Numbered from the whole stretch's first letter, positions 1 through 63,166 are shown. The stretch: DNA of 63,166 nucleotides, filler included, from Phoronis australis (GCA_002633005.1; 8 parts of 8 records of this genome joined end to end with filler, not necessarily neighbours in it), one strand, 5' to 3'. The notes: generated by a model not told the origin, from the sequence alone. A program made the numbers and translations.

Positions 1-378
1 CACACTAACACTCAATCAGACTTGCACACCTCACATTCATACTCAATCACTATCACACACTTCACACTAACACTCAATCAGACTTGCACACCTCACATTC
101 ATACTCAATCACTATCACACACTTCACACTAACACTCAATCAGACTTGCACACCTCACATTCATACTCAATCACTATCACACACTTCACACTAACACTCA
201 ATCAGACTTGCACACCTCACATTCATACTCAATCACTATCACACACTTCACACTAACACTCAATCAGACTTGCACACCTCACATTCATACTCAATCACTA
301 TCACACACTTCACACTAACACTCAATCAGACTCGCACACCTCACATTCATACTCAATCACTATCACACACTTCACACT
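1..378. repeat. 62-bp tandem minisatellite (~6 copies, CA-rich), truncated by window start
   Basis: Unit cacactaacactcaatcagacttgcacacctcacattcatactcaatcactatcacacactt starts at 1, 63, 125, 187, 249 and 311. Confidence 0.97.
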
Positions 379-479
379 CACAACCACTCACCCTCACAAT
401 GCTAAAAGCATTCATTATACACTCATGAAATACTTGGCATGTAACTAGTATGTTGAACATGCAAGATTCTGATCACTTT

Positions 480-750
480 AAACTTGTGTGTAGGCAAGCA
501 GTTGCCTAGAACAATTTGTGTCTAGGCAAACAGTTGTCCGGCGCAAGCTGTGTCCAGGCAAAGAGTTGTCCAGCGCAAGCTGTGTCCTGGCAACCAGTTG
601 TCCAGTGCAAGCTGTGTCCAGGCAACCAGTTGTCCAGAGCAAGCTCTGTGCAGTTAAACTGTTGTCCAGCAAATGCTGTGTCCAGGCAAACAGATGTCAA
701 GCACAAGTTGTGTCCGGACAAGCAGTAGTCCAGCACAAGTTGCCCATTGA
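480..750. repeat. Degenerate ~32-bp tandem repeat (gcaagctgtgtccaggcaaccagttgtcca)
   Basis: Recurrent gcaagctgtgtcc/gttgtccag motifs; explains the overlapping spurious ORFs. Confidence 0.85.
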
Positions 751-1364
751 ACAAGATTATTGGATAAGGATCAGAACTTTTTCGTTTTACAATACCGAAA
801 ATTGATGATAATGTGCAATACAAACCTGTACAAAAGAGATCTCACCTATTGCCACCTGCAGTGTATGTGATGATGAGAGATGAAGTGGGTGGGTCGCCCG
901 TTATGTTAGCTGTGTTCTCCAGACCATTCCCATAGTATGATATCTGGCCCCCTGTTATGCGTTTCTGACAAGCCTACAAGCAACAATTGTTGAACATTCT
1001 TATCACATGTACTAATAACTGACTATTCACACTCAGGACAAAAAGTTTATGTAGGACCTCATTGAAAAACGTCAATTCGAAGTAATTACCATAAAAACTA
1101 GGCTGTGTCAACTATTAAAAGCATTATTTTATGAAAGATCATGGAGTATAAAAACCCATGTGATACGTGTCATTGTTAATATAATGTGATCAGCGTTTTT
1201 AAATCAAATTTTCATTTTTAACAACTATCCCTTACTCGATTTTAACGAAGCCTTCTGTAATGAAAACCTGCCAATATCTCTCAAAAACGAGATAAGGAAT
1301 TTCGATAACTCATTTAGTTTAGTTTCTATACCAAATTAACTCGCAAAACATAACGCATTCTTGT

Positions 1365-2816
1365 ACAAGAGCAACGCGGAGCGCTGAAATGCGCCCACAA
1401 ATGAATCGCAAATGGTGTGCCTTTAGGGTTGTTTATTTGTATCATTCAAATGGCCACTAGATGGCGCAAAATACGTTGAATTCGACTGAAAATCAGAAAA
1501 TTTCATCGTTTCTTTAAAAGGAAGCCAATTACGAACTTTCATTAAAAATTCGCCGAGGAACTTCAGAGAAACAAAGGAAAACAAAAAACAAAACTGCCAC
1601 TAGAGGGCACAGTGCTCATCGGATCCGTCTAAAAGTCATCATCTTCTCTTGTTAACTTTATATAAATGCACGTGCTAAATTGAATAAAGATCCTGCAGAG
1701 GACTTAGGAGATACAAGAATGGGTGCAAAAAAACAAAACCACCACTAGGAGGTGCCACAGTAGTCGAAGTCGTCGGAAAATCATCGGCAACCATCCCCTT
1801 CATAGAAAGAACATACATTCCAACTTTCACAATCATCCTTAGAGTGGTTTGGTTGACGGAGGGACGAACGCCACAAAACAGACTCAAAAACAACAAAAAT
1901 GGCCATTAGGTGGTGCAAAATACCTTGAATCAATTCGAAGATGAATGGCTAGTGTCACCTCACTAATAGATGTCTATGTGTCAAATTTTATGGAAATCCG
2001 TTGAGGACCTTTGAAGATACGGAGGTAAACGTAAAAAACTAAAATTGCCACTANCGTCTAAAAGTCATCATCTTCTCTTGTTAACTTTATATAAATGCAC
2101 GTGCTAAATTGAATAAAGATCCTGCAGAGGACTTAGGAGATACAAGAATGGGTGCAAAAAAACAAAACCGCCACTAGGAGGTGCCACAGTAGTCGAAGTC
2201 GTCGGAAAATCATCGGCAACCATCCCCTTCATAGAAAGAACATACATGCCAACTTTCACAATCATCCTTAGAGTGGTTTGGTTGACGGAGGGACGAATGC
2301 CACAAAACAGACTCAAAAACAAAAAAAATGGCCATTAGGTGGTGCAAAATACCTTGAATCAATTCGAAGATGAATGGCTAGTGTCACCTCACTAATAGAT
2401 GTCTATGTGCCAAATTGTAACTAAAATTGCCACTAGAGGGCACACCGGTAGACCGATCTTTTTCGAAAGCAGTCGTTGTCTAGATGTCGCAAAATCAATG
2501 GAAGCAATTCGAAAACGGGAAGATAGCGTCAACTCATTAATAGATGCCTATGTGCCAAATTTCATGAAAATCGGTTGAAGACCTTAGAACATACAGATGT
2601 GAACATAAAAAATTCAAATTGCCACTGGGTGGCACAGCAGTATTCGGAACGGTCTGAAAATCGTCACCCTCTGTCGTAGACCCCATAGAAACACACCTGC
2701 CAACTTTCAATACGATCTTGCAAGGGGTTTAGTAGATACAGCCGCGGACGCCCAGACGCCCAGACAGAGATGATGGCAATATGCGACCACATGTAAATAT
2801 GTGGGCGCATAAAAAA
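1365..2816 (-). mobile_element. Non-autonomous Helentron-associated (HINE/DINE-1-like) element, copy 1
   Basis: Ends acaagagcaacgcggagcg...gtgggcgcataaaaaa; subterminal inverted repeat tgcgcccac/gtgggcgca; internal tandem units with gccactag; reverse complement of 30053-31732. Confidence 0.75.
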
Positions 2817-2967
2817 CAGTGGTCGTATTTGTCTATGGCACGGTACAATAAAGCCAGGTGTTTAAAAATTTTGAGTTGGACAAATAAATCTTGAAATTGG
2901 AAAATTTCAGTTGAATCCAAACAGTAACTACAAAATGTAGACTTGAGTATGCTTATCTGTGGTTAAA

Positions 2968-5195
2968 CAGGGCTCGACGCTATTAAAATCGCCAGGTCGC
3001 ATTTTGCGACCAAGCCAGAATCCCAGGTCGCATTTCCAAAATCCAGCTCGCATTCATAAATGCCAAGTCGCAAAATTTTCCCGCCATTTTTACGCGCCAA
3101 AATTGATTTTAGATCATCGAGAAAATGTTTAGATTATGCTCTTTCCTGCCGCGTTAAATACTCACAAATTTCAGATCCCAAAATTGACTTCGTTCATTCA
3201 GGTACGGCGTTACTGTTCTTCATGACCGCCATTGAAAGTCTCTAGAGCGCAAGTCAAGTTCCCGACGTGAAAGTTGAATTAGTGCTCTCTAACTGACACG
3301 TGCATTCGAGTAGCTAAGTTTGCGATTTGAAAAGGGAGAAAATGCCCGTTGAAAAAGTATACGGGATTTTGCTAGGTCTGACCTGCTACTGGCTGTCATC
3401 AAAGTCGTTAAAGATTCAAACTAACTGCGAGGGCAAATTCCCTCCGCTTTTTGTTTGCAACCCAAATTTTGCAACTTAACTCATGTTCGAAAAACGTCTG
3501 TCGAAAAAAAATCCGTGAAACGATGCTTTAACAGAATAAACAATTCAGTGCAAATGTCACAACAAAAATGTGGTACTTATGCTATTTACGTACTCAACAA
3601 TTAGTTTTTTCATGAAGTGAATTGCCTCCAAATAATTCCCGACTCCCTCTGTGCGAGTTTCCATCTTGTAATGGCAAGTTTGCTCAATACCTACCAGGTA
3701 CGGGAAAAATAGGTCTGTCACAAAACGACATGCATGTCACTAGTGTCAATTTTCTTTCGGAGGTATAAAACAAAGCCGGGATTTGGTTTTTACATATTGA
3801 GAAAAGACGTTTTTTGAAAACGGAATTTATTGTGTAAAATGAGAGTGGCACACCATATAGACTGCGAGTCAATTTTAAACCACGCGCGGTCGTTTGTAGT
3901 GCGATATGATGGGCGCTAGCCTAAACCGTGGGTGCTTAATTGGAAATTCACAAAAGTTGAGGGGGAACGCTTAGATCAGTGAGCACTTATTGTGAAACAC
4001 TTCTTCAAAGGTAGGGAGTAGGCTTGTGCGTTAGCATAGTCGTTTACCTGAGTGTTTGCGGTAATAAGATATTAAACGACTACAATGGTAAGAAACGTTA
4101 TAATACGATTTTGCGAGGCAAACTCCATCTAGTAGGGGTGACTTTCTGCATATCGTTACCACCTACACTGTACCCTTTTTAGCCACCCGGAATAATATAG
4201 TTCTTAATTGCGTGCTCCAGCTGGAACATGACTGTTTCTANAAGTAGTAATTCGCGGTAGTATGATGCATATTTATAATATTCTTACCAGTCACTAACAT
4301 TCTGTCGCAACTCCTGCGCACCTTCTGCCCGTTGATATTCACTGCACGAACCGGCTGGGGCTGGATCGTCGACAACCGGAGCAAGGGGATCGAGGGAAAA
4401 CGGTTCTACTAGAGAGAAGGTGTGAGCACAAATTGTTCCTATGGGGTCTGTCGCCTCCTCCTCCACATCCGAAACGTCAGAATCATCTGAAAACTCCACC
4501 TGACCCTCCCTGTATCTTTCAAAATATTCTTCATCTACGCTGCTGTACTCACTGGGATCCATATTGTTTTCTTTGTGTTCCCCAACACCACGTCACAGAT
4601 GTGTAATGAAGGAAAATGGCGCCGTTTCTATTTTCCGTTACAACAATGGCGTTACAACGCCACGGCAACAAATATGTAAATAACTTTTTATAGCGACGTA
4701 CAATTCAGTTAATGTTAAGAATATAGTAAGAATAATTATAAACACGAATTTAGAGCATATTGTTGTTCAGATTGGTTGAGACCTTGCAATTTACACTTTA
4801 AGAATTAATAGAAACACCGCTGTTATGTGGCCCGAAACTTTCTTCGGCAAATCCAGAAATTTGCAAAAGTGGCCAAAAATGTTAGCCAATGAAACGCGTC
4901 AAAGATCGATTCTGCACATCCCATGGTCACGCGACTTGCTTACAAGTCATCGGGAGGGCTGTTCTCAGTTAGTGGTATTTGAACTTGGATTTGGCAACAA
5001 CCAAGTAATGGTCGGATTAACAACAGTTGCTTTATATTTGCCAGGTATCTACCGAGAAGTGTAAAAACTCAGCTCGCATTCGTTGGAAATTCCAGGTCGC
5101 ATTTTGCGACTTGATACGAGCTGACAAAAATCCCAGCTCGCATTTCCAAATTTCAGGTCGCAAATGCGACCTGCAGCTCGTTATACCGAGCTCTG
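2968..5195. mobile_element. Non-autonomous TIR DNA transposon (CAGGGCTCG TIR, 5-bp TSD TTAAA; hAT5-like), copy 1
   Basis: cagggctcgac at 2968 and cgagctctg ending 5195, flanked by ttaaa on both sides; subterminal gcgacc/ggtcgc repeats; arms homologous (inverted) to 57343-59675 and 43069-43517. Confidence 0.8.
4288..4562 (-). pseudogene. Orphan first coding exon of a P2X7-intracellular-domain/Nanor-like protein (KolobokP accessory type) inside the TIR element
   Basis: Acidic N-terminus, EPFSLDP (PYxFEP-like) and RQNVSDW motif ending at a TG|gtaaga donor; no following CxCxxC exon found. Confidence 0.5.
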
Positions 5196-6831
5196 TTAAA
5201 GTGCATAGTGAGCATGATATCAAAACAATGAAACATTAGATTACCGATGAAATGAATTTGGGTGAGGATTTTTCTCACGACTTGCCTGTGTTCCTGTGTC
5301 GCTGAAAACAAAAAGTGATGGATGCCATGTGGTGACTGTGCATTCATCTTAAGTTAATAATGCCATATGTATGTGGACGCACAACTCTCTGAGGATCAAA
5401 ACTACATTTTCTCTTCGCTTTCCATAGCATCTTGTCATGTACACCTCGTTGACTCAATATTATGGTGAATCAGTGAATCAAAGGACTGTGAAATGTTCGT
5501 ACATGTGAAGCTGCTCATGCCCTGCAGAAGATTTGAGTGATAGCTTCGTAACTTTTCAACTTGGATAAGTAGCAAACAAATTTCCACGCAACTGACGTGG
5601 GTCTGGCAAATTATTTTTTCAAACCATTAAATTAAGATTATGTCATACCTTATTCACAAAATATGGCCATTTTTATAATATTTCACATGTGTCTAGCAAA
5701 ATACCTTATCTTCATTCTCAGGAACTTCAAATACAAAATATATATATATACCGTACAGTGTAGTGAGAAGAAAAGAGCATAACCACCTTGGAACTGCACA
5801 ACGGCGTGGATATTTGTTTACTACTTATCCGAAATCAAAGGTTACATGGCTGCCACTCAAATGGAATCTCCCACCAGGTACAGAGCAGCTCCGTATGTAT
5901 CGTCTTTTCTTTCATTCACCGAGTCACCATAATATTGAGTCAACAAAGTGTACTTATGACAGAAAGGAGCTGGGGAAAAAAGAAAAAACGTAGTTTTGAT
6001 CCTGAGGGAATGAATGCTAGGAGTCGCCTTATGCCTCTGGTCATGAACATAGCAAGTTGTGGAAAGAGATATATCCTCACCTAAATTTCTTAATTCATAA
6101 AGTAAATTGACATTTCACTGTTTTGATCTCATGGTAATGACAAGCTTTAACCACTGACTCCATTTCTTACTTGGTTTCGTATCAGTCTCCCAGCGCATGA
6201 CATGTACAGACTATGTGTATAACAATGAGCTGTGACCTACCTTTCAGTAGGTCAAACAACAGTAACAGTTGATCCCACCTTGTGGCTGGGGATGGTACAT
6301 TTTAATGATAATTAAGTTTATTACGCACTGCAATTCAGTTGACAGTGCAAGCGAATGTTGAAACAGCTAACAGGGTTAAGGCATGTATAGGTTATATTTA
6401 CCGAAAACCAGTTTTCACCAAATAATTAACCGAAGACTTTGAGATTTTCACTTGTCCCAGTTTAATTGGCTTTTTCTTGGCTTCGGCAAATCAACTTAAT
6501 TTGAACTTAGGAACATGAGTTCTCGAAAACGGCTAGGTGGATTTCGCTGAAACTTTCAAAAGTTAATATTTATTCATCAGTCTCAAAAACGCTGTTCGGA
6601 TTTTGCGTAATGTAACAAAGACAAATACGACTCCTATTTGTTTCAAAAGCACCTTATGTTTTGCGAGTTGAATTAGCATAGAAAAGACTAAATAAAAATT
6701 CCTATCAGCGTTTTGGAGGTAACTGGTGAAGTTTTCATTTAAAAAAGGTTTCATTAAAATCGACCGAGGGGTTATTTTGCTATGAATGTACCTTTCTTAA
6801 AAATGAAATTTTGACTTAAAAAGGTGTTAAC

Positions 6832-6832
<1 letters not shown>

Positions 6833-6896
<64 letters not shown>
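6833..6896. repeat. (TAA)n microsatellite
   Basis: About 21 perfect taa units. Confidence 0.98.
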
Positions 6897-6897
<1 letters not shown>

Positions 6898-7971
6898 GTA
6901 CATAAATACAAAACATTTTTTTATATTCCCTGATATTTTTACTTTCAGATAATATATACTTTTACTAGTTGACAAAGCCTAGTTTTTTGATATATGAGTT
7001 AGAATGAAGGCCACTAAATAAGGTTTGAGATAACCGTAACAAGAAATGAAGGTAAAAGATTTGTAAATCCAATTGCAAAAACTAATATAAAAGTAAGGTC
7101 CAACACATCCTTAATCAACAAATAAACTTGCAACATTTTGCAATGCAGATGACAAAATGATAAGTCCAACATTTCAAATTTCTTACATCTGCTAAGTAAA
7201 CATCTAAAACGGGAATAGCCCTATCAAAGCACACTACTTTTTTCAAGACAAGCTTCACTACACGGCATAAAAAATGTTAAGGAATGATCAACTGGCTTTT
7301 TACATACTAGTAGACTATCTTGCACCATTATGACAGAGTGACCAACTTCAAACAGACAAGTATGTGGAAGTTTACATCATAAAACTATGTCTTAGTTTCA
7401 ACAGGATTAACAACAATCCATCATTTACTTACTGCCATGTTTTGACAATCTATTGGCAACTCTGTATGTTTGATAGTGTCAATACCCACACACGGCTGAT
7501 AGTAGTACTCATTCTGCTTGTCTGGGGATATCGCAGTGAGGTACCTAGATTTGGGGTGAAAACAAAGGATTTGTAATAACGAGATTTTAGCAAGCTCGTC
7601 TTGACTTCACAAATTACGATAATTGTCACCAGCTTGAGTTTATTCTTGACTGACCAGGTCAATGATCAACAATAGAACAAATTTAGGTAAGAAAACGAAT
7701 GCATAAGTTTTACAAAATTACTTAAAGGGAAGGCAATCATTTTTAATGTCATTACTGGTTTGATTACCATTTTCTGGTTATCTTAGTTAACTATTCAACT
7801 TAAATAAATTCCTTCGGATTCTAATCCATTAGTCACACACATTACACTGGAAGCAATGTTTACCACCTGAATCATTGTACAACAAATTTGTTTACATGTA
7901 CTTCTGTGTGTCATTGTGTATGTCAGCTTGTAAGAAAGGAGACCGTTATTTCCCTTTCTCTGAGTTTTATT

Positions 7972-9370
7972 TAGTATACCTGGAGGTTATTCAGTGTACC
8001 TGGAGGTTATTCAGTGTACCTGGAGGTTATTTGGTGTACCTGGAGGATCGGTGTACCTGGACGTTATTCAGTGCACCTGGAGGTTATTCAGGGTACCTGG
8101 AGGTTATTCAAGGTACCTGGAGGGTATTCAGTGTACCTGGCGNNNNNNNNNNNNNNNNNNNNNNNNNNNNNNNNNNNNNNNNNNNNNNNNNNNNNNNNNN
8201 NNNNNNNNNNNNNNNNNNNNNNNNNNNNNNNNNNNNNNNNNNNNNNNNNNNNNNNNNNNNNNNNNNNNNNNNNNNNNNNNNNNNNNNNNNNNNNNNNNNN
8301 NNNNNNNNNNNNNNNNNNNNNNNNNNNNNNNNNNNNNNNNNNNNNNNNNNNNNNNNNNNNNNNNNNNNNNNNNNNNNNNNNNNNNNNNNNNNNNNNNNNN
8401 NNNNNNNNNNNNNNNNNNNNNNNNNNNNNNNNNNNNNNNNNNNNNNNNNNNNNNNNNNNNNNNNNNNNNNNNNNNNNNNNNNNNNNNNNNNNNNNNNNNN
8501 NNNNNNNNNNNNNNNNNNNNNNNNNNNNNNNNNNNNNNNNNNNNNNNNNNNNNNNNNNNNNNNNNNNNNNNNNNNNNNNNNNNNNNNNNNNNNNNNNNNN
8601 NNNNNNNNNNNNNNNNNNNNNNNNNNNNNNNNNNNNNNNNNNNNNNNNNNNNNNNNNNNNNNNNNNNNNNNNNNNNNNNNNNNNNNNNNNNNNNNNNNNN
8701 NNNNNNNNNNNNNNNNNNNNNNNNNNNNNNNNNNNNNNNNNNNNNNNNNNNNNNNNNNNNNNNNNNNNNNNNNNNNNNNNNNNNNNNNNNNNNNNNNNNN
8801 NNNNNNNNNNNNNNNNNNNNNNNNNNNNNNNNNNNNNNNNNNNNNNNNNNNNNNNNNNNNNNNNNNNNNNNNNNNNNNNNNNNNNNNNNNNNNNNNNNNN
8901 NNNNNNNNNNNNNNNNNNNNNNNNNNNNNNNNNNNNNNNNNNNNNNNNNNNNNNNNNNNNNNNNNNNNNNNNGTTATTAGGTGTACCTGGAGGATCAGTG
9001 TACCTGGAGGTCATTCAGTGTACCTGGAGATTATTTGGTGTACCTGGAGGTTAATTAGTGTACCCGGAGGTTATTCAGTGTACCTGGGGGTTATTCAGGG
9101 TACCTGGAGCTTATTCAGTGCACCTGGAGGTTATTTGAAGTACATGGAGGCTATTTGGTGTACCTGGAGTATCAGTGTACCTGGAGGTTATTCAGTGTAC
9201 CAGGAGGTTATTTGGTGTACATGGAGGCTATTTGGTGTACCTGGAGGATCAGTGTACCTGGAGGTTATTCAGTGTACCTGGAGGTTATTCAGTATACCCA
9301 GAGTTTATTCATTATACCTGAAGGTTATTGAGTATACCTGGAGGTTACTGAGTATACCTGGAGGTTATTG
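7972..9370. repeat. 20-bp minisatellite (tacctggaggttattcagtg) spanning an N gap
   Basis: Same unit on both sides of the 8143-8972 gap. Confidence 0.95.
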
Positions 9371-10143
9371 AATCCTGGGATGCAAACATCATGAGTTATT
9401 CAACAGTATAGTAGATGTGTTTCACTAATTTCTAAATGACAAGATCCATTGCAGTAGGCTCATTCATGTCAAGAATACAGTGTTGCCTGATCACACAATG
9501 GCTAAACCCGTGCAAACTATCGTATGTAGAGCAAACATTTATCACCGTTTGATTACCTAAGGGACATGAACAGAGATTATGATGGTACTTGATAAAAGAT
9601 GTTGTAAAGAAGGATGCCTTACTACCCACAGTATTTCCCGTCTCTGCTCCGTCATCAACTTAACCGTATATATGATTCATATTTTTATAGTACCGACTCC
9701 AGCCATACCATCCACTGCAGATCGAATAATGGCTAAATCCCACTAAGCCGAGTTCTCATTCAACCTAGGATTGTCCGAGAACACTCCTCCAATGCAAATA
9801 ATTGTGCAAGTATAATGTACAATTAAGCCACGTCTTCAAGAAATCGACACATAAAGGTGGATTCAGGCAGCCAACGGCACTTTCAGAGTGACACCTTCTT
9901 AATCAATTAGAGCTCGGGAGATTTAATTAACTTGAAAATTTATCAATGATTAAATACAAAAATGACATTATAACATGAGCCTTAACCTTTTAAGTCCTAC
10001 CTACAAACTATTGAATCTTTGAAAGTTTAGTGAATGTAAATAAGATGAAAATAAACTAATAAGAGTTATCTCTCCCATTTACATATGACTCAGCTCATTG
10101 TAAAAGTATGCAAAAATGTCGGATGAATCAAGACAATGTGAAT

Positions 10144-10262
10144 GAATTGGTATGATTAGTGAATTGGTATGATTAGTGAATTGGTATGATTAGTGAATTG
10201 GTATGATTAATGAATTGATATGATTCATGAAATGGTATGATTCATAAATTGGTATGATTCAT
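10144..10262. repeat. 17-bp tandem repeat (gaattggtatgattagt), ~7 copies
   Basis: Directly visible tandem units that degenerate toward the 3' end. Confidence 0.93.
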
Positions 10263-11914
10263 GGCTGAAATAACTTTAAGGAGCGTTCCCATAATATGTC
10301 ATCCAAAAGTTGCCACCTCTTACGCCATCACTTACCCCATCTCCTTCTGGCATCACTTGTCGCCACGATATTAACTCCCCTGTCCAGCCTGTAATTACGT
10401 CATCACAGTCAATCACCGCTGGTGGAGAGGATATGTGGTTTCTCTGTGTATATGGTTTTAAGGTAGGCCTAATGAATTATGATCATATCTTGGAAGTGTG
10501 AAATGACAGGTCGCAGGTTTGGAATTGGTCAATTCCGCTAAGAGAACTAGTTTCCCATCGCTCTCTACTGTGATGTAGATATTCTAATAAACCACACGAT
10601 AATGTCACCATGAGTCTAACCCCCCCTTCCCGTCATGAATCATCACCTTTTCCAAACCCCTCACCCCAGTAGTGATGACGATATATGTGAACGCTCCTTG
10701 TCAGAATATGCCGCCAAAGATCAGATGAAGATGAAGAATAGATCTAGTCAACACCATTCAGAGGAATGTATTGGAACTGATCCACCATCGATGAGCCCAG
10801 TGCTACAGTCAACTACAAGCTGTTAAAATATTACTGGATTCTTGTCACATATTAAGAGACCAAATGGCAAATTTCCCGCATGGTTTACAAATTTGATAAT
10901 TATTATATTTTAATTAAAGTTTAAGTAAAGTTACTGCATAGTTCATCTTGTGCTTTTTCTCACAGAGCTTAAGGCCACTTACAGTTTAAAATACAACCCC
11001 AACGAGAGCTGTTGACAAGAGGACATTGTGTGCATCTCATAAATCACAGATACACGTAGCTGGCTGTCTAGAGGCTACAATCGGTTTCTTTACAAATCTC
11101 ATCCCGTGTATTTTAAACAGGCGGTAGTCCAAATACAGTCACTGGATAAGAGGTTTTAACCTCATCAAAAATAATTTTCCACGTCAAAATGTCACTTAAA
11201 AATCACATACTTTCATCAGCGATCCTTTCTGGTTTCATACATATATATCCTCGGTGATGCATGTCTATGGTCCTGAATTCTGGTGAAAAATTCCAACTGC
11301 ACTTTTTTGATAGTCATTAACTTTTTCACTGCACACGATAACCACAATCATAAAATTATTTTTCCCATTCGATCCATTTGGTGAAGTGAGCAAAAAGGTC
11401 CGCTTACGAGAAGCAAAAAGTCTGAGAAAATGAGACAAAAGCCCACTAAACAAGTACAAACGTGCAATTCACAGTGTAGGCAATGACCATCGCCTCGGTT
11501 GGCGCGAACCAGAGGCGATGCAGAGGCTATAGGCGCTCTGTACGCCGGAAGCTTTTCGGCGAATTATGCCTCGCACCGACTAAACCATCAAAGTCACGTT
11601 GTTATAAATACCTTTTGAGCATAGAGGAACACCTGAGGAGGTTGTCGATGTGTTTAATTCCTTCCAATTCGAACAAATACTCCCATTATCAAACTTTTTC
11701 TTCGAGCAGTCCCTATTTCAGTTCCCAAAATCGTGAACTCACCGTTTTTATACTGCGCACGCTCCAATTTTTACCGCGCTAGCTAGGTGATGTGACTTCA
11801 TGACCTCAATCTTTAAATAGGCCAAAGGTGAGCCATTGCGGTCTTGTCAGTCAAATGTTCGTTTCCAAAATGCCACCACTTATACTTGTCTTTAATTGGC
11901 GTTACTTGAAACTG

Positions 11915-12014
11915 NNNNNNNNNNNNNNNNNNNNNNNNNNNNNNNNNNNNNNNNNNNNTTAATTAATTAANNNNNNNNNNNNNNNNNNNNNNNNNNNNNN
12001 NNNNNNNNNNNNNN
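11915..12014. other. Artificial contig spacer (44N-TTAATTAATTAA-44N); identical spacers at 14578-14677, 24838-24937, 42729-42828, 48277-48376, 56417-56516 and 60199-60298
   Basis: Identical 100-bp structure seven times; the 12-mer has stop codons in all six frames. Confidence 0.95.
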
Positions 12015-12258
12015 CCAGTCAGCAGGCGTGTTCCTTAGCAACAGCAAGAGACAAATGGTAAACTAAAGGGTTCTATTACACTGGTATTACACACACTTAA
12101 TTTGACAACATGAAGGGAACCCGTCTTCTGAAAACAGGAAAAGATTGGCGAGATCACATCATAACCTCGCAGCATTGTGATAACATGCCAGAGACTACCT
12201 GAACCTAAAGCTGTTATCCCGCAATAATTTATGTTGAACAGAAGCAGTAAATAACATT

Positions 12259-12511
12259 GCCTATAGTTCAGTGGTTCGTGTGGTGGACCCGCAACTGAAA
12301 AGACATGGGTTCAATTCCTGACCGTGGAAATCAGGTAGTTATGCTTGAGCACGGCACATGACATTCATTGCTTCAGGCGACTCAGCCATACAAGAGTATC
12401 ATGGCCTATGGCGGACTAGTGTCCTATGCAGTTGGGTTGAAAGATGCTAATCCACTTATGCCACAAAACGTGAGTGAACAGCTGGACCAATGAAAGGTTT
12501 ACTTTACTTTA
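12259..12511 (+). mobile_element. tRNA-derived SINE with conserved central domain (Meta/CORE/V-like) and (TTTAC)n tail
   Basis: A box tagttcagtgg, B box ggttcaattcc, central gcttgagcacggcac motif, 3' tail tttactttacttt. Confidence 0.7.
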
Positions 12512-12784
12512 CGCGTCACAGATACGAGAGATACAAATCAGTTAGTAACATTTGAGAACAGGTTATACAAGATGCCATGTCTCAGCAAATCATTAAATGC
12601 GCCATCCTGCATGCTCTCAACGAACAACAAATGGTCAGTTCCCTGCAAATCCAGAAATCCCTTCTCACCTGAGTAACGAACAAGTTGAGGCAAATTTACA
12701 CCAGTAAGTGGTCCAAGTCAAAAATTCACATCTTAGACAGAACACTGGTTTATAGTCCCTTGAATCAAGATAAAAGGTACCTAA

Positions 12785-12985
12785 CCTTATTCAAACTTAA
12801 CCAATATTACTCAAACTAGAACAATATTATTCAAGCTTGGTCAATGTTAATCAAGATGGCCCAATATTAATCAAGCCTTGTCAATATTACTCAAGCTTTG
12901 TCAATATCAACTAAGCTTGACCAATGGTGATCAAGCTTAGCCAATATTAATCAAGGTTGGCCAATATTAATCAAGCTTGGCCAAT
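12785..12985. repeat. Degenerate 20-bp tandem repeat (ccaatattaatcaagcttgg)
   Basis: About 10 diverged, partly palindromic units. Confidence 0.85.
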
Positions 12986-14037
12986 GCTTGCAATGTGGCA
13001 GATGTTCATAGCTTAGCAAACTTAAGTGTACTGCACGAGCTATGTTGTCACGCATGAACAGGATATGTTTACTTTGATCACTAATCAATAAGTAAATTAA
13101 TTTTGCGTGGTGATAGAATTCACAAAGGATAGTAAGCTTGACCCATATTTCTGGCAAGCAATCTTATTCAAACTTGGAGAAAAATTCCCAATAAGGTAAA
13201 TTCATACTCATACCATTAAACAGAAAGATGCCCAAATTATGAGCAAGACTCACCCTCCAAATTCCATGACAATGTGTTTATATAACTGTCCGTGGGTATA
13301 GTGCCAGTCTGATACCACTGGTAGTCCAGTTTCTGAAACAATGATTGAATAGAAGAGCAATATTATTTAACGGTGCATAACTATTACAACGAGCATGGTT
13401 TACACTTTCTGCAATGAATTTCGATTAAAACTCGCATTTTAAGGGTTGAAAGATCTCGGTAGGGTTTGCTATATAGTCAGTTGTTGCGTTATCAAGAACA
13501 TAGGGAGAAGTCAATTTCAAAGATCAAACCTCAAGAAAGTATACCAAAATTGAAGTCTATACCATAAGGTATAATGTACACCATTGAAGTAATATGACTA
13601 TCACCTTTGGACATTCTACTTCACACAATGGCTAGTAGCGAATATTTTGATTCAAGTTTGTAACGGTCACAAGTCATGGGTACTAAATTTATGTTAAATA
13701 AATCACTTCGTTATATCATATTTTGAAGCTGGAATTTTTGACCCGCCAAAGCAGTGCTCAATATTACAACAAATACATCGCCTTTGTGATAAACACACAT
13801 TACAGCTTTGCAGATTTATAACCAAACACCGGCACCAACCAAGTGCAAAACCATTGACACAAATGACCCCTGGTGGATGAATGAGACTTACATGAGGGCT
13901 GTCGTGGTACAGGAGTGGGGCAGGCTCAAATATGAAAACCTGGCGGTCATAGGCAGCAGCAATCTGCAACAAGTAACACAATCAGTCACGACTTATCAAC
14001 GTCTTTCTAAAAGTGTTTTGAGGGGGTGATGTGATAC

Positions 14038-14352
14038 CATCATTTCTAAAACTTATTTTTCTAATTACACCAACCTATTCAGAATGGTACTGTGTTTCGG
14101 TTGGTAATTTCTCTGGCCATCTTCAGGTGTTCCTGCATTCTTAGAAGAGCGACCACGAGTATATGGTACACTCATGGTAGTCAATGATGAGCAAACTGCG
14201 ACTGAACTAAGGACCTTTAGATTGTCAGTCCAGAACTCTTAACCACTACACCACCGATGGCCAGAGAAATGACCAACCGAAACGTCATGCCAATGGCAAT
14301 GTAAATTGGCTACAGGTTGGTGTAAACAGACCAACAGATTTTAGAAATGTTA
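14038..14352 (-). mobile_element. Non-autonomous tRNA-head/hammerhead element with inverted terminal duplication (Penelope pLTR-derived)
   Basis: Minus strand: tRNA-like head (14255-14195), body, CTGAAGA...GAAAC hammerhead core (14133-14086), tail; 14256-14350 is an inverted partial copy of hammerhead plus tail; homologous to 53390-53625. Confidence 0.65.
14086..14133 (-). ncRNA. Degenerate minimal hammerhead ribozyme
   Basis: CTGAAGA-T-GGCCAG...CCAACC-GAAAC; the cleavage triplet is mutated here but intact (GAAACGTC) in the inverted copy at 14279-14286. Confidence 0.5.
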
Positions 14353-14677
14353 TGCCTTATCAAGACATGTAATTAAAGTGAAATTGTAAATAAAACAGGC
14401 CAGGTCAATTAAAAAAGTCAACACAACCCACTTGAACTTACAAATACAATTGAATACTATTTCTATGGTGATAAGTTTGTTTCCAGGGAACAATGTGCAG
14501 AACCCGAGTTTGAGCTGCACAAGCACCTAAGTCCAGATGTAGCTACATGCCACAAATTCTTGATAAAAATTATCGTGNNNNNNNNNNNNNNNNNNNNNNN
14601 NNNNNNNNNNNNNNNNNNNNNTTAATTAATTAANNNNNNNNNNNNNNNNNNNNNNNNNNNNNNNNNNNNNNNNNNNN

Positions 14678-15265
14678 GCTGGTAACCCTCCTGATGGTGT
14701 TGTGTCAGAATGTGCCAGTGAATACAACGAGTGGCTGTGTCAGACGCTGGAGGACGCCTGGAGCTTTGCTCGGGAGGCGTTGAATTCAAGTTTTCAGCGC
14801 CAGAAGAAGTACTACGATGCCCGAGAGAAATTTCGCGAATTTCGTGATGGGGACTGGGTCTTCCGATGGTACCCTCCAACTGCTAACCAGAAACTTGGTC
14901 TTGGGTGGGTGGGTCCCTACACGATCGTTAGACGAGTAAGTGATGTGCTGTATGAAATTCAGAAGGGACCTGATATGCCCAAAATTGTAGTCCATGTTGA
15001 TCATTTGAAGCCGTGGCATGGGCCTACTGGAGTTCACGAGGGACAAGATGCCACTCCGGAGCCTGATCAGGGGGCGGAGGTGGAAAGCTCACTAGAAGAG
15101 GTCGACAGTGAATTGTGTTCTGGCTCTCTGGACATTCTGAGTGAGGCTCAGAATGATGTTTCTTCGGGTACTGGCTGCCGTGGCGCTGTCCACGCTGCAG
15201 CAGGTACCCCAGTTGTTCGCAACCGCCAAGGCAGATTGATCACGAAACCGGCCCGGTTTCTATAA
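14678..15265 (+). mobile_element. pol: Ty3/Gypsy LTR retrotransposon pol, integrase C-terminal region (5' end truncated by contig edge)
   Basis: RQKKYYD...FRDGDWV...KLGLGWVGPYTI...VVHVDHLKP (GPY/F module) and terminal RQGRLITKPARF. Confidence 0.92.
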
Positions 15266-15293
15266 TGTTTTTTTATTTTGTTACTTCTTGCAG

Positions 15294-15755
15294 AGACCTT
15301 CAGCCAGATCCTGCAGAGGTGGAGCAACTTGTGGGGAAGCCAGAGGAGGCCACCAGCCAATCTCGACCCGTATACAAGTGCGCCGAGTTTGACAGGACGT
15401 TCACCAAATTTTACACGCTGAAGCGGCACGAAAAGGCTTGCTCACCGTTAATTAAACTTACCTGTTGTTCACATTGTAAGCGTAGGTTTTCAGCTAGGCA
15501 CGCGTGCCGAAAACACCAACGCAAGACCGGCCACGACGGAACGACAGAAATACTGGTTCAGAACCGGAAACATGCAAAGGCTGTCGCTGCCGCAGAACGC
15601 CGGCGAGAGGTAGACGCCAGAAGGGACGTTCCCCAGCCATTTCCGGAAGTTACGGTGGCGCGAGATGAGGCAGTGCGTTGGGACCGAGAAGGCCGGATGT
15701 ATGTCTCCCCCAAACAGCACTGGTTCCGTGTCCCCGTCGAGCCATACCGCCGTTA
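15294..15755 (+). CDS. Putative spliced accessory ORF with two C2H2-like zinc fingers directly after Gypsy pol
   Basis: Polypyrimidine tract plus TTGCAG acceptor 28 nt after the pol stop; YKCAEFDRTFTKFYTLKRHEKAC (degenerate) and CSHCKRRFSARHACRKHQRKTGH. Confidence 0.55.
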
Positions 15756-15951
15756 NGATAGCGTGGTGGGATTTTTAATGGCGTTTCGTATTATTGTAAA
15801 CCGCGGCGACAAATACTACGACTCTGCAGCCAGAAATGTGTGGGTTGGGAGTGGACGGACGAGCTAAAAGGACGCAGACGCATGCTACTGATGGTGGTAA
15901 CTTTTTTTTTAATCCTCCCGATTTTTGGCGAAAAATTCATATCGACTATTT

Positions 15952-16025
15952 CAAGGCTTGGTAGCGCGCATGTTTTGGGCCGTAAAAGTTTCCGCGTTTT
16001 TTGTCATTGGTCATTCCAAGCCCTG
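15952..16025. mobile_element. Short remnant of the CAGGGCTTG-TIR MITE family (relative of 23673-23915)
   Basis: ttttgtcattggtcattccaagccctg is the reverse complement of the start of the 23673 element. Confidence 0.55.
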
Positions 16026-16453
16026 CACCTTATGGAGGTAGAGTGAGCTGTTTTAGGTAAACTTGTCCCAGTGCAGGGAGCAGTGTAATCACAAGCCTTC
16101 CAATATGTTGGGTGTAATTATGGGGCTTGCTTACACGTGCTTTCATTTTCTCGTCATTTTCTATCAAAATCTTAACTCTACTTACCGCAGATATCTCGCA
16201 TGGCCCCCACAATGAAAGAACCCCCACAGTGAAAGCGTCCCCACCATGAAAGAGCCCCCACTAGGACTCTTTCAGAATTGTTTTGCTGCAACCTGCAATA
16301 CAAGTTTACAAAAGAGGCCTCTGGTATCTTTTTAGACATAAATTCATTCCGATGTCATGAGAAACAGCCAATGTCTCTACTAGTGTTTGTTGAGTAGTAA
16401 TTCAAGCTACTGACACTATTCAGTAGTTTGTTGAACCTCTTCTCCCTCTGTCN

Positions 16454-16775
16454 GTACCATTTCAAGATGATACATGTACATTTGTTCTTAGCTACATACT
16501 CAAGATGGTACAGGTACATTTGTCTTTAGTTACATGTACCATTTCAAGATGATACATGTACATTTGTTCTTAGCTACATACTCAAGATGGTACAGGTACA
16601 TTTGTCTTTAGTTACATGTACCATTTTAAGATGATACAAGTACATTTTCCTTAGCTACATACTCAAGATGGTACAGGTACATTTGTCTTTAGCTACATAT
16701 ATCATTTCAAGATCATGGTACACTTACATTAATTTGTCTTTAGTTGCATGCACCATCTCAAGATGGTACATTATA
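16454..16775. repeat. 82-bp tandem repeat built from two related ~40-bp subunits
   Basis: gtaccattt recurs at 16454, 16536 and 16618; subunits share caagatg(a/g)taca(t/g)gtacatttgt. Confidence 0.9.
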
Positions 16776-17057
16776 CATAGCATTCAATCATTCTGCAAGG
16801 TGTAACTAACAATTTCTAAATATGTTAAATGCTAGATAAATGGACATATATAACAATGTGTCTTTTTACCTTCTGTCAATCCATGATGATTGAGAAAGAA
16901 ACACTAACTAGAGCATTCTTCTTATTTCCTGCTACTGATTGACATGTGCCATCAACATTACAATTCATGAGTGATACTTCCTATCACTATGACAATACTG
17001 AGAGTCATGCAGTAAATACATCAACTACTGAGTTTCGTGTGACAACTGTGACTTGCA

Positions 17058-17470
17058 ACAAGTTGTCACTAACACTTACTGTTATTATGAAAACTACCCA
17101 GTGAGTGACTTGTGATATCAATACACAACTCCTCCATGACATTTGTTATCAATATCACAAGTTGTCTCTAACACTTACTGTTATTATGAAAACTACCCAG
17201 TGAGTGACTTGTGATATCAATACACAACTCCTCCATGACATTTGTCATCAATATCACAAGTTGTCACTTACACTTACTGTTATTATAACAACTACCCAGG
17301 GACATAGTATGCGCTGTCAATGAGTCATATATTGAGTGACAGGCACATGTGCCATCAACTGACAACAATGAGTACAATCACCTAAAACATGTGCTGTCAA
17401 TGTGTCTTATATTGAGTGACAGGCACATGTGCCATCAACTGACAACAATGAGTACAATCACCTAAAACAT
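17058..17470. repeat. 99-bp tandem repeat (~2.4 copies) followed by an 80-bp duplication
   Basis: acaagttgtc at 17058, 17157 and 17256; gctgtcaatg at about 17313 and 17393. Confidence 0.9.
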
Positions 17471-17558
17471 GCCAGAATACTTGGCTCACACCAGTGCACC
17501 TAATTGATATCTACTAACTCTATTTTCTGTTGAGTCTTCTGAAAAGTAGTTGATGATC

Positions 17559-17785
17559 TCAGCTGTTCTGTAGTGCTTTAGGTGTAGCCTCGAAGAAATT
17601 AGTTAACCTAGCTAGGAGCCAGTCACCTGCTGGAGTTGGTAGTAAGTTGGCTATGAAATAGAGGAAGAAGGCTCCCTGGCCAGGTCTGTAGTAGGCGCAA
17701 GGGTAACAGGATGTCAGAGCATGTTGAATGGAGTCAGTTACTGGATGTAGATCTATGGCTGACTCTATGGCATTCCTCTGGTAGT
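17559..17785 (-). CDS. Terminal coding exon of a short-chain dehydrogenase/reductase (RDH/HSD17B2/BDH1-like)
   Basis: gttgcag acceptor, then DYQRNAIESAIDLHPVTDSIQHALTSCYPCAYYRPGQGAFFLYFIANLLPTPAGDWLL...stop, matching the SDR9C C-terminal DLxPV...HAL...P..RY.PG...LP...D pattern. Confidence 0.72.
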
Positions 17786-18177
17786 CTGCAACATACATTA
17801 GAGATACACGCTGATTGATTAACAGTCTCTGTCCACAAAAGATATCTGTTAATGGTGACAATTCAGTGGATGTTGGACTAGTCATTGATGCTACGCTGTT
17901 GAAATTGGTCAGCAGATGTTGCCCCTTTTTTCACCGCAAAGCACCTCTTGTTATTTCTCAGTTGAAACTAAGACACTGCTGTGGGCCTGCTATCATTAAT
18001 GTAGTTGACGTGAATCGTGCATTGTTGTCTTCTTTTCTTTATGAAAATTTATGCTGAAATTTCACCATCTTTACAGTAAACTATACACACTTTATTTGAC
18101 AAACTTCTTAACAGTCTTAGTGCTTGTGAAAGCATATCATGTGTTATAAACTAATGCTGGCCACGTCTCAATTAAAT

Positions 18178-18972
18178 TGTAACAGGAGTGCCCTGAACAT
18201 GATTATGTAAGTAAGATATATGCGCCCTCTAGTGGTCAAGCTGTGTATTACGTATGGAATTTTCCTATGATGTTGAGTCCTTTGGACATGGCCAAATATG
18301 GTCAGAGCCTAGGAGCTATGGGCCTCGCCCTTCAGATCGTGTCTGATTGGTTGAAATTGTGTACTTAAGCTTTGTCTCTGTCAGACACGAGGAGTCCTGT
18401 CGCAGAGTTCAAGAAGCAAACATGTACACCTTCACTCACACCAAATTGCAACTGTTTGTGCAGCTTTCGGGCTCNGGCCTCGCCCTTCAGATCGTGTCTG
18501 ATTGGTTGAAATTGTGTACTTAAGCTTTGTCTCTGTCAGACACGAGGAGTCAAGTTGCAGAGTTCAAGAAGCAAACACGCCTTCACTCACTCCAAATTGC
18601 AACTGTTTGTGCAGCTTTCGGGCTCCTTCCGGACTTGGTTGCCAACAGTTTAGCCCCAGCAATTCTCGGGCTCCTCCCGAGCTTGATTGCATCTCACCTT
18701 TCGGATCTGAATAACCAAATTGTCCCGTTCTTGCACACACAACTATTAATCAGCGACTGGCTTGCCCGTGTATCAGAACTGTATAAATCACAACACTGCG
18801 ATACTAAATCATGGAACAACTGGATTGCTTGTAAGTGTGGAATATTGTAGTTATATATTCTTACAATAAACGTATGTATTATTCACCAACTTTTAGTTTT
18901 CAATATCACCCTCAGTCCGCACCGGGCTCGTAAAATCGGGGCGCCTTGGTCGTAGATACCGCCCCCGTTACA
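18178..18972 (+). mobile_element. Probable solo LTR
   Basis: TGTAAC...GTTACA termini and an internal AATAAA (~18865); no clean TSD; contains an assembly-overlap duplication at n18475. Confidence 0.6.
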
Positions 18973-20439
18973 GTATTAAGTCAAACAGCTGAGAAAGGAC
19001 AAGCAGTGTTTTCACAAGCCCGCAAATACGCAGTAGATTTAGGGATCTTAGTTGATTCCCTATTTGGGACTGTTTCATGCAACCGGGCATAGAACACTGT
19101 TTTGATGATTTCACAATATGAATATGTACTTTTGTATTTGTGTTTATGTTTAAGTTTTGTATATTCTCTGTACTGTATGATTAGCTTGTATTTTAAGTCT
19201 TTGTAGTTGAGTTTGCAAATTTCAAAAATTGTCGGATAATAGCACTTGTGCTAACGTTTCATTGTTAAACCTCACCGACTTTTAAAAATTATGACTACTA
19301 CTACTTTACAAATCGCTACGTCCCGATCCATATAGTTCCCTTTTGCCGATTCGCTAGAAAAGCGTAGGTCACGCTTGCCCGTAGCAGTCTTTGGTGGTTT
19401 TCAAATTTTCCTCCTCGAGCGTTATCTAGGGTTATGTAGCATTATTTCGTTTCAGATAATTCCACCGGAAAGCCGTTTATAGTAGGCTAATGGCCAAAAC
19501 TGGGTTTAACAAAGAGAAAACTATGAATTATATATAGCTCATCATAAGTTAGGTCACTAGTGGACTCAGTTCGGTGTGCAGCAGTGAACCATGAAATTTC
19601 TTCTGTAACCGTCGTAATCCCAACCAGTCGATTGTCATCTATTAATTTACAGAATATGCATAACTCAATGCGGGTGGTTCGAATTCAACTCCAGTCACTC
19701 TAGTGACGGAATAAGTTGTGCGATCTTGAATCTGGTGACTTGGCTTTTTAGACCCGTTACTCCACTATAGTAGGAAGCTAACTCCGGAACACGCCGGCAC
19801 TTTACTATGGCGATCCACTTTTTCGCATCCCGCAGCGAAGGCCAACGTGTATATTGAAAACTATATGCCAGCAAAATTTGGGATGAAATGGCCGGCGTCT
19901 GTCACAGATGAGATTCAATATCAATTTGTACATATGGTATATTGTTCGAGATTATTTTATTTTCGACACTGATCTAAGCACAATTATTTTCGTGAAAACT
20001 ATGAATGCCTAAAAATAACGTTTCCGGTGATCTTTTCTGTCTCTATTGGAGTTATTTTCAAAGTTGTTCAATGAGGGAAAAAACGTGCTTTAGCAATTTC
20101 ATTGTATTTTTTTACAAAAAATATCTCACCGAGGGAGTGATGTGCCCAAAACCTGTGCTTCACGGGACCATGGAGCCCTGTGTAGGCCTATAGTGGAGGA
20201 GCAAGATGCGAGGAAACGAGGAGTGATCGAGAGGCCACAGGCGCCTAATTACCGATAGCAACTCCCGACTGTGATCTCCAGGCACCGACGCGGTTGCGCG
20301 ATTCGAATGCCCGCGCCGTTTTTACGTGACATGTTTTCGTTTCAGGGAGCTGCTCGTTGACGGATGACACGGAGAGACGAGAATTTCTGGTAGAGCTGAC
20401 GCCATCGTCGGAGGGACCACATTCGGAGGTGCGTAAGCA

Positions 20440-20587
20440 TGCGCGGGGGAGCACTGAAAAAGTGGGGGCTAAAGCCCCCTCAGCCCCCCCTGTGGTACAC
20501 CGCCTACTAGACCATGTGCGGCGTAGCAGTGAAAAAAGTGGGGGACTATAGCCCCCGCAGCCCCCTATCCGGGTGCGCCGCTCATGG
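20440..20587. mobile_element. Two adjacent GC-rich MITE termini (gggggct...agccccc...ccgcc type)
   Basis: Twin motifs gaaaaagtgggggct(a)...agccccc...cgcc. Confidence 0.45.
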
Positions 20588-21416
20588 TAAGACGAGTATG
20601 GCCGCGGTCGGCGATGTGGGGGACACGGGACTTTCGTGTAGCGAGAGGTTCGAGAAATATTTCCACATGAAGCGCCACGAAAGGTGCCATAATAGTAACG
20701 TTGATTTACAGCTTTGAAAACTGGTTTGAAACTTAAGGAAAAATGGCTTGACATTAACAAAAATTGAAAATGTTTACGAACAAGCAATAGATGATGAACA
20801 GTTCGACTTTGTTTCACTGAGTGGCAGGGAACCACTTTGAATAATGGAATTTCGTCATTCTCATTAAGACACTTACAAGTTAACTGCATTTCAGCTTAGC
20901 CACATATAAAAAATCCACGTGCCGAGGCTTCCATTTTTGCAATATGCAAGGCCGCATGTGATGCGACTTGCGGTGAGATGCAACGCATGCGATAATACCG
21001 CAACGATGATGGCGCCGGAGCAAGAGTCGAGACAGATTTTTAATATGTCGAATAACAGAACTGGGGAAATGGATCCCTAGAGTTCCACTGTCGATCTGAG
21101 CCAAACCGAAATTATATTTTTCAATTCCTAAGAGACTAACCCTTGAGTTTGTGGTTTGGTCATACATTGTCAGAACCGGTTAGAATTTGTGTGCTTATTC
21201 CCACTTGACTAAATCGCACGCTTGCCAGCACAATTGTAACGGGGAAGTCAATCTAAACCGGTAAATGTTTCTGTGAGCCAATGACGTGGAGCCGAGGCTT
21301 GTGCTAATGTGAATCTTGTGAGCATGTATTTCACCTACATACCAAATGGATGGACGGTTTTAGTGTTAACAAGACAGACTACTTGAATTTAGAAAAATCG
21401 CATCCCAATCATCTAA

Positions 21417-22237
21417 GGGCTGTTCCAGCAAAATCTGTGTGGGAGGGGGGGAAGGCACTTTTATTTCGTACCCACCGCCCATATTTTTCATTTATTTCTC
21501 CAACCCATGACCCATAATTTTTTAATTATTTTTAATAGGTTAAAATATAAAATCCAACACTTGCAAACAAATTGCCTCCAGGAGGACCTGTTAAGAGCTT
21601 AGATGATTGACAGACAAGAACTAGTTGTCTTGTCCAATATTGTCAAAAACTAAAGTAGCCTGTGAGCAATACTTTTGGCAGCCACCAGGTGTCTCTGTTC
21701 ACCATGTGTCTATAATTTCAATGAACATTTTTTCATTTATAAGGATCTATGAACTGTCTCCACGAACTCTTTTATACTTCTATGTCAAGTGAATATTGGA
21801 ACTTGTTTATTTTGTTTATCTTACTCCTCATACTTTTTATTTAAAAATCATCAATTTTCTTATATGTGTTAACACCAGTTTAGTGTTGCATAACTTTTCA
21901 ATTCAATAGGACTGCAGACAAACAGTTGGCTCAAATCAAGTTGCCCATGACTTGATTAATGGCTTAGTGAACATATATGATATTGCACTCTGTTCACTGG
22001 CAATATGGGCTTTTTTGTATTGGGATAAGTTAGGATATATGTATTTTTTTTGAGTTTTGAGGGCTGAAGTAACCAACCTGTCAACATTAACAGCTCAAAA
22101 AATACCACCCATTTTTAATGCATCACTTCTAACAGGAACGACCACCTATAATTTGTTTTTTTTCTGAAGACAACCACCCATGAATTTTTATTTCTACTGC
22201 CGTCCCCCCTCCCACACGGGTTTTACTGGAACAGCCC
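21417..22237. mobile_element. PIF/Harbinger-type MITE with TAA TSD
   Basis: TIR gggctgttccag...gtgtgggagggggg / ccccctcccacacg...ctggaacagccc; TAA at 21414-21416 and 22238-22240. Confidence 0.88.
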
Positions 22238-22780
22238 TAAGGCATTACTTTTTTGTCATTTGTTTCAGTTTGAAACTTACGATTTTTACTTGCCCTACCA
22301 GGGGGAGGTCGTTTTAGCATATTCTCATTGGTTATTTCACCCTGGTGCACAGAGGTTATAGTCAGAGACAAAAAGGTTATCAACACCTGTTTGATGGTAG
22401 TCAGTGAATTACTATATTGCCAGCCAATGACATTCAGATATCACTGACCCTAAAATTCTCCTTTGTTGCTCTAATGGGGAGACTTTTAAGTAACAACATG
22501 GCGACTAACCACATCCTAGATCCTACTAACTCTTGCTCAAAACCCATCACAGTAAATGGGCTTTTCCAGAGGTCAAAATGTTCCCCTAAAACACCTGCTA
22601 CAAAGAAGCACCTCCTGGTACAGCCAGGTGCCATTGAGTCACCAGTCCCATGTGATCAGCCTCCATTGCTTTCTAGAAGTCTCCCATTTATAACTGAGTA
22701 ATGACAGTAGCTTGAAAAAAAAGTGAAGTTTTTATATTTTTATTTGGGGACAATAGGTGAACAAATGAATAGCGACAATT

Positions 22781-22804
22781 TTAGATTCTTGATGGGTACA
22801 GCAT
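22781..22804 (-). CDS. RPL35A: 60S ribosomal protein L35a, last coding exon (MLYPSRI*)
   Basis: ttttcag acceptor then ATGCTGTACCCATCAAGAATCTAA; AATAAA about 40 nt downstream (22739-22744). Confidence 0.95.
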   Translation of the reverse strand: MLYPSRI

Positions 22805-23672
22805 CTGAAAATAAAACAAACATTGGTTATTCTTCAATCATAAATTAGATGAAATCTGACAAACACTATAACAAGCATGAGAAATAGTTTTAATGTTCAT
22901 GGAATTTACAGACGAAAAATAAACGCAGTCAAAATTATATTGGAAAGAGCGACCAGCAAGACACTAAGTAGTTTCACGAAGTTGTAAATCGTTAATTTCA
23001 TACTAAACATTATATTCAAACCAAATGGTTTCTACAGCAACCAGAAAAAGTTCATTTTTGCTACCGTAAAACCACAGCTTTACAATGCAGACTGTTCTAT
23101 TTCTAAATGCTTCCAGAAAATGCATTGCTTTGCTTATAAGGCCAATTGACAGAAAACACATTAGGTGAATGACAGGACATGTATCAGAATTTGTCCTCAT
23201 TCAGATCATTTTAAATTTTAGATGGTATAACTAAATGCAGCAAAGAGCAGAACCTACGACAATCTTTGTTTTTTCTGGGAATTGTAACATCTTCTTAATA
23301 ACGTATGATATGCATTAATTTGGCATTTCAGAAACATTGTTTTTTAACTTATTTACGAACCCAAACAAGAGCAACACAACAACTGAAAAGGGCCCCAAGA
23401 CAACACAGCAATAAGTATGCTTCAAGGCAAGTTTACAAGTATCAATAACGGTTAGTTGCCAGGTTACACAGAATATGTTGAACAGGTCTGAAAATTTAGC
23501 AAGTAACATTTCCACTTTTCAACCACCATAAATGAGTAACATGGCAAGTAATTTTTTATGGCAGTCTACAAGTTCTGAACATGAAAGGTTCAATTGAATG
23601 AAGTAGACATTTAATTGGGAGGGGATGATTTGCAGTTAGTGTACGAAAGGGAAACCTTTTGATGGGGGTGTC

Positions 23673-23915
23673 CAAGGCTTGCGATGACCAATGACAAAAA
23701 AAGAGAAAAAAATTTCCAGGTGATGCATCATTCCACAAATAAACAGGCTTGTGTAATTGAAGTATTGTGCTGTAAAATTTAATTGAAATTAACGTTGTTG
23801 TATGAATAAAGTCAAAATAATGATTAAGAGACGAAAAAAGCAAACGGGAAATCAAATGAGGAAATGGAAAAAATAAGAGGAAATCCTCTTAAAAGAGGAA
23901 AATTACCAAGCCCTG
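23673..23915. mobile_element. MITE with CA(G/A)GGCTTG TIR and imperfect 6-bp TSD ggtgt(c/t), in an RPL35A intron
   Basis: caaggcttg...caagccctg; flanks ggtgtc and ggtgtt. Confidence 0.7.
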
Positions 23916-23971
23916 GGTGTTGGTACACCCTGAACTGAAGCAGAAATCCCCCAAGCAACTACCCAACTTAC

Positions 23972-24119
23972 AATTCTTATCCTTCTCCCGATGGCCTTTG
24001 CGGGAAGATTTTTCCTGAACTTGGCGCGTACTGCCCCACTGTTACCGTGTGGTCGCGTCACCTTGCCCCAAATGACGCGGATGTGGTTTGGCTTGTCATG
24101 ACCAGGTGTTTTGGCGAGG
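23972..24119 (-). CDS. RPL35A: 60S ribosomal protein L35a, penultimate coding exon
   Basis: [49 protein letters not shown] between an AG acceptor and a GTAAGT donor; upstream exons not found before the 24838 spacer. Confidence 0.96.
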
Positions 24120-24956
24120 CTTTAAACAGAGAAAAGTATTCTTTAAGGACACGTGTCTGGAGCTATTTGAACACCTAACTATTAAAAGATGGGTGACGTG
24201 AGAAGTCTATGTTCAGACACTAGAACATTAACCTGTGTGAATGTGAACAGAGAAAGCATGGCAGAGGAGGATCTGAAACTTAACATTCGTGATAAGAAAT
24301 TTCTTTTGGTCCAATCCACAGAGGAGCAACACTTGTGCAACACAAATGGAATTTGTACACGAGCCCTAAAGTTTGACTTTTAAAAATAAAGATCTAGTCA
24401 CGAAGAGTGAACTAACAAAATACAACATGAACAAAAAACTTGACGCATACCAGCACAGCCAAGACGCGAACGCACAACTTCAATACTTTGAAAATGTGTT
24501 TTCAAATTAAAGCAATCTGAACACAAAAGCCAATGTTGCATAAGTAAGGGTTTACTGAAGTCATTAAGTCAACGTGGTGGCAATACTGGCATAAAATACT
24601 CTTACTGCTTTCAACAATGCAAAATTCAATCCCACCTATCCAGTCAAGACCCATCTATGCAGTGTTCTCCACATTATAAATTCCAAACTCGACGCACATG
24701 TTGAATATCAATTATTGACATTGTTTTGGGTCTACCCATAAGCATGATCATGCTGGAGGTGTTTATATATGGTTTAAAACTGCACACTGCACTGGTGTGA
24801 CCTACTTCTTAGACACTTCAAAGTTTAGCTTTCCTACNNNNNNNNNNNNNNNNNNNNNNNNNNNNNNNNNNNNNNNNNNNNTTAATTAATTAANNNNNNN
24901 NNNNNNNNNNNNNNNNNNNNNNNNNNNNNNNNNNNNNTACGTAAAATTCTCTCCAT

Positions 24957-25196
24957 AAAAAGTACAGTTGTTAGGCTAGACTGTAATCAGCTGATCATAT
25001 CCGCATGAGCGAAGTCAATTATCCTCGCTCGTGACTCGATGAATAGAGCAGCTTGGCGGCATCCCTTTGAGCATGAGCCGAGCGCGTCTCAGCCAAGGTG
25101 GATAAATACGGTCTAGTTCAATTTTCCATACCCCGCCGTGTACCTTAAACACCGGGGTTAGAACCAATTTTATTTAGTGGGAATGTTCATAGCATG
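24957..25196. repeat. Young interspersed repeat end, almost identical to 42829-43067
   Basis: About 240 bp with one visible mismatch; both copies start at contig edges; GC hairpin ccccg...cgggg near the end. Confidence 0.9.
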
Positions 25197-25827
25197 GTGT
25201 ATACTTTATGTGCTTGAGTATACTGTAGTTTATGCAGATGAGTGACCAGTCCAACATGAAAAGAATCATACATTGACATCCTCACCTGTCGAGATTGGGT
25301 AACTCAACCGGTTTGTGTACCTCGCTCGCTAGATAATCAGACCCTTCATAAACACCATGGGATCAACAATAGTATATTTGATAGCATATTTGAATAGTTG
25401 GTAAACTGTACACATGATTGGGGTTTTTGAATTCTGAAAACGGACAAAAAATGTGACTTACTAGAACCTAAAACTTTTGTATAATCTTTGCCACATTGTG
25501 CTCCCCATTAATTCTGCTTGGTATGCAACATAATTGGGCCAATTACCAACCACCAGGCAGCAGTTGGATTTTGAGGTAAGCCATGTGTCATAATCATTGT
25601 ACCATACTTGTCATTTTGCACTTCGTGTATATTCGAGCTACAAACTGGATTGAAAACTTGCATTTTGTATAAAAACTGGGATTAGACAGTAATCCAAGCA
25701 TTATAATACCATGTTCTCTTGATGTTCTGTTCTGATAACAGTGCTCAAAACTGACCAGTTTTTAATTCCAGCCCCAGTATGTGCTTGCCTATTATATGCT
25801 TCATTGTAGTTCCCCTTCTAATTCCAG

Positions 25828-28800
25828 CAAACTGTATTGGAATGACCAACAGACCCAAAAGTTAGAGACTTCGCACTTGGATGGTTCTCAGAGGCAAACT
25901 TTGCTGGATGAAGGTCTAAAATGGCCCAACCAGATGGCGTTTGACTATTCATTGAGGTACGTACCTGGATAAAAAATGAGTAATAAATTTGTTTCAGGTA
26001 CATTGTTCGTAAAGTTTCCATCCAAAACTAATAAAATGTGTTTTGAAAAGGAAAAGTTGCAATTGTCATTAGGCTGTCCAATACCATCTGAAGTTACAGC
26101 ATGAGCAAACACTAGGTCATAAATACCGGTATGGGTACTAGAACACCTGACATAAATACAGCTCGGGTCTAGGTACCATAACATCTGACATAAATACAGC
26201 TTGTGTAGGTACCAGAACACCTGACATAAATACAGCTGGTCTAGGTATCAGAACACCTGACGTAAATACATCTGGTATAGGTACTAGAACATCTGACATA
26301 AATACAGCTGGTATAGGTACCAGAACACCTGACATAAATCGACAGCTTGTATAGGTACCAGAACACCTGACATAAATCGACAGCTTTTATAGGTACCAGA
26401 ACACCTGACATAAATACAGCTGGTATACGGGTACAAGAATACCTGACATAAATATAGCTGGTACATGTACCAGAACACCTGACATAAATACAGCTGGTAT
26501 AAGTACCAGAATACCAGAACACCTGACATAAATACAGCTGGTATAGGTATCAGAACACCTGACATAAATACATCTGGTATAGGTACTAGAACATCTGACA
26601 TAAATACAGCTGGTATAGGTACCAGAACACCTGACATAAATCGACAGCTTGTATAGGTACCAGAACACCTGACATAAATCGACAGCTTTTATAGGTACCA
26701 GAACACCTGACATAAATACAGCTGGTATACGGGTACAAGAATACCTGACATAAATATAGCTGGTACATGTACCAGAACACCTGACATAAATACAGCTGGT
26801 ATAAGTACCAGAATACCAGAACACCTGACATAAATACAGCTGGTATAGGTATCAGAACACCTGACATAAATACATCTGGTATAGGTACTAGAACATCTGA
26901 CATAAATACAGCTGGTATAGGTACCAGAACACCTGACATAAATCGACAGCTTGTATAGGTACCAGAACACCTGACATAAATCGACAGCTTGTATAGGTAC
27001 CAGAACACCTGACATAAATACAGCTGGTATACGGGTACAAGAATACCTGATATAAATATAGCTGGTATACGTACCAGAACACCTGACATAAGTACAGCTG
27101 GTATAGGTACCAGAACACCTGACATAAATACAGCTGGTCTAGGTACCAGAACACCTGACATAAATACAGCTGGTATAGGCACCAGAATACCAGAACACCT
27201 GACATAAATACAGCCGATATAGGTACCAGAATACCAGAACACTTGACATAAATGCAGCTGGTATAGGTACCAGAACACCTGACATAAATCGCCAGCTTGT
27301 ATAGGTACCAGAACACCTGACATAAATCGACAGCTTGTATAGGTACCAGAACACCTGACATAAATACAACTGGTATAGGTACCAGAACACCTGACACAAA
27401 TACAGCTGGTATAGGTACCAGAACACCTGACATAAATACATCTGGTATAGGTACTAGAACATCTGACATAAATACAGCTGGTATAGGTACCAGAACATCT
27501 GACATAAATCAACAGCTTGTATAGGTAACAGAACACCTGACAAAAATTGACAGCTTGTATAGGTACTAGAACACCTGACATAAATACAGCTGGTATAGGT
27601 ACCAGAACACCTGACATAAATACAGCTGGTCTACTAAAGTAGGTACCAGAACACCTGACATAAATACAGCTGGTATAGGTGCCAGAACACCTGACATAAA
27701 TACAGCTGGTATAGGTACCAGAACACCTGACATAAATACAGCTGGTATAGGTACCAGAATACCAGAACACCTGACCTAAACACAGTCGGTGTAGGTACCA
27801 GAACACCTGACAAAAATACCGGCAGTATAGGTACCAGAGCACCTGACAATTCAGTGTGGAGTAATGGTACTAGGCTTTTGCAGTCGAATAGAAAAACTTA
27901 AATTGAACGATTTACCTCTGCTTGACCCAGTTTAAAATTCAGGTCAGGACAGATTGAGGTAACAAAGACGAAACACAATGTGTCTCTCTTTTCATCGTTC
28001 AATAATTATGATTTGATGGCATGGTATTGGCAAAGAATTAAGAAAATGCTATGAGTGAAAAAATATTTGTCTAAGTTACATGTAAACTTAGTGTTTCCAC
28101 ACAAAATACTCTATTGCCATTCATAGACACAGCCAAATCAAATCTTTTGCTATGGATATTTTCAAGTTCATGAGATCCCATCCTAATTATGCAGCCACAT
28201 ATTTATATGTAGGCAGATCATGTTATTATAACTGTCAGGCGTTTTTAACAAAATGAGATTTTGACAATTAAATGCTTTTTAATTTCATAGTGCTTATTAA
28301 TTATAGATACCAAGCCAGAGTTTCAAACTGTCTGTTGTGTAGAAACTTTTGTTTTCCTTTACTCATATATCTGTCTTGGCTCAGTTAAGATATTCTACCT
28401 TTTCTTAGGAAATTGAGACGGGTAGATTTGCTGGGAATCGGGTTGATAAATGCTTGTGTCAAGTTTGTAATATGAGTTTTCACTTTCCTTTTGTTTATTG
28501 TAAGTAAATATGAACATTTAAAAAGAAAATTCCCTAGCAAAGCTACCTTGCGAATATGTTTAATTGTCATTTAAAAGTATTAAAAAATTGTCAGAGAAAA
28601 ACTCACTGTAGAAATAAATAAATAATTGATACTTATAAGTAAAATTATATTGGCTACCTTACTGAAAAGGTGACATATTAGCTTGTCTTGTAGTTTTTAT
28701 TTAGTTTCATACCACGTATGTCTTGAAATGCCCGTTCAATAACAATGTCATGTGTCCGTGGAATAATCTAGAAGCTTATTGTACAGTAACGTGACACAGT

Positions 28801-31800
28801 TACTGCACGGAGTTGGCGAAAGATGTGGATTGGAACATTAACATGTGATATGAATAATGTTAAACTACACACATTTTGTGAAGGCCTCGTGAAAATATTT
28901 ACTTGGTACAGCAACCTCGCGCAGTGCACTAATAGTTATAAACATTATATATCTATGCTTACTCTTAAATTCATATCACTAATGAACAAACAGATAAATA
29001 TTCCATTGTGTTGTGCATTGCAGCCGTCTATACTTTGTTGACGGATGGAATAAGACTATCAACTCGATAGCATCAGATGGTTCAGACCCACGTACTGATC
29101 TTCAGATGACCGAGTTGTCCGCGAACCCACTGTTTGGACTAGCAGTAACTAGAGACCGATACTTTGTCAGTATCTGGCACAAAGGTGTATCTGCTGTCAA
29201 TCGAACAGCCAGCTCCGCCCCTTTTACTGTTGCCATTGGAGGTGATACAGTGTTTGGTCTGGCTACAGATAATGTCCGTGCACAACCATCAGGTAAGCAA
29301 ATTAGATAAAGTTTGAATAAAACACTCCTTTTGAAAATTCAGTGATTGTTGAACTCCTACCCAGTCCTCCTCTTGTCATGTTTTGGAGTTTGGAAACAGT
29401 TGTCAGACTTTGGAGTGTGAAAACGGTTATCATGGTTCATACTTTCTAGAGACTTTCTCCATCTTGATTGTGAGTCCATTCTATATTCTACTGTGACATC
29501 ATTCTCACTAATTATAGTGAAAAGGGAATGCTATCATTTATTTGTATAACCATTTGCATGTCCAACAACAGAGACATTTCATTAATAACAGTTAAATTGA
29601 TCTTTTGAATGTCATCACTTTACTACAGATCATCATTGCCCGTTTATTTTGTAGGCACCTCTGTATGTACTGCAAACCCATGCTCCCATCTGTGCTTGCC
29701 AGCCTCTGGTTCGTCGTATGTGTGTAAATGCCCCAGCTATTCTGGACTGGCTCTGTCATCAGACAGCCGCACTTGTAAAGGTAAAAGGACTGGTAGTTTA
29801 TGGGAAATGGGCGACGCGTGAAGTTATGCAGTTATTTTATAGGTTAGCCTCAGTTGCGTGGTACAATCTAAAAGTATGCGGAAAAAATGACCCGGAATTT
29901 CCCGTCATAACGACTGAGCGGAAGCTGAATTCATCATCAGAGTAGTCTTCCTTCATGAACGAGAATGAAAAAGAATTAGCTGAATAGTTAGTAAAGGTGG
30001 CCAAGCCATTTTGTAATTAGAGTTTTGCCGTCCCTGTAATTATTAGCAGTCATTTTTTTATGCGCCCACATATTTATATGTGGACACATTATGCCGTCAT
30101 CTCCGTCCGTCCGTCCGGGCGGCATCCGTCCGGCATCCGGCGTCCGCTGCTCTAACTCCAAAACCGTTTGACGTATGTTCATGAAATTTTGCACGTGTTC
30201 CTTTCATGGATGGGACGGCATGAGCGAACTTTCGGACGGATTCAACTACTGGTCTACTCCCTAGTGGCAATTTTAGTTTTTTACGCTTACCTCTATATCT
30301 TCAAAGGTCTTGTGCGTATCTACATAAAATTTGGCATGTAGGCATCTATTAGTGGGATGACGCTATGCACCCGTTTTCGGATAGATTCAACGTAATTTGC
30401 GCCACCTAGTGGCCATTTTTATTGTTTTCGAGTATGTTTTTAGACGTCCACCCCTCTATCAACCAAACCGCTCTAAGGATGATTGTGGAAATTGGCATGT
30501 ATGTTCTTACTATGAAGAGGATGGCTGATGATGATTTTCTGACGATTTCGAGGAAGGTGGCGCCTCCTAGTGGCAGTTTTGTTTTTTTGTGCCTATGGCC
30601 GCTGTATCTCCTTAACCGTCTTTAGGATCTTTACTAATTTTAGTAAGTGCATTTATATGATGTTGACAAAGGACGACAACGACTTTCGGATGGATTTGAT
30701 TACTGGTCTGCCCCCCTGGTGGCAATTTTATTTTTTATGTTAACCTCTGTATCTTCAAAGGTCCTTAACGTATTTTCAAAAAACGTGGTGTACAGGCTTC
30801 TGTTAGTGTGGTGACACTTTCAGATGGATTCGACTTATTTGGCATGTATGTTTTTACTATGAAGTGGACAGCTGATGATGATTTTCCGATGGCTTCAGCT
30901 ACTGTGGCGCCTCCTAGTGGCAGTTTTGTTTTTTTGAGCCCATGGCTGTATCTCTTAAACCGTTTGCAGGATCTTTACTAAATTTAACAAGTGTATTTAT
31001 ATGATGTTGACAAAGAATAACGACGAGTTTTGGATGGATCTAACTACTGGTGTGCCCCCTTGTGGCAATTTTAGATTATACGTTTACCTCTGTATCTTCA
31101 AGGGTCCTTAACGGATTTTCATAAAATTTTGAATACAGGCATCTGTTGGTGAGATGACGCTATCATCCTGTTTTTGGATGGAATCGAGGTATTTTGCTTC
31201 ACCTAGTGGCCATTTTTGTTGTTTTCTAGTCTGTTTTTTTGGCGTCTACCCCTCTATCAACCAAATAATTTTAAGGATGTTCTTGAAAATTGGCATTTAT
31301 GTTCTCTGTGTGAAGAGGATGGTTGACGATGATGACTTTGACTATTGTGGCACCTCCAATGGTAGTTTTGTTGTTTTGCACCCATTGCTGTATCTCCTAA
31401 ACCCACTGCTGGGTCTTTATTAAATTTAGTATTTATATGAAGCTAGCAACAGACAATGAGGACTTTCAGGTGGATGCAATGAACACTTTGCCCCCTAGTA
31501 GCAGTTTTCATTTTATTCTGTTTTCCTTTGTTTTCTGAAGTTCCGTGACAGATTTCTATGAAATTTGGTGAATAGCTTTCTATTAAAGAAGCTATGACAT
31601 TTTCCCATTTTCGGATGGATTGTACGTTTTTATGCCATCTAGTGGCCATTTTTATGACCAATAAACAACCCTAAAAGCACACCGTTTGCGATGCATTCGT
31701 GGGCGCATTTCAACGCTCCGCGTTGCTCTTGTTTGCAGTTTACAGAATTAGTCATCAGGACGAGAAAATAGTATTTTGTCTGATTACTTTCGTCTTGTAC

Positions 31801-34800
31801 TGTTCCAAAAATTAAGAGATTGATATCAATAGTAAAAAAATAGTGCAGATGGTCTGATACATGTTACAGCCCGCTCTGAGTCAGGCCTGTTGCATCAAAC
31901 ACCTGAAACCATTTTTTATTCATTATTAAACACACATAGCACACACATACACATATACACAAATTAGGACTTAGCTGGGGAGCTAAAGACCTGACTCCAT
32001 GGTCCAGCAGTGAGATTTGAACCTACGACCCTCTGAGCTAGAGGCAGGCACTCAACCCACTAAGCCACACTACCTCTTCCATTTTAAAAGTAAGCCTACA
32101 CTTGCCACAAGAGTCCAAAATATGTAATGCTAGATGTATGTAACATTACAGGTGAATGAGGCACATAGTTTAAACTTTTTATGATGAATTAAAACGTCAG
32201 AAACATTTGGAAGTATTTGATTTCTGACTGAATTACTATGTTGTATAATTCACTTTTTTTCCACAGTGCCAGATGAGTTCCTATTGGCTGCTTTTCCTGA
32301 TGCAGGAATTGTGGGATTCATGTCCGAAGGGGGCGGTGCCCTTCATTACGTAGGCCGTAGTCCCAGGCCAGTGGCAGTGGCTTATGACTGCATCAATAAG
32401 GTTTGTGGCTGTACATTTGCTACAGGTATTATGTGTACAGAAATCATCTCTCTGTCAATGATGTTTCTCGCAGAATTTATCTAAACCATGATTGTGTACA
32501 TTTTATAAGTTGCATGTCAACAGAACTTCTCTGGCTTAAATTGATTTGTCGCACATTGCCGAAATCCTATATCCAGGTTTCTACTTGATATTTCAAAAAA
32601 CCTCTGGACATCTGTTGATGAAATTCAGGCACTTTCTAGAGTGGTGCATGCCATTTTTCAATGTGCTGGGCCCCCCCCCAGGATAAGAAGACGGGGGCTT
32701 TTTGGTATTTTTGGTTAAGAGCATTTCCGTATTGTATCTAGAGAACCGATGGACAGATTTCAATGAAATGTGATGCAGAGTTATTATTTGATGACACCAA
32801 TGTGTTATCGGGTGAATTGGACTACTGTAGCGACCCCCTAGTGGCTGATTCATCTTGGCTAGGGGCTTTTTCAGCCATATATTTTGGGGAAGAGCATTTA
32901 TGGATGATATCTTGAGATTCAATTGATGGATTTCATTGAAACTTGACTCGTAAGTTTGTGATTACAGTGTACCGGCAGCAGTCGATTTTTGATGATGAGT
33001 ATAGATTATGAATCCTTTAAGGCCTGTGTTAAGCCATGGTTTCTACAACTGGAAGATATTTTCAATTTATTGTCTTATTTTGCCCTAACATGACTGTCTT
33101 CGATTGCGACACTTCATTGATCACACTGTGCTGGTCTGATTATGCCCCAGCATGCAAAGTTAATACGATCTGTGGGATGCCTAGACCTGGTTGCAGATAA
33201 AAATTGGAAGTGCAGTCTTCAGAATTTTAAAGTGATAAACAAAAATTTGGTAAAACTTGGAATCAGCGTTTGCGGTACATTTTTATGTCATCTCGTATTT
33301 CTAACATGCCTGATAACGTTACTATAATAACTGTTACCACTGTGGTCATTACAGCTAGTGTACTGGAGTGATGTTATGCAGGCCAACATTCACAGAGCAA
33401 AGTTAGATGGAAGTCAACATGAGATTTTCCTCAATTCGTCTGATTCTATCGGTGTTGTTGATGGTAGGGTTCACTATTTGATGAGCTTTGATTCAAACAC
33501 AGGATGTCAGAGTCACTGATTTTTTGGATATATTTATTTAGAAAAAGTGTGTGGATCTTGAAAGGTGGGAAAATTCCATATTTGCTGTTGCCAAAATGGC
33601 AGCTATAAATATTCACTAAACAATGAAATTGGCAGTAATTTTATTTCTGCCATGCGACATGTTGTTTGGAGATAACTGGAACTTGCAGTAACGATCAAAC
33701 TTTTCTCAAAACGCAAGCTGATTCCTGTTGTCAGATTGTGTTTCATTCGGGGAGGGCTTGAAACTAATTGGCTCGCAAACCTGTGCGGTTTATTTAAAAA
33801 GCATATTCTCAATCATTTGGCCTTGAATAGATTTGATCTTTTCAATTAGTGACTTAGATCAGTTTGGTTTTAAAAGCAACGCTAGCTCATTTGCATGCTT
33901 CAATGAATTTTGTTACATGTGATTCAAATACTTTGTGTGTGAAAACTGTTGTCTGCTCACGAGTGTCCTGACACCAGTGTGCCGAGATGCCGAAAAAATC
34001 ATGTAGTTTTAAATGGTGTCAGACGCTACAAACCCTTATATTAACCTGTTGTAAACCAAACCAAAGGATGTGAAGACAGTAAGGGAAAATATGAAATGAA
34101 AAATATTATTTCTTGCCTCAATGGCTGAATGAGTACAAGTGGTTTCGGTTTGTCAACGTCCAGTGAGTAATTGGTTCAGTTACAAGTAAATTTTATTCCT
34201 ACTTGTCTGACTGGACAAATCAGCCGCATGTTACAATCATCGTTAAAGCTTGTGATTTTCACATCCATGTGATTTCAAATCTTGTGTTTTTTAGGTATGG
34301 TTTTCGACGCCCAAAATGGCCGTTTGTACTTCAGCAACATGGGGTTCGTTGTTTTACAAAATGTGGCTTATACTTGGCATAGAATAGAGATGATTGGTCG
34401 TGACAAAAATGGTCGCAAAGTGGTAGTGGCGGACACAGAACGACCTCGAGGACTAGATCTGGATGAAGTCAATGGGTAAGGTGCAGGTGTTTAGGGTTTG
34501 CAGGTTGCCTTTGTATATTGTTTCAGATTCATAATTGGCATAGCACTTTTCAATTTTGCCCCGCCTTTAGGGTCAGATTGGTTGGACTTTTCAATCTTTT
34601 TGGGGGGGTGAGCCTTTCTGTATTGGACTACTGTAGCACCCCTACTGGCCGTTTTGGTCTCGACAAAGGGGTTTTCTGTGCTTTTTGGGGAAATAGTATT
34701 TTCAGACGATGTCTGGAGAATCAAGTGACAGATTTCAATGAATCATGACATGGAGGTATGTGATAAAAATGTGCTGGCACTAGTTGAATTTCGGGTGGAT

Positions 34801-36254
34801 GCGACTACTGCAACTTTCCCTGGTGGCCATTAAGTCTTTAGTCTAGGTAAAATATAACAAAGATATTGACAGTCAAACATTATATCCAGGTTTTTGGGAG
34901 GCTTATTACTATTTGTTATAACCATGCTTGACTGCTTTTGGTAGAGATAAACCTGCCTTCTAGTATTAAAATTCAAACTTTTCATTTAATCATCTTCTAA
35001 GTCATAAATTGGTCTCAAATTGTTACTTACTCAGATTAGAAGTGATTTTCCTTAAAATAGAAGTTGTTGGACATCAAAAAGTGTAAAAATCTGAGCTGCC
35101 TGCTACGCTGGTTTTTGGCCCCGCACACCTAATCCTAACCAAAAAATATGCAATACACAAGTTACATGGCTATTGTCGATGTTTGTGGATTGATATTAAC
35201 GGAAGTTTCGTCATACAAGTTAGCTTAAATCAGGTCAAAATAGATTAAAATATTTTTTTTCACGTACCTAGAGCCAGAGAATTCAGTTTTAACAAGTAGA
35301 CAGTCTGAAGCCCTATCCTGACGTGTCTGCTTCCTAACACAACTTTAATTGGTGACTGAAACAAGTTAGAAAGATACAAAACTCTTCATATTACTGAGAT
35401 AACGAAATGACACGTCATTGCGGCACCGGGCTCCGCATCCGCCACGACCATTCACCACATTGCTCCTTTTGATATCCAGGGGAAACATTGACATGGGTAA
35501 TGTTATTTGCTGAACTTGGCTTTAACCTGCCAGCTCTTTCCAAGCCCAGAATTCTGTTCTAAACTAAGAAACAAGTTGAGACCAGTTTCATGATGGTAAC
35601 AGGTCTAAATTGACAGACGGTGTACTCACAGCAGCTGTAGTGAATTTTATACGTTATGATTGAATTCATTCTGATTAAAAGTGTTCCCTTCGTGTCTGTG
35701 TTGATGTGGTCTTACACTGGTGTTATATTCTGTAGTTATCTCTACTATACTGACTGGGGTACAGAGGCACGTGTTGTTCGCGTTGACCTGGATGGCTCCA
35801 ACCCAAAGGTCATGCTTCAAGGTCTCAGTAATCCCAATGGAGTTGCTGTTGGCTACGACGGATACGTGCATGTGGTTGACTCTAACTTCGACAATGCTTC
35901 AAAAAATGCCACCCTGTATAAGGTATCAAAGGAGGGGCAGTTGATTTCTACGAAGACAGATCCAAAACTCAAAGTAAGTCAACTTCTGTGAGTGTTCATT
36001 TGATTATTTTACCCAAGCTCTTTCAGGTACCGTGGCAATTTGTTAATTTGGACACGATATTGCATGCCAGCTCTTGCTGCCTGGGCAAATTTCCCCCCAA
36101 TTCTTTAATTATGTGGAGGGTAACCTCATTTTGCGCTGAGCACTGGTTTTCGTCAGCTCCCCTCTACACATTCTTATTGTCATTATCACCACCATCTTTA
36201 CTATCATCACCACCATCTTTACTATCATCACCACCATCATCATCATCGTCATTC

Positions 36255-36286
<32 letters not shown>

Positions 36287-39200
36287 GTCATCAGTCTGGA
36301 TTTAATAAAATATAAAGTGAGAAATACACTTGACCTGTAAATTAATACCATTACAGGCATAACTCCCATGATGGTTTCGCACAAGACTGAGCCCAAACGA
36401 GAAATGATTAATAATTCTAGTTGAATTCTGTGCATAACATCTAATGTGGAATGCAGCTACTCAGTCTAGTGAAACATTAACTTATTTCTATTAATCTGTG
36501 TTGTGTCTTTAGGTGCCATATGGTATCTCCTACCGTGGGCTGGATGATGCAGGAACTGTGATCGTCTCAGATTGGTCCACGGGGACAATAATAGAATATC
36601 CTACCCACTTTATGATAGCTGATTTAAATGGATTTGGAGGGATCGCAGCTGTTCTTGTTGTTAACAATGTGTCGGCCGCCGAGTCATCAGGTGAGTGCAT
36701 GATTTTCTTTATGATTGTGCAGAACAAGACAAATTACTATTTCCCCGTTATGACATCTTATTGTGCTAACCGAAAAAACGACTGGTAATAACTATTCGGG
36801 CCAGCCCTCAAAATTTTAATTATGGAATGACTTAGTACTTGAATTATACTGTTAATTCCCGTTCATTCTCGGTTTTGAAGGAAAACTAGTCTGACGATGA
36901 ATTTAGCTTCTGCGTCTGAATACTTTTGCCTTGTACTGTATCTCTGGGTCTGTGTGTGAATACTTTTGCCTTGTACTGTATCTCTGGGTCAGCAACCTTG
37001 ACTTACAATTCAAAAATAGTTCATAGTTCAACAAAGTTGAAAGTGAAACAATAAGCAGCGATGTAACAAAATACTGCTTCATGTATTTTGTTACGAGTGT
37101 TTGGAAATTTTATATAAGGTTTAAAGATTATAGGTCTTAGTGCCTTGTTTCAAATCATATTGTTTTAATCGGTAGTGAATAGTCAGTGATGAAGCATTTT
37201 GGGCTTGAAGGGGGCAATTAGTCCTCATTGGCATAAAAGTTTGGACTGTTGCAAATTGTGGGTGTCTTAACACGCAACAGGCCTTTTGAAAGTAGTTCTT
37301 TGTGAACCCTGCTCTTAGTCACACGACTGTCCCTGTTGGACTTATAACGTGTAACTGAATTAATGCATCTTATAAGGGCCGGGTTAATGGTCCTGGCTGA
37401 CAAGATCATTTATTTGATCACCTCCATACATGGACGAGCTAGGAATGGGAGAAGGCAATGTTTACACTGCTGTCATCATAGTATCAGGTATATTGTCTTA
37501 TTTATCAGTAGGTGTATCACCTTTAGTATTACTTTTATAGCCAACAATAGATGTGCTGGGTCTAGCTGTGATGACATCTGCATACCTGAACCATCCGGTG
37601 CTAGTCCATCGTATTCCTGTGCCTGTGATAGTTACAGTGCTGATATTCAGGGTATCCTCCGCAAATCGAGTCAGTGCTCAGGTGAGTGCGAAGGTTTTCC
37701 AGCACATCTGACACATCTTTAGTTTGACATGTTATGTTTTCTGTCGGACTTCGGACGAACTGTTCCTAATTCTGATGCACTTTGTACCAGAATTATTTGG
37801 CAATGAGAACTTTTATTGGGATGAAGTAGTTATGTTGTTTAAGCTAATTGTGTTCATTTTGCAACGTTGCTAATTTGTGTTAGTCAGAATAGACAGATGG
37901 ATGGAATTTCAGTTAATTGCTAGGCGGAAAATTGTTGAAGATTTTGAGATTTTTGAGGAAGTTTTGCCAGTGAGAATCAAAATGAATTAATTTTGTTATG
38001 ACGGAACTTTGCTAAAAACATTATTATGTCCAATCAGTTTTGAAAACTTGTGTGTGTGTGTGTGTGTGTGCGTGGGCGCGAGCGCACACGCGCGCATATC
38101 ATAAATTGAGAACTGCTATTCCAAGAGTTCGAAAGTTATCTTTGTCCGTAAAACAGTGATTAATGTGGATGAAATAAAAGACCTAACTGCTATGTTGTTA
38201 CTAATCTAGATTTGTTGTCAGTCAACTATGTTGAGAGTAGTTTGTAAACACAGGCTGCAGATGTCAGTGGAGGCCCCTGGAGGAGATCTGTGTAACTGCA
38301 TGTGCTCATTACTCTGTACGTAATGTTTTCTTATTCTAGTGACCGACAAGTTCCTCATGTTTGCGGACATGAACGCCATCAAGATGGTGAGCTTGGATTC
38401 CATGCAGGATCACACTGCCTATTCTGTTGTCGAGGGCAACAGCTTCCTGTCCAACTTTGTGGGTCTGGCTCACGACCCCTCAAGTAACATGATATACTTC
38501 AGCGATGTCAACGAGTAAGGATGAAATACCACTTTAAGAATGTCGCATATTTGAAGTTGTGGAGAATCAGAGCTTTGTTAAGTTCTTGTGGCTATAATTA
38601 ATAGCACGCATGTTTGGTCTTGTACCGCATTGTTCTTTTGTTTTAGTTTTAGTTTTGTCCTTGACACTGAACAAAAGTATGTTTGAAGATATGGAACTCA
38701 TGCATTGATGTTGACTTTTAAGTGTTTTTTTACTGTTGTCTGTTTCTATGATTGTGCAGATGCTCAAAGAATTAAACCCAGATCCCAAGGCCTACTCCAT
38801 CAGCTAGAGTGCAGTGAACTTAGAGTTTTAGTTCAATGTGTTTGAAGGAATCGCCGTTATGTATTTGGGGAGGCTAGGCCAGTGCACTGTAGAATACCAT
38901 GATTACATTTTTCAGCTACACGATTTATCGGGCCAATGTGGATGGAAGCAACCGTGAAGTGTTTTACAAACTAGGTCAGGTTGTTGATGGCCTGACGGTT
39001 GCAGACGGACGTCTTTTCTGGACCAGTGCTGAGGATGGACTGATAGCATCTGTGGCGCTCTCTGGTGATAACTCCACATATCAGGTGGTGGTGAGTGGAC
39101 TAGACCGTCCACGTGCCATTGCTGCGAGTTCTGGGAGCAAGTAAGCCCGCATGCTGCATGGTCATGTGATGTGCATGGTAGGCAAACAAATGAACTTCTT

Positions 39201-41025
39201 TCAATACTTTAAGTAGTTACCTGTAGAATCATTGAAAAACATTTTGCAGCGACTTCGATGTTGTTGTTTTCAACTCGTTCCCATCATAGCTTCGTAAATA
39301 AATGTTAAATTTACGGTTGAAGGTTGGCTCGCATACAAGATATGGTAGACTATTGGTTTGCGAGCTATTCTGCGGGGCAAAAGACAGTGCGAACGCTTAA
39401 CAAAGTAATAGATTCACATCTGGATTCGGAGAGTGCTGTTGTCTGGAGTTGAAATTAATCGAGAGATCTTTGTCATGCAGGCACATGCACACCAGTCAGA
39501 TAAAGGATCATTGTCACATTTTTCCCCATGGATGGGTGGAAATAGATTGTCAACGACTGGTGCTGTAGGTTTTGGTGGGACTATAGACTGAATACTGGCT
39601 CAAGTTAATCACTTTATTAATCTCGAACGTACGTTCACAAGTCTGCTCTAACAAAACGTCTGACATAATGCCTGTTTGTATGCTGCAGCCAGCGCTGCAA
39701 AGCCGTGGCTTGCGATGAACTTCTGTGACACTTCCAGTGACAGTTACACTCCTTGATTCAATAACATGCTGTCTCTATAGCTGGCTCTCTATTGACTATC
39801 GCTGTAACAGCTGATCTTCACTCAACTCAACTTTAATTCTCTTGTAACTAACCCAAGTAACCCATGCCTGGGTATTTATGGTCTCTTACAATATTCTCGG
39901 ACTTTTCACCAATTCAAGCACATTCTAGAACTTTCTGGAATCCACACAATAATTCTGCAGACATAGACTAGGTACTAAAATGTTCTAGACTTCATTAATT
40001 ACTAAGTAAACATGCTAGAATCTTGTAGAATGTTCCCTACCATGCTATTGTAAACAAATTACATCATCACTGTCATGACCTTATGGGTTGTGCCAATCAA
40101 ATAAGAATAAAATAGTTTAATCAAGAACAGTGTCAGTCTATGCCTGATAATCAGGTACTCTTACAAGCCAGTGCATTCGCCTAAGTGCGCTTATTTTCAG
40201 CAACTTGGAATTTTATCTTCTATTTTGTTGCACAAAGCGTTATTAATGTGTTGTATATAAATAGGTAAATAAAACAACAAGAATGGATCAACTGAAATAT
40301 AATGTTTGATTTTACTTTATTTCTGTTTCTGTTGACAAAGGACGTTATTACATCCGAAAATTTCAGTTGATCCATTCTTGTTGTACCTATTTATATTCTA
40401 CATTTCGGGAAACAATAGTATCCTTGGGAGGATCTGGATCGCCTTATTTAGTTTCAGATTTATTTTCTACGTAATGTGTTGTGATATTTCAACATGAAAG
40501 TAAGGTAAATAGTTCTCAAGCTTGTCATGAGATTGATTGATGATTTGTGCTCTAAAGTAAATAGTTCAAAATATCACCAATTTTGAACAAAAATAGTTGC
40601 TAAAAATATATTTTTATTTTTTCAAGGGCTTCTAACATTGCGAATGTCAACAGTTTTTGTAAACATTTTTGTCTTTTGGTAGCCGTGGTACAGAACTTGA
40701 ACATAGAAAATAAAATTTCATTGGTGGTTATGGAAAAAACGTGGCCTCTATATTGTGCCTAAAATTGGTGAGATTTTACCTCATAATATTACATGACATC
40801 TCACATTTTAACCTCAAATTTTACATTTTTCCACAAGGTATTTGTTCTTCACGGAGTGGGGTCGTGTTCCGTCAGTGTCACGTTATGACTTGCAAAGCAA
40901 GCTGAAGAGGGTTTTGATTGGTACACAGCTGAAGTGGCCCAATGGTCTGCATTTTGACAAGAGAGGGGGCAAGTTGTACGTGGGTGATGGACAGTTGCGC
41001 AAAGTTTATACTCTTCATCCTGATG
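25828..41025 (+). CDS. LRP/LDL-receptor-family-like gene (YWTD beta-propellers + EGF), partial; exons 25828-25956, 29024-29292, 29655-29780, 32267-32400, 33355-33463, 34295-34475, 35736-35973, 36513-36690, 37541-37681, 38340-38514, 38916-39140, 40838-41025
   Basis: All exons have AG/GT boundaries with matching phases; motifs LYWND, LYFVD, VYWSD, LYFSN, LYYTDWG, IYFSD, LFWTS, LFFTEWG, WPNG; EGF exons CSHLCLP...CKCP...CK and CDDICIP...CAC...C. Confidence 0.93.
26130..27848. repeat. ~36-bp intronic minisatellite with a 302-bp higher-order repeat
   Basis: Unit accagaacacctgacataaatacagctggtataggt; the variant block gtactagaacatctg recurs at 26281, 26583 and 26885. Confidence 0.96.
30053..31732 (+). 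mobile_element. Helentron-associated HINE/DINE-1-like element, copy 2 (in an LRP intron)
   Basis: T-run start, subTIR atgcgcccac, (GTCC)n microsatellite at ~30103-30145, internal tandem units with ctagtggc, 3' subTIR gtgggcgca plus hairpin and ctcttgt end. Confidence 0.78.
31965..32072 (-). mobile_element. tRNA-derived SINE head
   Basis: Reverse complement gives gtggcttagtgg (A box) and ggttcaaatctc (B box). Confidence 0.6.
32565..32990. mobile_element. Diverged HINE-like fragment (similar pieces at ~34560-34830 and 48808-49230)
   Basis: ctagtggc / gatttcaatgaaa motifs; tttttatgccg...(gtcc)n start at 48808. Confidence 0.45.
36180..36292. repeat. (TCA)n/(CAC)n microsatellite
   Basis: Directly visible. 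Confidence 0.95.
39803..40165. mobile_element. Possible solo LTR
   Basis: TGTAA...TTACA ends and ttctaga repeats typical of LTR U3 regions; no TSD. Confidence 0.3.
40256..40395. mobile_element. Small foldback/MITE-like inverted repeat
   Basis: acaacaagaatggatcaactgaaat / atttcagttgatccattcttgttgt plus outer tataaataggta/tacctatttata. Confidence 0.7.
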
Positions 41026-42287
41026 GTATGAACATTTTAATTCTTGTAGCTTAGATACTGCTGATACCTGAACTTACTAATCTGGATAGGCCTTTGTCCG
41101 GTCTCCAGGCGTGGTAATAAAACATGGTAGTGGAACTGTTGGATAGACAATCAAATTGGCTGATCTGAATTATAGCTATCTCCAACAAAACTTGGCAGAT
41201 TTTTGGAAGGAAAAAAGGTTTGATTCTCATTTTTTATGAAGAATTCAAACGTCGGCTCTGTTTCGGGCCACAAAAAAGGCAGAAATTGAAATCAAACATC
41301 ATAATTCTTCAGTCAACTCTTATTTTAACACAGTCAAATTAAAGTACAGTAAAGAGTAATTGAGCAGAAGGACTTGTGGTTTTCTGACCATCCATAATTG
41401 TCCACTTGTCAACTCTGGACAGTTCATCACAACAACATTATGTTATGTAACAACTCCCCAATCTTGTGTTCAGCTCGGTAGCCATGGCTAAAACTTTCCA
41501 GGTTTTCCTTGTCAGATTTTCTCTGTTTTTGATTAGTATGGAAAACAGTTGAAAGGATTGGGTCTTTGGGTTCATTGAATGAAAAATAGGTACCATTTCC
41601 CTGTTTGTGAGGACCAACGTTTTAGTGGGAGAATTCTCATTCGTTTTGAGTGAAGTTTTTAGATTTTTCCTATGTGATTCGTTTTTGAGTGATCCAGTGC
41701 TTCAAAAAGAGATTGCTCATAGGTGCCATCAAAACATTCTTGTCTTCATAATAGGCCAATCTTTGGTGAAATTAAGTGAATAACTTAGCCTTTGTTCTTT
41801 TTTTATCCACAAAAACCATCCCACTTTCATAATGTCATCCCAAAATACCCAGTCATCAAAATAAATGACACGGAGGAAAATTTAGTTGACAGGTAGCATT
41901 GTTGATTTTCGTATTTATAAACTGAAGGTCTTCAACACATCCTGTGCTGCATCAGAAACACATGGGGAATCCTACATTTTGAGCTTGCCATTGAAAGCAA
42001 AAATTTTATAAACAATAGCCTGTCTCATACCAATATTACCTGTGAGACAATAAAGCTCAAGTAATCCAGGTTACGTTGACCTAACAAGCATTGATCACTC
42101 AGAGAAATTCAAATTCTTTGAGAAAATTATGAAATTGCTTCAATAATTACTAGACTGCTAAACTAGAGTTATTCTGAGTGCTCGCCACAATTAGTTTTGA
42201 CTCGTCGCGCAGCACGTTTGGATTTCACCTTGCCGCATGTGGCTTACTTGTGTCCGAGTTCATCTCAAAAACTATACTAGGTGAAGT

Positions 42288-42728
42288 ACTACGGTAAAGT
42301 CGCGTGATTTTCGGACACTGAAAATTAATTCCAATAGAAAAAATTCATTCTTGGACGAATCTCGCGAAATATCATTTTGTGGTGTCCGAATTTGGCGGAC
42401 CTCCAAATTTGGGTTTCCGCTAGTGTCCGAATTTCGTGGGTGTACATTATTTCGATGAGCGGTCGCAGTATCAACAATGCTGGCTCGGTCATTTGATAGC
42501 AGTATAATTGCAGGTAAATGAGACTCAAATGGTCTGAGCGATTAATTTTTGAAAATCTGGCTTTCCCAATAAGAAATGTGCGCCGTCGACGCACAAAGAC
42601 CGTTCCCAACAAGTGTTGGTTCTTCTTTTCAAAGATGTGCTTTCTCAATATGAAATATTCGGCTTGCATTGCCGATGCTCAAAAACCGTTCTCGGCAAGT
42701 GACGGAATCTTTTCAAAACTGCGCTATC
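42288..42728. mobile_element. End of a probable TA-flanked Tc1/mariner-type non-autonomous element
   Basis: TA-cggtaaag start with repeated cggacac/gtgtccga subterminal motifs; runs into a spacer. Confidence 0.4.
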
Positions 42729-42828
42729 NNNNNNNNNNNNNNNNNNNNNNNNNNNNNNNNNNNNNNNNNNNNTTAATTAATTAANNNNNNNNNNNNNNNN
42801 NNNNNNNNNNNNNNNNNNNNNNNNNNNN

Positions 42829-43067
42829 AAAAGTACAGTTGTTAGGCTAGACTGTAATCAGCTGATCATATCCGCATGAGCGAAGTCAATTATCCTCGCT
42901 CGTGACTCGATGAATAGAGCAGCTTGGCGGCATCCCTTTGAGCATGAGCCGAGCGCGTCTCAGCCAAGGTGGATAAATACGGTCTAGTTCAATTTTCCAT
43001 ACCCCGCCGTTTACCTTAAACACCGGGGTTAGAACCAATTTTATTTAGTGGGAATGTTCATAGCATG
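42829..43067. repeat. Second copy of the 24957-25196 repeat
   Basis: Near-identical sequence. Confidence 0.9.
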
Positions 43068-43068
43068 A

Positions 43069-43517
43069 ATGACTTTGATGACAACCAGTAGCAGGTCAGA
43101 CCTAGCAAAATCCCAGATACTTTTTCAACGGACATTTTCTCCCTTTTCACATCGCAAACTTAGCAACTCGAATGCATGTGTCAGTTAGAGAGCACTGATT
43201 CAACTTTCACGTCGACAAGTTGCCTTGCGCTCTAAAGCCTTTCAATGGCGGTCGTGAAGAACAGTAACGCCGTACCTGCATGAACGAAGTAAATTTTGCG
43301 ACCTAAAATTTGTGATTATTTAAGGCTGCAGGTAAGAGCATAATTTAAACATATTCTCGATGATCTAAAAAATCAATTTTGGCGCGTAAAAATGTCGGGA
43401 AAATTTATGAATGCGAGCTGGATTTTCAAAAAGCGACATGGGATTTTGACTAGGTTGCAAAATGTGACCGCTAGGTCGCACAATGCGACCTGGCGATTTT
43501 AATAGCGTCGAGCCCTG
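43069..43517. mobile_element. Partial third copy (one arm) of the CAGGGCTCG TIR element
   Basis: Reverse complement of 2968-3410; ends gcgtcgagccctg. Confidence 0.88.
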
Positions 43518-44364
43518 TGATCCAAACCATTTTTGCACCTAGCTGCTTTCAGATATCCAGTGAGTTTTGAGTGAGTAAAAAATCTAGCGGCAATAATGCT
43601 AAGTCAAAGGAACTTAACGCCCCATACAGCGCCACCTATGTTTTGGGTTGGAGCCCTTTGTTATGGTTCTGCGGAAGGTAGCTCCAAAGTTTGGCAGAGT
43701 TCTGCCCACATCTGACCAGAGATGCAGTTCACATGGTTCTTGTAAGAACAGCGTCAACATCCAAGCACATGCAAAATCACAAGAGCGAAAGACGAGTCTT
43801 TCGTAAACTAGCAAAATGGCTACCACTGAATGGATCCGGCAGCAATAAAAATCTTTGATCCATATGCACTCTGAAGACTGCAGCACAAGTTACTGTGAAA
43901 CCCCCTTTGTATGCGATACAGCACTGTTGAAAGCCACACAGAAGGGTAACGACGCTTACCTCGGCTCAAAGAATTCGAACGGTTCAGACTGGTACTCCTA
44001 GCAGATGGTTGCAATTTCAGTTTGGAAACAGGAAGAAAAGACTGAATTATAGCAGTAACCACAGCAATAATACCACTATCTCAATTTGGAGTGATGTAAC
44101 CCTGCTACATAAATTTTCATCAAATTTCATGAACTTAAGATTTTGTTTAACACAAGAGGATGCTAAAATCTTCAGAAACCAGCACACTCTTCGATGTCAT
44201 TTGTTAAAAAAGTGCCGCTTCACACAAAAACATTGATCACCAGAGAAAATAAATTTGCAGTTAATAATAAAAAAGAAAAAAATTGAAGGCAGACTTGCAC
44301 ATGATCTATCTTGCCCATTGCACTAATCACCTGAACCTATTTTTATGCATTAATGATATATAGA

Positions 44365-44540
44365 CAAAACCTGAGCTGAAGAACTAGATACTTGACCCTA
44401 CGGTCTAGCAGTGTGCCCCAGTGGGACTCAAACCCACGATCTTGACCCTAGGGTCTAGCAGTGTGCCCCAGTGGGACTCAAACCCACGATCTTTAGTAAA
44501 GGAAGTGGAAACCTGTCCCACTGAGTCACACTGACTCCTC
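44365..44540 (-). mobile_element. tRNA-derived SINE fragment with an internal ~52-bp duplication
   Basis: cttgacccta...gggactcaaacccacgatc occurs twice; B-box-like gggtttgagtcc on the minus strand. Confidence 0.55.
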
Positions 44541-45421
44541 ATTTAATACAGTAAGTCCAGAAGAAGTAGGGAACATTTTCTCCTTGCAAGATATTCATAA
44601 ATCGTCAAATGTAGCGTCTCGGCAGCACTACAACACTGGTGTGCAAAAATTTCCTAAAACCTATAAAACAGTTAATCTACAGGTTACTTACGACGTAGTC
44701 TTAATCCTCACTGACATTTGAATAGTTTGCACTCACTGAACTCAACCAAGGGTGAAAAGTGAAGTANATTCTCAATCCTCCTCTTGTTTTACTCTGCAAC
44801 ATAGCTCGTGGCGTACCCCGGGCAAAATAGATTACGATAAATATAATTGTACAAATCTCGAGCGAAAAGGCGAAACAGTTGGCCTCAGTCAAACAGGTAG
44901 AGGTGCGTATTTTCGGAAATTGAGGGCGTTATTTTCGGAAATTGTCAAACTTTTTAGGATGTAGTTTTGTTGAACAAACTAAATGATTTTTTAAACAAAC
45001 ACGTTCTTTTGAATGTATATAATTGTATCTCACTAGTAAGAATTTTATGTGACCATACTTATTTCGCATTCGGCAAAAACAGTTCGTTAAAATTGTCCTT
45101 CATAATCTTAGTTACCAACAAAATCAACAAATATCTCATAAAATGAGTGAAATAGCGTCTGCAAAGTATGATGTTTTACTTCGAAACATATTACATACGG
45201 AATTCACGACAATCCTTCAGATTTTCAATACATGCTAACAGTTACCGAAAATACGCGCATGGTATTATTTTTTGAAAATTTTCCGAAAACATACCGATGG
45301 CCGTACATGGTTTTTGGGTCAGTCTATATTTTCGGAGGAAATTCCTGATAGTTGACATTTGACGTGTACGATTAGTGACGTCGCACTATTCGTGACGTAT
45401 TTACTTCACAAATTTTGTAAA

Positions 45422-46000
45422 ATGAACCCTGGAATGGCTTACAGGGTCATTCGAGACTTTATGAAAGTCACTGTATTATGGTTTATAGACTTTATGTGGA
45501 AAATTACGCTGAGAACGACAGAGAAAATTAACTTTGTCACCAGGAGATTCTGGAGCATTGTGTATTTTGGCAACAAAGACCCTCCTGGAAGCACGGAAGT
45601 GAACAACAAGTGGTCAGGCGACGCATTTGTCGCGTCCACAACTGTTCAGGAAGCTAAAATTGACACCAAATTAATGGAATCTTATGTCAGGTGCGTAACA
45701 GATTTGTGTTGTCTTCTTGTGATAGCATCACGCCGCAAAAAGGCAAACACTGTCCGTAAATCAACGGACATCGCTGGGCATATCACAGAATGCGATGTCA
45801 AATGCATAATCGGAAACTCGACGAGCATCTACAAAGACGCTAAATGTAAAAGAAACACTTCGGAGGAAGTGTCGCGCATTTCCACAGAGAACGACGAGAA
45901 GGTAAAACAGAAGGTTCATGTACAGAAAGGTCCGATTGATGACCCTGATGCTGAAGGGAGGGGAGTCGTGCAATGGGGCTATTCGGAAAATCTACAATAA
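45422..46000 (+). CDS. Unassigned ATG-initiated ORF (~192 aa), no recognisable domain
   Basis: Long open frame in non-repetitive sequence; no homology recognised. Confidence 0.2.
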   Translation: MNPGMAYRVIRDFMKVTVLWFIDFMWKITLRTTEKINFVTRRFWSIVYFGNKDPPGSTEVNNKWSGDAFVASTTVQEAKIDTKLMESYVRCVTDLCCLLVIASRRKKANTVRKSTDIAGHITECDVKCIIGNSTSIYKDAKCKRNTSEEVSRISTENDEKVKQKVHVQKGPIDDPDAEGRGVVQWGYSENLQ

Positions 46001-46682
46001 CTAGAGCGCGTGCGTGTACTAGTGGTGATAGATTAACAGCCTCGATTTCGCTTGAAAATGGGTAACAATGGTTTGAAGTTGTCTCAAAAAACTTGTATAT
46101 TTTACAGAAAAGTGATGCGTTTAAAGAATTGTTATGGCTAGGGATAAAAAATAAAGACAGTTTTATGCAATATTCATTACATACACCCTTGGTTTCTGAA
46201 AATAGTAATTATTTACTTTTATGTTAAACTGTAGACCAATCACCATATATTTTTGAAAAACAGGGATAACATTTTTGATCCAATCTGGAGTACTTAATTA
46301 TTCATATTTCAATGTTTGTTCCAGGTTCAGTGACATTTTAAGGCCACTTCAAGCTGTATCATAGACAAGCTTTGTTACTCCGTTCTCTTCCCACAGCACT
46401 TCCACACACCAGCAGTGCTGCATGGCACAATGTGCAAGACAGTGGCCCTGGAGAAATGTGAATCGCAGTACTAAGTTACCATAAGACAATGTGCCAGTGG
46501 AGTGTCTGTGTATCCAGACGAACTATATCTGACTGCTGCACAAATAAGCCTTGTTGGTGAGGATGCCCTTTCATAGGCAATGAGTCATGTGTGGACCATA
46601 GGTTATTTCCTTTCCTGGAAGAAACATGAGGGACTGAAGCTAAAGAAGACCTAGTCACACTCTGGTCTAGTTCAGAGTCTGA

Positions 46683-47010
46683 TTTTGGGCTCAAAACGAT
46701 TCAAGTGATATGCTACTGTGTTTACCTTCAAGGGTCTAATAGTGGATGTTATTGAGGCTGAATGAGGTCACATGAAAGAAAGCCACGTGTTGAAACTGGA
46801 CCTTTTTTACAAGCACTTCTATAGGCCATTGAAACTAGAACCCAGAATTTTGGGCTCAAAACAATTCAAGTGATATGCTGCTGTGTTTACCTTCAAGGGT
46901 CTAATTGTGGATGTTATTGAGGATGAATGAGGTTACATGAAAGAAAGCCACGTGTTGAAACTGGACCTTTTTACAAGCACTTCTATAGGCCATTGAAACT
47001 AGAACCCAGT
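46683..47010. repeat. ~165-bp tandem duplication
   Basis: ttttgggctcaaaac...gaaactagaacccag occurs twice. Confidence 0.9.
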
Positions 47011-47865
47011 GAAATGAAAGCCAAAAGCTGAGTGACATTAAATTTTCCTTTCAGAAGAAAGGCTTTATACTATTGGTAAAAACTTTTCAATTTGGTTCAG
47101 ATTATGGGGAAATGACATTCAGTGACTGCATCGATTGTCTTATTGTATGTTTTCAATTGTAGCTAGCTGGATAAGAATCTGCTATGCACAAGGTTCGAGA
47201 ATAAACAATTATCAGTGTATTTAAAAATAAATGGCAAACTGAAAAAGCACAGAAAGAAACAACATTGCAAGGGAGTCCATAATCAGGCATATCAGGTGCT
47301 GAATTTCTGAATTAGTTCAATTCTCTCAGGTTATTGCTGCAAGATTGCTTTTCAATTTGTCCAACGGTGAAATAGATGGTCAGGCGGTTGGTTTCAGTTG
47401 TTTTTTTTCTTGCCTGTAACAGAATAGAAATATTAGCAAATTGTAAAAGAAAAGACAAGACAAAACTACTTTTGTAAGGCAGAACATACTTGACATTTCA
47501 CCTTCATGTTTAGGTGTAGAAACTATTAACCTTTGTACCCAAGTCTTATTTAATATCTGAATTAAAATATGTGAAACAGGCTAAAAGTGATTTAACAATG
47601 TGTATTTTTCATGAAACTTAAAATGTGCTTCTGATCTCAACAAGTAAAATTCATTTTAGGTGTCATTTTTTTTCCAATGCAATGTTACGACATTTACTGA
47701 ATTAAGGCTTATTCATGTTAATTCGATAACTGAGCTGGTGGTCCTGGGGGTGGGGTCCACGATAAAATAAAGAAACTCACTCATCTAGAGAATTTTATTG
47801 GAAACAGCGTAGTTTTGAAGAGAAACTGTTGTGAAAAAGTCACTCTTGACTTCTGTGTATCACGT

Positions 47866-48226
47866 ACCATACACCTCTTATTTTGGGAGCACTCCCACCC
47901 AGGACAATATGAATATGTGCTGCTAGCCTACCCAGAATCGGGTGATTTTCCAAAAAGAAACACTTAGTTCCACTCAATAAAACTGTTATTCAGTGGGGGT
48001 AACTGGTGGGGATAACGTCACCGAACGATGTTGATAGAAATTGATTGCTAAAAACTTACCAAGTAATGTTGTGTGGTCTCCGAATGGAACTACATAGTCA
48101 TGGAGCACACACGGGGCTTCAGCATCCACACACTTTTTGTCAGTCAGTTGACCCTGTTGACCGCAATTGTCCACGAATATAGTAACCTTAGGTCTTTTGG
48201 CAATTTGTGGCCACCTGTCGAAGACT
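47866..48226 (-). CDS. Two candidate spliced exons of an unidentified gene (~48226-48059 and 47983-47866)
   Basis: GTAAGT donor, AACAG acceptor and compatible phase give ...VTIFVDNCGQQG...DHTTLLVLLSGTKCFFLENHPILGRLAAHIHIVLGG...; no family recognised. Confidence 0.3.
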
Positions 48227-51200
48227 TGCACCAGGGAAATTAGCAGTAATAAGGCTTAGCGCGACGACGTATTTTGNNNNNNNNNNNNNNNNNNNNNNNN
48301 NNNNNNNNNNNNNNNNNNNNTTAATTAATTAANNNNNNNNNNNNNNNNNNNNNNNNNNNNNNNNNNNNNNNNNNNNCGTCATCATCTTTATCGTCATCTT
48401 TTTGGTTAATTTCGCCAAGGTTCGCTCCTCGGAGCGCTTTCATTTTTATTTTGTCATGCAAAATGAGTTACAAAGAGGTAAAGTGTAATTAGTTGCACTT
48501 GTTCACCACCTGTGGGCGATTTGCTACATTGAATTGTAAGGATTCTCTGGTCGGTGTTTCGATGTATGTACTCTTTGGATAGGAGACGTCAGTTTCATAA
48601 CGATGAGTGGTCTAAATCAAAAGTTGTTTTTATGATCGAAATCCGGTTTGTTGCATTTTAAAACACTGCTGTTCCGTGTTTCTGCAATGAAAGACAGACT
48701 GACATTTTGTATACCTTCTCTCGCCACATGGCCTAGACATCTCCCTGAATGGATGACCCATACTCTGCTGTTGAAGTTTTATGAAATAACTGCTGAGTGC
48801 AGACACCTTTTTATGCCGTTATCTCCGTCCGCCTGTCCGTCCGTCAGTCCTTCCGTCTTCTGCTGTATTTCTAAAACCCCTTAATACATGATCATGAATT
48901 TTTCATGTAATGTTTCTTCATAAAATGAATGGAATAAGCGGATTTTCGGAAGGATCTGACTATCGGTTTGCTCCCCTTGATGCAATTTCAGATGTTTACG
49001 TTTGCCGCTGTATCTTCTGAGTTCCTCAACGGATTTTTATGAAATTTGTCAGATTGGCATTTACAAGGAACACGACGACGCCGTCACATTATACTGGATT
49101 TACTGTTTTCGAGCCTACTTATTACTGTCTGCTCCTCTATAAGCCAAAGTATCGTAAGGATGATTATGAAAATTGACAAAAGATTCTACTTTTGGGAAGA
49201 GGACGGATGACGATGATTTTCGGACGGCCCCATCTTCTGTCAATCATCGTTTATCTCAAGAAAATGTGGTGTGAATGCGTTGAGTTCAGAAATTCCGATT
49301 CCAAATTTCCTTCTCATGGTCTATGAGGAGTTGAAGTACACTTTTTTTAAGAATAAGAACGGTGAAATTGGTGACGGTACAGGCCTTGAGTGAAATAATT
49401 GACTCTAGACAAGTACATCGACGAATCCTAAAATACAACCAATTGTAAAGATATTTAAAGGAATTAATCAACAATGGCACTCAAAGTCGAAATAATACTT
49501 TTGTTTTAAATTTTTAAAACATTTCCGGAGGAGCTATTGACTAACCTGAAATTAACTAAATATTCACCGCGACAACAACTGGAAAGTACAACATACTTTA
49601 ACTCAAAATTTAAGGCTACTGATATCTTCTCAGAAAATTTAGAAATAGTCCGGGTTTCCTGTCCGATCCACTGGGTTTCTGTTTCAAAGGCCGGGGTTCG
49701 GATTTTAAAGGTCAGGGTTCGTTTTTTGAACATGCGGGAGTCTGTATTCAACTCCAGGATTTCTGTTTTACACCGGGATTCCAATTTCGATGAAACATCT
49801 TGTGGAAGACACGGTTTATGTACGAGTGCACATTATCGGTGAGCTATAGGTGTGCCAAGTCAATATTTTCACGAAGCTGTATTTGAAGGCAACACATTTT
49901 GCGATCAAATGGTGACCTCGGTACATGGTACTATAAATAAAATTTGGACTCTTGTCTTTACAGACTTGGTTTTCAAAAAAATAAAGGTAAAGGAAGGAGG
50001 TTGTAAAATGTCAAATATCTTATTTTCTTGCGATGCGACAGTTACGGAATACAACCAAGAACAAAAATCAAGTGTTTTGCTCGTTTGAGACAAAGTTTCA
50101 GAATATACTGCCATTTTACAGCAACTTGGGTGCTAATAGCTCATTGAAACGATCAAACAGTTTTTCAGGCATCGGCAATGTTTATACTTAAGTTTATTGC
50201 AAATCAGGATTCGTGAGAAAGCGAATCTGGTTCGTCTGTAAAACCTGTTTGTCGCTCGCAATACCCTTTATTTTCAAATAAGCCTGTCTTAGACACACTA
50301 TGGGCTTTTTGTTCTTTACGTTTTGTGAATATGGTGACTGTTTATTCGAGACAAGCACCTGTTGCTAAAAAGTCCTTCATACCTACCACACGTGTTATTT
50401 GAACTTCGTGGGAATAGCGTGTTGTTTTCTTTGTTTGAAATCTGATATGCGAAGGTGCTTGGTATTCACAGTATGTTTTAGCTTACCTATTTTCCGGGAG
50501 GCTGTGAATATTGAATTAATATCATATTATACTGTATGAAAATGTTTCTAATGCATTTTAAATGTTTGGTCAGGTCATCAAAACATTATAAAATGGGGCA
50601 GTTACGTTCCAAAACGTGCAAAACTATCTTAACAATTTGCTGCAAGAGAGCTTGGGAAATTTATAGTGATTTCCTTCTGTTTGATTTGGAACTGAAATTT
50701 GTTAAAGCCCTGGTAGATCAGGCAAAACGACCAGTTCATAATGTTCATTAATTTGCAGTTGATACTTACTGCACTGTATGTCTATCACGTCTTACGTCAA
50801 TTAACGAATAATATGTTGAAGTTATTTTTGCCAAACCACCGCGCATATCGGTAACGCTTTAATTGTGAAATATATTTTCAGGTGGCGCTATGCGGTTATC
50901 CGGATGTGTGACATGTACGTTTAGCCAAACTCACTTCCCTGTAAGCTGAGTACTTATATACACGCTAGTGCATGTGCGTTGTCGGTGATGTTTTCAATTG
51001 TTAAAGAGTAATCATTGAACATACATGTACTGGACCACTGAAATTGACGTGTTAGGTTTTCAGCAATCGTATTACATTATCGATAATTGAGAACGCAATC
51101 TTATGGTTGTGGTGCATGTAGTTACGTCATAACAGCTTGTGTTGTCATGCACGTACGTTATCCCTGTTTTAAGCAAGAGATTACCTCCGGTATTACCAAC

Positions 51201-51239
51201 GGTGGAATTCGAGCCTACGCCTGTTAGGAGGCATTTTAT

Positions 51240-52440
51240 TGCAAAGGATCAATACTCTCGGTCGATGGGCAGGTGATTTGTCGTAACCGGTCAGCTTTGA
51301 GAGTAGCCGAATCTAATCACGAACGCTTCTGGTGTTATAACCTCTCGTTCAGGGAGGATAGTTAAACCTCCTAAGAGATTGATAGAACCCTGTTACACTT
51401 TGTTCTTAATCTACAATTGTTCTTAAGACGTTGGTTGATTCTGCGTGATGTTTGTTTTTAACAGACTCTTATTTTAAAGGGGAGATGTTGTTGTAGTAGG
51501 TCAGTGGCGGATCTAGGATATCACAAGGGGGGGCCCAACATTTTGTCCGGCTGTAAGCATTTGCGCAAACTAAACCACTATTGTAGATGCGCATAGCACC
51601 GAATTGGGGGAGGTCGGAAATTTTTCTGTTTTTACCTCTAAAAATCAAGCATTTTCCTTGATTCCTGAAGTATTATCCAAGAAAAAAAGGAAAAAAAGGA
51701 GAACGTGTCAAACAGGAAAAACAGAACGTACCAAAGACTCGAACTCACGACCTGGGGCATAGAGAGCGCGTGCGTTACCACNNNNNNNNNNNNNNNNNNN
51801 NNNNNNNNNNNNNNNNNNNNNNNNNNNNNNNNNNNNNNNNNNNNNNNNNNNNNNNNNNNNNNNNNNNNNNNNNNNNNNNNNNNNNNNNNNNNNNNNNNNN
51901 NNNNNNNNNNNNNNNNNNNNNNNNNNNNNNNNNNNNNNNNNNNNNNNNNNNNNNNNNNNNNNNNNNNNNNNNNNNNNNNNNNNNNNNNNNNNNNNNNNNN
52001 NNNNNNNNNNNNNNNNNNNNNNNNNNNNNNNNNNNNNNNNNNNNNNNNNNNNNNNNNNNNNNNNNNNNNNNNNNNNNNNNNNNNNNNNNNNNNNNNNNNN
52101 NNNNNNNNNNNNNNNNNNNNNNNNNNNNNNNNNNNNNNNNNNNNNNNNNNNNNNNNNNNNNNNNNNNNNNNNNNNNNNNNNNNNNNNNNNNNNNNNNNNA
52201 AACTGCACACATTTAAATCTTCTTTTCAACCGTATAATTTTAATTACCGGGGTTTATTAATATACTCACCATTTCCCTATGCTCTTACTGTTTTATTTTT
52301 TTTGCGGCAGCCAAGGGGGGGGGCCGGGCCCCCTGGGCCCCCCCCTAAATCCGCCTATGTAGGTTTTATTTAGCGTTGCATCGGTAATGTGCTGTAACGG
52401 CTTGTCTTACCGCGCATGTGATACTTGTTTTGAGCTAAAA
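51240..52440 (+). mobile_element. Degenerate Gypsy 3' end: integrase tail, PPT and 3' LTR (interrupted by a MITE)
   Basis: VDGQVICRNRSALR, frameshift, TSRSGRIVKPPKRLIE; PPT aaggggaga directly followed by TGT at 51486; probable ...ACA end near 52440. Confidence 0.72.
51502..52359. mobile_element. CAGTGGCGGAT-type MITE with 5-bp TSD TAGGT (contains an N gap)
   Basis: cagtggcggatcta...aaatccgcctatg; taggt at 51497-51501 and 52360-52364; identical left end at 60157-60198. Confidence 0.82.
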
Positions 52441-53481
52441 TTTTTTCGTGTATTAACACATGATGGTGACTGAACTGCGCCGACAGACAAATCGATCAGT
52501 GCCGACTCTGCCGGCGGGCTGGTGGACGGTGAACTATTCAGAGGGAGGAGTAAAACTTTTAAAAAATTTTACACGATTTTTGTATCACAGACTCCAAATT
52601 AACCGCGTGATCATATTTTACTAAATTTCTCACTGGAGTTTAATAAAACGACAACAAACGTGTGATGATACACGTAAAGTCGATCAGCATGAACTTTGCC
52701 GGTTCATATCGTTCATTTACTTCTTACTTTCAGCTCACCTGTCCCATTTTACATTCATTATTTTCAGTTCATGCTCCTTAAAATAATGTATCAGGGTGTC
52801 TTGTGCGAGTTGCAGACACATGTATTCATTGACACTGACCCATGAAGTTTGGTTTGTTATTTTTGAGCGTATTATTCTAATTGTGATTAAATAATGCTGG
52901 TGATGAGACGGAGTCCTTGTAGTTAGCGTTCCATTCAGCAGTACAACGGCGCAAATACGAGTACCACCTCCGTGCCTAGTACATTTAAGTGATAGATTGA
53001 ATACCCTAATGTAAATAGTCTCCTTCAGGCCTCTTTCAGACCAGTTTTTTGCTACTCTAAATTTCAACATTGCGGTGACCGTCGGCATGTAAGTGCACTG
53101 TGTGTAAACCGCCTTTCCCGCCAGTCTATTCAAGGGCGCGGGACGCTCTCGAGAGCTTAAGCATAAACATCCAGATGATCAGGTTTCTTTTCGTCATGAC
53201 TTATAAACTTTCTTGGGTGGATTATTACTTACATTTCATCAAATTATATATTTTCTTTTTTCTGCAAGAACGCTTTGTGTACTATGATACCACTACTAAG
53301 GAAAAAATCCATGTTCACGTAGGTCAGATATCCTTTGTAAAGTATTCTATAAAAACGATGGAGAGAAAGTATCAATCAGCGCAACTATTGACTTTCTAAA
53401 ACCGCTCTGAGGTGGTGGCGTGTTACAACTATTATTAATATAGTTGTAGGTCTATTTACACCGACCTCTTGTCTATTTACA

Positions 53482-53531
53482 CTGTCACGACGTTTCTGTC
53501 GGTCTACTCTCCGGCCATCGTCAGGTGTCAG
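53482..53531 (-). ncRNA. Minimal type I hammerhead ribozyme in the Penelope pLTR
   Basis: CTGACAC-CTGACGA-T-GGCCGG(loop)CCGACA-GAAAC-GTC-GTGACAG: both core boxes, GUC cleavage triplet, stem I with one mismatch, palindromic ACGT stem III. Confidence 0.75.
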
Positions 53532-53574
53532 AAGAACGAGCACGGATATGTGGTACCATCATGGTGGTATTTTT

Positions 53575-53626
53575 TGACCGGGACAAGATTTAAACCTACG
53601 ACCAGCACCTTATCCACTACATCACG
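53575..53626 (-). promoter_or_regulatory. tRNA-derived Pol III promoter (A/B boxes) between the Penelope ORF stop and the hammerhead
   Basis: Reverse complement gtgatgtagtggataagg...ggtttaaatc; homologous to the more complete tRNA-like head at 14195-14255. Confidence 0.55.
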
Positions 53627-54782
53627 AAATCATCCATATACTTAGAGGGAATTTTATTGTACTTAAACCTTCCTAAGTAGACTGAGCCAGGTGTCACTTG
53701 GTGTTTGCTTGGTGACGTTGCCTTGTACATTCATATACATGCTTCCTTGATATTTCTCTTGGTCCAACCTGTTTCGCTGTCAAGTATTCGGGTGTTATTC
53801 CACTAGATATTGTGTTGTGTCGACCACATGTGTTCTGCTACTCCTGATGAGGTATTACCCTCTCTACAACAGCTCTCATGTTCAGCAATTCTCGTCTTCA
53901 GTCGTCTTAATGTTTCACCGATATATGATTCACCGCATTCATACGAGATTTCATAGATGACATTTTTCTTTTACCCCATGTCAGTTGTTGGTTTGACTTT
54001 TGTCAGTCGCCTACCCAGTGTGTCTGAGCTGCGGTATACTGTAAGTTCTTATTTTAAATCCTTTACATTTGCGTCCTAGCTTCTCGGTTATTCCGGGTAT
54101 ATATGGTAAGCACATAATCTGCAGTGGGCGTTCTTCTGCCACTTTCTCTTTTCTCTACGATGTCAAAGCCGACTTGATGAAATCCCTTGGGTAGCCCTTT
54201 CTTTCGAATGTCTCCGTCAGGTTGGTCATTTCTGCTTGGAGTGCTGTATAACTGTAGATTTCTTTTCGAGGTATCATCCTTCAACACGAGTCACTAGTAC
54301 GTCTAGGTTTGGGAGACTGTTATTTGTCTCTTCTTCCATTAGGAATCTAATTGTAAGCGCAGTGCTGTTCAGATGGTGAAAGAACTATGATGGATTTTCG
54401 GATTTTTTTTTTTTGAAATTGTTTTGTACTGGGGATTTAGTTTCTATCTGTTCTCCCACGAGGAAATTTTTTTCAATAAAATGCATTACATAGAAAATCA
54501 GCAACAATGTACAATATATTTCATTGAAAACACGACTTTGATCTATTTTTACTAGTTTGATGTCGGTTCTTTTCATTTCTGTAAATAGAGATCTTGTCCT
54601 TACGTCACAACAGTGCAACAAAAATCCAAACGACATCTGTAGGTAACATATTTTAAAAAGCGATATTTCGAGACACACATAGTAATCTTCAGGCTACAAT
54701 CTACAACTAGTTCACAGTGAAACGCACATCAGAAATGACAAATGCAATAAAACACATGAAGTTGGCATGCGCAACTATGAAG

Positions 54783-55454
54783 ATAAATATAGATTATTAC
54801 ATGGCGATGTCGTTATCCCCCGTTATCTAGAGCCCGAGTGCATTTTGAGAATTATTGCCCGAGTGGCGTTAGCCCCGAGGGTGATAATTCTCCAAAATCC
54901 ACGAGGATTCTAGATAAGGGGGATAACGACTGAGAACATGTAATAATCTATTTATACCACATACTGAACGAGAAACATTGCAATGAATCGATATACCTTT
55001 CTCGACTCGCCTCGGCTTTGTAACTACATTCTATGTCAGAGGCCCGGGGTCGGAGGTCGGGACCTTTTAAGAAAAGCCGAGCTATTTTTGTCAAATAATG
55101 CCTGTACTCAAAGCCAATTGAAAATTTAAACAAAATAGAAATAAAGTGAATCTATAAAGTAAGGTTTAGCAACTATTATACATGTAGCTTCCTGCACATT
55201 TTATCGTGCTAAGCTTCGACCGGGAAAATATCGTCTGCTAAAGTAGGTTATCACTAGTAACTTACTATAATGCTCAAGTCAAAGGATCCCGACGACACGA
55301 TACCCGCATTCAAATTGAAGATCAGTGATTTACAAGTGAGAGAATATGAGAGAAATTTTTCACTGAATTAAAATATCGTTTTTATGGAAATTCTTTTTAT
55401 AGCGTATAAATATAGATTATTACATGGCGAAGTCGTTATCCCCCGTTATCTAGA
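54783..55454. mobile_element. Non-coding element bounded by ~49-bp direct repeats with an internal inverted copy
   Basis: ataaatatagattattacatggcga.gtcgttatcccccgttatctaga at 54783 and 55406; inverted copy at 54909-54955. Confidence 0.7.
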
Positions 55455-57342
55455 ATAATAATATCCTGTCATCTTTTGGCATGTCCTAAGCCGAAAAATG
55501 ATGTTGAAAAGCGTAAACTATGGATCAATCTGTACGGCCACACGAGCAGCTGAACTTAGCGATGTTGCTTGATAACTCGAAGGCTATAATAAACACAAAT
55601 ATATTAGTTCCAAGATACGCACTTTTCAGCTTGGTGGCTATGGTGCAGGGCTATCTCAGATTTTGACTTCCGAGTTACCTACGTCTGGCCGCCTTTGTCT
55701 CGGCACCTGCTGGATCTCAGCACTCTAGCGGTAGTCCCTGGAAATTGTTGTTTTCAAGGACATTTTTATTTTATGTCTTTTTATTTATTTCAGCCTAATG
55801 GACATTATTTTGTTTTTCATAAACCCGTAGGCTGGCGTTCAACTGAACTTCTCTCCCGGTCAAAATTCAGAGATTCGATCGGCACAGGGAGGGGCACTGG
55901 TTTACTGCCGGAATTCAAAGCCTTGGTCGAGCTGTTGTCACTAAAAATAAACTGTTGAATTACTTTTTGACGTGTCACCTCTAGTATACACTATGTCTGT
56001 AGAATTAGACAGAGCTCATGTTGAAGTTGTTCAAACATGATATTTAGATTTATGAAGCTTTAAAAAAAATTTGAGTTATTTTTGTAAATACCCTATTTTT
56101 GCAACTACCACACCAGACTTGTAATCTTTTGTAACCATACCACGACTCAGTGATCATGCTACCTTCAAAATTAAATGAAAGCTACCTTTATGGAATGAAA
56201 CTACAAAAAAATTCTAAGATCATAAGAAGGTAGGCCTAATTTAAATGTCTTAATGGTGCAAACGGACAATTCCCCCCCCCCCCTGGCTGCCGCAAGCAAA
56301 ATGAAACAGCAAGAACGTGAAGCGTGAGTAAATATTGAGTTCAGTAACTAGTACCGGTAGCGGAAGAGGGGGGCTCAGACCTCAGATCGCAGCGGAATCG
56401 TGTTCCTGTTTTTTTTNNNNNNNNNNNNNNNNNNNNNNNNNNNNNNNNNNNNNNNNNNNNTTAATTAATTAANNNNNNNNNNNNNNNNNNNNNNNNNNNN
56501 NNNNNNNNNNNNNNNNTAGATCCTTACATTCAAAGCAAAAAATGCAACTCTCACAAAAAATGAGCCACAGGATCATTATTTTTTATTTGTGCGGCGATCG
56601 TCCGGTTTTTAATATTAACGAAAGCACTGCATTATTTAAAAGTTTCAATTTAGATTTTTCAGTCGTGGAAGATTCAGAAACTAGTATTAAGGAAGACTCG
56701 GGGAAACTTAAGGCAAATGATGGTCATACTTGTTACATGCTGATACATTCTATGGTGCATATGATGTCAGTCACAGTGAATGTAAACAAAGCTGATGGGG
56801 AATGATTGAGGCAGTGGACATCTTTGTAGGAGTTACGCAATTAATTAGAAGCCAGAGGAATTAAATAAACTCGAAAATTTATGTATTGCAATTTAACCAG
56901 AAATGTCTATTAAAATTTTTACCTTTCCCTTTATGGTAATTGTCAACCTTTGTGCTAATCCAAGCGCCCTCTTTAGGCACATATAATCAACACTTGAGTA
57001 TGCACATCCTGAGATGCAAACGTATGACTCACTGAACCTTCATATCGAAGAGTCACTGCTATTCATGAACAAAAGTCTGAAATTAATCGTTAATGTTACC
57101 CTATATCATCACACTATAGTCAGCTACACGCGTGCCCTATATCATCACACTATAGTTAGCTACACGCATGCCCTGATGCTGTCTCGTGTTGTGCCATTCT
57201 TACCAGCTGAAGTTTGAGAGTTGGTATCCAGTAGTTTGCTGTGGATCTATTTATAGGGTTTATAGTCATTGATGGTGTTTGACTGAAGTTCAGTGAAACA
57301 CCTGACAGTGTGTATGTATTTAATTGAACATGCTGCTTAAAT

Positions 57343-59675
57343 CAGGGCTCGACATAACGAGCTGCAGGTCGCATTTGCGACCTGAAATTTGGAAATGCGA
57401 GCTGAGATTTTTGTCAGCTCGTATCAAGTCGCAAAATGCGACCTGGAATTTCCAACGAATGCGAGCTGAGTTTTTACATTTCTCAACAGATACCTGGCAA
57501 ATACAAAGCACCTCTTGTTAATCCGACCGTTATTTGGTCGCTGCCAAATCCAAGTTCAAAACAACACTAACGGGGACAGCCCTCCCGATGACTTGTAAGC
57601 AAGTCGCGTGAACATGGGATATGCAGTATCGATCTTCGACGCGTATCATTGGCTAACTCTTTCGGCCACTTTTGTAAATTCCCGGATTCGCCGAAGAAAG
57701 TTTCGGGCCACTGCTTAACACGTGATAAAACTTCACAAAACAACGGTGTTTCTACTAATTCTTAAGCGATTAACTTACCAAACTTTGTGGTGGACAAAAA
57801 TGTTTATGTTTCACATAAGATATCCTTATTACATGTACCAAATATCCACGACAATATCCCTGATACCGCACTGCGGCACCGTTAGCGCGCAAGCGGCCCC
57901 GGCACACAATCGTGACTTAGACTGAGATGTGCTTCTGCTTTTTATCGTATTAGACAGCCAAAGTGAAAATGACAACCTTATTAATCGCCAAACGACGGTC
58001 ACGTCTTTACTTCCACTGGCCAAGAAATTGTCTAACCCCTTACTTGTTTCTGGGGCTACCTGCGCGAAATATGATTTGTCTTTCACCCGTTCGTTGCCAA
58101 CGTAAAGTGTAGGCATACTCCAGCGATTCAAGTGCGTGAACTCACGCGCGCGCACCACTTCAAAGAACAGCGACTGCCCTAAATGAAGAGTATACCGGCT
58201 TGGCTCTGGTTTATTTGAAAATAAACTCAGATTCCCAGCGGTTATAAAAGACCCGATGTACCGGGACCGATATAACCCCNNNNNNNNNNNNNNNNNNNNN
58301 NNNNNNNNNNNNNNNNNNNNNNNNNNNNNNNNNNNNNNNNNNNNNNNNNNNNNNNNNNNNNNNNNNNNNNNNNNNNNNNNNNNNNNNNNNNNNNNNNNNN
58401 NNNNNNNNNNNNNNNNNNNNNNNNNNNNNNNNNNNNNNNNNNNNNNNNNNNNNNNNNNNNNNNNNNNNNNNNNNNNNNNNNNNNNNNNNNNNNNNNNNNN
58501 NNNNNNNNNNNNNNNNNNNNNNNNNNNNNNNNNNNNNTATGCCCGTAGCCAGTTATTGCAACTAAACTGGCACTAGATGCGAAATTGTGGTTCAAGTTAG
58601 CGAACTTTTCATTCTCTTTATACACCCCCCCCCCGGGCAACTTTTCGCTCCCCGTACCACCGTCGCCGTAAAATGTTCAGACTCCTACAGAAACAACCTT
58701 GTTCCGGCTGAAGCGGGCAGTTAACGATATCCAGAAAGTTACCCCTACGAGATGGAATTTGCTTCGCAAAATCGTATTATTATAACGTTTCTTACCATTG
58801 CAGCGTTTTAATATCTTATTACAGCAAACACTGAGGTGAACGACTATGCTCACGCACAAGCTTACTCCCTACCTTTAAAGAGTTTCATAATAAGCGCTCA
58901 CTGATCTATTAAAAGTCCCCCCCTTAAATTTTGAGAATTTCCATTGAAGCGCCCACAGTTCAAGCTAGCGCCCATCATAGCGCACTACAAACGACCGCGT
59001 GTGATTTAAAATTGTCACGCAGCTTATATGGTGTGTCACTTTCATTTTAGACAACTTCAGTTTTCAATAACGTCTTTTCACAATATGTAAAAACCAAATC
59101 CCGGCTTTGTTTTATATCTGGGAAAGAAAGTTAACACTAGTGACATGCGTGTCGTTTTGTGACTGACCTATTTTTCCTGTACTTGGAAGGTATTGCGGAG
59201 CAAACTCGCCATTACCCGAATTGGTTTGAATCGTTAACGACTTTGATGACAGCCAGTAGCAGGCCAGATCTAAAAAAATCCCGGATACTTTTTCAAGGGG
59301 CATTTTCTCCCTTTTCACATCGCAAATTTAGCTACTCGAATGCACACAAGTCAGTTAGAGAGCACTGATTCAACTTTCACGTCGGCAACTTGCCTTGCGC
59401 TCTAGAGTCTTTCAATGGCGGTCGTGAAGAACAGTAAGGCCGTACCTGCATGAATGAAGTCAATTTTGAGATCCGAAATTTGTGAGTATTAAACGCTGCA
59501 GGTAAGAGCATAATCTAAACATGGTGATCTAAAAAACCTATTTTGGCGCGTAAAAATGGCGGGAAATTTTTGCGACCTGGCATTTACGAATGCGAGCTGG
59601 ATTTTGAAAATGCGGCCTGAGATTTTGGCTAGGTCGCAAAATGCGACCTGGCGATTTTAATAGCGTCGAGCCCTG
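57343..59675. mobile_element. CAGGGCTCGAC-TIR element, copy 2 (inverted relative to copy 1, different central region, internal gap)
   Basis: Perfect TIR cagggctcgac/gtcgagccctg; 57343-57770 matches 5195-4795 and 58690-59675 matches 4240-2968. Confidence 0.85.
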
Positions 59676-59949
59676 TAAGGTAACGATTTATAACACAAAA
59701 TTGTCTTTGAAATCTGAAATCGGGTAATTTACCGAAATGGGTTTTAAACGGAGGCAAATATGGAGCACCGTGTCCTACTTTTTGATTGTCCTCCCTAATT
59801 AAATTTTAGGTTCTCCGAAGGTTTGCTAGTTGTGTTCTGATAAGGATCAGTCAGAACATAAATGTGGCTTTCGGTGACAAGATATAGTTGTTGTAGATGT
59901 GCTTCCGGTGAATTATATGAGCCTCTGTTAGCTACTCGCTCATGGGCAA

Positions 59950-60025
59950 TTGCCTATTAGCTGAATGGTTAGCACGCTTGCCGGTTTTATGGGGGTTGCG
60001 GGTTCGATCCCCGAGTCAGGTGATC
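59950..60025 (+). mobile_element. tRNA-derived SINE head or tRNA pseudogene
   Basis: A box tagctgaatgg and B box ggttcgatccc; no intact cloverleaf. Confidence 0.6.
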
Positions 60026-60156
60026 TCGGCTATTACTACATAGTAACAGAACAATTCCGTAAAGGTAAGTCCTTATTTCAGCAAAAAATTTACCACAATC
60101 CGCAGTATTTTCAATTAAATATAAATAAATGCAAAATGTGCCAAAACGTCCGATAA

Positions 60157-60198
60157 CAGTGGCGGATCTAGGATATCACAAGGGGGGGCCCAACATTT
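60157..60198. mobile_element. Left end of a second CAGTGGCGGAT MITE copy
   Basis: Identical to 51502-51543. Confidence 0.85.
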
Positions 60199-61363
60199 NN
60201 NNNNNNNNNNNNNNNNNNNNNNNNNNNNNNNNNNNNNNNNNNTTAATTAATTAANNNNNNNNNNNNNNNNNNNNNNNNNNNNNNNNNNNNNNNNNNNNCG
60301 TTGGGCAAGGAAATAAAATAGTGGGCAAAGAAGTTGCATTAAATCGTGAAATATTTCAGATGTGAGACTTTTGAAAAAAGCATTTCACGAGGATTCACTG
60401 TCGGTGATAAATTTACCCTACACTTTAACTGTGGATTTTTTAGCATTATTAACTGCCATCCCACGTGGTCGACTCTAGGGTCATCGCCTCAGATCTTGAA
60501 AAAATGCGCTTTCATACGTCCTGGTGACATATTTTCAAAGGTTTATTTGAAATTATCCAGGCCAGTATTTTTTAAGGTGGAGCATCATCGGTACTTTGGC
60601 CCAATTAAATATGTCCAGTGAGTAAAGTAATTTTAAAACGGTTCAAATGAAAGTTAGAGAATTTTTTTGTTATATTTTTGTAAAAACTGTTGAGACTGTT
60701 TATAGGATGACAGCTTTTGCATTTTCAAGCGGGTTTCCGTTAACCTTAATTGGAGCGCTAAAATGCGCTAAATTATGCATGTTTTTGTGTTAAGCCATTT
60801 TTGAGGTGCTTTGGAGGTCCAATTCGTGGGATGTTGGTGATTTCAAATAATATTTCCTTATCAATTTTCTGTGAGACTAAGAAAATAAAAAATTTGGGTT
60901 TTTTGTTCGTTTCCAAGCAACAGGCAATGAAAAGGACATACCATCTCGTATTTTACAATCCTTGACTAAGGACAGTCGCCTGTTGTAGCTCGTGAACCTC
61001 ATCAAGGGGCTTTTTTTCCAAATATATTTCTATGGTTATGATAATGACAGACGTCACATGAATTTTTTATGATTTTATTGCTGCTGGCCCCAATGATTCC
61101 GCTTTGTAAAATTTGATTTCTTTGGTGAAATTTCATAAATTTGGTCGACTAGTTTCTAACCAGGAAACAGTGGCACGTGCATGTTTTTGAAGGCTAACCT
61201 GTTCTGTCCCGCCATATATCTAACCTGTGCCCCCATCCCTACCCCACCCGTACCCCTGCCAGCTGCTAACAGATGCTGTGCCCTTTTAACATCCTCTTTA
61301 TTACCCGACAGTCGTTAGTACAAAATCATTTCAATCTGAGTCTTGTCACTTCTGCAGTATACC

Positions 61364-61601
61364 CATGCGCGCACCAAGAAGGGGGGGGGGGGNCCATTTG
61401 GCGAAGTGGACAAAAAGGTCCGCCTCTGAGAAACAAAAAGTCCGAAAAAAATGAGACAAAAGTCCGCTAACCAGCACAAACGCGCGTGCAATTCACAGTG
61501 GTGCCCCCGTTTTTTTTCAGTAAAAGCCCGCTTTTTGTTACCAAAAGGTGCACAAGTCAGGAATTTGAGCCCCCCCATATTGAAGGCTGGGTACGCGCAT
61601 G
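61364..61601. mobile_element. MITE with CATGCG(C/T)... TIR; related fragment at ~11370-11476
   Basis: catgcgcgcacc...ggtacgcgcatg; internal aaaaaggtccgc...gtgcaattcacagtg is shared with 11392-11476. Confidence 0.65.
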
Positions 61602-62451
61602 GTACTATTCGCGTAATAGATTTCATCCCAAACTGATTTGGTCAGTTCTTGGCATTGAGAATATGCCTGACTTTGCATTCAACCCAATGCCAGCAGGCAC
61701 ACAATTTTTTTTATTAAGCGCACATCTCAACTTTATCCAGCTTTTTGTTGTCATGTGAAAGAGGTTACAACATCACGCTGCCGGCCAGAAGGAAGATAAA
61801 AAATATGGGAGGGGGCACTTACAGTATTCGACTTTTGCCAAAATTTTGCTCCAATCAAATTTCAGATTCTCCATATGCCCACCTCTTCCTTACCGTGGTC
61901 GTCGCCAATTTCGCACTTTCATGGGCGTACTGTTTGTGAGGCAAACCTCGGGAAGACACCACCATAAATCAGTGTACTTAGTGTTTCAACAGTCACTAGA
62001 ATTTAACGAGTAAGGGTCCCTTAATAGGCCTGGACACGTTGCACACGTTAGGCGTTTAAATGTATGCATTTGACGTTTTTGGCTGTATTAGGGTGCCGAA
62101 ATGGGTAAAAACCACAATATAGGGGGTGTGATGCAGGAAACTTTTACTGCTGGCTGCGAAATCCGAACAACGGTCTTCAAAAAAACTCTGTCCTTGGAAT
62201 TCTTTCAGAAAAAGTATTGATATATTCATAGTCACAAAACCATAGAGACTATTGTCTTAGTTGTCTCGGATACTCCGATTGTCACAGAGGTGCCTCGACA
62301 CAATTTGCAACTAGTTGTTTGATGTAGAGACGTCCGCTTCCTCTCTGAATTTTTCTATCAACTTACGAGAAACCGCAGTAGCCAATTATTACGCGTTATT
62401 TTTGATGACAAAACTAGATTTAATCGAACACACGCCGTATCAACAATACTA

Positions 62452-63166
62452 CCGTATTCGCCGTAATAACCGCCCAGGGCGCTTAGAAAAGTTCGGTTCA
62501 AGGGGGGCGCTTATTATAACCCTAGGCGGTTGAAACCCGGTCTCCGAAACGGGTGAAATCGGAAGCTAAGATTCATCAAATTTACGTTCTCTGACGTATC
62601 TGTAATCTATGAAAGACTTCCAACAAAACTGTTGTGCATTGCTATCAAACTTTGCTGCTAAATTACGATCATTTTACAGAAAATCGTGCTGAAATCCCAG
62701 AGCGAAAACTCGCCGACTGACGGCCTCAAAATCGCCGTCTTCGATATGGCGACTTCAATGCTTGAATAAAAATAGTTTCGACTCAAGCAAATTACCTGAA
62801 ATCCTCATTAAGTTTTCTAAGTAGCGTCCCTATGACTTTTTTAAGTTCCCGTGGAGTCTAGATTTACGGCAGTTTTAAGTACAAATCTGCGCAACATCGT
62901 GCCATCTACATGTATGATCGGCAAGACGGCGAGAAAAATGTCTGGACGAACACACATGTTGTTGTCACGTGACGTTTGTTTTGAAGTTCGTCGGCGAGTA
63001 AGCGAGCGCGTGCGTGTAACCAGAGTTCATTTGACAAAACAGAGACCGTCTTTTGGCCAGAGCCACGCAATCTAACGAGCTAGATGTGCATTGTGTCTAA
63101 AGAAATTTGCACAAGCAGTAGGCCTAAACCAGAGCGTGTTTCATTCAGCACTTGTCGGTCTCGTGC
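62452..63166. mobile_element. Probable start of a TA-CCGTA-type mariner/pogo-like non-autonomous element
   Basis: tac-cgtattcgccgtaataaccgcccagggcgc...gggggcgcttatt terminal signature; other end not seen. Confidence 0.4.

Follow-up and report, generated by a model that had tools for sequence, protein, structure and literature searches.

A tRNA-like head placed within the pLTR is a real, branch-wide variant among Penelope-like elements (PLEs). We found it in a decayed element on the minus strand of a 63,166-nt stretch of Phoronis australis DNA, hereafter the window, in other copies from reads labelled as the same species, and at three related loci. The layout runs from the stop codon through the head and a short A-rich leader to an ATG, with a hairpin and a minimal hammerhead ribozyme within the first 30 codons, and the element ends ~170 nt into the reading frame. 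The head is very probably a selected part of the pLTR, and we assign a probability of roughly 0.5 to the reading that it acts as a Pol III promoter for the element's own RNA. To our knowledge, Pol III has been thought to serve short non-coding mobile elements only. No description of a tRNA head in a Penelope pLTR, or of an autonomous element made by Pol III, was found in the openly searchable literature; the supplementary consensus files of PMC8557442 and PMC4209133, and Repbase/Dfam, may already include members of the branch.

The first-pass annotation of the window had proposed a minus-strand PLE with an RT tail, a GIY-YIG domain and a stop, followed by a tRNA-like head with A and B boxes and by a minimal hammerhead, and all of these parts were found. 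The features of the main copy are as follows.

53389..54382, minus strand: Penelope-like element, 5'-truncated and decayed, with the RT end, GIY-YIG and one pLTR (tblastn against P0001 and P0002)
About 53663..54384, minus strand: RT thumb/linker and GIY-YIG endonuclease with stops and frameshifts, in four frameshifted pieces
53665-53663, minus strand: stop TAA
53575..53631, minus strand: tRNA-like head, anticodon arm deleted in the main copy; predicted Pol III type-2 promoter
53614..53624, minus strand: A box, one mismatch in the main copy, consensus base in other copies
53586..53596, minus strand: B box, one core mismatch in the main copy, consensus base in other copies
53560..53562, minus strand: ATG opening the reading frame of the next unit, ~13 nt past the head
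53529..53538, minus strand: left half of a conserved 6-bp hairpin preceding the hammerhead; right half gone (11-nt deletion)
53486..53527, minus strand: minimal type I hammerhead, predicted cut after 53489
53524-53518 and 53496-53489, minus strand: hammerhead cores CTGACGA and GAAAC-GTC
53389..53488, minus strand: remaining pLTR and tail, which are the 5' coding region of the ORF (match to P0002 residues 11-51)
53383..53388, repeated at 54383-54388: candidate target-site duplication of 6 nt (shared 6-mer in random flanks: 3%)

The four frameshifted pieces were 49–70% identical to intact P0002 and 54–85% identical to P0001, and over the endonuclease these were the closest intact relatives (P0001, 84%; P0002, 826 aa, 78%). 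Judged by its sequence, the window element is an EN+ PLE, with a single ORF for RT plus GIY-YIG at the C-terminus and with a CCHH endonuclease. P0002 contained an RVT_1 domain (E 4e-12) along with weak matches to TERT and group II RT. The GIY-YIG domain was weak by Pfam (4 of 21 aligned relatives), and Pfam gave no match on the broken frames of the window; a model of the relative P0125 matched the GIY-YIG catalytic domain of I-TevI (probability 1.0, TM 0.78 by target, E 0.04). The CxC and two His of the CCHH motif were invariant in alignment A2, and Tyr replaces the first Cys in the decayed copy of the window. Further EN+ traits were a pLTR that takes in the opening codons together with a minimal type I hammerhead and, in a second copy near 14 kb, an inverted pLTR with a ~34-nt difference and an 8-nt duplication. 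On placement in the Penelope/Poseidon clade, for which a linker free of zinc fingers is expected, the RT-EN linker had no Cys cluster, identity to an 836-aa anole protein that may or may not be PAc was 36%, and the tree was built without named Repbase references. Locus searches with close relatives gave no match in viral or metagenome contigs, and the hairpin-hammerhead pattern gave none in viral contigs; a loose hammerhead pattern gave 13 viral matches, which scored 14–25 bits on the covariance model versus 58–97 for the training sequences.

The 3' end of the element is the point where the flanks of other copies turn heterogeneous (agreement 0.40–0.49 in reads). Its hammerhead has a 3-bp stem I, an extra U after A9, a 6-bp stem II and a palindromic ACGT replacing stem III, and it agrees in this with Penelope hammerheads, which are reported to have an additional base behind A9, a long stem II, a short stem I and a palindrome at the centre (PMC4209133). 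The main copy is damaged. Its boxes lie 28 nt apart versus 45 in the 14-kb copy, 11 nt are missing at 53528-53529 relative to other copies, and C11.1 of stem II is changed. The ATG of the main copy is out of frame because of the 11 nt lost; in the 14-kb copy and in L016–L018, the same ATG opens a frame that continues through the hammerhead. The window has a single A/B pair at most 120 nt upstream of a hammerhead core, and none of 60 dinucleotide shuffles produced one; for the pair in the main-copy spacer, at 53624-53614 and 53596-53586 with two mismatches, none of 150 shuffles did as well. The Rfam hammerhead models suggested in the first-pass annotation and a tRNA gene search recovered neither motif: ARAGORN and Rfam called no tRNA and no hammerhead in the window or in L016–L018. 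Relaxed ARAGORN yielded only scattered noise, and the main copy folded no better than shuffles. Given these negative results, the main-copy motifs rest on the comparison of copies.

Two parts of the element had been read as those of a SINE-like unit, and both proved to be coding. The ~45-nt stretch behind the head, previously called a body, is the start of a reading frame (ATG 53562-53560), and the supposed tail matches the N-terminus of P0002 in the same residues listed above. This last part, 53389..53488, contains a single TTTT at 53401-53398 in the main copy and is the family's deepest part in reads; we infer that reverse transcription starts in the region at its end. Elsewhere in the window, a second decayed hammerhead-like motif with another palindromic centre (54692-54662, minus strand) lies 280 nt upstream of the element and is probably an end fragment of another Penelope family, and the stretch 54512-54600 was high-copy in the read runs. 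Another loose hammerhead-core match at 43871-43901 (plus strand) did not match the covariance model.

Other copies of the element carry the head in the same place. We sampled them in public reads with the same species label, the best DNA run of which is possibly the source of the window. In run X4, six of eight contig pieces among the matches listed (8 of 237) crossed uninterrupted from the GIY-YIG end to the A-box half of the head; because these pieces had 10–16 differences in 88–101 nt, they represent other loci. At least two X4 contigs among the same listed matches rejoined at the ORF start (53556). Position 53622 in the A box had the consensus base in 11 X4 contigs and 16/16 RNA reads, and position 53592 in the B box had it in one contig and in 27/29 RNA reads, 11 of which continue into unrelated DNA and so are not tied to a coding copy. 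The consensus base at hammerhead C11.1 (53497) was seen in 83 contigs and 232/294 reads, and reads from other copies also contained the 11-nt gap and loose ends at the hairpin. One X1 contig and two X6 RNA reads joined 53630 to 53433, representing a copy without head, ORF start and hammerhead. With the head present in X4 contigs, in the 14-kb copy and in L016–L018, a chance SINE insertion at the main locus, the refuting outcome named in the first-pass annotation, is ruled out.

Read depth gave no sign of a separately amplified SINE, as the head and ORF start were no deeper than the GIY-YIG end. In X4 the summed contig depth, which is no copy number, was ~30000 at the hammerhead, ~4400 at the ORF start and ~5300 at the GIY-YIG end, and in X1 and X2 the hammerhead and tail were ~10x deeper than the ORF. 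An excess at the hammerhead and tail is expected from truncation, since this is the 3'-most fragment. The earlier proposal of a SINE-like Pol III unit in the pLTR is retained for the tRNA-like head, which other copies and L016–L018 carry as a built-in part, and is not supported for a SINE-like unit with its own body. The direct link it drew to amplified self-cleaving tRNA-SINEs finds no support either: the body is the ORF start, the head has no extra depth, and the 14-kb copy has the pattern of a truncated insertion.

This second copy lacks the ORF and has a head of full length, laid out as follows.

14000..14254, minus strand: second, ORF-less copy with full-length head, ATG 14175, hairpin, hammerhead and tail (~65% identity to the main copy)
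14253-14243 and 14208-14198, minus strand: A box and decayed B box of the 14-kb copy
14255..14355, plus strand: inverted partial pLTR abutting the 5' end of the 14-kb copy; stops ~34 nt before the direct copy's end
13992-13999 and 14356-14363: 8-nt duplication around the 14-kb copy (shared 8-mer in random flanks: 0.4%)

In its sequence, the 14-kb copy fits the pattern of a truncated Penelope insertion, for which an inverted pLTR, a one-sided tail of 30–40 nt and a short target duplication have been described (PMC3846280, PMC8557442). The hammerhead core of the direct copy is broken, and its A and B boxes, with three mismatches, were reached by 9 of 150 shuffles. Its 5' end lies within ~7 nt of the predicted Pol III start. 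We found no tandem array at the main copy or the 14-kb copy, and an array of the retrozyme or SM-alpha kind was excluded on this ground and on the position of the minimal hammerhead in a reading frame. Tandem arrays of 36-, 20- and 62-nt units do occur in the window (26118-27874, 7967-9369 and 1-390, respectively), as do two dispersed repeat families (2967-3424, 43068-43518 and 59221-59676; 1365-2664 and 30054-31732), all unrelated to the element.

The head is found across related loci in a pattern that follows the protein tree. A metagenome scan contributed 23 loci and a genome scan two; the DNA past the ORF was read for 17 of these 25 (the eight omitted were near-duplicates or lacked the C-terminus), and 14 were scored after L028, L029 and L031 were omitted as decayed near-copies of L025/L030. 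The three loci closest to P0002 were L016, L017 and L018 (52–53% identity over the C-terminus), and all three had the stop, A box, B box, A-rich tract, ATG with homologous N-terminus, hairpin and hammerhead. Their A and B pairs had 0–1 mismatches, each reached by 0 of 150 shuffles, versus 4–5 mismatches, reached by 44–149 of 150 shuffles, at all 11 loci outside the branch, of which L015 and L024 are weak negatives without a visible hammerhead. In a quick tree built from 56 hand-chosen rows, comprising 12 loci and 44 of ~125 proteins, the four head-bearing rows grouped in one 15-row clade (SH-aLRT 98), which consists of two subclades and P0012 and in which 11 rows are without DNA. The head-bearing loci are all at most 1.2 kb, with ~1 kb seen per element, and the mutual relatedness of L016–L018 makes two head-bearing lineages in all.

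The heads of these two lineages were no more alike than unrelated SINE heads (scores 25–37 versus 22–56), and we dropped a provable common origin, since the likeness does not exceed that of four unrelated heads in the window. Judged from head likeness, one very old capture and two captures would fit equally. The four control heads, at 12264 (plus strand), 59958 (plus), 44528 (minus) and 32067 (minus), have tRNA-like A and B boxes without a hammerhead and are probably SINEs; in that at 44528, the B-box half carries a tandem duplication of 50 nt. Between head and ATG, L016–L018 have an AAT/AAAT microsatellite (L016:806-850, L017:772-808, L018:735-766) that resembles a retrocopy tail and could possibly form an unstructured leader, and the window family has just a short A run. 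The heads of L016–L018 contain ~17 extra nt in the anticodon region, an insert that we take to resemble a tRNA intron. Spacers of head-bearing elements were 139–255 nt without a T run, and those of L019–L021 were 462–477 nt and T-rich. In these head-less sisters the spacers resemble introns, with repeated TTTTAG motifs before the hammerhead (L019:1622-2164, L020:2150-2700, L021:1124-1700), and an ATG stands directly after the ribozyme; in L019, the end of one ORF is succeeded by the start of the next. Head-bearing and head-less groups could not be told apart by a splice-acceptor pattern. Penelope-like sequence was also present in records labelled as bacterial genome bins (L014:28-760, with a hammerhead, and L015:3001-3171), probably as animal DNA.

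Comparison of L016–L018 suggests that selection maintains the promoter boxes and not the shape of a tRNA. Identity was 92–96% in the A-box block and 81–91% in the B-box block, compared with 62% in the stretch between, 74–79% in coding DNA and 48–64% at fourfold sites (21–25 sites per pair). No cloverleaf was found in the heads by ARAGORN, Rfam or folding, and a functional tRNA was excluded for this reason. The boxes are kept while silent sites have diverged and no cloverleaf remains, so it is the boxes that are conserved; boxes likewise conserved without a tRNA fold have been described in Helenus (PMC10886601). The ribozyme region also shows compensatory change, the absence of which the first-pass annotation had named as a refuting outcome: 9 of 15 pairs in the hairpin, stem I and stem II changed on both sides among five sequences, and neither any of 500 shuffles nor a slid control attained this value, although the structure was drawn from the same five sequences, which favours this outcome. 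Three of the six hairpin pairs changed on both sides. The hammerhead is predicted to cleave itself.

We favour the reading given above, in which the head serves as the Pol III promoter from which the element's own RNA is made. Where two units stand head to tail, Pol III would begin at the head, pass through a frame poor in T runs and enter the next repeat, and the resulting more-than-unit RNA would be the one required by the element's enzyme. The 5' region of the ORF would contain the start of reverse transcription, as for an anole element whose ORF starts at the hammerhead and whose reverse transcription starts 111–118 nt into the ORF in vitro (PMC11167929). Such a start would lead to many hammerhead-and-tail fragments and to the inverted 14-kb copy. 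Because of weak TTTT signals close to the ORF start, most transcripts would terminate early, so that short ribozyme RNAs would prevail and full-length ones would be few. Lacking a cap, the RNA would have to be translated in a cap-independent way, for which the A-rich leader or ribozyme cleavage are speculative candidates; in viral RNAs, translation without a cap can be initiated by self-cleavage (PMC13725137), and an uncapped messenger is conceivable for this element. The head likely goes back to the capture of a tRNA retrocopy or SINE, which took the place of the usual Pol II promoter region.

The coding units of head-bearing elements are poor in T runs, and low T content explains much of this scarcity. 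Sense-strand runs of four or more T numbered 1 in 3993 nt across four head-bearing units versus 124 in 13791 nt across eight head-less ones, and 14 of 482 one-kb tiles of the window had at most one such run. Codon ratios in head-bearing versus head-less units were 2:13 versus 110:62 for Phe TTT:TTC and 12:56 versus 145:172 for Leu TTR:CTN, and Phe made up 2.6% of branch proteins versus 3.2% (P 0.005, overstated by the relatedness of the sequences). T content of head-bearing units was 17–22%, with higher GC3 in L016–L018. Relative to base composition alone, the T-run deficit did not reach significance (1 run, with 4.3 expected; P 0.07); P fell to 0.002 only when the excess found in head-less elements was taken into account, and was 0.02 for two lineages. 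C runs were equally scarce in head-bearing units (1 versus 7.4 expected), and the Phe codon bias gave P 0.09 relative to other NNT/NNC codons. Synonymous codon shuffling is no test of T-run avoidance here, because codon use itself has shifted. The window family has the TTTT at 53401 and a second TTTT upstream (14-kb copy, loose read ends). A TTTT stopped 65% of the transcripts of a SINE in human cells (PMC8466645), and in the pLTR such runs would reduce read-through and not abolish it.

RNA reads gave no evidence either way on Pol III. They covered all parts of the element on both strands, for the most part as pieces of other transcripts, with 78–90% continuing into unlike sequence, and ordinary RNA-seq contained no visible Pol III transcript and no pile-up of starts or ends. 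Counting against the favoured reading, the predicted ribozyme cleavage would remove the start codon, and Kojima argued that autonomous partners must use Pol II, Pol III being poorly processive (PMC10886601). Small-RNA-gene promoters in terminal repeats do have precedent (PMC10886601). In its fullest form, which we advance only tentatively, the proposal is that in a widespread branch of autonomous PLEs, Pol III would make the full 2.7–3 kb template and messenger from a captured tRNA promoter, with T runs purged and uncapped translation by way of the A-rich leader or hammerhead cleavage, and that this branch would be a source of SM-alpha-like SINEs.

A somewhat unlikely alternative is that Pol III makes a short RNA only, of head, hammerhead and tail (~190–230 nt to the TTTT runs). 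This RNA would act as a dimer partner for the minimal hammerhead of the long RNA or as a template for short copies, and the coding RNA would arise from Pol II read-through. The pair of TTTT runs that the window's family has in its pLTR is consistent with it, as are the palindromic minimal stem III, a motif for which a need for dimers has been reported (PMC4209133), the trans cleavage reported for a schistosome element (PMC6765202), and the start of the 14-kb copy ~7 nt from the predicted Pol III start. However, L016–L018 have no run of four T from the head to the element end and so define no short RNA, the head and ORF start were not deeper than the GIY-YIG end in X4 DNA (~4400 versus ~5300), and the ORF itself is poor in T runs.

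TFIIIC-bound boxes can act as chromatin boundaries or as helpers of Pol II promoters. It is distinctly unlikely, in our view, that the head works in this manner, binding TFIIIC to keep the repeat open without a useful Pol III RNA. Such a role would agree with selection on boxes and not on the fold, with RNA reads in which no discrete ends were seen, and with a T-run scarcity that comes largely from low T content, but the head occupies the very position from which a transcript has to begin if it is to contain the ATG and hammerhead, and the low T content and TTC bias track the head in the tree.

That the head is a functionless passenger, a tRNA retrocopy or SINE that landed once or twice in an ancestor's 3' UTR, is very unlikely. 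The A-rich tract after the head is like that of a retrocopy, no homology is detectable between the two lineages' heads, and one head-less joined copy exists; against this stand box blocks at 81–96% identity versus 48–64% at silent sites, the same slot in two lineages ~50% apart in protein, and the presence of the head in 0 of 11 outside loci.

A tRNA mimic can be cut by RNase P or Z to form the 3' end of a messenger, and a head directly after the stop, with a T arm that can pair in other copies of the window's family, might do so 32 nt past the stop, but this is hardly credible for a head with no cloverleaf by ARAGORN, Rfam or folding, unpaired D and acceptor stems and, in L016–L018, a shortened T stem beside an intact B box.

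Returning to Pol III as the maker of the element's RNA, its significance lies in the coding capacity of the element. Selected A and B boxes directly before the ATG of a coding element challenge the rule that autonomous partners use Pol II only (PMC10886601), and the tentative full proposal, if true, would describe a natural, Pol III-made, protein-coding mobile element. The layout bears on two questions about Penelope elements, the source of the more-than-unit RNA and the role of a weak hammerhead. The promoter-ribozyme-ORF unit is compact (<300 nt) and fits one reporter. It would also offer a simple route from a Penelope repeat to repeats that combine Pol III transcription with a hammerhead, such as SM-alpha.

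Among known systems, the Penelope/Poseidon PLEs are closest in frame. Anole PAc (PMC11167929) and Adineta Pen2a (PMC3846280) share the RT with C-terminal GIY-YIG, a pLTR with the first codons, a hammerhead over the ORF start, an element end inside the ORF, and an inverted pLTR with a 30–40 nt tail and a short duplication. Unlike them, the element here has tRNA-type A and B boxes in the slot before the ATG; in D. virilis, Penelope has an intron and an internal promoter that is LINE-like and lacks a TATA box (PMC2377424, PMC8557442), and Pen2a has a TATA/Inr promoter (PMC3846280). The available portions of the cited papers describe no tRNA head for PAc, Pen2a or D. virilis Penelope. Animal non-LTR retrozymes share a type I hammerhead and are reported to be derived from, or moved by, PLE pLTRs (PMC7229834, PMC7761336, bioRxiv 10.64898/2026.07.22.740005), whereas they are short, tandem, non-coding repeats, reportedly promoterless, and no tandem array occurs here; the accessible text of the bioRxiv paper contains neither "promoter" nor "Pol III". 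R2 resembles the element here as a coding retroelement that carries a self-cleaving ribozyme close to its start (PMC6765202), and both would do without a cap. It differs in its RT class, HDV ribozyme, rDNA target and lack of a promoter of its own. R2 is co-transcribed by Pol I and translated independently of a cap. Compared with tRNA-derived SINEs, the A and B boxes at tRNA spacing are present and a non-coding body is absent, with an ATG and open frame in five copies or loci.

The TRIMp3 elements, namely Helenus, with a tRNA in the LTR, and Cassandra and Ajax, with 5S in the LTR, share a small-RNA-gene promoter in the terminal repeat, box conservation without the fold and a proposed origin by SINE capture (PMC10886601). 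They differ as short non-coding LTR elements with PBS and PPT (PMC10886601); the element here has tRNA-derived boxes in its terminal repeat, lacks the non-coding LTR, PBS and PPT traits, and is a coding PLE. Schistosome SM-alpha and Sj-alpha share a Pol III promoter followed by a hammerhead, with tandem copies needed (PMC6765202), but are non-coding with canonical hammerheads, in contrast to a minimal Penelope-type ribozyme inside the ORF of a coding element. Pol III promoters in mobile elements are otherwise described for non-coding passengers (SINEs, TRIMp3), and the closest known systems, TRIMp3 and SM-alpha, are both non-coding.
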